Source: Vairimorpha necatrix (taxonomy: Eukaryota). From it: a stretch of 64,000 bases of DNA. Location of the stretch: the NCBI GenBank assembly GCA_036630325.1, contig CP142726.1, positions 1,426,001 to 1,490,000 of the forward strand. Direction: 5' to 3'. Made by a program: the position numbers and the translations under genes. The notes below the pieces were generated by a model. That model ran no database searches. It saw nothing but the letters and a program-made list of their open reading frames with translations, and had not been told where the DNA came from. Below, piece after piece: positions 1 to 64,000 of this stretch; within the stretch, counting starts at the first letter, position 1; each line of letters starts with the position of its first letter.

Positions 1-76
1 TTGTCATATGGGGAGTCTAAAATAAAGATTATTATTGCGTTTTGTAGTTCTTTTATTTCAACCCTCATATTTTCTA

Positions 77-148
77 AGCACGGTGGCGCAGTGGTAGCGC
101 GTTGGGCTCATAACCCGAAGGACGATGGTTCGAATCCATCCTGTGCTA
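77..148 (+). tRNA. tRNA-Met(CAT), probably initiator
   Basis: Cloverleaf: acceptor AGCACGG/CTGTGCT (A1:U72), anticodon stem TTGGG/CCCGA with three G:C pairs, CAT at 109-111, T-arm GATGG-TTCGAAT-CCATC, followed by a T-run. Confidence 0.93.
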
Positions 149-290
149 TTTTTGAAAAAAAATGGACTATATATCAAATTTGTCAACATATATTTTATGT
201 AAAAAAAATGGACTTACAACAACAGTCAAGTTAAGTTTTTTCCATATTTTTGATGTTAAAAAAATAAAAAAAAGGTTTATTTTGCTTTTG

Positions 291-2282
291 TTATATTTTA
301 TTCAATAAAAACTTAAAAATAATTCCGCATTTGAGAAATACAAATATACTTTTGTTATGTTGACAAACTTTTTTGACTAAACATTCAAATTTTTTCTCTT
401 TTACATATTCCCTCTCATTTATAGTGTCTAATATAAAAAGAATATTTCCTTTTTGTACAAATTTAAATAATGTCTCTAGTCCCCGTTTAGACTTGCATTT
501 TCTTAAGAATTTTACACTTCCATCATTCAGGCCAAAAAGGTATCCTGTGTTTGTTCGATGTAAAGAATAAATAATTGAGTCAACTAAACCTCTAGTCTTC
601 GCGAAAGTTTCACAAACTATTAATAATCTAGTCTTTTCGTACATATGATTAGTAATAACTATCTCGTCGTCTCTTTCTATATAAATTAAATTGTTAGTGT
701 AATAATTTTTCAATAATGACAATTTGTTATCTAGATTTTCATCAACTGAATAAATATTTCCATTTACTGTGCTAAAATATATAAAATTTCTTGATGTTTT
801 CTGTTTTATATCAGATAACATTTCGTCGCAATCAAGTTTCTGATTAGTATCATTGTGTAACGGAAACCCATCTCGAATCCTAGTTCTAATGCATAGCGAA
901 TTAATAACAGAATCGAAATATTCTGTTTTAGCAACCATTTTACCTTCTACAAGCTTATAAACCACTTGTCCGTCCGTACAAACAATTGTTTTATTGTCTA
1001 CAATCTCAAAATCGATAATATTACCACAATCTAGTGGCTTAAAATCGAAAAAATTATTTTTAAATTCCAATTTTCTAATAATACCATCACTAAAAAGAAC
1101 GTAGATAATTTCATGGTTTTTTTCATCTTCTAATAACACTTTTCGGGGATACCCGCAGTTAAATTCTATTTTTTCAATTAAATTAAAATTTTCATCGAGT
1201 ATGTAAATTTTTGAACTATTAGAATCAAATTTTCCGAAATAATCAAATTCAAAATTTTTTTTAGTACCAATAACAATCACAGGATTGGGATTAATCGTCA
1301 TAACTGCAAATGTAATGCACTCTTTTAAATTTAAATATTCGTAATTTGGAAATATTTTAGATTTTTCAATTTTATATTCACTGCCTTTATACCAAACATT
1401 TTCTATAATTCCTTCTATCGATGACATTTCGTCAATAGAATCGTACGCTAATTTAAATGTTTCCCATTTATATTCTTCAAGAAGCTTGTTATCTCGTAAA
1501 TCTGGCTCGGCCCTACATTGTGCTTTCGCTGGTGTTTTTGTTGATTGATTGAAGTCATTTTTGAATAAAATACTCCAAAAGAAATCTTTTTCATTTTCTA
1601 AAACGTGTGGAATCTTTTCGACTTTAAATGATGTATCGAAAAATCTTAATTCTATTAATAATTTTTCAAAATCAATTTTAAAATTTTTATTTGCATGATA
1701 TATTAGATTAGACATAGAATGTTTATGTGTATTAATATGTGCTCTATATAATAATTTGGAATCATATTCTTTATAACATCCCCATATCTGACATTTATAC
1801 ATGTTTTTATCTTGAATTAATAGACAATTTTCGGTTAATTTATTTTTTAAAATTCTACCTATTTCGGAGTCGGAATACAATAAATCAAATAAATTTACAG
1901 ATCTCAATAAAACATTGTCCGTTTTATTAAAAATTTCTCTCGGCTTATATTTTGCTTTAATATAATTTTCTATTGTTTGCGTACTATAAATATCTTTTGA
2001 TACTGCCAAAGTTTTTTTTACATTTTTTTTATGTACAGATTTGCAATGATCTTTTAAAATGGACAAGGAGATGTGATTATTCGAAACTGTAGAGAGTTTT
2101 CTGTTATCAATTAATAAATTACAGTTTTCAATTGGGCATTTTATTTCGTAAAGATTTTCCTCAAAATCGTGGTACACATTTGACAAATGATTTATTAAAA
2201 ACACAAATTTATAATAAAACGCCTTACATTTTACATACGGGCATTTGTATACTAGTATTTTTTCATCTATTGATTCTTCCAT
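291..2282 (-). CDS. C2H2-type zinc-finger protein with a probable beta-propeller-like C-terminal region
   Basis: Motifs CPYVKC..HLSNVYH, CPIENC..HCKSVH, CQIWGC..HINTH; beta-strand-rich C-terminus. Start moved to ATG 2282 (MEESIDEK), which is preceded by GCCCTT. Confidence 0.6.
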   Translation of the reverse strand: MEESIDEKILVYKCPYVKCKAFYYKFVFLINHLSNVYHDFEENLYEIKCPIENCNLLIDNRKLSTVSNNHISLSILKDHCKSVHKKNVKKTLAVSKDIYSTQTIENYIKAKYKPREIFNKTDNVLLRSVNLFDLLYSDSEIGRILKNKLTENCLLIQDKNMYKCQIWGCYKEYDSKLLYRAHINTHKHSMSNLIYHANKNFKIDFEKLLIELRFFDTSFKVEKIPHVLENEKDFFWSILFKNDFNQSTKTPAKAQCRAEPDLRDNKLLEEYKWETFKLAYDSIDEMSSIEGIIENVWYKGSEYKIEKSKIFPNYEYLNLKECITFAVMTINPNPVIVIGTKKNFEFDYFGKFDSNSSKIYILDENFNLIEKIEFNCGYPRKVLLEDEKNHEIIYVLFSDGIIRKLEFKNNFFDFKPLDCGNIIDFEIVDNKTIVCTDGQVVYKLVEGKMVAKTEYFDSVINSLCIRTRIRDGFPLHNDTNQKLDCDEMLSDIKQKTSRNFIYFSTVNGNIYSVDENLDNKLSLLKNYYTNNLIYIERDDEIVITNHMYEKTRLLIVCETFAKTRGLVDSIIYSLHRTNTGYLFGLNDGSVKFLRKCKSKRGLETLFKFVQKGNILFILDTINEREYVKEKKFECLVKKVCQHNKSIFVFLKCGIIFKFLLNKI

Positions 2283-2437
2283 AAGGGCAACAAAAAAAAA
2301 TAATAAAATGGGGATTGAACACTGACACGTTGGAGATAACATTTTTTCAAAATATTATAGTTTTAAATTTTTTTAATGTTAATAAATTAAAATCTTATTT
2401 TATTTTGTCCGTTATTAATTTACTCCTTATTAGCCCC

Positions 2438-3526
2438 ATGTTCCACGAAAGTGATCTATTAGAAACAGAAAGAATAAAATATTCTAGACAAGTCATAGTT
2501 CCGGGTGTTGGTATCGATAATCAGATAAAACTAAGAAATTCAAGCATATTAATCGTAGGCTGCGGCGGTCTTGGTTCTCCTTTGATTATGTACATGGCTT
2601 CATGTGGAATTGGAAAGATTGGTATTGTAGATCATGACAAGATCGAAATTCACAATTTACAGCGCCAAATTATTTACAAAGAAAGTGATGTGGGTCATTA
2701 CAAAGTTGACAAAGCCTACGAATTTATAAAAAATATTAACAGTAATATAGTATTAAAAAAATATAAATTAAAAATGGATTATAATTTTAAAGACATTAGA
2801 GAGTACGATATATTAATAGATTGCACTGACAATATAGATACGAGATATGTATTAAGTGATTTATCTAGAGAATATAACAAGGACTTTATATGTGCATCTG
2901 TAATCAGATGGGAAGGACATTTATATAATCTGAGAGCTAGTGGACCATGTTATAGATGTTTATATCCGAATATCAAGAAGACAACAGTAAGCTGCGACGA
3001 GAATGGGATTATTGGGCCGATATGTGGCATTTTTGGCAGTTTATTGGGATTAGAAGTTATAAAAACATGTTTAAAAAGTAGTGATACTAAGCTTATAACA
3101 TATAATGGCGTCAGTGATAAATATAACACATTTAAATTACGCAATAAAAATCCCGAATGTCCAGCTTGTAACGGAAAAAAGCAAGAACATAAAAAAAAAG
3201 AGGTTAAAAAAATTGACGACACGGATTTTAAACAGATCAAAAAAATACAATGGACAGATGTATTGGCTAATTTTGATAATTTTTTTATAATTGACGTGAG
3301 AAATACGATTCATTATAACATGTTAAGAATAAAAAACTCCATCAATATTCCATTTTTAGATTTAAAAAATAATTTGAATTTTGTTAATAGCGAAAAGACC
3401 GTACTTGTACTTTGTAAAAGAGGAATAACCTCATTAAAGGGCGCAAAAATCCTACAAGATGAAGGAATAGAGTGTTTTTCTATCGAAGGAGGAATAGATA
3501 AATATGAAAAATTATACATCAAATAA
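2438..3526 (+). CDS. UBA4: Uba4/MOCS3 adenylyltransferase-sulfurtransferase (ThiF + rhodanese)
   Basis: YSRQ, GCGGLG, NLQRQ, DCTDN, CYRC, CPAC and rhodanese LCKRG; start after CCCC at 2438. Confidence 0.92.
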   Translation: MFHESDLLETERIKYSRQVIVPGVGIDNQIKLRNSSILIVGCGGLGSPLIMYMASCGIGKIGIVDHDKIEIHNLQRQIIYKESDVGHYKVDKAYEFIKNINSNIVLKKYKLKMDYNFKDIREYDILIDCTDNIDTRYVLSDLSREYNKDFICASVIRWEGHLYNLRASGPCYRCLYPNIKKTTVSCDENGIIGPICGIFGSLLGLEVIKTCLKSSDTKLITYNGVSDKYNTFKLRNKNPECPACNGKKQEHKKKEVKKIDDTDFKQIKKIQWTDVLANFDNFFIIDVRNTIHYNMLRIKNSINIPFLDLKNNLNFVNSEKTVLVLCKRGITSLKGAKILQDEGIECFSIEGGIDKYEKLYIK

Positions 3527-3634
3527 AATTTTTTTCACTAAATGTGAACTAATTCGATGCACAACATTAAAAAAAACCATACAACATTTTTTCATTCATA
3601 CTTAATTATTAGTAAAATTTTTTTCTACCCTTTA

Positions 3635-4111
3635 ATGGCAATAGAGTTAAAAGATCTATTTTCTAATAATTTCTTTAATGACAGAAAAATTTTAATAGAT
3701 GAAAAGAATACTGTAAATGTCGATTTTCTAATTAGAGATCTCTCTTGCTTACTAAACAATCCTTCAATATTTCTTTATAATGAGTTACCAGAAAATAAAT
3801 CATTTTACGGTATAAATATAAAAAGTGAATATAAAGGAGATATTTACAGCAATGAAACGTTTTTAGATCACACATTTATAGCTAAAAATCTATTTAATGT
3901 TACACCCAATTCACAATTCAGTATTTATAGAGACAATACTTGTACAAAATACGACTGGTATAATTATGATTTTATTTTTTTAGTTGAACCACTTGCAAGT
4001 GGGTTATGTGTTAAATTTGATGGTATGATAACAATAAAAAACAGACACAAAGAATTTATTAAATTAAAATACAAGAGTTACACATCAAAAACAGAATATT
4101 TTGAGTTCTAA
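3635..4111 (+). CDS. Probable reduced Elongator subunit Elp6-like protein
   Basis: C-terminal VEPLASGLCVKFDGMITI...KYK resembles the Elp6 'PL(S/P)TG..kdv.G.l.i...yK' signature; start after CCC at 3635. Confidence 0.5.
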   Translation: MAIELKDLFSNNFFNDRKILIDEKNTVNVDFLIRDLSCLLNNPSIFLYNELPENKSFYGINIKSEYKGDIYSNETFLDHTFIAKNLFNVTPNSQFSIYRDNTCTKYDWYNYDFIFLVEPLASGLCVKFDGMITIKNRHKEFIKLKYKSYTSKTEYFEF

Positions 4112-4121
4112 ATAAAAAATT

Positions 4122-4358
4122 TTAATTATTTTTACAAAAATTGTACGCGTCTTCGGCGAGTTTAAATCTTTGTGAAAAGCTGTTATAACTTTTTTGTAAA
4201 TTTTTCATATCTTCTGATTTTATATTGACGGTCAAATAACCATCTTCTGTGGTATATTTTATAGAACTTGTAGTGTTTTCAATATCATCTTGTTGGATAC
4301 TTTTACATATTATTGATGGATTTTCGCAAGGATATTTTACAAATATTTCGTATTTCAT
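4122..4358 (-). CDS. PCC1: KEOPS complex subunit Pcc1/LAGE3
   Basis: 78 aa; IICKSIQQD...LTVNIKSEDMKNLQKSYNSF matches the Pcc1 pattern; CCCTTGAAATG start context. Confidence 0.75.
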   Translation of the reverse strand: MKYEIFVKYPCENPSIICKSIQQDDIENTTSSIKYTTEDGYLTVNIKSEDMKNLQKSYNSFSQRFKLAEDAYNFCKNN

Positions 4359-4623
4359 TTCAAGGGCAAAAATCGTTATAAAAAACTTTATTTTATGACA
4401 AGTACTGGTATTAAATCAAAATTATGACATACCTAAATTTTAATATTTAAATTTCAAAAAAAACAACATTATTTTTCAAAACTAACTAATTTTTATAACA
4501 ATATATAAGTTGAGAAAAATTAGAGATAGGTTTAAAATTCATATAATTTTTATTGTATATCTTATTTTTAATAATCATTGATACATTTAATATATTATTT
4601 TTAATATATTTGATCCCCTTTTA

Positions 4624-5277
4624 ATGGTCTATAAAATCGCTATTGATGGCCCAGCTGGGAGTGGTAAAAGTACTGTAACCCAGTTGCTAAGAAAGAAAAT
4701 GGGATATAAAACCATAAACTCTGGTAATATTTATAGAGCTATTACTTATATATTAAATAAGAAATTCGGCGAAGTAGATTTGACTGGTGAAATAGTTATT
4801 AATTTTATAAATAATTTAAAAATAAAAATGGTAAAAGATGATCTTTACTACGACGGAGTAAACATCTCTCCATTTTTAAGAACTAAAAAGATCGATGATC
4901 TTGTTTCTGAAGTAGCCAAACCACTTTACATTCGTAAGAAGGCGGGATTATTACAATTAGAATTTATAGAAGATTCCGAAAGCGGGTTAATTATTGAGGG
5001 TCGAGACATAGGGACAAATGTCTTACCAGACGCCACTTTAAAAATATATTTGGACGCAGATGCGAAAGTGCGCGCAAAAAGAAGATTTAATGAAAGGCCC
5101 GAGGTGTCATATCAAAAAACTTTAGACGATATTTTGGCCAGAGATTTGAGTGATAAAACGAGGGAACACGGTAGACTGATCATAGCCGATGATGCCGTCG
5201 TGATTTGTACGGATAATATGACAGTAGAAGAGGTAGTAGAAAATATTTATAAAATTTTTAACGAAAAAATAAAATAA
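4624..5277 (+). CDS. cmk: Cytidylate kinase (bacterial-type Cmk)
   Basis: IAIDGPAGSGKST, SGNIYRA, EGRDIGT.VLPDA.LKIYL, RD..D..R motifs. Confidence 0.93.
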   Translation: MVYKIAIDGPAGSGKSTVTQLLRKKMGYKTINSGNIYRAITYILNKKFGEVDLTGEIVINFINNLKIKMVKDDLYYDGVNISPFLRTKKIDDLVSEVAKPLYIRKKAGLLQLEFIEDSESGLIIEGRDIGTNVLPDATLKIYLDADAKVRAKRRFNERPEVSYQKTLDDILARDLSDKTREHGRLIIADDAVVICTDNMTVEEVVENIYKIFNEKIK

Positions 5278-5353
5278 TTTTTACTTATAGAAATTCACAT
5301 ATAACAATCTAATATGATTTTTAAATAAAAATAAATTTTTTTGATAAATTCAT

Positions 5354-5911
5354 TTAATTTCCTACGTGCTTCCTCTCAAACATCTTTATGGTGTTTTTAT
5401 GAAGATAATACATTATAGCAAGACTAGTAAATATTTCAAATATCACAAATCTATACACCCAAGATTTGGATTTTTTTACTAATTCAAAATGATTTTCATA
5501 TTTAGCAAATTGTCTTCTCTGAGCAGAAATATTATTTTCTAATACACTTATAAGTTCGGAGACTGCGTCGACATCTTTAATTGGGCCTAAAGCTCCTTGC
5601 ATTTCTTTGTTAACATCTGGACATCTGTAGCCAAATTTCATTTTTTCTTTTGACTTATTAAAAATTTCGATTTTGAAATGTCCAGAAATCAATGGCTTTG
5701 TATAAACAACCCCACTGGATTTTACATATTGTCCTATCTTTCTGTCCATATTATCGTATACGACAACATTTACTTTATTATTACCAAATGTATTATAGAT
5801 AAACTTAAACATTTCATCTTTTGTCACTTTCAATTTCATGAAAAGACTATCTTTAGGATTTATTTCGACGTAACGACAAAGAGAAAAAATAAAGAAAAAC
5901 AGAATGTTCAT
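5354..5911 (-). CDS. p24/emp24/gp25L (GOLD-domain) cargo receptor
   Basis: Signal peptide, GOLD-like beta region, coiled coil, C-terminal TM and short KMFERK tail. Confidence 0.75.
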   Translation of the reverse strand: MNILFFFIFSLCRYVEINPKDSLFMKLKVTKDEMFKFIYNTFGNNKVNVVVYDNMDRKIGQYVKSSGVVYTKPLISGHFKIEIFNKSKEKMKFGYRCPDVNKEMQGALGPIKDVDAVSELISVLENNISAQRRQFAKYENHFELVKKSKSWVYRFVIFEIFTSLAIMYYLHKNTIKMFERKHVGN

Positions 5912-5972
5912 TGGGGGTCAAATTTTGGAAATTTTTAAAGGCAAAAAGATCTTTTCTGAAGATCCAAAAATT

Positions 5973-6076
5973 TGCTCCCGATGGGGATCGAACCCACGAC
6001 CTTGGCATATCTTAGCCAATCAGTACAGCTTTTCAGCATATAAGTACCACGCTCTCAACCGCTGAGCTACGGGAGC
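5973..6076 (-). tRNA. tRNA-Ile(TAT) with a 30-nt intron (6009-6038)
   Basis: Minus strand reads GCTCCCG..TGGTA-CT-TAT-A[intron]A-TGCCA..GTGGG-TTCGATC-CCCAT-CGGGAGC-A; intron at the canonical 37/38 position. Confidence 0.93.
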
Positions 6077-6150
6077 TGTAAAACAAAATGTAAACTTATA
6101 AGTAAGACAGAAGAAATAAATTATATTTTAAGATCTTATTTTAAAGCCCT

Positions 6151-6285
6151 ATGAAATTAGAACAAGAAAATGAAGAGATAAAACGTGAGCTTATGGAATA
6201 TAACAAACTGATTGAGGAATATAAAATTAATTTAAAGAAATCTCTTGAGCTAATAAAAAAATATAAAGAAAAATTTAAAAGCTAA
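6151..6285 (+). CDS. Small 44-aa coiled-coil protein (below the ORF-track cutoff)
   Basis: GCCCT-ATG context; MKLEQENEEIKRELMEYNKLIEEYKINLKKSLELIKKYKEKFKS* with a heptad pattern. Confidence 0.55.
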   Translation: MKLEQENEEIKRELMEYNKLIEEYKINLKKSLELIKKYKEKFKS

Positions 6286-6872
6286 AATGATTTGTTATTA
6301 TTTACTACAATTAGTAGTCATTATAAATGGACTAAAGCTACAAGATATAATTGCTTGAGAAAAGTCTTTAAGTTTAAACAATTTATGAATATATTTAATT
6401 ACATGAAGACTTAACAATTACTACTTAACAAGTAAATATTTGGCGACTGATCTTTTTTTTCCTTTTTGACAAAACTATAAGCTTCAGATTTATTGTTAAA
6501 GGTCTTTCATCTTTTTTTAAAAAATGCAGAAAAAAATTATATCATTTAAAACATTTATCTTGGCGTCAGGCCGCAAAAATAATTAAAATATAATACGAGA
6601 AAAAAAAGTTTATACGATACCACCGCGTTAGTTGTTGCACACGTCATATCAAATCAATTGCATTTATAAATAAATCCACCTTTTTTAAATAACATCAAAA
6701 ATTAATTTTGTATAAATTAAAGTGACGTTTTATTATTTTTCCAAACAAAGTTTAATCGTAAACAAACAAAAAAATTATACGTCGAAATACTTTAAGTATC
6801 ACCACATTCTTAACTTAGAATTTTTTAAGTTTTACTTAAGGTTATTTAAAAGAAAAAAATCTTTTTTTTTTT

Positions 6873-7601
6873 ATGGATTACAAAATTAATGAATTTTATC
6901 ACGAAATTACAAGGACATGTTTACGACTTTCAATATCATTTGCTCACTTCATTTTATTTTATCTCATCCGTGAAGGCGATAAATTAAACATTTATCCAGA
7001 ATTAGAGACGACTATAGTCTGTAATATTGTTTTTAACATGTGCCATCCAGTCATTAAAAAAGATGTACAAGTAAAAATATCGAGTATAATATTCTTAATA
7101 CTTTTTTTATTTGTTCCTATTTTACACACCTTAACTAAGGAAATATGTACTGACACAATTTTTTTCTGGCATATTGTCTGTCAAATTTTTTATATTGGAA
7201 ATTCAATCGTCTATTCGATTTACAATAAAAAACCAGTAACAAGGATTTATAATGAAAACGAGACATTAAAATTAGAAGAAAGCATTAATATTCCTAAACC
7301 ATACCGTCCGAGTATGGCAGTGGGCAATGTGTCTGTTACTATAAGTTTAATATTGTTGGTATCTAGATTTAACAATATATCATCGGTTTTTTGTTTTCTC
7401 TGTATTTCTTTAATCTATTTTATTGGATTGCCAATTTATCAAGAAAATTGTAAAATGCACAAAAACTTTTTAAAATTTTTTCTTTGGGTTGGCGCCATAG
7501 GCAATCTTGTTTATTTGGTTGACAAAATATTGTTTTTTATTTATTTGGGACTAATATTGTATCTTTATGGTATAACATACTTAATAAAATGTATAATATG
7601 A
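6873..7601 (+). CDS. GPI2: GPI-GlcNAc transferase subunit PIG-C/Gpi2
   Basis: Multi-TM; PILHTLTKEICTDTI and LLVSRF match the PIG-C 'P.LkTLT.sIStDTI' and 'LaSRL' motifs. Confidence 0.8.
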   Translation: MDYKINEFYHEITRTCLRLSISFAHFILFYLIREGDKLNIYPELETTIVCNIVFNMCHPVIKKDVQVKISSIIFLILFLFVPILHTLTKEICTDTIFFWHIVCQIFYIGNSIVYSIYNKKPVTRIYNENETLKLEESINIPKPYRPSMAVGNVSVTISLILLVSRFNNISSVFCFLCISLIYFIGLPIYQENCKMHKNFLKFFLWVGAIGNLVYLVDKILFFIYLGLILYLYGITYLIKCII

Positions 7602-7677
7602 CGTAAATTTATATTTTATATTAAATTTTTGCACTTAGTTTCATTTTAACTCATATATTTAATTTATCTAAAAATTT

Positions 7678-8616
7678 TTATTTTTTTAATATTTTGACAA
7701 ATGAGCATCCTTTACATATTTTATCAGATGAAGATGTAGGATGAGAACATTTAATACAAGAAAATACTTCAGTATTGATTGTATTATTTTGATTAAAAAG
7801 ATTGTCCCCACTTTTGATAATATTAAATATAACTGTAGAATCTATTTTCTCTATCTCTTTAACAAAATTTCGAACGAATCCTCGTGAAGCTTCCGGGGCG
7901 TAGCTGCACTCAGTCGAAAAATATTTTAATTTTTTATGAAATGCGTATAAAACTATCTCTTTTTGATACGTGTATTTAAATGGCTTTGCTCTAGGTAAAG
8001 ATAAAATAAATCCATCGTCAGTTACATGCTTGCTTGACACTGGCGATGTGCATCTCTGCAGTCTATTAAAATCGCCTCGTACCAAATTAAGCAAGACTGT
8101 CTCCGCCATATCATCCGCATTGTGTCCAGTGACAATATAATCAACATTCAAATTTCTCGCTGCCTCTTCAAGCGCTTGCCTTCTAAATACACCACAGTAA
8201 GTGCAATTATTTCTCTTGCCAACTTTTTTAACTACTTCGTCCATGTTTAGCCCGAACATGTTATCAAAAGATACAATTTTTAAATTTAGATCTAAATCTC
8301 TACTATTTTCATGTACTGTGTCAATTGAATAATCTCTATAGCCTTTAATTCCTTCGTCGACACATAATAATACAAGTTTGAGGTTATACTGATATTTTTT
8401 ATTAAGCTTATCTAATACATAAGCTAATACTGTGCTATCTTTTCCTCCACTAATACCGATACCAACTGTAGACCCTTCTATAAACATAGAAGAGTTAATA
8501 ATTGTATTATGAATGTCATCTTCGAAAAGAGTATAAAAACATTCTTTACAGACTTTCGATCTATCTTTTGATCTTAAAATAATAGCTTTTTGAGTTGTGC
8601 AATTATCACAAGACAT
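7678..8616 (-). CDS. NCS6: Cytoplasmic tRNA 2-thiolation protein 1 (Ncs6/Ctu1)
   Basis: SGGKDS PP-loop, DEGIKGYRD, CTYCGVFRR, TGHNADD, YFSTEC.Y, terminal CxxC pairs. Confidence 0.95.
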   Translation of the reverse strand: MSCDNCTTQKAIILRSKDRSKVCKECFYTLFEDDIHNTIINSSMFIEGSTVGIGISGGKDSTVLAYVLDKLNKKYQYNLKLVLLCVDEGIKGYRDYSIDTVHENSRDLDLNLKIVSFDNMFGLNMDEVVKKVGKRNNCTYCGVFRRQALEEAARNLNVDYIVTGHNADDMAETVLLNLVRGDFNRLQRCTSPVSSKHVTDDGFILSLPRAKPFKYTYQKEIVLYAFHKKLKYFSTECSYAPEASRGFVRNFVKEIEKIDSTVIFNIIKSGDNLFNQNNTINTEVFSCIKCSHPTSSSDKICKGCSFVKILKK

Positions 8617-8731
8617 AAAAGGGAGAATTTTTTAATATGAAAAAAGAAAAAATTTTCAAAAATTATTTTTTCATTTAAAAATATTCTTTGTCGTTTAAAA
8701 AAAATTTATAGTGACTTTCGATTATTTTTAT

Positions 8732-9706
8732 TTAAAAAATTACGTTTCTCATTTTTTTCATCTGTAAACTGTCGCCCTCGTCTCCATAGAAAATTACATT
8801 GGATTCGTGTAGTTTTATAGAAAACAAAGTAGATTTTATATTTTCCGTATTTTTAATTTCAAAATCTTTTGAATCTAATACCCAAATTTCTCCTTTTTTT
8901 GAACACATTCCAATTTTATCGTTTAGAAAATGTAGTCCTGTTAGTGGTTCTTCACTGTATTTATGTTCAAAAAATGGTTTACAAGTATTTCTAGAGTCAT
9001 AAGTATAAAAACTTCCGGATGAAGTCGTCAAATATAAAAAATTTTCATGACCGACCATATTTTCTAAATTTCCATCAATAAAAAAATTTGTTCCTGTTGA
9101 TAAATTTGCAATTGTGTTTTTTTCTCCGTAAAAAATCATGTTTCCTGCATTTGCAATTTTTTCGACGTTCAAGTTCGTTGTAAAACTTTCTTTTATTCTC
9201 AAAGTTTCCAAATCCCATTCTAAAATTTTTTTATCATCGCTTCCAGAATATAAAGCATTATTAAAAAATTTTACTGCCAGTACGGAGTCATCATGACCTT
9301 TTAACAATAGTTGGGGCGTCAATGGATTGAATACGAGACTATCGTACAACATAATGTCTTTTTCGCAAGTAGCCAAAGCTATATAGTGTTTGTTATTTTT
9401 ATAAATATATTCTGAATCATTTATTGACGAGAACAAAAAAATGTCGTGGTTAATAATAAAGTCATCATGTTCCTTGTCGTAGATATGAAATTGTAAAAAA
9501 CTTTCCTCTAAATTATTAGAAGTAGAAAAAAGGACCAAATCGCTTTCACATATAAAAGTATCATTATTTTCCAGTTCCATAATTGGTTCATCAAGAAATG
9601 GGATTTCTAGATGAGAAAGTTGTTGAATTATTTCTTCATTTTTTTCATATTTATTTAACTTGTCAATTGAAATTTGGGCGGGAATATGATTTATCGTATT
9701 AATCAT
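8732..9706 (-). CDS. PWP1: WD40 protein, Pwp1-like
   Basis: SDLVLF..ESFLQFHIYD...INHDIFL resembles the Pwp1 N-terminal block; GHDDSVLAV..SGSDDKKILEWD WD repeat. Confidence 0.7.
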   Translation of the reverse strand: MINTINHIPAQISIDKLNKYEKNEEIIQQLSHLEIPFLDEPIMELENNDTFICESDLVLFSTSNNLEESFLQFHIYDKEHDDFIINHDIFLFSSINDSEYIYKNNKHYIALATCEKDIMLYDSLVFNPLTPQLLLKGHDDSVLAVKFFNNALYSGSDDKKILEWDLETLRIKESFTTNLNVEKIANAGNMIFYGEKNTIANLSTGTNFFIDGNLENMVGHENFLYLTTSSGSFYTYDSRNTCKPFFEHKYSEEPLTGLHFLNDKIGMCSKKGEIWVLDSKDFEIKNTENIKSTLFSIKLHESNVIFYGDEGDSLQMKKMRNVIF

Positions 9707-9750
9707 TTGGGTATAAAATATTAAAAAAAGATAATTAAAATTTCAAAAGA

Positions 9751-9912
9751 CCGTTATTAATTTATTAAAATAAAATTGTAATCCCATGTGACAAAATTTG
9801 AAAGACGAAATCATAGAAAATATTTAAAAAAGCCGTTATTAATTTAGAAATGAAAAATTCTAATCCCATGTGGCAAAATATGAAAGACGAAATCATAGAA
9901 AATATTAAAAAG
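9751..9912 (+). repeat. Degenerate tandem duplication (82-bp period) of a gene start region
   Basis: CCGTTATTAATTTA...ATCCCATGTG.CAAAAT.TGAAAGACGAAATCATAGAAAATATT occurs at 9751 and 9833. Confidence 0.85.
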
Positions 9913-11553
9913 AAAAAAGCAGAAAATATAGAAAACAGTGAGAATACTAGAAATTACATTTTAGATTTTATAAATAAAAAAGATGAAATCACATGCACTG
10001 ATGACAATTGTCTTGTAAAATGGTACGATAATAATTTAGAGGTAAATGATGAAGATTCCTTAGAAAATATTGATTTTACTAGTGTCAATGAAAACGCAGA
10101 AGAAGAAATTTTAAATATTGAAAAAAACAAAAATCATAAATTTTTTAATATTTTTGTACTACACAATTTGAAAATATTAGAAATTGAAAATATTAAAAAT
10201 GAAGATATTTTAAAAATAGAAAACCAAGAAATATCATTTTTTTCATATTCTAAAAATTTTTTAGAATTTTGTAAATGTATAAATTTGACCACAGATAAAA
10301 AATCTGTAAATTGTACTAATGTAGATACATTTAGAAAAATATTTTCTACGAAATATATTGACAATACGATCAATAAATTTATAGATAAAATAATCAATGA
10401 TCCTATTAATTATGAAGAAAATGATAAACAGAAATTTATAATAATTTTACTATATACGTATTTGTATTCTGTAAATATAAAACATAAGAAAAAATTTTTA
10501 TTATATGAAAAAACAAAGAATAATATTTTCTTAATCAAATCGGAATATAAATTTAGAATTTCTTATACTAAAGATTATAATATTGATAAATGGATACTAA
10601 ATCTAAAAGAATATGAAAATTTATATGATGAGTCAAATTTTTTAAATTTTTATTATCAAAATTATGTGTCAAAACCAAGTGGCGAAAAAGATTTGTTTTA
10701 TAATTTTGTTTGTAGAATAAACAAAGTCATACTAAATATTGAGAAAGGCAAACAATTGCATTTCCTAAAGAGAGTTTTTATGTTACACACGATATTATAT
10801 TCATCTGTGGACGAATTACAAGTTTATAAAACAGTCATAGATTTTTTTAATAAGAAAATTGTAAGCTTTGCCACAGAATACTTAAAAAAACATGTCCTTA
10901 CATTTTATTTTAATATCTTAAACAATATTGGACAGGTAGAAATTTTTAATATAATTTTATCGCACATTGTTAATAATCTAGAAATCTATACAAAATACGA
11001 AAAAGAAGTCTTTAGATTTAATCTTCTACAAATAAGAGATTGGTCACAATTCATTTATTTAGTTGAACAAAATATTGAATCTTTTAATAATATTAGCCTC
11101 GCTATGGATTTATTATTTTATGCATCAGACAATATTAATAAACAGAATACAAAAGGAATACTAGAAATAATAGGTTTATTTATAAATATCCACGAGCTTA
11201 TAAAAATAGATCATTTTTTTAAATTTATAAAAATTTATTTTAGGCATTTAAAAAATCAATTTTTAAATTTGAGCTTATTGAAAGAACAAGACGAAATTTT
11301 AGATTTTTATAATAAAAATACAGACAAAATTAGTAAAATTATTTTATCATTTCAGAGATTTGTAATTTTATCAAATGAGGATAATAAAAAAGAGAAGAAA
11401 AAAGAAACAAGGCAATCGATCATCGAAACACAATTCCATTCTTTTATTGGTGTCATTTATAAGCTTGAAGATATTTTATATGCGACTTATAAAGACAAAG
11501 TAAAAATTACCAAAATGAGATCTTTTACATTTAGAGAAAACAAAATCTTATAA
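9868..11553 (+). CDS. Hypothetical protein (probably alpha-helical)
   Basis: Long ORF; likely start at CCC-ATG 9868; no recognisable motif. Confidence 0.7.
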   Translation: MWQNMKDEIIENIKKKKAENIENSENTRNYILDFINKKDEITCTDDNCLVKWYDNNLEVNDEDSLENIDFTSVNENAEEEILNIEKNKNHKFFNIFVLHNLKILEIENIKNEDILKIENQEISFFSYSKNFLEFCKCINLTTDKKSVNCTNVDTFRKIFSTKYIDNTINKFIDKIINDPINYEENDKQKFIIILLYTYLYSVNIKHKKKFLLYEKTKNNIFLIKSEYKFRISYTKDYNIDKWILNLKEYENLYDESNFLNFYYQNYVSKPSGEKDLFYNFVCRINKVILNIEKGKQLHFLKRVFMLHTILYSSVDELQVYKTVIDFFNKKIVSFATEYLKKHVLTFYFNILNNIGQVEIFNIILSHIVNNLEIYTKYEKEVFRFNLLQIRDWSQFIYLVEQNIESFNNISLAMDLLFYASDNINKQNTKGILEIIGLFINIHELIKIDHFFKFIKIYFRHLKNQFLNLSLLKEQDEILDFYNKNTDKISKIILSFQRFVILSNEDNKKEKKKETRQSIIETQFHSFIGVIYKLEDILYATYKDKVKITKMRSFTFRENKIL

Positions 11554-11620
11554 AGTATAAATAAATTTATATGTTGAATTTTATTATTAAAATGTACTAT
11601 AATTTTAAAAAAAAATATTT

Positions 11621-11858
11621 CTGTCAGAAGACAGATCTCCGGTGATACTAAGATTGCCCTGGAGATCTGAGAATACCATGCTGTAAGTATTCTCCCTCTT
11701 TACATGTATAATTTTTGGAGGAAAATTGGTGATATTTTCCCGCCTAAAATTATAAAAGAAAATCATGCCTAGAAGGGTATGAAGAATAATAAAAATATTA
11801 GTCTAAAACATTCTTCTCGGACTGATGGGAAACCATCAGTCCACAATTTCATTTTTTT
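11621..11858 (+). ncRNA. Unassigned multi-hairpin structured RNA
   Basis: About six consecutive hairpins, e.g. CAGATCTCC/GGAGATCTG, AGAATAC/GTATTCT, GGAAAAT/ATTTTCC, GGACTGATGG-GAAA-CCATCAGTCC. G-U pairs and the GNRA loop favour the + strand; TATA-like element upstream and T7 downstream. Confidence 0.65.
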
Positions 11859-12333
11859 ACATATTATATAATGAATTCACTGTGATTTATTTAATAAAAA
11901 TTTATAACAATTGCTTTTTCCCATAAGCAAAATATTAACATAAATTAAAATGTAAGATATATTGAAAAAGTTTTATTTTATTGTGATTTATCAAAACAAC
12001 AAATTATTCATTGTATTTTTATTTAACATAAATACAGTCATACAGCACTACAATATGTTGGTTTGTAATATCCTATTATGAACTGCTATTTTGTTTTTTA
12101 TGCTATTTTATAAATTTGTTTGTTTTTTGTTTATGTAAAAAACTATAAATAAGAGAGAATTTTTCGAAAATGCATAAAAGAAATTTTAAGATAAAAAAAT
12201 ATTTTTTTATACCAAAAAAGAAAATTAATAAAAAAAAGGATATTATTAAAAAAATCCCCAAAGAAACTAAAAGAGTAATAAACAATGAATATTTCCCTGC
12301 TTGGTTTAAATAATTTATTTTTTTATACCCCAC

Positions 12334-13875
12334 ATGTCTAAAAATCATTCTAATGGACCAGAAATTTCAGAAGAAGAATTTTATCTTCAAAGATTGACTA
12401 CAGTAAAAAAGCAACTTAGCGAAAATGAAAATGTTTACCCAAATAAATTTGAAGTCAAAAATAGATTCCATGAAATTATTAAATATAAAGATTCACAAGA
12501 TGAAGAATTACAAGATATTAATGTTCAGTCTGCAGGAAGAATTATGAGTTTTAGGGTTCATGCAAGATATTCTTTTTTCCAAATCATGTCTGAAGATTTT
12601 AATCTTCAGCTTGTTGTAGATTCTCAAGTTTTAGATAAAAAAGAAGTCTTGACTAGCATTAGGAGAGGAGATATAGTAGGATTTAGAGGGAAATTAGGTA
12701 GAACAAAAACTAAGGAATTTAGTGTATTTGTTAAAACTTTAGAGATATTGACTCCTTGTCTCAGATCCATACCTACAGATTATTATGGTCTTAAGGACCC
12801 TGAGATTATTTACCGTAAAAGATACCTTGATCTATTAATTAATAAAGAATCGAAGAATAGATTTATGATAAGATCCAAATTAGTAAAATTTATTAGAAAT
12901 TATCTAGACGAAAGAGATTTCGTAGAGGTAGAGACACCTCTTTTAAATATCATCCCATCAGGAGCCGCAGCTAAGCCTTTCATTACACATCACAATGAAT
13001 TAAAAATGGATTTATATTTGAGAATTGCACCTGAATTATATTTGAAGAAATTAGTAATAGGAGGAATGGACCGTGTTTACGATATGGGAAAAGTGTTTAG
13101 AAATGAAGGAATAGACTTGACTCATAATCCTGAATTTACTATCTGTGAATTTTATATGGCGTACGCAGATTACAACGACATGATGAACATGACCGAAGAA
13201 TTATTAAATGGAATGTGTAGACATTTGCATGGATCAGAAAAGATAACATACGCCCCAAATAAAAGAGAACAGGAAATCGAGCCCGTAGAAATAAATTTCG
13301 CGAGGCCTTTTGCTAAGTACAACATGCTTGAAGAGATTAGTAAGGCGGTAGGTAAGAAATTAGATGGAATTAATATAAACGAACCAGAAACACTTAAATT
13401 ACTAATTGAAACATGCGAGAAAAACGACATAAAAGTTGACAATCCCAAAACATTGACCAGAGTCCTTGATAAATTAGTAGGTCATTTTATTGAGCCAAAA
13501 TGCATTAATCCTTCGTTTATTGTGGGGTACCCCCTTGCCACGTCTCCACTCGCCAAGAATCACAGAAGTGAACCAGGCATGGTAGAAAGATTTGAGCTTT
13601 TTATAAATGGCAAAGAGATCTGCAATGCCTACACTGAATTGAATAATCCAGTAGAGCAGAGGCTGAGATTTAAGATGCAGGCACAGGACATTAATGAAGG
13701 AGACGACGAAGCCATGATCACAGATGAAGATTTCTGTGTTGCCCTCGAGTATGGCCTTCCTCCTACTGGTGGATGGGGACTCGGCGTGGACAGACTCACC
13801 ATGTTCATGACCAATGCTGCCAATATAAAAGACGTGGTTTTATTCCCAGCCATGAAACCTGAAGCAGAAAATTAA
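12334..13875 (+). CDS. KRS1: Lysyl-tRNA synthetase (class II)
   Basis: YPNKF, RYLDL, FVEVETP, LRIAPELYLK, FRNEG, HNPEFT, GLPPTGGWGLGVDRL. Confidence 0.97.
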   Translation: MSKNHSNGPEISEEEFYLQRLTTVKKQLSENENVYPNKFEVKNRFHEIIKYKDSQDEELQDINVQSAGRIMSFRVHARYSFFQIMSEDFNLQLVVDSQVLDKKEVLTSIRRGDIVGFRGKLGRTKTKEFSVFVKTLEILTPCLRSIPTDYYGLKDPEIIYRKRYLDLLINKESKNRFMIRSKLVKFIRNYLDERDFVEVETPLLNIIPSGAAAKPFITHHNELKMDLYLRIAPELYLKKLVIGGMDRVYDMGKVFRNEGIDLTHNPEFTICEFYMAYADYNDMMNMTEELLNGMCRHLHGSEKITYAPNKREQEIEPVEINFARPFAKYNMLEEISKAVGKKLDGININEPETLKLLIETCEKNDIKVDNPKTLTRVLDKLVGHFIEPKCINPSFIVGYPLATSPLAKNHRSEPGMVERFELFINGKEICNAYTELNNPVEQRLRFKMQAQDINEGDDEAMITDEDFCVALEYGLPPTGGWGLGVDRLTMFMTNAANIKDVVLFPAMKPEAEN

Positions 13876-13941
13876 AAATTAGTTTCTTTTATGAATATTT
13901 ACAATAAGTTAAAGATGCGTATATTTAAAATTCAAAGAAAT

Positions 13942-15705
13942 TTAATTTTTCTTTATTATTTTACTTGTATTTTTTAACAAATATTCCCTTTCTTCTTCTG
14001 TTGATATTAGAGGCAGTATCTTTTCTCTTATTTTTTCGAAAACACTGTTGATATTATTTATTTCTTCTTCTTCCAGTAGTGAAGAGTCAATCATGTTCCA
14101 CTGATACGGAACATAAGTCAAATTTACTAATCTCATAAATTTATCATCGACCTCTTGGGAAAATACAAGATTTTCTAGTCTTATGCCAAATTCGCCATCA
14201 TAATAAATTCCTGGCTCAATGGAAAATACTTGATTTAGTAAAATTTTACTGTTAAAATTGTAGCTTAAAGTTGGTGGCCCTTCGTGGACACACAAAAAAT
14301 GGCCAACTCCGTGCCCCGAGGCATGTCCATAATTTTCAAATTTATTCCATAAATCTAATCTGGTCAAGGAGTCGATTATGCAACCATTAATATTTTTAGG
14401 ATAAATTTGACTCATTGCTCTAATTTGTCCCTTTAATATTTTAGTGTACATTGTCTTTATTTTTTCATTTACTTTTCCTAAAAATAAAGTCCTTGATGTG
14501 TCTGTAGTCCCGAAAATATAATTACTACCAACATCTAATAGACAAATTTGGTCATTTTTGATTTGTTCTTCTCCCGCACTGTAGTGGATTATGGCGCTAT
14601 TTGAGCCAGCCCCCACGATAGACTCGAAACTTGGAAATTTATACCCATAAAATTCTGATTTAATTTCATCGAGTTTCTCTGACACTTGTTTTTCTGTTAC
14701 ATTTTCATTTTTATTAATCCATACAAATAATTTGTTTAGTGCTACGCCATCAAGAATATAAGCCAAGTTGAAACCTTCTAGTTCTTCTCTTGTTTTTTGA
14801 GATTGACATAATCTAATTTTGTCTGTATACTTGGGACTTTTTAATAATGAATTTAGATAACCATTACATGTATTTGATACTACAAATTTGTTTGTATTTT
14901 TAAATAAAAAATTTTCAAAATCTTCGTATTTGCAAATTTCGACATTTTCTAATTTTATTTCTGCATTACAAAAAAGTCGAACTTCTTTTTTATTCAAAGA
15001 TGCATATGCATAAAATAGAGGATTATATTTTATATCTGAACCTCTGAGGTTAAACACCCAACATATTGTATCCATTTCTGTTATTATTAATTCTTCGTCT
15101 TCATTTATTTCTTCCCTGATTTCTTTTATTTTCTCTTGATACGTTTTCCCGCATATTATGGCATTTTCTTCTAAGTCTTTGTAAATCATAAAATTTCTAT
15201 AATTTTCATTTATGCCAAGTCTTTTGAAATTTTCTTTATAAAAATCGCAGATTTTATAATTTTCTATTGAATAAACTTTATTGAAAATTCGCACAGGTTT
15301 ATGCGCATAAATTTCGTCTACAAAATCTTCAGTAATTTGTACTAACTCAATGGCATGCTTAGAAAGATTCTCTGTTAAAGTTTTAATATATTCAGTTGTA
15401 TAATGTCTAGGATTTAATCCGACTCTTTTTATTTCTATGTTGTCTCTTAAATATTCTTCTAATGAGTCTATTCCCATTTTTTTCATTTTATAATTCGTGA
15501 GTTCTTTTTCTGCTTGTAAATAATAGCGAGAGTCGGTAAACAAAGCATTATTTTTACAAGTTACTGCTAGGCCATTTGAACCTGTAAACCCTGTAAGAAA
15601 TTCCACCCGTTTGTCAGAAGGGCCAATGTATTCATTGAGGTGTTCGTCTGCAGTGATATTTATGTATCCTCCTAAATTGTATTTATTAAGCAGTGAATTT
15701 ATCAT
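13942..15705 (-). CDS. Xaa-Pro aminopeptidase (aminopeptidase P, M24B)
   Basis: DEHLNEY, TGFTGSNG, TDSRY, NLRGSDI, GTTDTSRT, HASGHGVGHFLCVHEGP, EPGIY, GIRLEN; start after CCCC at 15705. Confidence 0.93.
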   Translation of the reverse strand: MINSLLNKYNLGGYINITADEHLNEYIGPSDKRVEFLTGFTGSNGLAVTCKNNALFTDSRYYLQAEKELTNYKMKKMGIDSLEEYLRDNIEIKRVGLNPRHYTTEYIKTLTENLSKHAIELVQITEDFVDEIYAHKPVRIFNKVYSIENYKICDFYKENFKRLGINENYRNFMIYKDLEENAIICGKTYQEKIKEIREEINEDEELIITEMDTICWVFNLRGSDIKYNPLFYAYASLNKKEVRLFCNAEIKLENVEICKYEDFENFLFKNTNKFVVSNTCNGYLNSLLKSPKYTDKIRLCQSQKTREELEGFNLAYILDGVALNKLFVWINKNENVTEKQVSEKLDEIKSEFYGYKFPSFESIVGAGSNSAIIHYSAGEEQIKNDQICLLDVGSNYIFGTTDTSRTLFLGKVNEKIKTMYTKILKGQIRAMSQIYPKNINGCIIDSLTRLDLWNKFENYGHASGHGVGHFLCVHEGPPTLSYNFNSKILLNQVFSIEPGIYYDGEFGIRLENLVFSQEVDDKFMRLVNLTYVPYQWNMIDSSLLEEEEINNINSVFEKIREKILPLISTEEEREYLLKNTSKIIKKN

Positions 15706-16439
15706 GGGGTACTGTTTTATATTTTTATAAATCAACACAAAACATTTCCTTAAACTCTATAGAAAACATTAGTTAAATTGAGACTAAACTTATTTCTATT
15801 TAATAAATAACTTAGGTGGTTGTACGTTATTGTAAGTGCTATCTTTTTATTGGAACAGAGCTATTTTGCTGTCGTCGCATGATCTTTTTATTCGACCATC
15901 TATTTACTCTAAAGATGTATAAATCTCTAAGCTCTTTTAAGTCTTAGAGCATTCATATCTGAATAAAAAATCTCTTTGACTGTCTAAATGTAGCTTTTAC
16001 TGCTGTCTAACTTTGTTACTTAGTCATCACGTGTGAGAACTTGCGGTGTAGTCATTGTCTTGTATCAATTTAGCATCCTGATATGGTTCACGAGTAAATT
16101 ATATTGTGCACTTTTATCTTCGATATATTAAATTGACAGAGAATGTCTTTTTTCTTGTATTATACATAGTTACTATTTCAAACTGTTGTACAGAATAATA
16201 TAAATGGTTTATTAGAATAAGACTTAATCTCGTGTCTATTCTAATATAACTGTTGAAAATATATATTAAATAAATTTAATCCTTAACTTACAATTATCTT
16301 TAACAATATATTTTATACCGACAAATGATTTAGAAAATTACTTTATTTGGGTATAAAATAATATCTTACTTACTAATTAATTTTCACAAGTTATAATCAC
16401 AATTTCTTCTGACAGATTGGTTTCCTCCCGAAATCCACA

Positions 16440-17165
16440 TATTGGTTCCTCGAATACCCCCTCCTGTTCAGTATAAAGCCCATGTCTGATTGACATAATT
16501 AGGCTTTCTAAAGTCATTTAAAAGACTCTTGTCTGTATATATACTTCCGTTCTGGGTTCTAATCGGAGCTCTTTGATATGCGAGCGGTGAAAATTAGTTA
16601 CTATTCCATTCCAAGTCATCACATAAGACATAATTTTCGGCTAATATTTATAGAGAGAAGCCGCATGATTTGCAAGCAAGTCGTATTTATGTTTCTTTTC
16701 TGTTTATACCGCTTGAAGGTTGTTATAGCTTGTTTCCAACTTCAACAACGATCACTTCTTTCATCAACTTGCCCAAAAAAGAAATAAGGCTTGTTATACT
16801 TTATTTTGATACTTGAATTTATCATAGTGTCAACTCTTATCTCAACATACTCATTGGCTAAACATTCTTATACTGAATGATTGCTTATTCTTTTAGCATG
16901 GGATAATCCATACGTCTTACATAACTGCAGGTGTATGCATCGCAGTGCCGTCTCATGTTATCATGTAAAGCATACGATCACATTGAGTGGCTATATGATC
17001 TACTGTCTTTGCATATTTATGACAGTGTAGGCATTTTTTCTGTTTTTCAAAGAATATGTTTCGGTCCTGTAATGCACATAAGTTGCTTATCTCTCTTGGG
17101 CTTAAATTCCTTTTTGTAAGCCACATAGCAACCGGCTTTATTCAATATGGATCGTCTCGTGGTCT
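16440..17165 (-). mobile_element. Decayed 3' part of an RLE-type non-LTR retrotransposon (zinc knuckle + restriction-like endonuclease)
   Basis: Manual translation: LQDRN..CLHCHKYAKTVDHIATQC (CX2CX8HX4C), VEIRVDT, VVEVG, KYDLLAN, YVMTWNGIVT, EVYIQTRV, with stops and frameshifts. Confidence 0.8.
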
Positions 17166-17768
17166 AAATAGCTTTAAATGGTTTTTTTTGTTGACAAATG
17201 ATTTAAAAAATTGTTTTATTTATAAAACTTTCTATAAAATCGTATTTTGAATTCCTTATAGCTAAAATTGGGGTTGTCATCTAAAATTTTGTATTAAGAT
17301 TTAAAGCAACTGTGTAATCTTCAGTCTTGATTCGCAGTCTTTTTTAATGTTTTATTAATTATTCTATCATTTTTGCATGGGCGGAAACTCTTCGAATGTT
17401 TATAGAAATTTTTTTACATACGTATCGTGTCATTATCATTTTTTATATACGACCAAATCCCGTTAAAATTTCAAGTTGTAAATACTAAACACCAGTATAT
17501 GATATTCGAATACTGACTTATGTGGAATCTTAATATACAAGATTATAGCAAACCATATTTGAGTTTTGCTATTAAAGAGAATTCTGGTCTAATTTCATGG
17601 CAAAGTATTCCAAATTGATCTTAAATCTTTTATGAATGCCAATTAAAGCGTTTAAAACGTTGTAAAACATTTGAAGTTATTTTAAAGGCATAGGCCTTAA
17701 GCCATGTTTTGGGGTTTAATTTTTTATTAAAATTGACGTAAAATCCTTAATTTTGCATGTGAAGAGAT

Positions 17769-18429
17769 GGCGCTACTTCATTTTTTGCTCCGTAAACATA
17801 AAAATTTATAATAAGATTTAAAATCTTGTTTTTTTTCAAATCTGTACATTTTTTTTTTCGAGGGGCAAGAAAATGAAGTTAAGGTATTTTTTGACGATTT
17901 GAGAATTTTTAATTGTCTTCATAAGATTTGACATTAAGGGGTTAAAAATTTTAATGTTTAAATACTCATATGTTGAATCTTAAGAAGACCATTCGGGAAA
18001 TAAATATATTGTGAAGATGTGTGCCTTAGAACAATAAAGCAGCATTTGTCGACTTTTTGGATGCAAAGTAAATCTGTTTCCATAATAATTACTGATGGTT
18101 TTATCTACCCTTCAGCCTCTAGAAATTTTAAATGCTAACACTATAAGTAAAATATTCGCTTGGCTTTATAAACGCCGATGGAGCAACACAAATCATATAG
18201 AAAATTTGTGGTCCCATTTGAAGAACGAATATAGATCGAGAAGTGGATTAATTAGGCATAGCATCAATTTATTTCTAAAAGCAATTCACTAGGAAAAAAA
18301 ATACTAAATGTTCAAATAATGAGGATAAGGGTTCTCTTATTAAGTTTTTAGACCTTTTTATATTAGATCGTATAAATTATTTATCCTAATAAATTTTTTT
18401 ACAGAGGGGCAAGAAAATGAAATAGTGCC
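17769..18429 (+). mobile_element. Deleted Merlin/IS1595-like DNA transposon
   Basis: Imperfect TIRs GGCGCTACTTCATTTTTTGCTCC / GGGGCAAGAAAATGAAATAGTGCC; flanking 8-mers GAAGAGAT / GAAAAGGT (6/8, putative TSD); internal transposase relic NTNHIENLWSHLK. Confidence 0.75.
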
Positions 18430-18432
18430 GAA

Positions 18433-18732
18433 AAGGTCAAATCGAATGCGCTTAAAAGTGTAATATGTGCTAAAAACAGCCATGAGTTTAAGAATCTTAT
18501 TGTACCATATGTTCAAAATAGGACGAATTATTTTTCTACTGTTGATACAATAAAACCAAGCTTATTTAAAACAATTCCAGATAATTTATACTGCAAGAAT
18601 ATGAAAGAAAAAAATATTATACAATGTTCTAATTGTGGTTTGCAAATTGCGTTATTGTTATTAATTGGTTTTATGATTGGCGGCATTGTTTATTGTGGAT
18701 ATAAATACTACAAATTCAAAAAACACAACTAA
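18433..18732 (+). pseudogene. 5'-truncated paralog of the signal-peptide/TM family at 19886 and 27147
   Basis: 99 sense codons without the N-terminal part: ALKSVICAKNSHEFKNLIVPYVQNRT aligns with VLGAICNNDTYEFKDVFVPNVDNFT; ends in TM IALLLLIGFMIGGIVYCGY plus a basic tail. Confidence 0.65.
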
Positions 18733-18904
18733 TCCGCTTATCGGCCCATCTATAAAAGACGTTGGCGTAGGCATATTTCATAATTAAAATATTGGAGTTA
18801 ATAGACATTTATCCCTTTACAATGTTTCTTTTCTTATTTATATTGTACAAAATATAATTTAATATTAAAGTTATTTATGGGCTTGTTTTCTTCTTCAATT
18901 TACC

Positions 18905-19400
18905 TCCATTGCTGCGCACTCTATCTGGTCACACCACCTTCTAGCTATCTCTACTATGTTCTTAATTCTAAATCCTCCATCGGCGAGCTCCTGCCGATGT
19001 TCAAAAGAAATGCTCCAAGTGTCTTCTTTTTAACTCTCATTTGGATGTAAGCCTCGGTACTAGTCGATAGACCGATGGCGTTAAAATAATTGCTGTTGTA
19101 TTTTGTCACAATTCCGTCCCATGTCATGACGTATGGTATTATTTGAACTTTGCACTTGTACATTAGGCGTAACTCTTTTGCTAAGATTTCGTACTTTTTG
19201 TAAATTATCTTGGGATGTATAATCAAAGGTATATATGTTTTAAATGTCACGTTCGCCAAAGCAGATTAATACTACATGACAATGTTATTCAATACACATG
19301 CCAGTTCTGTTTATTATATGTGGTTTTAAACAAACTTGTTTTCTATAATATTCAACCTTCCGCGATGTTTCAAAGTCAGCACATCAATACCATCTAAGAA
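18905..19400 (-). mobile_element. Second RLE non-LTR retrotransposon 3' relic
   Basis: KYEILAKEL..YKCKVQIIPYVMTWDGIVTKY..EAYIQMRV, homologous to the relic at 16.4-17.2 kb. Boundaries approximate. Confidence 0.75.
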
Positions 19401-19885
19401 CCTAACAAAAATTTTAATTTTTTATCTAAGTTTATGAGAATTTAAAATGTTCTGTAATTATTGCCGATACTACTATCCACATATATATGATTTTTTAAAT
19501 AAAAATGAACAGAAGATGTGTGTTTACGACTAGATACATGCTCTCGTCTTTTTCTGTTTTTGCTGTTCTCAAAAAAAAAACTAAATACTTGTGCTTCACA
19601 TTGGTTTTTATTTAGACACATAAAAATATCAATACTTCACAATGCTATTTCATGATTTTTGTGTTAGTTCTGAAAAAATAAATACATAAACTTGTTTGCA
19701 AAATTTTTTAATATTTGTTTATATTATTAGTTAAAAATGATGATCATTTTTTGTATCAACAAATTATATTAATACATTTAAAATTTCGTGGTTTATAAAA
19801 ATTTTGTGATATATAGCGAGATATTAACAAATATTATTTATTATGCGAGAATACTGTTTTATACAAAACAAAATTCTTGCCCCCT

Positions 19886-20785
19886 ATGAGTTTGTTATTA
19901 AAACTTTTTTTAACAGCGAATTTAATAAAAGCAAGCGGGTATGGTATGAATCCTCTTTACAAATTTTTCAAAATTAATAACATGGGATACGTTTGCCATT
20001 TGTTAAGCAATTTTTTAGGCTATACTAATATATCAGAAGAGGATATTCAAAAGCATGCAGAATTAGTATGGGAAATAACAACTAAAAATGAGGTTTTTAA
20101 AAATATGATACGAGACAAAAAGTATATTAAGGATTTACAAAAAATGAAGACTGCATATTTAAAATATATTCTTAAAGTCACATTTAAAACTGATTGGAGG
20201 GAACCGCTGGAATTTATAGTATTGAATGAAGCAGAACGGCTTTTTACTTACAACATGCTTTGGGTTGCATTAGACAGCCACAATATGTATAATTCTTGTT
20301 ATAACAATGTTATTTATAATATGATACCTATCGAAGAAAGTGTAAGAAACATCATTTATCAGAATATTTGTTATAAACAGATTGGAAAAGATAAATTACC
20401 CCTAGTTATATTAAAGAAATGTAGGGGTTTCACATCATTCTACGATTTTTGTTATGATTTTGATGATCGTGTAAAGCCTCTAAAGAATTTAAAAATCAAT
20501 CAAGAGGAAGTATTAGGGGCTATTTGTAACAATGATACATATGAATTTAAGGATGTTTTTGTTCCGAATGTTGATAATTTTACGGAGTTATGTAATACAG
20601 AATATAATACAGATCCCGAAATAGCAGAAATTGTAACAAAATTTTGTAGCTACCAAAAAAGTACTCTTAATGTTGAGATAGTTGAAGATATAAAAGACTT
20701 TACCAATATTAAAAATAATTCAGAAACAGAAAATATTGAAAAAACACCAGATTTATATAATTTTAAATCTTTAGTGAAAAATTAA
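19886..20785 (+). CDS. Secreted/surface protein family member; TM anchor lies out of frame downstream (to 20955)
   Basis: CCCCT-ATG, signal peptide MSLLLKLFLTANLIKA, conserved Cys pattern shared with the 27147 paralog. Confidence 0.8.
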   Translation: MSLLLKLFLTANLIKASGYGMNPLYKFFKINNMGYVCHLLSNFLGYTNISEEDIQKHAELVWEITTKNEVFKNMIRDKKYIKDLQKMKTAYLKYILKVTFKTDWREPLEFIVLNEAERLFTYNMLWVALDSHNMYNSCYNNVIYNMIPIEESVRNIIYQNICYKQIGKDKLPLVILKKCRGFTSFYDFCYDFDDRVKPLKNLKINQEEVLGAICNNDTYEFKDVFVPNVDNFTELCNTEYNTDPEIAEIVTKFCSYQKSTLNVEIVEDIKDFTNIKNNSETENIEKTPDLYNFKSLVKN

Positions 20786-22959
20786 GTACAGTTTCAATAC
20801 TATATATCATATTAGGAGTTTTATTTTTTTTTGTTATAATAATATTTGCAATTATTTTTTATAAATCTATGCGAGATAAATGTAAAAGAAATGATCTTAG
20901 AAATCATCAGATATCATATCCCAACAACCTCTATATGGCCATAAATAAAAATTAAATATTTTAAAATGGCAACTTTTCGTAACTAAGTCTTTTTTATAAC
21001 TCTGACAATGAATAAAATCTCATATACATCACAATAATACTTCTTAGAAATTCATAGAATATTTTATATAGGCAATCGCAAGATAATATGTAAATTAAGA
21101 AAATGTCCAATTCTAGTTGGTATTTAATGTATAAGTATTTATATACTTCTAATGAAAAGTTGCTGAAGTTTTTTAGAAAAACAAAAGAAAACCAAAATGT
21201 AAATAGTACAAAACATTTTATGTTTATTTATGTCACTAAATGCAGATTTAAAATATTAATGCCACACTACAACCTCCCGAAGCTTTCTAAATCAAATCTC
21301 TCTTTTAAACTAAAACCATTCGACTGTTTAATCTCAATTGGAGCAGAGTCCGGCGCGAACCCCCCCCCCCCGTCAGTCGTCGCAATACGAACGACGAACC
21401 AAAAATTATTCTTTTATTTATTATATTATAATATGGAATGAGCCTTAAGAGGCTGGTTTCCCTTTTAATCATTGTTAGTTTGACACAAATTAAAAATAAA
21501 ACATGAAAGGGTGGAATTTCAGCCCTTACCAGGTCATGAAAGAGTTTAAAAACAATAAAACATTTGTTCAATCCTCATAATTGGACACTCCAAAAAATCA
21601 TGAGGCAGCTCTTGATACATTAATTGTGTTTTTTACATGTAACTAGCGATTAAAATTAATTTTTTCATATTATTTTATTTTTTGTGTACATACACATGCC
21701 AAATCAATATGACAGGTTTGAAATTTATACTACAGTCTTATGGCGTCTTTGTATTAATTATAACACCTTAAGACCGGAAAATTTATACGCTTTGGTCAAT
21801 ATTTGGATTTTTTCGGGAAGGCCCGAGAAACTATCCTGAATGACGAAAAAATTTTAAAAAACGATTTAACAATAAGCATTAGCTTGTATTTAAATTTTTC
21901 ATGCATCTTAAACAAGTTTATACTAGTTATTATGACTTAACCATGTTAATATATTGTAATCAATCTACTGGCCTATATATGTAAATATATATGCAAGTCA
22001 AACATTTTAATTAACGCCTAAACATTTTTTAAACATGATACAAGGTATTTTGAGTCTCATATTATAAAATATTCTGTCAAAGACCACCTTAAGTGGGATA
22101 AAAACAATAGTCCACGCAACGCATAATAGAAACTAATAGTATGATTTAATTATAAGTCAATTTTTTATCTCTAAAAAGGTTCAAAAGGGCTCTTGTGTAT
22201 ATTTATTATAATCTTTTTTTTTCATTTCTCAGGTATTTATGCCTTTCTTATAAACTCTTTTCGTTACAACAATTGATGGTCTTATTTACGTGATTGTGAT
22301 TTTAATAATTCTGCATCAAATTTTTCTGTCAGTCTCTGCAGAGAATTTATATAAGATTATTATAGAAAATCATTTAAAGGCGAATTATATTCATCTTAGG
22401 AAAGTTGACTTAAGACTGCTATTAATGTAATCAAAAAAAATAACACAGGCGATAATGTGTTATTATATTCAATAACTTACGTTAATTAAAGTATAAAGTA
22501 AAAGTTTACACTGTAGTATTCTAGCTTGATACGACAAAAAATTAATATTTCAAATTTCACTTTTGTTAGATAAATTTTATATGCATTTAGGCTGTAAAAC
22601 TGCCAAGTTATACAAAGTTTTTTTAAATAATATAAATAAAATAAACTGCCGTCTCTTCTGATCTTTTATACTATTTGCCACCAATCTTAAGATTCCTATG
22701 CTTTCTAAAAAGTTGGAAAAAATATTTGTGAGTAACTATAATTTGAGGTAACGAATCAAAAACATTCTATATTATAGGAAATTACTCTAGGAAGAAGATA
22801 GTGTTTTTTGGTGAGGACTAAATGTAAATGTATACACCTAAATTATAATGGTTAATTTCAAGCGTTTCTTACACATATAACACATATTGTCATGCTTAAC
22901 ATCATTTATAATAGAGCTTTTAGTATGATCATGATTTAATATGTAGTATTCCATGATGC

Positions 22960-23200
22960 GGTAGAAAAAATTAGCTTTACAATTGGCAAGTCAAAAAAAA
23001 GTTATTAAAGTGGTCGATAAATCACTAATTATGAAGGAAAGTTTTGTATTAGAATATATAAGTTTCAAAGAGGGCAAATGAGCAGCATAAAGAAAGAACT
23101 TTAAATAAATTTAGGAGGAGTGTTTAGAAGAACACTGTAATTAAATTTCTTTTTGGCAGTAATGATAAAAAGTCAACTCATTATACATTATTTTCATTTA
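22960..23200 (+). mobile_element. Possible very degraded Merlin-like transposase relic
   Basis: Fragmentary KVIKVVDKS ... QRGQ ... LGGVFRRT reminiscent of the Merlin VEIDES..RGR..GGVER motifs; broken by stops. Confidence 0.25.
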
Positions 23201-23393
23201 AATACATATGCATGATTTATTTATTTAATTGTTACAAGAAAAACTTGTTTTAAAGCTTAAAAATTATTATCAGAAACACGTAATAAAACAAGTTCTTTCC
23301 GCGAAAAAACGAAACAAGTGTTCACACTATTATAAACAAGGCCCAATATTGTTATTATATGAATTTATGGTGATGAATGTAGAAAATTCTAAG

Positions 23394-23460
23394 GTGCCCT
23401 TAGCCGTGGTCGAGGGCGATGTTTCCATTAATCAATGGCTGGGTTCGAATCAAGGGGCAC
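23394..23460 (+). pseudogene. tRNA-like (A-box/B-box) sequence, possible SINE head
   Basis: GTGCCCT...GGGGCAC terminal pairing, TAGCCGTGGTC A-box-like, GGTTCGAATC B-box; no proper anticodon arm. Confidence 0.5.
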
Positions 23461-23549
23461 AAAATTGTTTTTACTTTCTATGATGCAGTTGGAACAACTT
23501 GTATGATAAAAATATTTATGATAATCAATAAAACCATTCAAAGAAACTT

Positions 23550-23877
23550 GTGTGTGTCCTGCCACAAGGGGATTAGCATCTAGTGTAAGAACGCACCTCA
23601 AAACCTAAAAACAGTATCACCCTTGTAATAACTTAATGATACATAAAAGTATCTAATGGGTACGGCCTAGTTGGAGCCCATGGATGTTGCACTCTAGAGT
23701 GGGACACTAGAGCTAACCAAGAGACTAGACGAAGTAGGGCAATAGAAGGTCTCGTGGACCCCATCCTACGAGATTCTGTAATCGGTGGCCGAAACTAGTG
23801 GGAGACTGGTGGTCAATGCAGCCCAATAAAACGCCATGATGATGATGTGGTCGGGAGCATTTCCATTTTACGCCCCC
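23550..23877. repeat. GC-rich structured non-coding repeat, segment A (copy 1)
   Basis: Several hairpins; AAGAGACTAGACGAAGTAG is an exact reverse-complement match to ~36874-36892. Confidence 0.6.
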
Positions 23878-24715
23878 TATATATATTCATAATAATTTAA
23901 AAAAAATAGCCCTGATTTTCAAAATTCGAAGCGGACAGAATGATGAGGAAAAAAATCTCAAAAAATTCTAATAAAAAAGACAATACATGAATAAACAAAT
24001 TTCATTTTCGTTCTTTTAATTTATATTTTTTTTAATTTTACTACCTACTTGATTAAATCTGTACTTATTATACATTATTCTGTATAATAAAAAGATATAT
24101 TCATGAAAATATATAATAAACATTTAACACAACTAATTTATAATGTTATAAATAAAAAAAAAAGTAAAAACATATATTAATATTAATTCATGGAAGATAA
24201 TGTATAGTAGTTTATATACTATGGTTTACAATTTTTAAAATATATAATACATAAGAATGATTTTAAGAACTACAATATGAGATTTTGAATTTTTTTTCGT
24301 CCGTAAAAACCAACAAATTAACAAAGATCTAATTTTTTATACATAGTAAAAATAATTATAAATTAATCTATAATCTGTTTTATACAGCATAAAAAAAATG
24401 AAAACATTTCTATAAGCTTTATAATCTAATAATAATGACATAAAATAATAAAGATCTTCTTTGTTCTTATACAGTTTATTTTAACTCATTTAAAAAAAAA
24501 TATTAAATGTATTTATTTTCCATAATGGGGTTCAAAAATATAAGAATATATAACATCAAATTAAATTTAACCTCATGTTTTACATATAATATGATCAAAT
24601 TAGAACTTAATAAAACTATTTTTATTACTTCATAAATTATTTATTTTCTCTTTTTTTACATTTTGATTTTCCAAAAAAGGTATATTTTATAAAATTGGTA
24701 TTTATATATGTAATT

Positions 24716-25050
24716 ATGGGCGTAAAGTGGAAATCGGCCTGTGGTTGTGTAAAAGTCGTGTGTGTAATACAGATGATTGTAGGGACCTTTAAAACAGTAC
24801 GATGATGCCTCTCCTCGGGTCATAGATAACCATGCCCGTTAAAAAAATCCGCTATGAGGTCACTCTGGACGCGATTTGAGGTATAAATGGAAAGTGGTCT
24901 TCTGGAGCCAAAGTATATTGGAGACTGCGGAGCTTGCTGAACCGGCAAGTTGTATGGTGAGAGTTTTAGTGAGTAAGAATCTCACAGTACCAGCTGTATA
25001 AGGATCTCGCACAAACTTCTCTGGTCCTATGTAAGGTTTCCCCTACCTCT
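24716..25050 (+). repeat. GC-rich structured non-coding repeat, segment B (copy 1)
   Basis: Shares GAGTTTTAGTGAGTAAGAATCTC.CAGTA.CAG and other collinear blocks with minus-strand copies at ~30.2-30.7 kb and ~36.5-36.85 kb. Confidence 0.7.
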
Positions 25051-25781
25051 TATTTGCAACAAAAAAAACTGAAACAACTAGAGCTCTCAACTAATATTCT
25101 TCATTTAATTTATTTTGACAAGTTTCATTCTCTATTACGGTATTTTCTTCACACTTTCTATATTATTCAAATACCACACACATTTGTTCTAAGGGGGGGA
25201 GTTACATCTTATTTAATATTCTTGATAGATGAGCAGGTCGGTTTCTGTGTTCTATCAATATAATATTATTAAGATAAATAAACGTCAACGAATTGTCTTA
25301 TAAAAATAGTATTCCAAATTTAACACCTATTTTACATTTTGAATTCTAAATGAGCAGTTTCATTATATGTTATGAACGTACAATGGCACATTTAATGTCT
25401 TTTTTATGAATCTGATGCTTCCAAACAGATGTAAAAATCTTCAATGTCATAATTTCATAACATCACTCATTTCTTTCTTTGCAAAGGGGTAATTAAAGTT
25501 TAAACCTAATGTTTTTTTTACACAAATGCCGATTTTCATCTTAATCTATTGATATGGAAATTTTTTCATTTTAATTATTTTTGCATTATTGTGGCACACG
25601 AGCCCGCCGCTGGAGCGTCGATATATATATATATATGACATTGGGTTGTATACTTTTAAATCGATTTTTTGGACATTCAATTTTTATTAAATTACCTCGA
25701 AAAATAAGTTTTAAAAGAAGGTAATCGAACCCCAAATTACTAACGACCTATATTTTAAACATAAATACACGAAGTACATTC

Positions 25782-26456
25782 TGTTGTACGTAAAACTGTT
25801 ATTAGAAAACATGGTTTTAATTATGTACTGAATTTATAGTCCAAATGTCAAAAGTCAGATTTCATGTGTCAAATGTCTTTTGGTAAATAATCAGATAACA
25901 TTGACATGTTATACTTTCGACACATTTCAATACATAGGTTATCTTGATTCAAAAGTCATGTGTTTTTTAGCTTCCTATTTTATAGCTTTTAATGTAATAA
26001 TGTCTTTCGTAATTTTTGTTGTTTTCTTAGACACCATATTAATCAAGTACTTATCTTACACCTATTTACATAATTTTTTTTATATTTTAAATTTTATATT
26101 GCTTCAATGTTAAATACAAGAATTAGTACACTTTTTAATGTAGTATCAATCATGCAACTTCTATTGTTAGTTTGTTACTTTGGCTCTATTTAATGGGCAG
26201 CATAAATCTTTGACATGTCTCAAAAAATATGTGACAAAAGATTTTTATTATATCTACCTATATGATGTGTCATATACATCGCACAGATACCAAAAGTGTA
26301 ATTTTAAATAGAGATGTTGAAAGTATAACATGTCAAATGTCATACAATTCGTTATCAAATGACATTCGACACAAGATATTTGACATGTGACATTTGGACT
26401 ATAAATTCAGTAAATAAATAACCCCATGTTTTCTAATAACAGTTCTGCGTACAACA
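25782..26456. mobile_element. MITE/foldback-like element with ~140-bp terminal inverted repeats
   Basis: TGTTGTACG.A.AACTGTTATTAGAAAACATGG...TACTGAATTTATAGTCCAAATGTCA... at the left end is mirrored at the right end; no coding capacity; no clear TSD. Confidence 0.85.
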
Positions 26457-27146
26457 AGAGAAATAAAACTGTGGAGTGTTTTTTATATTTGATATAATAC
26501 ATTATTTTAGAAAGAGATTTTTCCAAAAAATCGACAAAAAAATCAAGGAAATACTAAAAAACAATATCGATCATGTTTAGAAAGATTAAATATTTTGCAC
26601 TTACAATTATTTCTATCTACTATAAAATTCCACAAAATCGATTTCAATACTTTTAAGATTGTTTTAGTAGTACTATTTAGCTAAAATTAATTTTTGCTGA
26701 TTTTTTTTTAAAACTAATTAAATTTTTGAGGAAAAAAATGTTCTTAAGTTTGTTTAAGCTTACCTTTCACTAATGTAAATCTTCAATTATTGTCATACAT
26801 AACTTCCCCAATCTTTTATTGTCTCTTTCTCATTTTCTCTTTCTGTCAAACCTTTCTCTGCTATTAAAATTTTTACAATCAAAATTTTTTTTGAAAATTT
26901 TTACAATAAATATTTATTTAATAAAATTTTATTTTCGCTAGAACGAGAAATTTGACATGTGTAAAAATACAATCTACGAAAATTATTTAATAAATTATAC
27001 TTTAAAGTTTTCGTTCAATAATGATTGCCTAGACAGCAACAATAATACAAATATGGTCAATTCTTATTTTAAACTTCATTTTATACAGCTAGTAAGAGAC
27101 CTGTCAAATATAATTACTATTTAAAGAAAAAAAAAAATTCAGCCCC

Positions 27147-28073
27147 ATGAGTTTGCTACTTAGAATTTTTGTGTTCACTGCACTTTTACTAAATGCAAGT
27201 CGAAATGATTTTGAGAGCCTTGAAAACTATTTCAATATCATCAACGATGAACACGCTTGCAGAAGATTTAATCATATACTGGAAGATGGGGAAATTGCGT
27301 CAAAGGGTATAGAAACGTGGCGTAAGCTGGTCTGGGATGAAGTAACAACAAATAGTATTTTTAAAGATATGATTCGGAATACTAAATTGAGAGAACGTTT
27401 AGATTACTTAAAAGAAAAATTTTTAATACCCATTACTGCTAACTACAAAGTACGCGGAATAAATGAGGGGAACTTAAGCGAACCAGAAAAAAAATTTATC
27501 GATAACCTCATACATATTACAAAAGATATGTATGAAACATATAATTCGTGTAATAAGGATTTATCTGATAACGATATATCTTTTGAGGAAAATTTTAAAA
27601 AAATAATTAATAATAATATTTGTTTTAAACAAGCGGGGAATGAAATACCTTTTGTTATTTTGAAAAAGTGCGGAGGTAAAAAAAATTTTTATAAGACTTG
27701 TTTTGATAATTCTGGTGCTGAAGCTTTCTCGAAAGCCGTCATAGATAATCAAAATGAAGTATTGAATGCGAATTGCACTAATGAAATCTATGAATTTAAG
27801 GATGTTTATATGCCTAATATGACTGAATTATGTAATAGCAAAAATATTACTGATCCTAAGACAACAGAAACTATTGCAAAATACTTTAAGGACTGGAATA
27901 TTACGGAAATATGTGATTCAGAAAATACAAGTTCGGGATTGACATCGAATCAAATTCATATGTTGTGGATGGTTTTAATTCCAGCCGCATTTTTATTTGG
28001 ATTTATAATTTATAATTGTTTTCGTCCCAATCCAAAAAAATGTTCGAATTTAGATGATTATTTAAATCATTAA
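27147..28073 (+). CDS. Type I membrane/surface protein family member (signal peptide + Cys-conserved ectodomain + C-terminal TM)
   Basis: CCCC-ATG; paralog of 19886 (LVW.E.TT...FK.MIR, YNSC, NIC.KQ.G, VILKKC.G, YEFKDV..PN, TELCN); TM MLWMVLIPAAFLFGFIIY. Confidence 0.85.
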   Translation: MSLLLRIFVFTALLLNASRNDFESLENYFNIINDEHACRRFNHILEDGEIASKGIETWRKLVWDEVTTNSIFKDMIRNTKLRERLDYLKEKFLIPITANYKVRGINEGNLSEPEKKFIDNLIHITKDMYETYNSCNKDLSDNDISFEENFKKIINNNICFKQAGNEIPFVILKKCGGKKNFYKTCFDNSGAEAFSKAVIDNQNEVLNANCTNEIYEFKDVYMPNMTELCNSKNITDPKTTETIAKYFKDWNITEICDSENTSSGLTSNQIHMLWMVLIPAAFLFGFIIYNCFRPNPKKCSNLDDYLNH

Positions 28074-30224
28074 ACTTAATATTTTTACCTTACAAATTAT
28101 ATATAATCTACCTAATATTTTATATTATTTTTTTTAGCATAAACATTATTACTTTGCATATTATTCCTCTCATATGCTCGTAGCACATTCTATGTATTCA
28201 TTAAAAATCTTATCACTGATCTGTTTCCTTGATAAAATATACATAATAGTGTAATTTAAAAATTATGAAAACAGAAACATATCTATGAACAATCATTTAA
28301 ATTGAAGGTTACTTTTTACAAACCTAGATAAAATATTTTATTAATATCATATTAATAAGCTATCAAATTTAAATAAAAAATAGTTAAATTTTTTTAAACA
28401 ATATTAAAATCTATCTAAAACATAAAATAAGACTGCGAAATAATGTTGACTTTAAGAAAAGGCAATTTTATTTATATCGAATTACCAAGACGATTATTTT
28501 TTTATAAAAAATGAGGATCTGCTTTTATCTATATTCTTGGCGTAAAAAAATTAAAAAATAGAAGAGGTGTCAGATTTTATTAGTATTAAAAACTTCATCT
28601 TTGAATAATATATGGAATTGTAGTCGAGATAACACAAAAGACGACTGAAAAAATCTTAAAAAGAAGGCATGTACAATATATTAAAAAACGAAAAAACATG
28701 GAAATTGTTGAAACGCATGGTATTATTAATACTCGACGATAGATGTTATGCCAGCTTCTAATATGAACAATGGGGAGTTGTCGAAAAAATGAATTGTCTC
28801 TAATAAGTTCAGATTAATTTAGATAAAAGGTAAGGCAAACTTCTTATAGTATCTTATATATGATTGTGATACGGGCGTAGTTTTCATTAATTCAATTATA
28901 TAAAGATCTTGTGTAGTCGTTAGATCTGTATGACTTTACTGCATGTAAATATAAAATATAAGAAAACAAATAGATAATTTAATGCTTTTTACATTTATAC
29001 ATAAACACACATTTAAAAATAAAGGTTAGACAAAGACAATAGATTATCATGTGATTAATAAGCAGAAAAGAGTAATGTAAAAAGTAAAAATTTATATGAG
29101 CAAGCAGTATTATTTTTCTCTTTGTAAAAACTTAAAATACAAGGACTGTGATTTTTTTGCAAAATAACTTGTAAATAAATCTCAGAGAAGAATGGTTGTT
29201 CATATGGTGACATGGAAAAATTAATATTATAAAAAGTACTTAAGTGCGCCAGAAATTCAACCCTACCCGAGCAATACAAACGTCTATTGTGCTAAAAAAT
29301 TATCAATAGTTTAGCTCTCTGGATCAATACAATATGTAAATAGCACTATATAAATGACCCTTAAATTCTTATTCAAGAAATTAACTAGTAAATGGATGAT
29401 ATGTGTTCAAAGGGCACTGGATAATTTATAGAGCTACGAGTATAACAATTCTATAAAACCAAAAAATCGAGAAAGCCAAATCCTATAAAACAATCTTAAT
29501 CTATCTACTATCCATAAACAAAACTATGTTAATTTAACGAATTCATGCTTTTGATCGACCAATTTAATTATTTTATACTATACATTCATATTTATGTCAG
29601 CAACACCCAAATGATTAATGTGCAAGGTTTAATGTTTTTTCTGTATTCTTAAGACATTTTACTAAATAATAGACATAATTAGACAATTTGTGAAGAATAT
29701 ATGTAATTTTTTTAGATTTAAATTTCATTATTAAGATATTTCTTCCGAACAATATAATATAAACGATATGAATATAATTTTTGTTTATTAGTAGCAAGAT
29801 GACATTTTTTTTTGTAAGAACTGAATTATATTCAACTTTATACATCATTTTAATCAAAATTAGGAAACATAAATCTTCGTTACTAGTGGTAAATCTTATT
29901 TGCAAAATTATGTTTTTAATTTTTATCTGGAGCTCTATATAAACGCGGCGGCAACATACAAAATATTGAAATATCATAAAAAAAAAAAGTTAAAACATTT
30001 TTTCGTGATGTGATGCAGACTTTTTTTCACGATACTAATAGTAAAAATAAACTATTTTTGTTGTGCTTATATCTATAATTTGTCTTAATCGCGGAGGTAT
30101 ATGAGTCTAGACTTCGTATGGAGAGCATCAAAAATAGTAATAAAGAATAACAAAATCTTAAAGCAGAAACTAAAAATTATAAAGTTGCAATATAAAATAA
30201 TAATTTAACGCTAATTTTGCAAGT

Positions 30225-30700
30225 AGGGGTAGGAAACAACCTTACAATACAGAAGTCCTTAGTGTAAACACTGTATAATTGATACTTTGAGCTTTTTACT
30301 CATTGAACAACATATATTAAATTTGCCGGTGTAACAAATTAAGCTTTAATTTTTTAATTTGGCTTTATAAGAATTATTGGCTTCTTTATAAATCTGGTCT
30401 AGAAATATTCACAGAGAAAAATAAAATAAATACAACTTATATAAACAGTTAAAATATTATAGCACTAATATGGAATGGCCCTACAAACAAATACAACTCG
30501 CAATGCTTTCTTATAGCACCTTCTCTCCAGTTCGGCATTTTATCGACAGCGTGGCCGCTACTTTCCATCCAGACTCGTTTAGAGCATTTCGGATTTTTTT
30601 TTGCATGAATGCCATGACAAGTATGTACCACTTTTTTTAAACCTTAATGATCCAAAGGATCCCACATAGAGGCATATTCATCTGAATTTGAATAATTAAG
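30225..30700 (-). repeat. Structured repeat segment B (diverged copy 2)
   Basis: Collinear blocks CAGATGA, AAAAAAATCCG, TGGAAAGT, TTG....ACCGGCAA, TGAGTAA, TGTAAGGTT..CCTACC. Confidence 0.55.
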
Positions 30701-30887
30701 TTTGCAATTTGAGCACTGATGATTAGATTTGAACTTGCAAAATTTCAGGTCTAGAAGTGTTTTCTAACTAAGCTTAAATACTGCGTGGCTCGACGCACTA
30801 AAGATTCATATTTAATTTAACAATTGCCGTAAAAACAATTTATTATCCGAAAAAAATCAATACATTTAAGTAACAGAATTCCTTATA

Positions 30888-30955
30888 GTACTAGAAGGGA
30901 ATCGATCCCAGTTCTTCTTTATTCAAACTTTTCTTGACCACAAAGCTACGCGCAC
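30888..30955 (-). pseudogene. tRNA-like (A-box/B-box) sequence, similar to 23394-23460
   Basis: Minus strand GTGCGCG-TAGCTTTGTGGTC...CTGGGATCGATTCCC...GTAC. Confidence 0.4.
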
Positions 30956-31467
30956 TTGCGGAATTGCGCAGCTCTTTGAGCCCATATCACACGCGAACAT
31001 AGACGACTTCTTTCGCGCAGATAATTTTATATATGGCTTCTAATTTTTTTTATTATAATATATCATAGTTTATCATTTTTTTCCCGATCCCACGAGCCTT
31101 AGCCGAGTCGTAAAATTACATATAAACTATAATTTATATATATATATAATGGGTTCTTACACGATTAAGCCTTGGCATTTGCGAGTTTTAGACAAAAAAC
31201 ATCATTAGAATATATTACTTCCAATAAATTAAGTTTATATTGGTACGGAAATAATATTTCTGTATATTTTTCCATAATTAATGAAAATATATGATTTTTA
31301 TTGATAAATTTTTTTTATTCGAAAATGTAATTCATAATGATGCGATTTAATGAAAATTTAATATATTTTATATGTGTACTATACAAGTACTTGTTTCTAT
31401 ATAGTTACATGCAAAAGTAGATAGCCCAGTTGGATTTATCTGTGTATGTCTTTTTATTTTGATATTT

Positions 31468-31540
31468 AATACTTAATAAAATTTTGATATTAAATACTTA
31501 ATAAAATTTTTATATTAAATACTTAATAAAATTTTGATAG
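31468..31540. repeat. Tandem repeat, 25-bp unit x3
   Basis: AATACTTAATAAAATTTT(G/T)ATATTA repeated. Confidence 0.85.
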
Positions 31541-31933
31541 TAATTTTGAGTATATGAAAAAGTAGAGCTCGGAGTTTTCTGATGAGCTTATTAAATTTCT
31601 ATAATATATTTGACGGGTTATAGTTGTTCAATCTCGTAAATACACTTAAGATGCTTAAAAGTTTAAAGTCAACACGAGAATAGTCTTAGCTTGACTCATA
31701 GGCACAAGTTTTCAATCATTTATAGTATTATGTAAATTATGCGCGATATATTTGTAAATTTTTATATAAAAACTAATATTATCACTTATGTGTCCAATTT
31801 ATTTTGGGGTAACCTATTCTTAGGTAGACAAGGTAAAGAAAAATTAATACTAAAATCATAAGAGGGAATATGATTTTTTGGTATCTTACAATGTTTAACA
31901 TTATTTTTATAAAAAATTTGTAGTTTATTTTTT

Positions 31934-34312
31934 TTATAATAAAAAGAATCCAGCTGTCATCTCTAAAGCCGTTTTTAATTTATCTTCTAATTTTTCTTTT
32001 GATGAATATTCAGGCAATAATAAAGTATTAAAACAAGTCTGCGAAGAAGGAAGTCTGTCAGTATCGCACCCATTTTTCATAATGACAAGTTTTAATGAAC
32101 TTGATCCTCCCACTGGTATTCTATCATGCCCAGTAATAAATTGTAATAATTTTTTCTTCATTTTTTTATTAAAATTTTCAAATATTTCCCAGAAATATTT
32201 TATTATAAGATTGTTTTCTTCGTATCCATTGTAAGATGTAGTAGATCTAATTTCATTTATATTAAAATTATTTAAACCAATTATTATTTTCTCTAATTCT
32301 CTGGCACTTAAATGAGTTAAGACTTGTTTATTAATCACATAATAAAAACCTTCTTTTATGGATTCAAATTGTTTTTTGATTATTTTGTTAAGAAATAAAT
32401 CCGCGTATTTATTTACAAATAAAGTGACGTTTTCTGACGTCACTTTTAAATTTCTATTTAAATCATCTAAATTTACACTTTTTACTTCACCGGAGTTTGA
32501 AGTATAAACAATTGTAAAATTCAAATCCAATTCTTCAATTTCTTTAGAATTTAATTTTTTCAAATTCGATAATGACAAATGTAAATCCGAGTCGATTTCT
32601 TTTAGATCATTAAAATTTGTTTTTTTATTTAATAATTTTTTAAAGAAAAATATAGGAAATGGAATATTTAGTACCACGTCATTATACAATGCTATTCCTA
32701 ATATTTTACCAATACAATAATATTTTTCTAATAATAAACAATCATCTCTAATCCATAAAGTATTTTCGCAAGTTGTAAATAATTTTTCATCAGATTTTAT
32801 TTCATGACTTAAAATTTGAAAATATTCTTTTCTTATTCCGCCTGAGTCGACGCCTTCCTCGTTTTTGAAAGTTATTCTTAGTTGTTTATGGACATTTTCG
32901 AATTTTATTTTTTTTAATATTTTTATGCTATCTTTATAAATTTCTGCTCTACTGACAGTTATAAAAAGATAAGGTTCAGTATGCCCTTCAAATAATGATC
33001 TAAAGAAAGCATCTTGTAAAGATGCTTTCATTAAATCGTTATTTTCATATTTTATTAATTCTGCTTTAGTATGAACAGGAAGAATAAAAAAATAATTTAA
33101 GATTGTTTTTGTTTTTGATCTATAAAATTTGAATTCTTCTTTAAAATTGAAATTTGAGCATAATTGTGTCAAATAAAATTTCTTATTTTTTACAATTTGC
33201 AATTTTTCATTTATAAGATAAATTGTGTAAAAAATATTTAGAGTAAATTCTAATCTTCTTGATTCTCTTATATTTGTATTTGATGATCTATTTAGAGTTT
33301 CTTTTAGATTTATAATTAATCTAAAAATATCATTTTTTATTAATTCTTTTTCATTTATGCATAAATAAAATATTTGATTTTTTATATTTTTTTTACAGTC
33401 TTTTTCTTCAAATGTTAAATTATTCATTTCTGAGTCTTCAGTTTTATTTAAATTATTATTTATACCTTTTAGATCTGAATTGTGTATGTGGTCAAATATT
33501 TGTAATATTATTGATAAATTGTAAGGGTCTTTACAAGAATAAGTGCTACTGAGCGAATATAATCTTAAAATTACAAGGCCCAGATTAAAATTCGAAATTT
33601 TGTCATATTTCTTAATTAAAATGTGCAAGACGCTAGTGATGAAATATAATTCGAGATTTGTGTAATTATTCTTATTAAAATATTTACAAAATTTATGATT
33701 TGTTTCTTTTATATCGTCGTCTTTATGCATCTCGTTATGTATCTCGTTATATGTCCCGGTATGTATTTCGTTATGCTTTTGATTAGCTTTGTCTTGATTT
33801 ACCTTATCTTGATTCATTCTAATATTAATATTTTCAGGATCTTGATTCATTCTAATATTATTATTTTCATGATCTTGGTTTATTTTGATATTGGTATTTT
33901 CTGTATCTTTATAGTCATGACTTATGTTTAGTTGTTTCATCTCTTCTAATATTTTATTATTCTGCTGTCTCTTCTTGTTTGGCAAACTTCTAAACTCATT
34001 AACTTCTAATTCTCGATACGGAGACAATAAATTTATATTTTTACTTCCTTCTTCAAATTTATGCAAATCTAAAAAATGAAATAATAAATTTATGCACCAA
34101 TTTTCTTTATTTAAATATTTTTTATAACAAATTTCACTAGTGAACAATTTGTTTGTATTTTCGCATAAAAACAAGTCGTCATAATCGCATAAAATATTAG
34201 AAATTATTTCTAAATATTCTGGATTTTCTATTTTTCTACAGAATGATTTTAAGCAATTTGGTCTTTGACATCCTTTAGAAAGCTGATTGAAATATTTATC
34301 TTTAAGAATCAT
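31934..34312 (-). CDS. HECT E3 ubiquitin ligase, E6AP/UBE3A-like with N-terminal AZUL Zn motif
   Basis: YFNQLSKGCQRPNCLKSFC; EEGVDSGGIRKEYF, LLQFITG, RLPSSQTCFNTLLLPEYSSKEKL. Confidence 0.93.
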   Translation of the reverse strand: MILKDKYFNQLSKGCQRPNCLKSFCRKIENPEYLEIISNILCDYDDLFLCENTNKLFTSEICYKKYLNKENWCINLLFHFLDLHKFEEGSKNINLLSPYRELEVNEFRSLPNKKRQQNNKILEEMKQLNISHDYKDTENTNIKINQDHENNNIRMNQDPENINIRMNQDKVNQDKANQKHNEIHTGTYNEIHNEMHKDDDIKETNHKFCKYFNKNNYTNLELYFITSVLHILIKKYDKISNFNLGLVILRLYSLSSTYSCKDPYNLSIILQIFDHIHNSDLKGINNNLNKTEDSEMNNLTFEEKDCKKNIKNQIFYLCINEKELIKNDIFRLIINLKETLNRSSNTNIRESRRLEFTLNIFYTIYLINEKLQIVKNKKFYLTQLCSNFNFKEEFKFYRSKTKTILNYFFILPVHTKAELIKYENNDLMKASLQDAFFRSLFEGHTEPYLFITVSRAEIYKDSIKILKKIKFENVHKQLRITFKNEEGVDSGGIRKEYFQILSHEIKSDEKLFTTCENTLWIRDDCLLLEKYYCIGKILGIALYNDVVLNIPFPIFFFKKLLNKKTNFNDLKEIDSDLHLSLSNLKKLNSKEIEELDLNFTIVYTSNSGEVKSVNLDDLNRNLKVTSENVTLFVNKYADLFLNKIIKKQFESIKEGFYYVINKQVLTHLSARELEKIIIGLNNFNINEIRSTTSYNGYEENNLIIKYFWEIFENFNKKMKKKLLQFITGHDRIPVGGSSSLKLVIMKNGCDTDRLPSSQTCFNTLLLPEYSSKEKLEDKLKTALEMTAGFFLL

Positions 34313-34569
34313 GTATATTTATGAAGGGGGTGTGTTTTTATACCAAGGTCCCTTTTACAAATGAAATCCCTTTTTTTATGATCTTGATTTTTACTAAAGG
34401 AGAAAAATGATATTTTTTAAAAAATTAGAAGTTTTAGTGCTTTCAGAGTAACTATGACAAAAAGTTATAAAAACTGGACATGTTCTCATCACTAAGCAGG
34501 GGGTAAAATAAAAAGCGACTTTTATAGTAAAAAAAAATGAAAAAAATATTTATTTGAAATTATTGTTTA

Positions 34570-34621
34570 TGCATTTCCTTTATGCATAAAATAATGCACT
34601 TGTATGCATAAAGGAAATGCA
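34570..34621. repeat. Perfect 19-bp inverted repeat, followed by a 16-bp tandem repeat (~34629-34668)
   Basis: TGCATTTCCTTTATGCATA ... TATGCATAAAGGAAATGCA; ACATTTGTATTAAGTA x2.5. Confidence 0.8.
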
Positions 34622-34748
34622 CTTAAATACATTTGTATTAAGTAACATTTGTATTAAGTAACATTTGTCTTGATATTTGCTAAATATCAAATTATATAAA
34701 TTTGATCTCATATTAAAAGTGACATTTTATAGTTCAAATTTTTGTAGT

Positions 34749-35006
34749 TTATTTATTTTTCTTCTTTGTTTTCCTCTTCATATTTTGGTAACAAATGTAC
34801 AGAAACACGATCTTAAGAAAGATGACAATTCCCAAAGAAATAAAAGGCGTCATTCTCTTAATATTCACAAAGTACAGAGAGAATAAGAAGACAATAATAG
34901 GAGCAGAGAACATTAGAAATAATAAGAAGATTAATTGATACCCATTTTTGGTGCTTTGTTTATGCAGAAATTTATTATTCTGTTTATGCTTTCTTTTTAT
35001 TTTCAT
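34749..35006 (-). CDS. Small two-TM membrane protein
   Basis: GCCCTT-ATG context; two hydrophobic segments flanked by basic residues. Confidence 0.55.
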   Translation of the reverse strand: MKIKRKHKQNNKFLHKQSTKNGYQLIFLLFLMFSAPIIVFLFSLYFVNIKRMTPFISLGIVIFLKIVFLYICYQNMKRKTKKKNK

Positions 35007-35075
35007 AAGGGCAAAGTAACAAGAACATAATAAAAGTAAATGTAAAAATTATAATTTAGATTTTAAATTAGAATG

Positions 35076-35969
35076 TTATTTTATTCTACTGTATAGACCT
35101 AATCTAATATTATGCGCATTATTAAGAATATTCATAGGCTGATCTAATACTTGAAATCCTTCTGTACGATATTCAAAAGCTTTCTCCTCTGAGAAAATTA
35201 TTAAAGAATCATCAAATGTAATAACTGATGACAAAATATAATCATCATTCTTCTGTAATGGAGAATATCCTTCAGTCAATATTACAAAAGGCTTCTTTTT
35301 ACAATTAGAAGAATAAATAAATTCCAAATCTTTAATAATTTCAAAATTCCCGGATTTATTTCCTGAATTGTCATTTTGAGAATAATTCCCAGACTTATTT
35401 CCTAAATTGTCATTCTGCATTTTCCCCTGGAATATTTCTACTATAGGAGAATATTCAGAATAAATAGATTTAATAGATTTTCCTTTTTTTTGTAAATTCC
35501 AGGAATCTTCCTCAAAATGCATACTGGAAACTAATTCTTGGTGTAAACTCCTTAAAATAAAGGAATATCCTCCTAGAAAATCTGAACAATCTTCAAATGG
35601 GATAAATTGATTTATATCAAGAATTTGTTTGTTAACAAACAAATTTATAAATTTATCAAAAAGTGGGAAATCTCTAGTGTCGCTAATATTTTCCTTAAAA
35701 TTTTCAAGAAAATTTCTAAAAGGGTGTGCTGATAAAAGCATCAGTACAAGAAAAACAGAATTCTGATTCTCAGAATTATAAAAATAATCTTTATAATTTC
35801 TTATATTATTTTTAATGAGTTTTTTGTCACTGAGTTGTAGACATTTACCAAATGATTTATTTTTTGTAATCTTGGGTTTATTTTCTATTGGATTTTCAAT
35901 AATTTTCAATTCATCTGTCAAAGAAATTGTATCTAGAAAAAATACATTCTGGCTGGATTTTATTTTCAT
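35076..35969 (-). CDS. Degenerate USP (Ubp3/USP10-like) deubiquitinase-fold protein, catalytic residues apparently lost
   Basis: N..NQNSVFLVLMLLSAHPF (Cys-box position without Cys), PLFDKF, EDCSDFL..SLHQEL, SPIVEIFQG; start after CCCC at 35969. Confidence 0.5.
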   Translation of the reverse strand: MKIKSSQNVFFLDTISLTDELKIIENPIENKPKITKNKSFGKCLQLSDKKLIKNNIRNYKDYFYNSENQNSVFLVLMLLSAHPFRNFLENFKENISDTRDFPLFDKFINLFVNKQILDINQFIPFEDCSDFLGGYSFILRSLHQELVSSMHFEEDSWNLQKKGKSIKSIYSEYSPIVEIFQGKMQNDNLGNKSGNYSQNDNSGNKSGNFEIIKDLEFIYSSNCKKKPFVILTEGYSPLQKNDDYILSSVITFDDSLIIFSEEKAFEYRTEGFQVLDQPMNILNNAHNIRLGLYSRIK

Positions 35970-36198
35970 AAGGGGGTAAAACACAATATTTACCAAATAT
36001 AAATAAATTAGATGTTTCATAATTTATAAATAGAAAGCAAATCAAGTGTAAGTTTGTATTAATAGAAGGCTAAAATAGCATGTTCTTAGTAAAAATTAAT
36101 ATTATTTATTGATAATTTATAATTTCAAGTGCAAAGTAAATTTAAACTTTATGAATTATAATCTTATTCTTTTGTATGAGAAATTTAAATATTTGCTT

Positions 36199-36396
36199 TT
36201 AAAATGAAAAATATTTCTGTCTTATTTTAAGCAAAACTTTAATCTTGACAAATTGAGAAAAATTTAAACATGATTTAGTTTTATTATTTAAATAAAATTT
36301 ACACACCCAAAAGAACGGGTTGTCTTTTGTCTCAACTTTCAGCCTTCTTTCTGCATCTACTTCCGTGTCTAAGTTCCGACCAAATTCCAGATTCAT
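36199..36396 (-). CDS. Possible small hypothetical protein or gene fragment
   Basis: MNLEFGRNLDTEVDAERRLKVETKDNPFFWVCKF... looks protein-like, but there is no CCC start motif. Confidence 0.25.
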   Translation of the reverse strand: MNLEFGRNLDTEVDAERRLKVETKDNPFFWVCKFYLNNKTKSCLNFSQFVKIKVLLKIRQKYFSF

Positions 36397-36494
36397 TTTA
36401 AAATAAAATGATTTTTTTAAAAGCATAAAAAGCTCAAGAAAAAAAATAAAAAGAGCGTTTAAAGCCATCATTATTTATTTGAATAAAAAGACAA

Positions 36495-37060
36495 GGAGCC
36501 CCCTTTACATGAACACCAGAAAAGTCATAAACATAAAACTGATACTGCGAGATTCTTACTCACTAAAACTCCCTCCATTATATTGTTAATGCAATTTTAA
36601 CAAATTTATTGAACTTTTGTTCCAGGAGAAACATTTAATGCTCAAGTAAATAACATACAGAAAGACCATAGCGATCATAATTATCGGGTTCGGGGCTGCC
36701 TCGTAAAGATATATCGTCGTATTGACACGAAAATGAACTACTTTCATCTGCATCTCGCACACATCTTCTTACACAGTCAAAGATTTTATGAACTGCGTTT
36801 GCGATTCGTGTTCAAAAGTATTGGCTACATGCTAAAGATGCCCATATTAATATAGGAAATAACATTCCAACTCTACTTCGTCTAGTCTCTTATGTGTTAA
36901 CACGAAATATTAATTGTATAGTCGTGTTATCAAGTGCCTCTTCTGTGTATTTGTATCATATACAAGGAATTCTTTTAGAGGTCAATATTTTTCAGGCTCT
37001 GGGTGCCTTATCTGTTGCAGATTACAATTGTCTTATTGCTGAAGCCACGTTAACTTACAA
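36495..37060 (-). repeat. Structured repeat, adjoining segments B (36495-36846) and A (~36850-37060)
   Basis: Reverse complement contains GAGTTTTAGTGAGTAAGAATCTCGCAGTATCAG, TGTGTAAGAAGATGTGTGCGAGATGCAGATGA and TATGGGC (B blocks) plus the exact 19-mer from A. Confidence 0.65.
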
Positions 37061-37610
37061 AACAGTTTGAAACCTTTGGTTGACACAATTCATAAAATTG
37101 ATACTAACACATCGTTTAAACACACAGATACACATTCCTGATGGTGGCCATACACAATGTAGTCGCTTGTACTTCATAAATACTTATATTATCTATATGT
37201 AACTCTAAAACTATATAAGTAGCATTAACCTAATAATAGCCATAATTTAAAGCATTCATCATAAAGTGCTATGACAAAGGAAGACGTGATTTTGAATAAA
37301 TTGTAATAAGAGAATTTTGTTCTCTAAGCAAATAAAAACTGTATAACAACAAGATGGAACTCATTGTATATGTGTTAATATTAGAATTAAACATGACAAA
37401 TCTATAATAAGGGGGGATAAATGTTAAATATGCTGACGCCGAACATGAGTAAGCGTATTAAAGATAGGACAAGTCCTAATATAAATTATAAATATCTTTT
37501 ATAATCTTGTTCAATGTAAAATAATATAATTTTCTAATATAATTTTTTTATATACAAGTTTAATCAATAAACAAGATAAATATTTATTTTGTTTAGTGTC
37601 CCCTAACATA

Positions 37611-39638
37611 ATGGAAGTAAGCTTAAGAATAAGAAATATCGAAATTCAAGAGAGTTATGATACAATAGAATTCGTATACAAAAACACTTGTTCATTTATA
37701 AAAGATGTTGTAACTTTTACAATTTCAACTTTACAAGATTATATATTTGAAAAAATAACAATAAGATTAAAATCCAAAGGTACATTTTGGGACAAATATT
37801 TAGGAATCGTAAATATTCAAATTTCTTCATTTAGAGATAATTTTTCAAAAAATAATATAAAAAATATACTTTCTAGTTTTTACATTTTTAAAACTGATTT
37901 TTATGATTTAAATGAATTAAAAGTTGTTGGTACAATAACTTATGATTATCGAATTTCATACAAATTAGAAAATTTCACACATGATTCAAATAATGACAAA
38001 TTTGAACAAAACATGTTTAATTTATTTTTAGACCAAGAAAAAAGTGTCTTGATTAAAAATTTCAAGAGTGTAATAGAAGAATGTTTAGTAGGAAGTCAGA
38101 AATGTAAAATTAATTTTATGATTGGCGTTTATTTAATAGAAAAATATACATCAGATCTTCATTTTAAATTTAGCAAAAATTTAAAATTTGAAGATATTAA
38201 AAATATTAGAAAATTACATATAAAAAACGAAGAAAATTTTTTAAAAAATTCTAATTTTAAAATTGAAAAATTTTTATTGGGCGATAAAAATTTTGAATAT
38301 AAAAATTTATCGGATTTTACAAATTATGTACCAAGTCTGGACAAGATAAATGATTCATATTATAACAATAATATGAATCATTTTGAAAAACAAGTAAAAA
38401 AAGAAAACAGTAAATTTAATATCTTCTCGGCTATCAATAACCTCATTTATAAAAATAAAAGCATCGAAGAAATTCTTGATACATTAAATTTGTCAATGAC
38501 AAATTTATTAGAAGACGAAAACATAGTTTTATTTGGTGCAGATAAACTAAATGACGACTTTAAAAATGTCAAATTAAATTTCGATAGGTTGTTTAGTGCG
38601 CCAATCAATACTTATTCTATTAATGACGTATTAAAAAATGATGGATACGTAATAGCGAATAAACCACTGTTATCAAGTCTTATAAATTATCTTTATTATG
38701 CTATTGGTTCATACGGCGACTCGTGGGCTACAATGTTTTGTAAAAAAAGATTAAAAATTAATAAATTAGAAAAAATAGACAAAAATAGAAAAGGAATCTT
38801 AGAATTTCTTAATATTGAAAATAATAAATTATTATCAGTCCAATTAGCAAATGAATATGTACCAGAATATATAATTTTCTTTGATAAAGAAAATGATAAA
38901 TTAGTTTTATCTTTTAAAGGTACTTCTACTTCAGAAGAAGCACTTAAAGATTTAAATTGTCATTATACGAAATTTTATGAAGGTTATGCGCACAAAGGAT
39001 TCAAAAACATGGCCTGTGCATTTGTAAAACACAAAACTAAAGAGGTATTAGAATTATTAGAAAATTATAAAACTAAAAATCTTTTAATTGTAGGCCATTC
39101 TTTAGGAGGAAGTTTGGCTGTTTTAGTTCATTTAATTTATGAAAAACACGATTTATCAAAAATATTTAACATTTTTACTATAGCATTTTCACCTGCTCCA
39201 GTTGTATCTCATAATTTAGCGAAAGTTAAAAATGACAACATTTTCATTATTAGTTATGGTAATGATTTTGTTATTAGAACTTCTTATGGTGGATTTAATG
39301 ATATGAAATATGCTGCATGTTCGATAGGAAACAGACTTGGATTTCTAAGTTCTACAGAAAATATCGACACAGATTTATTGAGAATAAGAAAATATGCAAA
39401 GAAATATAAAAAGTTTCCTATGTTGTACTGTCCTGGCAATAATTACCACTTTAAAAGTATTAATGTTATAAAAAGTAAGAAAAAAATTTCACTTATTGTT
39501 TATAAAGAAGTGGAGTTGGAATTTATCGAGGCTTTGGTTATTATTAGACATGCTACGATTCACCATATGTTGCCACATTTGTTGAAAGTGTTTGAGAGAG
39601 GCATCTCAGATTGGGATGAGATTGACAATGAAAAATAA
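37611..39638 (+). CDS. Class 3 lipase (DAG-lipase-like) with long N-terminal extension
   Basis: VLSFKGT, AHKGF, GHSLGG nucleophile elbow, AFSPAP, NDFVIR. Confidence 0.88.
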   Translation: MEVSLRIRNIEIQESYDTIEFVYKNTCSFIKDVVTFTISTLQDYIFEKITIRLKSKGTFWDKYLGIVNIQISSFRDNFSKNNIKNILSSFYIFKTDFYDLNELKVVGTITYDYRISYKLENFTHDSNNDKFEQNMFNLFLDQEKSVLIKNFKSVIEECLVGSQKCKINFMIGVYLIEKYTSDLHFKFSKNLKFEDIKNIRKLHIKNEENFLKNSNFKIEKFLLGDKNFEYKNLSDFTNYVPSLDKINDSYYNNNMNHFEKQVKKENSKFNIFSAINNLIYKNKSIEEILDTLNLSMTNLLEDENIVLFGADKLNDDFKNVKLNFDRLFSAPINTYSINDVLKNDGYVIANKPLLSSLINYLYYAIGSYGDSWATMFCKKRLKINKLEKIDKNRKGILEFLNIENNKLLSVQLANEYVPEYIIFFDKENDKLVLSFKGTSTSEEALKDLNCHYTKFYEGYAHKGFKNMACAFVKHKTKEVLELLENYKTKNLLIVGHSLGGSLAVLVHLIYEKHDLSKIFNIFTIAFSPAPVVSHNLAKVKNDNIFIISYGNDFVIRTSYGGFNDMKYAACSIGNRLGFLSSTENIDTDLLRIRKYAKKYKKFPMLYCPGNNYHFKSINVIKSKKKISLIVYKEVELEFIEALVIIRHATIHHMLPHLLKVFERGISDWDEIDNEK

Positions 39639-39780
39639 ATTAGTTTGTTTGTTAACAAACAAAGTCAAAAATAAAAATATAAAAGAGCTGCATAATAAAA
39701 ATTTATAGCGATAAAAAATATGTATTTTTATAATATAGATTTAGTTTTATTTATGAAGGCAAAATTTAGTTTGTGAATAA

Positions 39781-39956
39781 ATGCATTTTTCTTTTCACAA
39801 GATACGCTCACTTACTTCGCATCAGCCACTAAAATTTATGGTGTATTCTTGCTATCATAAAAAATGCATTATTGGTTTTCACAAGTTGTGCTCACTTACT
39901 TTGCATCAGTTACTAAATATTATGGTGTATTCTTGCTATCATAAAAAAATGCATTT
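39781..39956. repeat. Tandem duplication (~84-bp unit x2) upstream of RPN1
   Basis: TTTTCACAAG...GCTCACTTACTT.GCATCAG..ACTAAA..TTATGGTGTATTCTTGCTATCATAAAAAATGCATT occurs twice. Confidence 0.85.
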
Positions 39957-39985
39957 CTTATAAAGACGCATTTTTTACCCTTAAA

Positions 39986-42382
39986 ATGGAAGATGAAAAT
40001 TTAAACCAAATTTTAGAATGCATAAAAACAGGGAATTCAGATCTCAGAGAAAATGCCATAAACATGTTAATAGATTTATTAAAATCTTCACATGCAGGAT
40101 CAATCAGTACAATGAATTTTAATACATTGATGGAGAAGAAGCCGATCCTTCTTGAATTATGCGATATTGTAAATGATGATCAAAAAAGAAAGCTTCATGA
40201 TATAATAAGTTCGATTTCCATTATGGGCGATGATTCTGAAATATTAAAACACAGGATTTTAGGGAATATTATTCCTCTCCAAGAATGGGGTCATTTATAT
40301 GTAAAGAAGCTTATAGGTGTCATAGTAAAGAAGAAATTAGATAATGAAGATATAAAAGATGCAACAGAGGTCTCAAATTCCTGTATTGAGTTTTTCTTTA
40401 AAAATAATTTGGAATTTGACGCAATTGATTTTCTTTTAGAAATAGAAAATATCGGCATAATTTACAAATTTGTGGAGAAACACAATTACAAGAGAATAAT
40501 TTTGTATTTACAAGAGATGTCATTTTTCTATGAATTATATGAAATCTTAAATAAGATATATTTAAAGATGGAAGATTATTCTAGATATATTATTAATATT
40601 ATAGATAATGGATATTATGACGATGCTATAGATTTTATAGAGAAATGTCAAGATAAGAAAGTCAAGAAACAATTATTATATATTTTAGCCCGATGTAATA
40701 TCTTTTATGAGACAAAAGATTTAGAAGAAAAGAGTATTCTAATGAATAATCATATTAAGGGTCATTATAGAAATGTTATAAAGGTTTATGAATTAGACTC
40801 TGAGAATACGAAGTCGTCTACATTTAGAAAATTGAGATATGAGAAAGAAATCAAAGGCTTACAGCAAAATAGTTTCAACCCTATCACAGTGTGTAATGGA
40901 TTTATAAATTTAGGATACGGTCAAGATAATATTTTCTTCCCTAGAGAAGGAAATGCAATACCAGGAATTGATCACCAGGCCATTTTGTCTTCAGATATAC
41001 CGGAACTAATAACAATAATTGGAAGCGTAGGCTGCATAGAATTTTGGAACCCGAACAAAGTCATGGAGATTTTACAGGAGCATATTTTCGGAGATCTGTC
41101 GATTAAGAGAACAGGAGCTCTGCTCGCCTTATCTTTGTCCTCTTCGATGATCCACGACGAGAACAAGACTATTTTAAGTTTTTTGACTAGCAATCTCGAG
41201 TCTAATGACCCACTACATGTAGTTCCCACATTATTGGGAATTCAGTCCATGTACTGCAATACATTCGAGGAAGAGTTGAAAGTTCTGCTTACTCCCTTGA
41301 TCTATTCTGAAAATATAGAAATTTCTTCTTTCGCCGCGTTCACTTTAGGGAGCATTTTCGTGGGAACTGGCGACGAAGAATTGCTCAGTCTCATTTTACA
41401 AATGTACATTGAAAAGGAAGATTATGCAGACACGCACTATTTCAAGTTGATTATGCTTGGCTTGGCTTTGTTATTTTACAGAAGACCAGATCTCGATTGT
41501 ATTATTGACAACATGGATTTCACTTATGCTAGACATGCTGCCATTCTTATCAAAGGTTTTCAGAATATAAAAACAGGAGATCATAACATGGTCGAGGACA
41601 TTTTGACCAATGCTTTCTCGGGGGAGACTGATGGCCTGCTTGAGTCTCTGGCTCTACTAAGTTGTTGCTTGGTGGGACTTGGAGATGATTTGGCTATGCA
41701 AATGATCTCTCGGATTTGCACTTCTTCGCAGATCTTAGAGTCTCCTCATTTGAAGAGTGTTCTTCCTTTATGCTACTCACTTTTATTTCCTTCTACTATG
41801 AATCAAAACATAGTAGACAATTTAGAGAAGAATATCAATTCTGGAGATTCTTCTATTGTCATTCCTTCTCTCTACGCCTTGGGGATCGTAGGCTGCGGGA
41901 CTGTCAGTGGTAAAATCCAGAAAATCCTCGATTCTCACTATAGCCAAGCTTACAAAGATCCCAAACTAGGAACAATCTTACGAATTTCTAATGGTCTTCT
42001 TTCCCTGGGAAAAGGTCTCTCCTCTATTTCTTATTCTTTATTTGATAAATCGTGTATTATTCCTAAAAACTTCATAGGTCTATTTACTACGACTTTCTTA
42101 ATGCTTGATTCTTTTTCTAGTCCTCTTCTTTCTGGTAATACTTTCCTTTTCTATCTTCTTAATCAGAGTTTTATTCCTAAATATATCGTGACTCAGAAGA
42201 AAACTAATATTAGAATTGGTACACCTGTGAATACAGTGGGGGTAGTAGGAGACCCAAGAAGAATAACTTCTATGCAGACTCATTCTACACCTGTGATAAT
42301 TAATGGAAATGAAAGAGCAGAGATTGATGAAATGTGCTATACTTCTTTTATTGAAGATGTTATAATTCTAAAAGATGAATAA
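39986..42382 (+). CDS. RPN1: 26S proteasome regulatory subunit Rpn1
   Basis: EWGHLYV, DAIDFLLEIE, NGFINLGYGQD, PC repeats, GTPVNTVGVVGDPRRITSMQTHSTPV. Confidence 0.93.
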   Translation: MEDENLNQILECIKTGNSDLRENAINMLIDLLKSSHAGSISTMNFNTLMEKKPILLELCDIVNDDQKRKLHDIISSISIMGDDSEILKHRILGNIIPLQEWGHLYVKKLIGVIVKKKLDNEDIKDATEVSNSCIEFFFKNNLEFDAIDFLLEIENIGIIYKFVEKHNYKRIILYLQEMSFFYELYEILNKIYLKMEDYSRYIINIIDNGYYDDAIDFIEKCQDKKVKKQLLYILARCNIFYETKDLEEKSILMNNHIKGHYRNVIKVYELDSENTKSSTFRKLRYEKEIKGLQQNSFNPITVCNGFINLGYGQDNIFFPREGNAIPGIDHQAILSSDIPELITIIGSVGCIEFWNPNKVMEILQEHIFGDLSIKRTGALLALSLSSSMIHDENKTILSFLTSNLESNDPLHVVPTLLGIQSMYCNTFEEELKVLLTPLIYSENIEISSFAAFTLGSIFVGTGDEELLSLILQMYIEKEDYADTHYFKLIMLGLALLFYRRPDLDCIIDNMDFTYARHAAILIKGFQNIKTGDHNMVEDILTNAFSGETDGLLESLALLSCCLVGLGDDLAMQMISRICTSSQILESPHLKSVLPLCYSLLFPSTMNQNIVDNLEKNINSGDSSIVIPSLYALGIVGCGTVSGKIQKILDSHYSQAYKDPKLGTILRISNGLLSLGKGLSSISYSLFDKSCIIPKNFIGLFTTTFLMLDSFSSPLLSGNTFLFYLLNQSFIPKYIVTQKKTNIRIGTPVNTVGVVGDPRRITSMQTHSTPVIINGNERAEIDEMCYTSFIEDVIILKDE

Positions 42383-42585
42383 ACAATTCTATATAATTAA
42401 AGTTATATATATTTATTATATATCGTCATATTTTGTATGTACTTCAAGCTTTTATGTTGAGTTTGTTATTTACGCTTTTATATTAAATAAATTAATTTTT
42501 CAATTTATATTGATTTCCGTTATGACGTCACAACTAAATTTTGTTTGTTTTATGACATCATCTCCAATTTAATTAATAAGTTTAT

Positions 42586-43944
42586 CTATTTATGATTTGT
42601 CGAGTTCCTTCTTTTTATATTTTGTTCTTTTTGATTTATTTCTGAATTCTCTAGACATTTTATTAATATGTCCATCACAGATTCATTTTTATTTATTTCT
42701 TTTATTTCATATTTATTTTTATTTATTTCTCTCGTTTCATATTTATTTTTATTATATTTTATCAAGCATTTCTCAAAGCATTCATGATTCATACTAAGTA
42801 AAAGTGAAATAAATTTATAAATTTTCACTTTTTCTTTACTAGCCCAATATTTCTTACTTAAAATATACAAATTATCAAATATTTTAGGTAATATTTCATT
42901 TATATTTTCTTTTAATAAATTTCTCATTATTTTTGATTCTCCAATTTTCATTATATTTTCTATTAAATTTTGATATTCTGATTTTAATCCATAATTTATT
43001 ATTTCGCAAATTTCTTCTATTACATTTTTAAATTGTATTCTTCTACTCCATCTCAAATATATTTGGAAATATAATTTTACTATTACTGACTTATTTATAA
43101 ATTCTATTTCTTTGTAAATTTTATATAAATATTTTAGAGTAAATTGACCTATTTTGTAATCTTCACTAGAATATTTGTAAATTATATTTTCTATATTTTT
43201 ATAAAATTCTAAATTTTTTATATGTAAAAATTTCAGAATTATTTGGTAATAAAAAGTTTCATCTTTTAAATTTAAGTTTTCTATTATTTCTAATATTTCT
43301 TCTATACCTACATGTGTTCTTTCTTCATCGTAAAAAAGTAGTAATTCGTTTTCTATTATATTTTGTATTAATTTTTTGTTTAAATCTTTTATATTTATTA
43401 TTATTTGTAAAATATTAAATCTTTCTTTTTCGTCTTCACTTTTTAATAAATTAAAAAGTGAGTAAATATCTGAATCAGAGATTTCTTGTTTTAAAATGTT
43501 TTTATGTTTACTTGTCAATAATGAGAATATTCTAGTAAAAATGTTTATGTTACTAGTGACCTTATTTTTTATATTTGTGTCATCCCAAGGATAAAAAAGT
43601 CTGCCTGTTTTGTTTTGGTTTTTTATGTCTCTAAATATTTTTTCTTTACATTTTCTGATCACTACAGTGAAAATTAGATCAGTGATTTTAGTTTTACTTA
43701 AAATTATAAAAAGGTCGTGAAGTGTCAGAGGATCTTCAGAGTGAATGTTTAGTAAAATGGAGGAGTCGTTTTTTGTAGGAATTTCTTTTATAATATTCCG
43801 AGTTTTAAGAGGTCTCCTTTTTTCTATGATATTTTCTGGAATATTAAAAATGATATTTTGTTTTTTATTTTCTGTATTTTCTTCTAGTATTGAAGGATTT
43901 AATTTTTGTTTTTTTGTTTTTCGTTCTCTGTCTTCATTTTTCAT
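42586..43944 (-). CDS. PP2A regulatory subunit B' (B56/Rts1-like)
   Basis: NIFTR, KSEDEKER, THVGIEEILEI, ILPKIFDNLY..SKKYW match B56 motifs. Confidence 0.8.
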   Translation of the reverse strand: MKNEDRERKTKKQKLNPSILEENTENKKQNIIFNIPENIIEKRRPLKTRNIIKEIPTKNDSSILLNIHSEDPLTLHDLFIILSKTKITDLIFTVVIRKCKEKIFRDIKNQNKTGRLFYPWDDTNIKNKVTSNINIFTRIFSLLTSKHKNILKQEISDSDIYSLFNLLKSEDEKERFNILQIIINIKDLNKKLIQNIIENELLLFYDEERTHVGIEEILEIIENLNLKDETFYYQIILKFLHIKNLEFYKNIENIIYKYSSEDYKIGQFTLKYLYKIYKEIEFINKSVIVKLYFQIYLRWSRRIQFKNVIEEICEIINYGLKSEYQNLIENIMKIGESKIMRNLLKENINEILPKIFDNLYILSKKYWASKEKVKIYKFISLLLSMNHECFEKCLIKYNKNKYETREINKNKYEIKEINKNESVMDILIKCLENSEINQKEQNIKRRNSTNHK

Positions 43945-44135
43945 TATGAAGGTTTATGCAGGAAAAAATTATTAAATCAAAAATTATTAAAATTATTAAA
44001 TCAAAAATTATTAAGTCAAAATTTATTAAATCAAATTTATTTAGTCAAATTTATTTAGTAGGCATAATTAAAAAATGCTAATTTTATATTTATAATATAT
44101 TAAATTAATATATGTATGATATAATATTATATATA

Positions 44136-44408
44136 TTACAAATTATTATTAAGAAATTGTATAAATAAATTTTTTTCTTCTTCTTCTGTTTTTTTATATT
44201 CTGTCATTTTATTGATTTCTCTAAGTTTTTTTAATCCTTCATAAATTTCTAATACAATCTCAATTATGGAAATAATCCTCCTTTTTGCAAAGAAAAGGCC
44301 TTTCATGTCATTGTCCTTTCTTTTTATTATTAAAAGTGTCTCTATGAAATTTTCCATAATTTTGTCTAAATTTGTGTTTATTTTAGAAACAATATCAAAT
44401 TCATGCAT
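44136..44408 (-). CDS. Small helical protein, possibly Mediator Med22-like
   Basis: CCCCTTAAATTATG context; KINTNLDKIMENF...IIEIVLEIYEGLKKLRE resembles Med22 helices. Confidence 0.4.
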   Translation of the reverse strand: MHEFDIVSKINTNLDKIMENFIETLLIIKRKDNDMKGLFFAKRRIISIIEIVLEIYEGLKKLREINKMTEYKKTEEEEKNLFIQFLNNNL

Positions 44409-44588
44409 AATTTAAGGGGAATAAAAATAAATCTTAATGCTGCATAAGTTTTTTATAAATTATATTTATGCTGCATAATTTATTTTATGCTACATTGTCT
44501 TAAACATTGTCTACATTTAGTTTTTTATTCCATTCTGTCTTAAGGCATGGTCTTCTCATTTTTTCTTTCGTTTTTTTTGCCCCTTAAA

Positions 44589-44969
44589 ATGTTGTTCATT
44601 CCAAATATGATTGTCATCCCCACGGCCGGAAAATTCGCCGGTAAAAAAGCAGTAGTAGTCAAAAATCTAGACAACAGAAATGTCCTCATAGCTGGTGTAC
44701 AAAGATTACCAAAAGAGAGTGAAGATTACATGTCAAAAGTAGAAAAAAGGAAGAATGACAGATTCTTATCTTTTGTTAAGAAAGTTAATGTTAGACATCT
44801 TATGGCTACAAGATACAAAGCTGACATTGGACTAGGAGAAGCAGATTATTCTAAAATTGATGATCTTAATATTAAAAAAGAAGTAAGAAATAAAGTAGTA
44901 GAAATTATGAAGAAAGCACAAGAAAGTGGAAAAGCCAAATTTTTATTTACTGAACTTAAATTTCAATAA
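44589..44969 (+). CDS. RPL27: 60S ribosomal protein L27 (eL27)
   Basis: [45 protein letters not shown]. Confidence 0.95.
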
Positions 44970-45267
44970 AAAATAATTAATATTATCTAAATTATATATA
45001 TAATATTATTATACATAATTATTATACATAAAATATTTATTTACGCGATATTATAAATAAGCATTATGCAATATATAATAGATTGTAAAATGTTTTATTT
45101 ATGCAATATATAAAAATATTTAAGTTTATGCATTTTATGCAATATATAAAAATATTTAAGTTTATGCAATATATAAAAATGTTTTATTATGCAACATATA
45201 ATAGATTGTAAAATACTTTATTTCCCATTTGTCTTATTTTGTAAATTTGACACCCCCCAAAATTAAA

Positions 45268-45762
45268 ATGTCTTTGGAGTTCGACGATCCTATAAAAAAT
45301 AAATGTATGAAATTATTTTATAATTCTATTACTTCAAATATTCAATCATACGACGAAAATCGTGTAGAAAATCTCGCTTATTCCTTGACAAAATCCATTT
45401 ACGAAAATATAAAAAATGAAATTCCTAAAGTGGTCAGATCAAAATGCTTCAATTTGAAAGATAAAAATAATCCAAGTTTGTGTAAAAATGTATACGAGGG
45501 CTTTATAAGTCCAGAAGAATACATCTTAATGTCTAATGAAGATATGAAATCATTAGATCTTAAAGAAATAGAAGAGAAGATTTATAGAGAGAGCTTGTAT
45601 GATATTCAGATACCAGAGATACAAGCAGAGACAGACATGTTTAAATGTAACAGCTGTGGGCAGAGGAAGACTTCCTATAGGCAACTTCAGACGAGATCGG
45701 CCGACGAACCGATGACCACATTCGTGACTTGTGTGTGTGGGAATAAGTGGAGATTTTGTTGA
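45268..45762 (+). CDS. DST1: Transcription elongation factor TFIIS (domains II-III)
   Basis: RSKCFNLKDKNNP, FKCNSC, QLQTRSADEPMTTFVTC..WRFC. Confidence 0.95.
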   Translation: MSLEFDDPIKNKCMKLFYNSITSNIQSYDENRVENLAYSLTKSIYENIKNEIPKVVRSKCFNLKDKNNPSLCKNVYEGFISPEEYILMSNEDMKSLDLKEIEEKIYRESLYDIQIPEIQAETDMFKCNSCGQRKTSYRQLQTRSADEPMTTFVTCVCGNKWRFC

Positions 45763-46106
45763 TTTATAAACAAAATCAAAATAAACTATTATTTATCTGA
45801 AGAATTTAACCCACGTATTATTATAATTACTAGGGAAATGTCTTCATTAATATATCCTTGTTTACTATTAAGATCTTCTAAGGGTCTATTTGATATTATC
45901 ATTTTTAAATGTAACTTTATGTTGTATTACATCCCATATATTAATTCGATATTTATTAGTTCTTCTAATAGTATTTTGTTATTTTTAAATTATATCTTAT
46001 TCTTAATGATATTAATCTTCTTAACATATCTATAATTTTCTTATATTATTGTTTCTCATATAATGTTTAATTAATATTGATCTTATTATTGTATCTAGTT
46101 GTTTTT

Positions 46107-46490
46107 TTATATTATGTGGTTGTATATTTTATCTAGTACATATTTCTTAAATTTATATTTCCCTTCTCCATCTACTTTGATCTTTTGATCACTTATTTCT
46201 TCTATAGAAATATTAAACACTTTCTCATGTTTGATTTTCATTACTCCGCTTTTCCCTATAAAATAATTATAAAAAGATTTGGGGATTTCTAAAATCATTA
46301 TGTCTAATTCTTTCTCATTTCTATAAACCATAATACTTGTATCATCAATATATCCCTTAATTATTATATTCTCTGGGATATTGTGTGTCTTACTGAGGAG
46401 TACTCTCTTTTTATAATCTTGATGTATTATTTCTTTGTAGACTAGGCTTAGATTTCTGAGGAAAGATTCTTCATTTTCTTCAACGTACAT
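46107..46490 (-). CDS. KH-domain protein (possibly C-terminally truncated)
   Basis: LEIPKSFYNYFIGKSG (GxxG loop); CCCTCTT-ATG context. Confidence 0.65.
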   Translation of the reverse strand: MYVEENEESFLRNLSLVYKEIIHQDYKKRVLLSKTHNIPENIIIKGYIDDTSIMVYRNEKELDIMILEIPKSFYNYFIGKSGVMKIKHEKVFNISIEEISDQKIKVDGEGKYKFKKYVLDKIYNHII

Positions 46491-47162
46491 AAGAGGGAAA
46501 GAAAAAAGAAGAAAATTTTGAACTCTGTGTAAATGGCACTACTGGACATTTAAAGAAATCTCATCGAGCATTTAAAACTCTTTAGTTTTTTAATTATGCA
46601 GAAATTTGTTTATTTATCTTAAAATAAGATCAACCTTATTTTATTAATAAAATCCAAAAAAAAAGGAATGGAAAATAAACAAAAAGTGTCAAAAATATTA
46701 CTTACCAAAATATAAACTTAAAATACTTAAATTTATGATTTAAGTAATGTAAATTTTTGATTATTAAGTAGTGACGTGTATGGATTTTTTATAAAATTAT
46801 TTATTAATTTCTATTTTATTAAATTTTCTAAAAAATTCACCATCTTAAAAGTGCTTAAAATCTTTTTATAAAGTAAAATTGTATAAATTTTATCATTCAA
46901 ATCTTTATTTCTTATACTTCCTAACAATCCATAAAAATATAAAGATCCTAATATTTGACATTTCTCACAATCTAAACATCCTATTTCTTTTATAATATTT
47001 TCTATAATTTCTATATTTTTTTGATCAGTTTGTTTGTTAACAAACAAACTCTTCATTCTATTTCTTATAAAAATAAAAAGTAGCATAAAATTTTTAAAAA
47101 ATTTTCTTGATTTTAAATATACATAAATATTATGATATTTAAAGAATATTAAATTATAATAA

Positions 47163-47415
47163 TGTGGTATCCCGGGGAAACCCTCCCGGTTATAAAGTAA
47201 TATTCTAATATACTTCTAATAAATTGTTTTTTATTGGTAACTGTCCCTCTGGACTCTCTCTCCTGACGCTCTTTGGTCCTCTGTTCCATCTCCTTTTATG
47301 TGTGCCCTTCCTTTTCTGAAAATATATTTATAGTAAATTTTATTCATGAAAATTCAATGAGAGTTTTGACAGGGAGAGAAATAAAATAAATGTTGAAGAC
47401 TAACAGTCTACAACA
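47163..47415 (-). repeat. 3' LTR
   Basis: Appears identical by eye to 49182-49434. Confidence 0.95.
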
Positions 47416-47427
47416 TCCTGCCCTCTC

Positions 47428-49308
47428 TCAAAGCTTTAGCTGTTTCCTGTGAAACCATCCTACTAATCCATGTACTTTGTACCATAATCCATTTTTTCCC
47501 TTTTTGCACATCTTGTTTTCTCTTACAAATTTTTTATCAAGTTTATTTGTCGAGAATTTCCGCAAAAAGACTAGATCTTCGACCTCATTTTCCTGCTTAT
47601 ACGTTTTTATCCTGCTCTTTTTCTTTCTTGACCGATCAGTTATATTGGTGTTTCCCTTTTTTCTAAAAGGATCATTAAATCTTATATCGGTACTTTTATC
47701 TCGATATTTTACTACAGTATCGAACTGCTCTTTTAATTTTTTATTAGTAGTTTTAACAGCATTACATTCGCCTACTACTTCCATAATTTTATTATTTTTA
47801 ATCCAACTACCTTTTCCAAATGTTTTATTTCTTTCATTCTTTTGTTTATTCCTGATATATTTAATATTAATATCTTTAGTTTTCGCTGTATAATTTTTTA
47901 CTTTTATCTTATCTTCTTTTTCGATTTTTTTATCTTCCACTATGCAAATTCTTTCAATCATTGCCTTGTCTAATGTCTTTTCTTCTATTTCTTTGTATTC
48001 AATAAATTTAATCAATTTATTATCACACATTACCACTTTATTTTTGTAGTCTAGAATACAATTATTACCAAATAAAAAATCTCCACCTAAGATTATATCA
48101 TGCATACATTTATCAAAAATATATGGCTTAATAGTGTAATTCTTATTTACTCCTTCAAATTTAATTTCAAATTCTGTAGACTTATTACTAGTTATGACTT
48201 CTCCGTTTGCTATAACTGTTCTAATAGCTTTATTTTCTCTTAGTGGTAAATTTAATTTCTTAGCCAAGCTTTCTGAAATAAAACTTCTACTGGCTCCACT
48301 ATCTAATAATACTTTAATATTGTGTTCCTTAATTTTAGCTCTTACAATAATTTCTCTAACCGAATCTTTTTCTTCTTCCATGATGTTCATTTCACTTCTT
48401 CTTGGAAAATTCTTATCGTAGTCATTTCTTTTTCCGTTATTTAAAAAACAGTCAACTGAATTATGACCATTGTGCTTATGAAATTTGCACCACTTCTTTT
48501 GTAGAGGGAAATTATTGTTCCTAAAATTCTTAGTAGCTGTTTCGTGCTTCCTCATATCCATGTTGTTGTTTCTTAACTTTAAAATTTCTTCTTCCATCGT
48601 CTTTAGCTTCTTCATATATGCATCCAAATTATGCACATCAAGACTTTCAATTAGTATTCTCTTCGTTTTGCTTCCTAAACCCTTCTTGAAGCATTCCCAT
48701 AGCTTCCTGTTGTATTCTTCTCTGCTTATCTTATGGGCAATACTATAATATTTTATATAACTATTGATGTATTCATAATACTCACTTATCGACTCAAAAT
48801 TTTCTTGTCTTGCACTGGATAATTTATCAATCCATTCTTCCGCTCTATCAATACCATAAACTCTACTTAGAATTCTTTCGGTAATTTTACTTAATTCTCC
48901 TTTAAATACTTTATCATCAATTGACTTATCACTTATTAAATCTCTTAAGATGAGCTCATACTGCTCACTGTTCCATTTATTTCTTAAACTTATTTTTTCG
49001 AATGTTTCTAGCCATTCACACATATCAAAACTATAAATATCCTCTATGATATTTAACTCGGTCTCGATCTTCATATCCGTTCCTATAACGGTGTAACTTA
49101 ATTTCACTTTCTTCTTGTTAACCTCACTATGGTTAATCTTTTTGTAGCTCGTGCTCAAAATACTCGCACTTGAATTCAAGCTGTGGTATCCCGGGGAAAC
49201 CCTCCCGGTTATAAAGTAATATTCTAATATACTTCTAATAAATTGTTTTTTATTGGTAACTGTCCCTCTGGACTCTCTCTCCTGACGCTCTTTGGTCCTC
49301 TGTTCCAT
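47428..49308 (-). CDS. Gag-aspartic protease polyprotein lacking RT/RNase H/integrase core
   Basis: Gag (QENFESISEYY, FKKGL), knuckle CKFHKHNGHNSVDC, protease LLDSGASRSFIS and DIILGGDFL; the tail DLVFLRK..NKLDKKF..WFHRKQLK resembles the integrase extreme C-terminus. Confidence 0.9.
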   Translation of the reverse strand: MEQRTKERQERESRGTVTNKKQFIRSILEYYFITGRVSPGYHSLNSSASILSTSYKKINHSEVNKKKVKLSYTVIGTDMKIETELNIIEDIYSFDMCEWLETFEKISLRNKWNSEQYELILRDLISDKSIDDKVFKGELSKITERILSRVYGIDRAEEWIDKLSSARQENFESISEYYEYINSYIKYYSIAHKISREEYNRKLWECFKKGLGSKTKRILIESLDVHNLDAYMKKLKTMEEEILKLRNNNMDMRKHETATKNFRNNNFPLQKKWCKFHKHNGHNSVDCFLNNGKRNDYDKNFPRRSEMNIMEEEKDSVREIIVRAKIKEHNIKVLLDSGASRSFISESLAKKLNLPLRENKAIRTVIANGEVITSNKSTEFEIKFEGVNKNYTIKPYIFDKCMHDIILGGDFLFGNNCILDYKNKVVMCDNKLIKFIEYKEIEEKTLDKAMIERICIVEDKKIEKEDKIKVKNYTAKTKDINIKYIRNKQKNERNKTFGKGSWIKNNKIMEVVGECNAVKTTNKKLKEQFDTVVKYRDKSTDIRFNDPFRKKGNTNITDRSRKKKSRIKTYKQENEVEDLVFLRKFSTNKLDKKFVRENKMCKKGKNGLWYKVHGLVGWFHRKQLKL

Positions 49309-49434
49309 CTCCTTTTATGTGTGCCCTTCCTTTTCTGAAAATATATTTATAGTAAATTTTATTCATGAAAATTCAATGAGAGTTTTGACAGGGAGAGAAA
49401 TAAAATAAATGTTGAAGACTAACAGTCTACAACA
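49182..49434 (-). repeat. 5' LTR
   Basis: Appears identical by eye to 47163-47415; contains the ORF start ATG 49308. Confidence 0.95.
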
Positions 49435-49917
49435 AATAATTATATGATATGTGTACTGATATAAGAAAATGGATTCCTGATACTAGTTGTTTTATATTAT
49501 TATTTGATAAATTGTAGATATTTCTCCATATAAGAGCACCATTTTTACAATTAGTTTTACCTTCTTCTAAGTTTTTAAGATTTAAAATGTTGTTTTTTAA
49601 GATTAATTTTTTACAAGAAAATAGAGTGCATTTTTTTGTATGACAAGGAATAAGAGAAAGTTTAATTTTAGAGATTTTTAGATTTTCAAGGATTGATATT
49701 TCATCTGATAATTTATTTATGAGAAAAAGAGATATGAGTTTTATAGGAAGCATATTTTAGGGTGACAAAAAAATTAATATAATATTAGAAATCAAGATTT
49801 ATAAATATTGTATAGAAATGATAGATTTATAAATATTGTATAAAAATTCAAAAAGTACGAGTTAAATATTAGAAATGATATTTTAGATAGCTTAATAAAA
49901 AACGAGATTAAATTTAA

Positions 49918-50050
49918 AGAAGTATTGAATATAAAAAGAAAGAAATATTGAATATAAAAAGATCAAAAGCTTGAATATATAAAGAAAGAAGTATTGAATA
50001 TAAAAAGATCAAAAGCTTGAATATATAAAGATGAAAAGCTTGAACATATA
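49918..50050. repeat. Degenerate ~22-bp tandem repeat
   Basis: Repeated TTGAATATA(A/T)AAAGA core with AAGAAGTA/TCAAAAGC variants. Confidence 0.75.
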
Positions 50051-50378
50051 TCGATAAATCTAATAAGATCGATTTTATATTAAAAAGACGATGCTTTTAT
50101 GCAGAAAGACAAAGGAAATTTTGCCTGATTCAAATTATTTTGAATTTTCTTCTAAATAATTTGAAACATGGGGCAAAAATAAAACAAAAGTAACAAAAAG
50201 GAGAATAAAACATAAAAAAAGGAAATTGTTGACACCACAAAACACAAAAAATATAATTTATTCAAAATTACATAATAAGACGAATATGTTAAAACACGAA
50301 TAATTTTTTACAAATCATCAACAATGAAACAAAGTTCCCTCCTATTTTCTATATATTTTCCTTTTTTGTTATCCCTCA

Positions 50379-50816
50379 ATGGCGAGAACAAAACAATCAG
50401 CAAAGAAGACTACTGGTGGTAAAGCACCCAGAAAGCAATTAGCAGCCAAGTCTACTAAGAAGACACCAAGTGGGACACCAGGAACAGAGAAGAGAACCAA
50501 ACAAAGACACAGATCTGGTACACTTGTACTGAAAGAAATAAGAAGATACAGAAAAGGGACAGAGTGTCTTATAAGGAGACTTCCTTTCCAGAGACATTGT
50601 CGTGCTATTGTAAGAGAAAGCAATAATGCAGCAGAAATCAGATTCCAGGGGCCTGCCCTTGCTGCTATTCAGGAGGCTGTAGAGTGTTATCTTGTAGGAT
50701 TATTTGAAGATTCCCTCTTGTGTGCTACACATGCCAGGAGATGTACAGTAATGGCCCGGGATATTCTCCTTACTCTGAAGTTGAGATCAAGAGTGATCAA
50801 CACATGGACTGAGTAA
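50379..50816 (+). CDS. Histone H3 (divergent, microsporidian type)
   Basis: MARTKQSAKKTTGGKAPRKQL tail; LKEIRRY, LIRRLPFQR, IRFQ, LVGLFED, HARRCTVM. Confidence 0.93.
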   Translation: MARTKQSAKKTTGGKAPRKQLAAKSTKKTPSGTPGTEKRTKQRHRSGTLVLKEIRRYRKGTECLIRRLPFQRHCRAIVRESNNAAEIRFQGPALAAIQEAVECYLVGLFEDSLLCATHARRCTVMARDILLTLKLRSRVINTWTE

Positions 50817-51078
50817 CTTAGTAGTGAATAAAAGTATTCTTTAAATCTAAGATAATATTATAATTTGTTCTACAATATATCTTATTAATAATTTAAATAT
50901 AATATTTATATAAATGTGATATGTTTGTTTATGCTGATTATTATTTGTTAATATTATAATTTGTTTATGCATGTTAAATTTGTCATGCATAAATTTAATT
51001 ATTTGTTATAATTATTATTTGTTTGTTTATGCATGTGAAATTTGTTTGTTTTTAATTATAATTTATTCGTAAAAGACA

Positions 51079-51840
51079 TCATGTTTTTATTTCGTTGGTC
51101 GTTAGTTTAATTAATAAAAATATCATTAAATTAATTATGTGTAGATAATTTATGGATATAATTCCATACATTTGTGTGTAAGCTATTGTACTTAAATAGA
51201 CAACTAAGGAGACTGCGTAATACAAGATTATATCCAAAATGTTATCTTTATATAAATTGCCAAATGGTAGAAATAATGATATTAGTGCCCAAAATAATAT
51301 TGTAATAAATGATGAATAGAATATGTAGTCTATAATTCCTATTTCATTAGTAATTATATTTGTTATTATTGTGTAAATTACATAACTCATTATGCCATGA
51401 AGATTGTCACTTATAGTCTCAAATATTCTGTAGCCTGAAAAGTCAAGATCTTTAAGAATAAAGATAGAACAAAGAATTAGAGACAACAAGTAGAAGCAGA
51501 AAGAGTAAACATTAGCAGATATTTCTTTAGATATTAAATATTTAAATATGTAGGCTATAAATATACCCAGACAGTTTACAAGAAGACAAATTTCCTTATT
51601 AAGCTTATTAGAACCAGTAGCCATTTTCCAGACAGAGACCAAGTAAAGAAGGGAGCCCACAGTCCCGCCCAAGAAATTTCTCTTTTCTGGCCTCCTGACC
51701 TTGTATGAAAATATTAAGGCACAAGTAAGAGGAACGAAGAAAGCGTCAGTGGTGACATTAGAGGGAGAAGACAGGAAAGTGGATTTGTAAGCAGAGAAGA
51801 TTGATAAAAATAAAGCCGACCCATATTTCTTTATATTCAT
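51079..51840 (-). CDS. Multi-pass membrane protein, possible DMT/SLC35-type transporter
   Basis: About 8-9 hydrophobic helices; CCCC start context. Confidence 0.6.
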   Translation of the reverse strand: MNIKKYGSALFLSIFSAYKSTFLSSPSNVTTDAFFVPLTCALIFSYKVRRPEKRNFLGGTVGSLLYLVSVWKMATGSNKLNKEICLLVNCLGIFIAYIFKYLISKEISANVYSFCFYLLSLILCSIFILKDLDFSGYRIFETISDNLHGIMSYVIYTIITNIITNEIGIIDYIFYSSFITILFWALISLFLPFGNLYKDNILDIILYYAVSLVVYLSTIAYTQMYGIISINYLHIINLMIFLLIKLTTNEIKT

Positions 51841-52129
51841 GACAAAAGGGGTGAAGCAATTTTATTTAATAAAAAAAAGGAGAACCAAAATGTCCCTTAA
51901 ATAATAATTTCTTAAATGCATATTCATATTTATAATCATGTAATTTACCAATGTAATTTACATATGTCATTTACAAATGTAATTTAAATTTATATTGTGC
52001 AAAAAAAGCATTTTGCATAAATAAATGTGGTATAATTTTTCAAATATATTACATTATTTTAAGTTTTAAAATTCATTTGTGCATTTAAAAACATGTTAAA
52101 TTTTTAAATAATATTTTTTTACCCTAGAA

Positions 52130-53035
52130 ATGATTGATAAATTTCTTTCAAAATTATACAAATGTGAATATCTCACTGAAACAGAAGTAGAAGAACTCTG
52201 TAAGATTTCTATAGACGTATTTATAAAAGAAGACAATGTAGTAAATGTAAACGGACCAGTCACTGTGTGTGGGGATGTACATGGCCAATTCCATGATCTC
52301 ATGGAATTATTCAAAGTAGGCGGCCTTCCTCCTTACACAACTTATCTTTTTATGGGCGACTACGTGGACAGAGGCTACCACTCAGTAGAAACACTGAGCA
52401 TTTTACTGTGTCTAAAAGTCAAATACCCTACTAGAATATTTTTACTAAGAGGAAATCATGAGTCAAGACAGATTACCCAAGTCTATGGATTCTTTGACGA
52501 GTGTATGAGGAAATACGCGTCAAACTCGGTATGGAGAAATTTCACAGATTTATTCGACTACCTCCCTGTAAGCGCAGTAATCAACAATGACACTTTCTGC
52601 TGTCACGGGGGACTGAGCCCGTCATTTGAGACTTTAGACGAATTGAAAAAAATAGACAGAAAAATAGAAGTCCCCCATGAAGGAGCAATGTGCGACTTAC
52701 TATGGTCAGACCCGGACGAGACAAAGGGATGGGGACCATCTCCAAGGGGAGCAGGATACACTTTCGGGCCCGATATAACAAACCAGTTTACTGTGAAGAA
52801 TAATCTGAAGATGATTTGTAGAGCTCATCAACTTGTAATGGACGGGTACTCGTGGAATCATGACAAGCATTGTGTCACAATATTCAGTGCGCCGAATTAT
52901 TGCTACAGATGCGGGAACTTGGCCACTTGTATGCAAATGGACGAACATGGAAGATTTGACTTTACACAATTTGAACCCTCTCCTGTAAAAGTAGAAGATT
53001 TTGTGGTATCAAAAATACCTGATTATTTTTTGTAA
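52130..53035 (+). CDS. Ser/Thr protein phosphatase 2A-family catalytic subunit
   Basis: [40 protein letters not shown]-terminal PDYFL. Confidence 0.96.
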
Positions 53036-53281
53036 AAAATAAATGAAAAATAATATTTATCTTTTTTTAAATAGTAAGACTATTTTTATTTTCTTACAAA
53101 AATATCAACAAAGTTTAAAGAAACTAAATTTAACCCATGACTTGTTAAAAGAACACGAGTCAAAATGAAGTTCACTTCTAGAGAGCTCAAAAACAGTCAT
53201 ATCGAGGCTAAAACTCTCAAGAGTATTACTTTAGAACAAGTCGCATATCTGCGAAGCATGACAAAAACCAAGTTTTATTTA

Positions 53282-55816
53282 TTATTTATTTAATAAATAT
53301 TTACAGAGTGACGAGATAAATTCCCTTCTTTCTACTTTTATTTTAATATCTCCAATCATGAAAAAATCACTGCTCTCTTTTATTGACACTTCTTCCATAC
53401 AAACTTCTTTAATATTTAATTTACTACTCATAATTAATCGAGTATTACTTAATATAAGGCAGTGATTGTCTATAAAACTCTCTTCTTCTTTATTTTTATA
53501 TGAAATATTTACAAATGTACCATCTCTGAATATTTCGTGCTTATTTTTATCTTTCAATTTATTAAATATGTAAAATGCGGCACATAATCCCAAATCGTAT
53601 CTTTCTATAAAATTCCTCATGGGCATGGGATACTTAATCCTGAACTCTGTATGATCTTTGGTATACCAAGGAACAGGAAGTTGCATGTCATCCTTGTATC
53701 CTAAATTTTGAGATTTAATGTAAATATTATTCTTAATATTCTTGAAAATTAAGCCTAAAATATTCTTATTTATCTTACTTCGATATAATCTGAATAATCT
53801 GTCTTTTAATACGGGGAAAGTACCAGAAAGAGATTTGAGTGATACGTTCGGGATCTTGAGATCTACAAAATATCTGTAAAATATGCTACACTCTATGTCA
53901 TTAATGTGAAGTGCCTGAATATCAAAAAGATATTGATTTTCCGAGGACGAACTAAAAAGTCTAGTAACATAAATCATGGCTTCAAGTAAATCTTCATAAT
54001 ATAATTTAAATTTGCCCAAATTTATGAATATTTCATTGTTGGCAATATTTAAAGCCAAAAAATCGTCGCCTAGACTTTTAAATATTCTAGGGGATCTGCT
54101 CAAATATTCCTGATTATCGATTTGGGCAGATTTCAAATTTAGACTTAAATTATAATTGTAATATAAAATATCTAAATCTGACAAAATGACGCAAAAGATT
54201 TCCTCATTGGCTGTGTTATATAAATTTAAGAAAATCGACTGTATATAAAAGACCATTGCTTTCTTATTTTCGGATCCAAAGCATAAGGAAATTTCCCTAA
54301 TTAGTCCTATGATATTTGACTCTAAAATGCTGCATACAATATTTTCACTGATGTTTACAAATAATTTGTCGACTTCTGTGGTAGTTTGTTTGTGGACTAT
54401 GTTACAATTTTCGATAAAATATTGACTAGCAACTTTTATATCAAAAACACTAGACAGATCTGAATTTTGTATCGTCAGGGTTTTACCTATAAGTTCCACT
54501 TCATTGTGTAAAATTCTTAGATTGTAAATCTGAATGGACGAAAATAAAGAATTCTCTCCCTCTTGATAAAAACAAAGAAGAGATTTGATATCAGAAATGT
54601 ATGCTCCATCAATATTCAAGGACCACGCGCCATCAAGGGGACTCAGCTTTATTAAGTCTATTATATTCTCACATTTCTTCTCTTGGTGAAACAATAATTG
54701 CGTATAAATTTCTGAATTGAGTTCATATACAAATCTTTTAATGTATAAATTTTCAGTAGATATTGAATCTACTATTACATTACAATCTATAATCTTATAT
54801 ATGTCATCAAGCAGATTGTTGCTTGATAAATTATTTGTTTCTTCTGTGTTAAATTTATATTTTACATTTTTAATATAAATAAATTTCTTTATCTCGATTT
54901 TCTCTATCTCAAGTATCTCGTGGTATTTAAAGTTATAAATATGTTTATCTATCGTAAAATTAAACTTGTTTCCCAAATATGACACATTAACATCAAATTT
55001 AGGGCACTTATGTAGTGCCAACAACATAGAACTAATTTTTATGGGAGCCGAATCCTGTGCTTGAGGTTTGAAATCCAATTCTTTAAATATTTTTATACCG
55101 AGATTCTTCTTGTTTAATTTAATCAACAAGGATTTGTTTTTAATTATAATTTTATCTTTTAAACTAATTTGAATATTTCTAAGTCTTAGACTATAAAATT
55201 TTACAGACCGAATTTTACATGAAAATATTTCACTTTCTAAAATTGTGATCCTTCTTAGAAATAAATGAGAAGCATTTCCTTTTGCACTGTCGACGTCTAT
55301 TTTGTATTTGTTTAAGTAGCTCACAAAGAAATTATTGCTCTGGTTGTCGGCAGATAAAAGCTTCTCAAGTTTTGTAATGTCAATGCACATTTTTTGAACA
55401 TAAAATCCAAAATTTGTTTTTTGCATCTTAGAAATAGAAATAATTTTATGCCCTTTAAAATGTATTTCTACGCCTCTAATCACATTATCTATTATTTCTA
55501 ATATTTTAATTTCAAAATCATAATATAAAATAGTTGCATTTTGTATTTCTATTGATCTTTCCTGGTCACTTTGTTTGTTTAAAAATGATAAATCTTTAAG
55601 TTCCAGATAAATATTTTTTATTATTATTTTCTCTTTTATAAATGAAAATCTATAGCTCAAATGCGCAATGTTGCTTTTTTCATTTGGTAAAAAATCTGGA
55701 TTTATTGATACGTCGTATACATCTATTGTACTAGTAAATATATTGTAACGTATATTATCTGGAGAAACAATTATTACATATTTTGATATACAATTGGATA
55801 TTAATGACTTTATCAT
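53282..55816 (-). CDS. Highly reduced VPS13-like (chorein-N) lipid-transfer protein
   Basis: N-terminal MIKSLISNCISKYV..PDNIRYNIF resembles Chorein_N; LKSAQIDNQ matches the VPS13 'QIDNQ' motif; PH-like end (LILSNTRLI). Confidence 0.6.
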   Translation of the reverse strand: MIKSLISNCISKYVIIVSPDNIRYNIFTSTIDVYDVSINPDFLPNEKSNIAHLSYRFSFIKEKIIIKNIYLELKDLSFLNKQSDQERSIEIQNATILYYDFEIKILEIIDNVIRGVEIHFKGHKIISISKMQKTNFGFYVQKMCIDITKLEKLLSADNQSNNFFVSYLNKYKIDVDSAKGNASHLFLRRITILESEIFSCKIRSVKFYSLRLRNIQISLKDKIIIKNKSLLIKLNKKNLGIKIFKELDFKPQAQDSAPIKISSMLLALHKCPKFDVNVSYLGNKFNFTIDKHIYNFKYHEILEIEKIEIKKFIYIKNVKYKFNTEETNNLSSNNLLDDIYKIIDCNVIVDSISTENLYIKRFVYELNSEIYTQLLFHQEKKCENIIDLIKLSPLDGAWSLNIDGAYISDIKSLLCFYQEGENSLFSSIQIYNLRILHNEVELIGKTLTIQNSDLSSVFDIKVASQYFIENCNIVHKQTTTEVDKLFVNISENIVCSILESNIIGLIREISLCFGSENKKAMVFYIQSIFLNLYNTANEEIFCVILSDLDILYYNYNLSLNLKSAQIDNQEYLSRSPRIFKSLGDDFLALNIANNEIFINLGKFKLYYEDLLEAMIYVTRLFSSSSENQYLFDIQALHINDIECSIFYRYFVDLKIPNVSLKSLSGTFPVLKDRLFRLYRSKINKNILGLIFKNIKNNIYIKSQNLGYKDDMQLPVPWYTKDHTEFRIKYPMPMRNFIERYDLGLCAAFYIFNKLKDKNKHEIFRDGTFVNISYKNKEEESFIDNHCLILSNTRLIMSSKLNIKEVCMEEVSIKESSDFFMIGDIKIKVERREFISSLCKYLLNK

Positions 55817-56013
55817 TTCTGGGGTCTCAAAGTTTTTGTTATTTTTTTTAATAACAGGGGATGAATAAAAATATTCCCAATTTTATTTTCTATATTTTAA
55901 TGCATTTTTCATTTTATTTAAGCTTTTTTGCATAAACAAAAAATAAACAAACTCTATAAAATAAAGATATTCTTAATTGTAAGTATTTTCCTAAAATATA
56001 ACCCTATAAAATA

Positions 56014-56637
56014 ATGGATTCTAGTAGTAAACAGTTCGACTATTTATTTAAAATAGTGCTGATAGGCGATTCGGCTGTAGGTAAAACAAATTTATTAAGT
56101 CAACTTATTCATCAAAAATATGTGCTCGATAGTCGAGCTACAATTGGTGTTGAATTTGGATCAATGACTTTTAATATTGACAATAAAATAATTAAGGCCC
56201 AGATCTGGGACACAGCAGGACAAGAAAGGTATCAAGCTATCACACATGCGTATTATAGAGGATCTTCTGGTTCTATTTTAGTTTACGATGTAACACAGCC
56301 TATTACTTTGACTAAAGCTGTGGATAATTGGTTGATTCAACTTAAAAATCATACGGAAGATATTCCTATAATGTTAATTGGCAATAAAACAGATTTACAA
56401 CGTAAGATAAGTTCAGAAGAAGGAAAAGAAGTGGCTCTTAGAAATAATCTCTTGTATTTTGAGACATCGGCCAAAACAGGAGAAAATGTAAAAGAAGCCT
56501 TTTACGAATTAATAAATATTATTTACAAGAAACATAAAGAAAAAGAAGGCAAGATGAGTAAAAAATCTGTCAGAGGAGACTTCTCTGGCCGAGAAATAAA
56601 GAATATTAAACAGAAGAAAAAGAAAAGTTGTTGTTAA
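56014..56637 (+). CDS. Rab11/Ypt31-family small GTPase
   Basis: FDYLFKIVLIGDSAVGKTNL, TIGVEF, KAQIWDTAGQERY.AIT.AYYRG, NKTD, ETSA, C-terminal CC. Confidence 0.93.
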   Translation: MDSSSKQFDYLFKIVLIGDSAVGKTNLLSQLIHQKYVLDSRATIGVEFGSMTFNIDNKIIKAQIWDTAGQERYQAITHAYYRGSSGSILVYDVTQPITLTKAVDNWLIQLKNHTEDIPIMLIGNKTDLQRKISSEEGKEVALRNNLLYFETSAKTGENVKEAFYELINIIYKKHKEKEGKMSKKSVRGDFSGREIKNIKQKKKKSCC

Positions 56638-56926
56638 TTAAATGCAAAAAGTTGTTAATATAAAATAATATGTCTTTTAAACTAAATTATGTTTTTTATA
56701 TGAGTTGTTTTGGCTTTTATGTTATTCTGAGATTTATTTAAATTTTTCTACAACATCTTATAAAAAAAATTTAAAATTATTTTTTATGGACATTTAATTT
56801 AACTAAAAGATCAGAAAGTAGGTTAATTAAAGCAAAAAAACACTGGTCATTATTAACTAGATATTTTTACTTTATGTTATCGCAGAATAAAAAATTATTT
56901 AATTTAAAAAAAACTATTTATTTAGT

Positions 56927-57769
56927 TTATTTGCAAATAAATATTGATCTCATCTTGAAATATAAAATCGAGGCTATGGGAATTGACAAGTTATCATTGC
57001 ATAAATCTAAATATTCAATAATCGATATAAATGTAAAATATTTTACATTTATTTCTCTATTTAAAATTAAACAAATGATAATAGACGACAAGAATCCGCT
57101 AAATGATCCGATAAAACTTTTAGACTTTTTGTGAAAAAAAATTCCAACAATTGAGGCTATCGAATCAAGTACGCATATACTTGTCAAAGTATCTTGATAT
57201 TCTAGTTTTTTAAGATAATAATACGGCACCATACAAGACATTAAAAGATAAACATGTGATAAAACTAAAGTATTACAATCTTTTGGACTTAAAATGTGCC
57301 AAAAAAGTTTTTTGAATCTTTTCAATTTAGAAGAAACGAAAAAAATTAAAAAAGCATATTCTGATAATTCAACAATAAAATCAGTCGAATTATAAAAAAC
57401 AATATAACTAAAAAAATGAAAAATTTTACGAGACAAATTTATCTGTTGTTTCTTATTTTTTAGTTTAAAATTAAATACAATATATTGTGTTAAACACATA
57501 AACAGGAAAATAAAAGAAATATTGAACAATTCTGTCAAATTAAGTATTAACAATTTAAAAAAATCAAAAATTTGTAAATTAGAAAGTAATTGGAAAAATA
57601 ATTGTTCATCAATAAGAAATAATTTGGTAAGAAGAATAATTAAACTATGCCTAAATTTAGATTCTAAAAATATGAAAATTAAAGACAATGCTATTTTTTC
57701 TATATTTTGAAGTTTATAATTATCAAGCAATACAAAAGTTAAAACAAAATCAAATAAATTACCAAACAT
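56927..57769 (-). CDS. SEC59: Dolichol kinase (Sec59-like)
   Basis: Multi-TM; SRKIFHF, LSHVYLL, DSIASIVG..KSFIGS, NDNLSIP; start after CCCCC at 57769. Confidence 0.75.
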   Translation of the reverse strand: MFGNLFDFVLTFVLLDNYKLQNIEKIALSLIFIFLESKFRHSLIILLTKLFLIDEQLFFQLLSNLQIFDFFKLLILNLTELFNISFIFLFMCLTQYIVFNFKLKNKKQQINLSRKIFHFFSYIVFYNSTDFIVELSEYAFLIFFVSSKLKRFKKLFWHILSPKDCNTLVLSHVYLLMSCMVPYYYLKKLEYQDTLTSICVLDSIASIVGIFFHKKSKSFIGSFSGFLSSIIICLILNREINVKYFTFISIIEYLDLCNDNLSIPIASILYFKMRSIFICK

Positions 57770-58691
57770 TTGGGGGTTATTAAAATAAGAATTAAAAAAA
57801 TGCAACCTAAAAAATTTTATGTTTTAAAATAACAACATTAGGCTAAGACATCTATGTTGATCTAAATAAGTGTATAAATTCAAAATAGTAAAAAAACATA
57901 GTCATAAAATTGAATGTCCATATAAAATAAAGGTTATACAAAACCATTACTCAGACACTAGAACAAAAAAATAAATTTATTGTTTCTTATACATTGTTAT
58001 ATGATACTTTTGAATATCTAAAAAAATTTAGCTTAATTTTTGATTTCAATATTTATTTTATTTGCAAAAAATCCATGAAAATAGTTAGTTTAATATAATT
58101 AAGTAAATAATTTGAGGATGTTTTCATTTAATATAATTTGTTTTTGCAACTAAATCTTTTTCCACATTTTTATATCAACGAAGTACTTTGCAAATGTATT
58201 ATATTGCCTTTTGGTGTTGAAAAGAGTGCTTGCATCGGTATTTAATAAAAGAACGACAAAATATTATTTCTTTTACCAGATAAATATGATTTTGAAGAAT
58301 AATACAACAAAAGTAAACAATTTTGATTTTTAATTTACAACTTCTTTTTTAAGCTAATTAATTAATAGATTTTTAAAATTTTGTATATTTCTAATATTAA
58401 AACTTATATTAAGCTTAATTACTGTCATTTTGATAAATCGTTCACAAATTACCTTTCTTAAGTCTGTATAGTATATCTGAAATTTTAGCTACGGTAAAGT
58501 TTTTGGCATTAATTTTGATATATTTATATTCAATATAATCACTTAATATCCCGATACATATTTGACTACTGAATCTTATTAAGAAGATACGCAATTGCAC
58601 CAAATTTTAATTGAAAAATTAAAAATTTGAAAATTTTCATAAATTAGTAATTTTGTGGATGAAAACAACTAAAAACAAATATAAACCTTTA

Positions 58692-58997
58692 TTAGTTGAA
58701 TTTTTCATTGCGTTTACTGTCACTCGATGTATCTTGTTCGAAATTTTCTTCGCATTTTCGGTATATACATGACATTACGAGGCTGATAACTAGAAAACAA
58801 ACTAAGAACAACAAAATAAGTATAGAGACTTCCGCCCAACTAAATCCCAGGAAATCATCACTAATGAAAGATTTATTCGAATTGCTCGTATTATTATTAA
58901 TATTTGTATCGTTCAGGATATCTGCGATACTAACGCTTCCTTTTAAGAAATTAGCTACTAATACTAACATTTCAACGAAATAAAATGACGAACTCAT
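58692..58997 (-). CDS. Small signal-peptide + single-TM protein
   Basis: CCCCTAC-ATG; signal peptide, Asn-rich ectodomain with N-X-S/T sites, TM, charged tail. Confidence 0.7.
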   Translation of the reverse strand: MSSSFYFVEMLVLVANFLKGSVSIADILNDTNINNNTSNSNKSFISDDFLGFSWAEVSILILLFLVCFLVISLVMSCIYRKCEENFEQDTSSDSKRNEKFN

Positions 58998-61900
58998 GTA
59001 GGGGCATAAAATTTTTTATTTTTAATGTTTTTCTGTAAACGTTAAAAAAAATCAGTATTAATAATAACAATAAAAATTTAACATATTTTATTAAAAGTAA
59101 GTCGATCATCTTAATACTTTAAAAAATGCTATATAGCAAGATAATATTTAATCACCGAGTTTTTCTTCGATCGACAGCCAACATGTATTGAGTGCTTAAT
59201 CAATCTACAAAAATCATTTGATCTTAAAAAATAAAAATACTAAATGCGTTATGTGTATACCGATTAACATGTTTTAAGATATAAATATATTTTTTTATTT
59301 TACTTTGCGATAGATACGAAATCTGCTCATTTTCTTAATAAAATTTTGTACCTTAGGAAGAAAAATTGGTTTTTACAAAATTTTTATTTTTAAAATTAAT
59401 CAAAACAAAAAAATTGTATATAAGCTAGAAATGTATAGATATAATAGAACGTGATAGTGACAAATCATATTTCTTACCGGGCATAAACATCGAACAACCC
59501 AATGACAAAGAAAAAATTAATAGAATTTTTTAAAATGACTCTTGAGTGTATATTTTGAATTTTCAATGAAAAAAGTGAAAGCAGAAAATAGTAGAATTAC
59601 GATTTTATGAGCATACATTATCACATTAGATGTAAAGTTTTTTCAATATTTTCAATGCAATATTCTTTTTTTTATTAATTTTAATTGGTTAACTTCTCTA
59701 CATGTCAGATTAATTTTCAAGAAATTTACTATTTATCATTAGGCAATCTTTAGGATCATGTCCAAAAATACAGTTTTATAATTAGTTTTTTTTATTTCGT
59801 TTAAAAGTTTCATGTAAGTTCATATGTGCTTCTGCTAAATCTTTATATTTTTAGTTTATATCCTCCTTTAATGTTCATACTAGCAAAATCGTCGGTACTA
59901 AGAATTCATTATTTTTAAATTTCTAAATTATTATTATTTCTTATTTCTTGTACGATTAATGTTATATAAATTTAAAATTTATTTGAACAGCCTTTCTTCT
60001 TTTAAAAAATTAATGCCTATGATCTTTATTTTGTTATTTTTGATCTTAACATTTTGCTATCATTTTCCTTCAATTTTTGAAAAACAAAATTACTTCATTA
60101 ATTCATTCATAAATGCCTAGAAACTATCTCGATTTCACAACAGCCAATAAATTAGAAATTTCACGTTGTTTTACTCATAAAAAACTTATTTTTAATAACT
60201 TTTCATTCTTAAAAAGAAATTGTAAGTTATATTATTTATGTACAGATTGCGAATCAATATTTCATCCAGAGTATCTAATAAGTATATCTTTAATACATCA
60301 GTCTTTAGACATTAGAAGTTAATTTACTTTTTAATACAGCAAGGAATATTTTTGGTCGGAAGAAAACTTGTGTTATGTTTGAAATTGTATGGTTATCTAT
60401 ATATTAAAAATCGAGTTTACCTTTATTGATAAATTTTTATAAAGGACATTTTTTCTTCTTTACCTTTTTAACTTGATTTATATATTCTTTGTAAGCCAAC
60501 TATACCAAAGCTTGATTAGCTAGCTACAAAAGAAACAATACCATAAATTATACAATTTAAAGAGGCCATGATTTCACTAGGTACATTATATTATAATTTT
60601 TCTTTATGATCCGTATAACTATTGTTATTGATATCAGTGTAATTCGAAACATATAAAAAATTTCCATTGCTTTTGTTATTTAGGTTATTATAATCAGCAA
60701 CTTTACAAAATAAATTGATGAACTCATAAAAACGGTTAAAATTTTTTTTGTAAGACGAATTAATTTAATGAGAAGCGACATTTACAATATAAATTTGGTA
60801 GATTTAAATTCATGGGCAAATCATATTAATTAAGAACTAATGTGATAGATAGTTATATTACAACATTCCACATTGTGTTTTTTTCATTACAACTAATGTG
60901 CAATCACAATTACAAATTATTGATGGTTTTTTCTTCATGGCTGAGAATGTATTTCAGTTGAGTATAGTCGCAATAGAAATTTGAAAAACTCATATATAAC
61001 TATGGTGTTGTATTGAATGAAAATCTTAATTTCTCATCAAAAAATAAAATTCTTGGAAACTATTATTAGTTGCTTTCGTGCACTCATATTACCAATTAAA
61101 ATACAAGCTAAAAATCTAATAATTCGATAATATAAAACTGATTCATTCGAACTTATAATGCAAAGCAAGTATCAATCAGCTAAGGACACGCGAAAATGAA
61201 ATGAACGAATGAAATATTTAAATTTTTGCTCATAAGAAGACACTTTAGCGTATATTAATTGCAACTACAGAAAGAGAATTTTTAAGAATTGGAGAATAGA
61301 TGTATCTTTTGTCACATAATCTCTAGAGAGGAAAAAGCAAAAGTTTAATAAAAATAATCATTTATTTAACTATACGTTTTTGTCAGTTCACTTCGTACTA
61401 AATGTCTATATCATCATCAAGAAAATTAAATGTTTGTCAGTTGCAATCTTTCGGCATATGTCTAAAAAATTACATCTAAAACAAATACTATTTTTTTGTA
61501 TTGATATTTTTTTATTAAATATGTACTAAAGTTATATTTTTATTTTTATTTTTTATTTAAATTTCTTTCTCATACTCATGCTGTTAAATTATTCTTTACC
61601 TGGATTCATGGTTTTTTGTTATCCATTTATCATTCTGGTTGATTAGTCCCAAAGGATTTATATGCATGATTTCTAATATGACAATTTTAATTTTTTATGA
61701 AACTTCCCACTGTAAAGAAATTTACTATTCTTCTCCCTATATTTGGTCTTTTATTAACCCTTTCGATCTTCTTTTTGATCCCAAACAAGCTACTTCGCTA
61801 TCACTTCTAGTTCTTTTTCAATGAATTTAATCGTTTCTTGACAAATACTAACAGCTAATCAATTTTTCATAATCTTTTTTTCCAAATGATTAAAAAAACA

Positions 61901-63556
61901 TGTTCATTTGAACTTTACATTCTGTTAACAATATAGGTTTTGATTATTACTTGTAAGATGTCGTATTTATATTTAAAGAATACTAGTATTGTTCATTGTC
62001 CTAACCTTGGAATAATGAAAACATTTTAACACTAAATACATTTATAAAATTTTTTTTTAATAAAAAAAATATACTAGCGACATTTATTTGATATAAAAGC
62101 GACCGTATAAATACAACTTTCCGCCTTTTAAAAATCCATGGTTTTTTCTAATGATTTTTCGCGCCTATTTAATTTTTGTTTTACAGACTGTTTTTGTGGA
62201 TAAATTATGGATATGAGAACTTCAATCTCAAAAAAAAAAGTAAGATCAATCCAATGTACACAGTTGCTTCGTTCCATGTTATCCACGAGGAAAGATATTT
62301 ATTATATAAATTTTTTCATCACACATATGACTATTATTCAGGTATGTAATTTTTAAAACTTCCGATATATTGAACATTGCTTCTATTTGATTGTCTAGTA
62401 ATAGAAGCATTGTAAAAAATGATATTATGAATGCTATATGGGTTTAAAATTTTTATTTCTAATATCTTAGATTGTAAACAAAGGTTTGATATAAGGCAGA
62501 GTAGTAATTCAAAAGGTTATAATGTGGTTTTCGATATAAAGTTATTGTATCGAGCGATTACTTTAAAATGCGATATTTTCATTGTATTTAAATATGATCG
62601 CGTCGTGGTATGGTTCTCAAGATCAAGACAGAAAAAAACATCTAAACATTGATATTAAGGTCATCTTTAATACTAAATGAGAATTCTCCTGAGTATGTTT
62701 TAATTAAGTCTTCTATTCCGTCATGGTTATGTTGTAGAATTTAATATATAATTTTATGAAAGTATTTAGAACATTTAGAGCTAATTTTCTAGGAATATAG
62801 ATTGTTCTACTGATGAACGAGGGTCGGTTTGCTATTCATATTATGCTAAAAATAGTCATAAATAAAAAATGAGAATATAATCACATTAGATTTTGGGGGT
62901 ATTTAATTTATTTGCATGTTATGCGTCTAAATTGTTTTTCTAAGATTGATGTAACATTATTTTACATAATATATACAAAAATTAATATAGAAGATAAAAT
63001 TTCACAATAACACCGATTGATTATAATAAGGATATAGAAATATTTGTATTTTTTCAATCTGATTAATGCAGCTTTGATATAAATAATTTTTTTATTTTTA
63101 TACCTTCAAAGATATAAATATTGACGTTTAAGTTTGCTCTGTAAAATCCATACAAATTTCTTATTCTTAATACATGAATAATAAATTTTTTTTATAATTA
63201 AAATAAATACCCTTTTTTGTACAACTTAAGAAACTTCATTAAATAAGATTACAGACCTTTCTATTTTTATATGAGGTCCTTTAATTAATTATTATTATGT
63301 CTAAATGTCCAAAAGTAAAGTTTTTTGTTTAAAATTTTGAGCAGCACCAAATTAATTTTTACAACAAAATAAACAGTAACTCTAAAACACGTTTTTCCAT
63401 AAAATATTTCTCAATGTAGACGAAGAAAATAATATTATCGAAATGTTATCATACTTTAATTCAAAAGATTGCGTGTAGCTTCATAGAATCATGTAAAAAA
63501 TGTTAATTGTATGTTGTTTTGTTTTTTATCAAATATATAAAATCAGTTTAAATATT

Positions 63557-63874
63557 TTATTTGTTTATAGTTATTCCTTCTATTTTTTTATTCTTAGCTG
63601 ATTCCGCTTCCTTGTTCCAATACCATCGAAATAATTTAGCAAATAAATAAATAAAACCACAGAATATAAACCCCCCGATAAGTACATAAGCCCATGCCGT
63701 ACGGGTTTCCATGTTATCTAGTTTTTGTCCATCCTTTAATAAAAATTCAGTTTCGTTTGTATGACTACTGTTGTTATTAATTGTATGATAATAAATTTCT
63801 CTTGAAGTAGAATTCGCATTTATTGCATTAACTACAAATATTGATGATATAATAAAATAAAATAATAAACTCAT
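63557..63874 (-). CDS. Small signal-peptide + single-TM protein
   Basis: CCCC upstream; MSLLFYFIISSIFVVNAINA signal, N-glycosylation sequons, TM AWAYVLIGGFIFCGFIYLF. Confidence 0.72.
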   Translation of the reverse strand: MSLLFYFIISSIFVVNAINANSTSREIYYHTINNNSSHTNETEFLLKDGQKLDNMETRTAWAYVLIGGFIFCGFIYLFAKLFRWYWNKEAESAKNKKIEGITINK

Positions 63875-64000
63875 CTTGCGATGGGGCAAATTTTTTCGCT
63901 TAAATATTTTTTTTTAAAAAAAAATTGCTTAAAACAGTAAATAGTATACAAAAATTTTAGTTTTTATTAAAAAATTAAGTGTGGCAAATTTTATAATTTA

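What the first reader, a model, noticed from the sequence alone, without database searches (positions are those of the whole stretch)
46811..49753. ERO1 split by a very recent LTR-element insertion
Seen: removing 47163-49434 plus one AATAA copy fuses two ORFs into one uninterrupted 221-aa frame (...SVHISYNY|YNLIFFKYHNIY...CLDCEKC...). Neither half has decayed and the LTRs look identical. Established: Ero1 drives ER disulfide formation and is essential in budding yeast. Inference: a heterozygous knockout tolerated through ploidy or a paralog, dispensability of Ero1, or expression as two pieces (the C-terminal half has its own ATG at 47086 downstream of the 3' LTR).
Basis: partly seen in the sequence, partly recalled or inferred. 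Interest (0 to 1): 0.8.

Follow-up and report, generated by a model that had tools for sequence, protein, structure and literature searches.

The report
Fresh retrotransposon insertion breaking microsporidian ERO1
A very recently inserted jumping gene cuts the single copy of the disulfide-forming enzyme ERO1 found in this genome assembly of an insect parasite, most likely a dead allele hidden by intact copies on the parasite's other chromosome sets, and the public gene model hides the break behind an unlikely intron.

Summary
A 2,272-bp non-autonomous Ty3/gypsy element (identical 253-bp LTRs, AATAA target duplication, gag plus protease only) splits a 221-codon gene. The gene is ERO1: it scores 164 bits against a profile of 22 relatives, and a family profile hits yeast and human Ero1 structures at E 3e-31 to 6e-27. 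Its branch is no longer than that of V. ceranae, so it was constrained until now. No second copy was found in the assembly. Named NCBI proteins identify Vairimorpha necatrix, reported as tetraploid. Their models splice over the element through a 2,274-nt non-consensus intron that removes a histidine kept in 22 of 22 relatives. Zygosity is unresolved. One public run has a contig leaving the window at the base predicted for an empty allele. Another carries the insertion junction with features of a different haplotype. Best reading: a null allele masked by intact homologues (0.6). Bold rival: all copies broken, with an Erv2-like oxidase as back-up (0.25).

The parts
49435..49753 (-). ERO1 N-terminal half: ATG at 49751-49753, hydrophobic N-terminus, CX4C (CHTKKC, 49628-49645), SGIH (49469-49480), His101 (in VHISY, 49442-49456); the frame runs two codons into the 5' LTR and stops at 49427-49429
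49435..49439 (.). target-site duplication AATAA, copy at the 5' LTR
49182..49434 (-). 5' LTR, 253 bp, TG...CA
49169..49180 (.). 12-bp palindrome CTTGAATTCAAG where a tRNA primer-binding site would be expected
   Evidence: present in 8 of 8 full copies printed
47428..49314 (-). 628-aa stop-free frame: gag-like region, retropepsin protease (about 48076-48345), and a tail matching the end of the relative's pol; no RT, RNase H or integrase domain
47416..47429 (-). polypurine tract next to the 3' LTR
47163..47415 (-). 3' LTR, identical to the 5' LTR; holds the acceptor (47183) used by the public gene models
47158..47162 (.). target-site duplication AATAA, copy at the 3' LTR
46811..47162 (-). ERO1 C-terminal half: CxxCxxC (CLDCEKC, 46958-46978), internal ATG 47084-47086, stop 46811-46813
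46800..46805 (-). AATAAA just after the stop, a possible poly(A) signal (inference from sequence)

Best explanation
A young non-autonomous Ty3/gypsy element inserted into codon 107 of the single ERO1 gene. It probably used RT and integrase supplied in trans by pol-bearing relatives (inferred). The allele is null: translation from the ERO1 start stops two codons into the LTR (shown), and neither piece holds both cysteine centres and the FAD-binding helices (inferred from Ero1 anatomy). The insertion is polymorphic in the species. The tetraploid parasite survives because at least one of its other three homologues carries an intact ERO1 (polysomic masking; inferred). The assembly shows one pseudo-haplotype, and the gene finder bridged the insertion with an invented intron.
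For: Identical LTRs and a perfect 5-bp duplication; LTR divergence is below 1.2% at 95%. A contig of run X1 differs from the window at 17 substitutions in 633 bases of the neighbouring gene, so haplotypes older than the insertion exist near this locus. No accelerated branch; 16 of 19 conserved columns kept. 47163 is the last base that filled and empty alleles share. X2 holds the same element family: its internal contig agrees with the C7 copy at 12 of the 13 sites printed, and the 13th is an X1-only variant. V. necatrix is reported tetraploid, with four pseudo-haplotypes 96% alike (PMC10759460, passages). Exonic TE insertions accumulate in autotetraploids by polysomic masking (PMC6925279, passages).
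Against: The 42 loose letters of X2 were not displayed, the contig has depth 2.9, and X2 is another study, so it says nothing direct about the assembled isolate. X1 lists no loose end where an empty allele would leave (16 of 19 loose ends shown). X1 record 2 runs from the end of a TIR element that the window lacks here, through a synonymous variant (46831G), into the LTR. If phased, the insertion sits on a second haplotype as well. No intact full-length V. necatrix ERO1 protein was found in the protein collections.
Confidence: 0.6

Rival explanations
1. The insertion has spread to all four homologues of this isolate by gene conversion, recombination or drift. The isolate is a natural ERO1 null that oxidises PDI through its ER-type Erv2-like sulfhydryl oxidase or through host-derived oxidants.
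For: X1 record 2 joins features of a non-window haplotype to the LTR junction without a break, and X1's internal contig has a variant (48736) absent from the two closest G000 copies checked. The one Erv/ALR gene found has an N-terminal hydrophobic stretch and a C-terminal CGC; that this anatomy marks Erv2 is recalled. PMC5216125 (passages) argues that the microsporidian Erv gene is ER Erv2, not Erv1. Overexpressed yeast Erv2p compensates for Ero1p defects (PMC2172237, passages). Mosaic identity between haplotypes is reported in tetraploid microsporidia (PMC12558613, passages).
Against: ERO1 relatives occur across the named microsporidia found (Vairimorpha, Nosema, Hepatospora) and the gene is a microsporidian BUSCO marker (PMC10759460 section 11). 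There is no decay. X2 points to an empty allele in the species. X1's contig may be a mosaic and its molecule type is only guessed. The Erv core scores higher against Erv1/ALR (103-112 bits) than against Erv2 (84-85 bits).
Confidence: 0.25
2. The element is spliced out of the ERO1 pre-mRNA, as the public models propose, giving a working 222-aa enzyme.
For: NCBI holds a 222-aa and an 834-aa spliced model. 31 of 510 GT-AG pairs restore a stop-free frame. The 222-aa model folds as Ero1 (mean pLDDT 83). The species keeps a spliceosome (PMC10759460).
Against: [quoted passage not shown] The intron is 2,274 nt, GTACAC...GGGAG, with no TAAY motif in the 3' LTR. Three short introns that restore ribosomal-protein-like frames are 27-31 nt, GTAAGT...TAAT...AG (3 of 6 distinct loci checked, selected by my own pattern, whose control rang 13 against 16 times). 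The model loses His101 (22 of 22 relatives) and scores 140 against 164 bits; the best of the 31 splices reaches 143. pLDDT falls below 50 at residues 105-110, at and just after the LTR-derived patch.
Confidence: 0.06
3. The two halves are made separately (N-half from the ERO1 promoter, C-half from the 3' LTR and ATG 47086) and assemble into an active enzyme.
For: The ATG exists. X1 record 2 is compatible with an LTR-driven transcript over the C-half, if X1 is RNA, which is not on record.
Against: The C-piece omits 26 codons after the break. Its N-terminal hydrophobicity is low (1.2 against 2.3 for the N-half), so ER entry is doubtful. The break lies between helices of one bundle in the model.
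Confidence: 0.03
4. The insertion is an assembly artefact.
For: X1 record 2 has only 29 letters inside the LTR, below the tool's 31-letter bar for bridging, and X1 may not be independent of the assembly. No contig of the other junction was listed.
Against: A perfect 5-bp duplication of the kind seen at 7 of 9 two-LTR copies. The element differs from every other copy found in G000 (at most 96% over the shared part). X1 continues from the flank into the LTR.
Confidence: 0.02

Closest known systems
Ero1 family (yeast Ero1p, PDB 1rp4/3m31; human Ero1-alpha, 3ahq; microsporidian ERO1-like proteins such as V. ceranae EEQ82799.1 and N. bombycis EOB12591.1)
   Same: CX4C and CxxCxxC centres, conserved W76, SGxH, H101, helical fold.
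   Different: Only 221 aa. Like V. ceranae (234 aa) it lacks the hydrophobic C-terminal tail seen in most of the longer relatives. This allele is split by an LTR element.
Microsporidian Ty3/gypsy LTR retrotransposons (Parisot et al. 2014, PMC4202319, passages read)
   Same: TG...CA LTRs, 5-bp duplication, polypurine tract, retropepsin; the C7 relative has PR-RT-RNase H-IN order.
   Different: The window copy is 1.9 kb shorter than the C7 relative and lacks RT, RNase H and integrase. A 12-bp palindrome replaces the tRNA primer site.
Exonic TE insertions masked in autotetraploids (Arabidopsis arenosa, Baduel et al. 2019, PMC6925279, passages read)
   Same: A young TE insertion in an exon of a polyploid, probably sheltered by intact homologues.
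   Different: Here the host is a diplokaryotic tetraploid parasite, the gene is essential in yeast, and allele dosage is not yet measured.
Published V. necatrix ERO1 annotation (VNE69_01371; WUR02434.1, WUR02435.1; PMC10759460 section 11 and supplementary table rows)
   Same: Same two halves, identified as ERO1 by structure.
   Different: It treats the element as intron or as a coding exon. The main text has no occurrence of 'LTR' and does not mention the insertion in the section read.

Membership tests
Ero1 (PF04137) | Pfam ERO1 score above the curated cut-off of 27 bits | tested here: inconclusive
   C-half 12-14 bits, N-half and the 222-aa model no hit; the joined frame was not run. 20 of 22 relatives pass the cut-off and all 22 have ERO1 as top family.
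Ero1 (PF04137) | Homology to characterised Ero1 proteins | tested here: met
   The profile of 23 sequences hits only yeast Ero1p and human Ero1-alpha (6 of 6 hits, E 3e-31 to 6e-27). The empty-site frame scores 164 bits against the 22-relative profile.
Ero1 (PF04137) | CX4C shuttle pair and CxxCxxC active-site triad (roles recalled) | tested here: met
   CHTKKC at 49628-49645 and CLDCEKC at 46958-46978; columns conserved in 20-22 of 22 relatives except the first Cys of CX4C.
Ero1 (PF04137) | Ero1 helical fold | tested here: met
   For the annotated 222-aa model the top 6 Foldseek hits are all Ero1 (probability 1.00, TM 0.56-0.62), though none reached E 0.001.
Ero1 (PF04137) | FAD binding, ER location and PDI oxidation | not testable with these tools
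   Only an N-terminal hydrophobic stretch was seen.
Ty3/gypsy LTR retrotransposon | Direct LTRs with TG...CA ends, 4-6-bp duplication, polypurine tract | tested here: met
Ty3/gypsy LTR retrotransposon | pol order PR-RT-RNase H-IN | tested here: met
   Met in the C7 relative, whose LTRs match 252 of 253. The window copy has only the protease, so it is a non-autonomous derivative.
Ty3/gypsy LTR retrotransposon | tRNA primer-binding site beginning TGG after the 5' LTR (usual, recalled) | tested here: not met
   0 of 8 copies printed; all 8 carry CTTGAATTCAAG instead.
Spliceosomal intron of V. necatrix | Short, GTAAGT donor, TAAY close to the AG | tested here: not met
   The annotated intron is 2,274 nt with GTACAC and no TAAY in the 3' LTR. 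The comparison set is small and pattern-selected.
Heterozygous (masked) null allele | Intact allele present in the same individual | tested here: inconclusive
   X2 leaves the window at the predicted base; X1 lists no such exit. Only contigs were available.

The most novel reading that the evidence does not exclude
This V. necatrix isolate is a natural, very recent ERO1 knock-out on all four chromosome sets. ER disulfide formation then runs on the microsporidian Erv2-like oxidase (annotated as mitochondrial Erv1), which would make it a fungal relative caught in the act of losing an enzyme that is essential in yeast.
Probability: 0.25. Interest if true: 0.72.

Novelty: new member of a known kind. 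Interest (0 to 1): 0.4.

Why it matters
In the likely case this is a clean single example of tetraploidy sheltering a damaging insertion in a microsporidian. It is also a warning about annotation: a gene shown in print as a success of structure-based annotation rests on a model that bridges a transposon and loses an invariant residue. In the less likely case, the isolate is a ready-made test of whether microsporidia need Ero1 or can rely on an Erv2-type enzyme, which bears on how these parasites shed core eukaryotic pathways. Existing long reads can decide between the two.

Tried and rejected
Family search of the genome with PF04137 found nothing, but rang in no control genome either, so it shows nothing. 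Single-sequence PDB search with the 222-aa model gave only chance hits. Searches for short protein fragments spanning the junction found none (14 and 8 candidates, none scored). A metagenome scan with V. ceranae ERO1 for orthologous DNA (synteny, dN/dS) confirmed no locus among 188 pattern matches, so no dN/dS was computed. No RNA holder was listed. X1's depths (C-half 284, element interior 43-45, neighbour gene 86) and uncovered intergenic stretches were not used as copy number or expression, because contigs cannot show these. X3 and X4 held only 18-151-base scraps and were not used. The paper's RNA count of 1,069 for VNE69_01371 cannot separate ERO1 from element reads. A solo-LTR product would not restore the frame: 258 bp is a multiple of three, but the frame stops at codon 109. 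A paralogue was rejected: the best hits elsewhere were E 0.03 and 0.9, and V. ceranae and N. bombycis queries hit only this locus; these searches score only top candidates. The intron-pattern count was not used as evidence because its control rang almost as often. Not-in-print claim: one search for 'microsporidia' plus 'Ero1' gave 3 papers, and 'microsporidia, LTR retrotransposon, insertion, coding sequence' gave 27, of which 12 were listed; none of the listed titles concerns this insertion. Subscription papers, bioRxiv supplements and the paper's Zenodo data were not visible and may hold the other haplotypes.

Full report
Observation. The window holds two identical 253-bp repeats at 47163-47415 and 49182-49434. 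On the minus strand they begin TG and end CA, a purine run precedes the 3' copy, and AATAA flanks both outer ends. Taking out the element and one AATAA gives a 221-aa frame from the ATG at 49753. Of 8 cut lengths tried, only the two in-frame ones gave more than 200 aa. With the element in place the frame stops at codon 109, two codons into the LTR. Zero differences in 253 bases put LTR divergence below 1.2% at 95%.

The host gene. Pfam barely sees it: the C-half scores 12-14 bits against a cut-off of 27, and the N-half nothing. The C-half is 100% identical to parts of two NCBI proteins named ERO1 of Vairimorpha necatrix. A full HMMER search gave 25 hits: these two, one repetitive 1,434-aa protein that I dropped, and 22 relatives. 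All 22 have ERO1 as top Pfam family and 20 pass the cut-off; named ones include Nosema, Vairimorpha and Hepatospora proteins. A profile of the family hits only yeast and human Ero1 structures (6 of 6), and the fold of the annotated model ranks six Ero1 structures first, none at E 0.001 or better. For the next test I dropped the 100-aa fragment P0007 and added full-length V. ceranae P0028. Against that 22-sequence profile the empty-site frame scores 164 bits, keeps 16 of 19 conserved columns (relatives 15-19), and has an end branch of 0.60 against 0.68 for V. ceranae. The gene was therefore constrained like its sister until the insertion. CX4C and the SGIH/His101 segment lie in the N-half and CxxCxxC in the C-half. 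Their roles as shuttle pair, FAD contacts and active site are recalled from yeast Ero1p. No second ERO1 was found in G000 by DNA or by four protein queries.

The element. Its 628-aa frame has a retropepsin domain and no RT, RNase H or integrase. G000 gave 33 matches. Among the 20 loci examined, 9 had both LTRs, with pair identities of 245/251 up to 270/270, and 7 of the 9 had a 5-bp duplication; 4 were solo LTRs with 5-bp flanking repeats. A 4,179-bp relative on C7 has LTRs 252/253 identical to the window's and a PR-RT-RNase H-IN frame. The window copy is a deletion derivative of that type, so mobilisation in trans is the natural inference. Judged by eye from flanking frames (labels recalled, not tested), most other copies lie in or beside other mobile elements or between genes; among those examined only the window copy splits a recognisable conserved gene.

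The public gene models. They use a donor at 49456 and an acceptor at 47183 inside the 3' LTR, giving 222 aa, or include the element's frame as an exon, giving 834 aa. The paper's methods describe ProtHint and Augustus and mention no RNA hints (PMC10759460; I saw passages, section 11 and supplementary table rows). The 222-aa form replaces VHISYNY with LTR-derived residues, loses His101 (22 of 22 relatives) and drops to 140 bits; model confidence is below 50 at residues 105-110. 31 of 510 GT-AG pairs restore a frame, the best at 143 bits, and none has a GTAAG donor. Three short introns that restore ribosomal-protein-like frames in G000 are 27-31 nt with GTAAGT and TAAT near the AG (3 of 6 distinct loci; picked by my own pattern). 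Splice rescue is unlikely but untested with reads.

Zygosity. The species is reported tetraploid with four pseudo-haplotypes. Five runs were listed, none on record as RNA; four were laid as contigs on 45900-49181, which holds one LTR and not the N-half. An empty allele would leave at exactly this base, since filled and empty forms share only the first T. The letters were not displayed. X2's internal contig matches the C7 copy at 12 of 13 printed sites, so it holds the same or a very close strain. Against simple masking: X1 record 2 runs unbroken from 46792 to 47191, 29 letters into the LTR, and no exit at 47162-47163 is listed (16 of 19 loose ends shown). It carries a synonymous variant at 46831 and begins with the exact end of an 830-bp TIR element that has 17 matches in G000 but is absent from the window. 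If that contig is phased, the insertion lies on a second haplotype too. It may be a mosaic, X1's molecule type is a guess, contigs drop rare forms, and X1 may not be independent of the assembly. The data suggest polymorphism in the species and leave the isolate's dosage open.

A possible back-up. One Erv/ALR gene was found. It has an N-terminal hydrophobic stretch and a C-terminal CGC and no N-terminal CxxC, an anatomy I recall as Erv2-like, although its core scores higher to Erv1/ALR than to Erv2 structures. PMC5216125 (passages) concluded for two other microsporidia that this gene is ER Erv2. PMC2172237 (passages) states that Ero1p is essential in yeast and that overexpressed Erv2p can compensate. 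Two PDI genes are annotated. A null isolate is therefore biochemically conceivable.

Mechanism and verdict. Shown: a real, young, non-autonomous LTR insertion that truncates the only ERO1 found in the assembly, and a public model that hides it. Inferred: the allele is null; intact homologues mask it (0.6), as exonic insertions are masked in autotetraploid plants (PMC6925279, passages). Rivals: all four copies broken (0.25; haplotype mosaics are reported in tetraploid microsporidia, PMC12558613, passages), splice rescue (0.06), split enzyme (0.03), artefact (0.02). It is a new example of a known kind. I found no description of the insertion in the searches made and no earlier scan note at this place. 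PMC12449221, PMC4202319 and PMC5731054 were seen as passages only. Interest 0.4, rising to about 0.7 if long reads show no empty allele.

Noticed in passing
window 49169-49180; L005-L007, L009-L012: All 8 full copies printed carry the palindrome CTTGAATTCAAG one base after the 5' LTR in place of a TGG-type tRNA primer site. Earlier scan notes report this for other copies.
   Followed up: partly
L030:1291-1797 (+), G000 C2: The single Erv/ALR gene found, annotated ERV1p in the paper's table, has an N-terminal hydrophobic stretch and a C-terminal CGC, more like ER Erv2.
   Followed up: partly
window 46791/46792 (run X1 record 2); L031-L035: A haplotype in X1 appears to carry an 830-bp element with terminal inverted repeats 19 bases after the ERO1 stop; the window lacks it.
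   Followed up: partly
L028:1744-5922 (G000 C7): A 4,179-bp relative with two LTRs each 252/253 identical to the window's, a CAAAT duplication, and gag and pol in different frames; it lies between two similar non-element frames.
   Followed up: partly
L005 / L029:4830-5558 (G000 C6): Another copy with identical LTRs (251/251) abuts a frame with a weak, below-cut-off D5-like hit, probably part of another mobile element.
   Followed up: no
alignment A1; P0005, P0006, P0028 and this gene: The clade of this gene, V. ceranae and two unnamed relatives has short ERO1s (221-234 aa; one 179-aa partial) that end before the hydrophobic C-terminal tail of most other relatives, raising the question of how they stay in the ER.
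   Followed up: no
window 46054-46697 (run X1 record 1): The neighbouring 143-codon frame region differs from the window at 17 substitutions and 13 gap positions in X1; 5 of the 6 coding changes checked are synonymous.
   Followed up: partly
window 49916-50050: A 23-bp tandem repeat of about six units lies upstream of ERO1, between it and the histone H3-like gene.
   Followed up: no
window 50382-50813: A histone H3-like gene with a divergent sequence and an insertion in the N-terminal tail.
   Followed up: no
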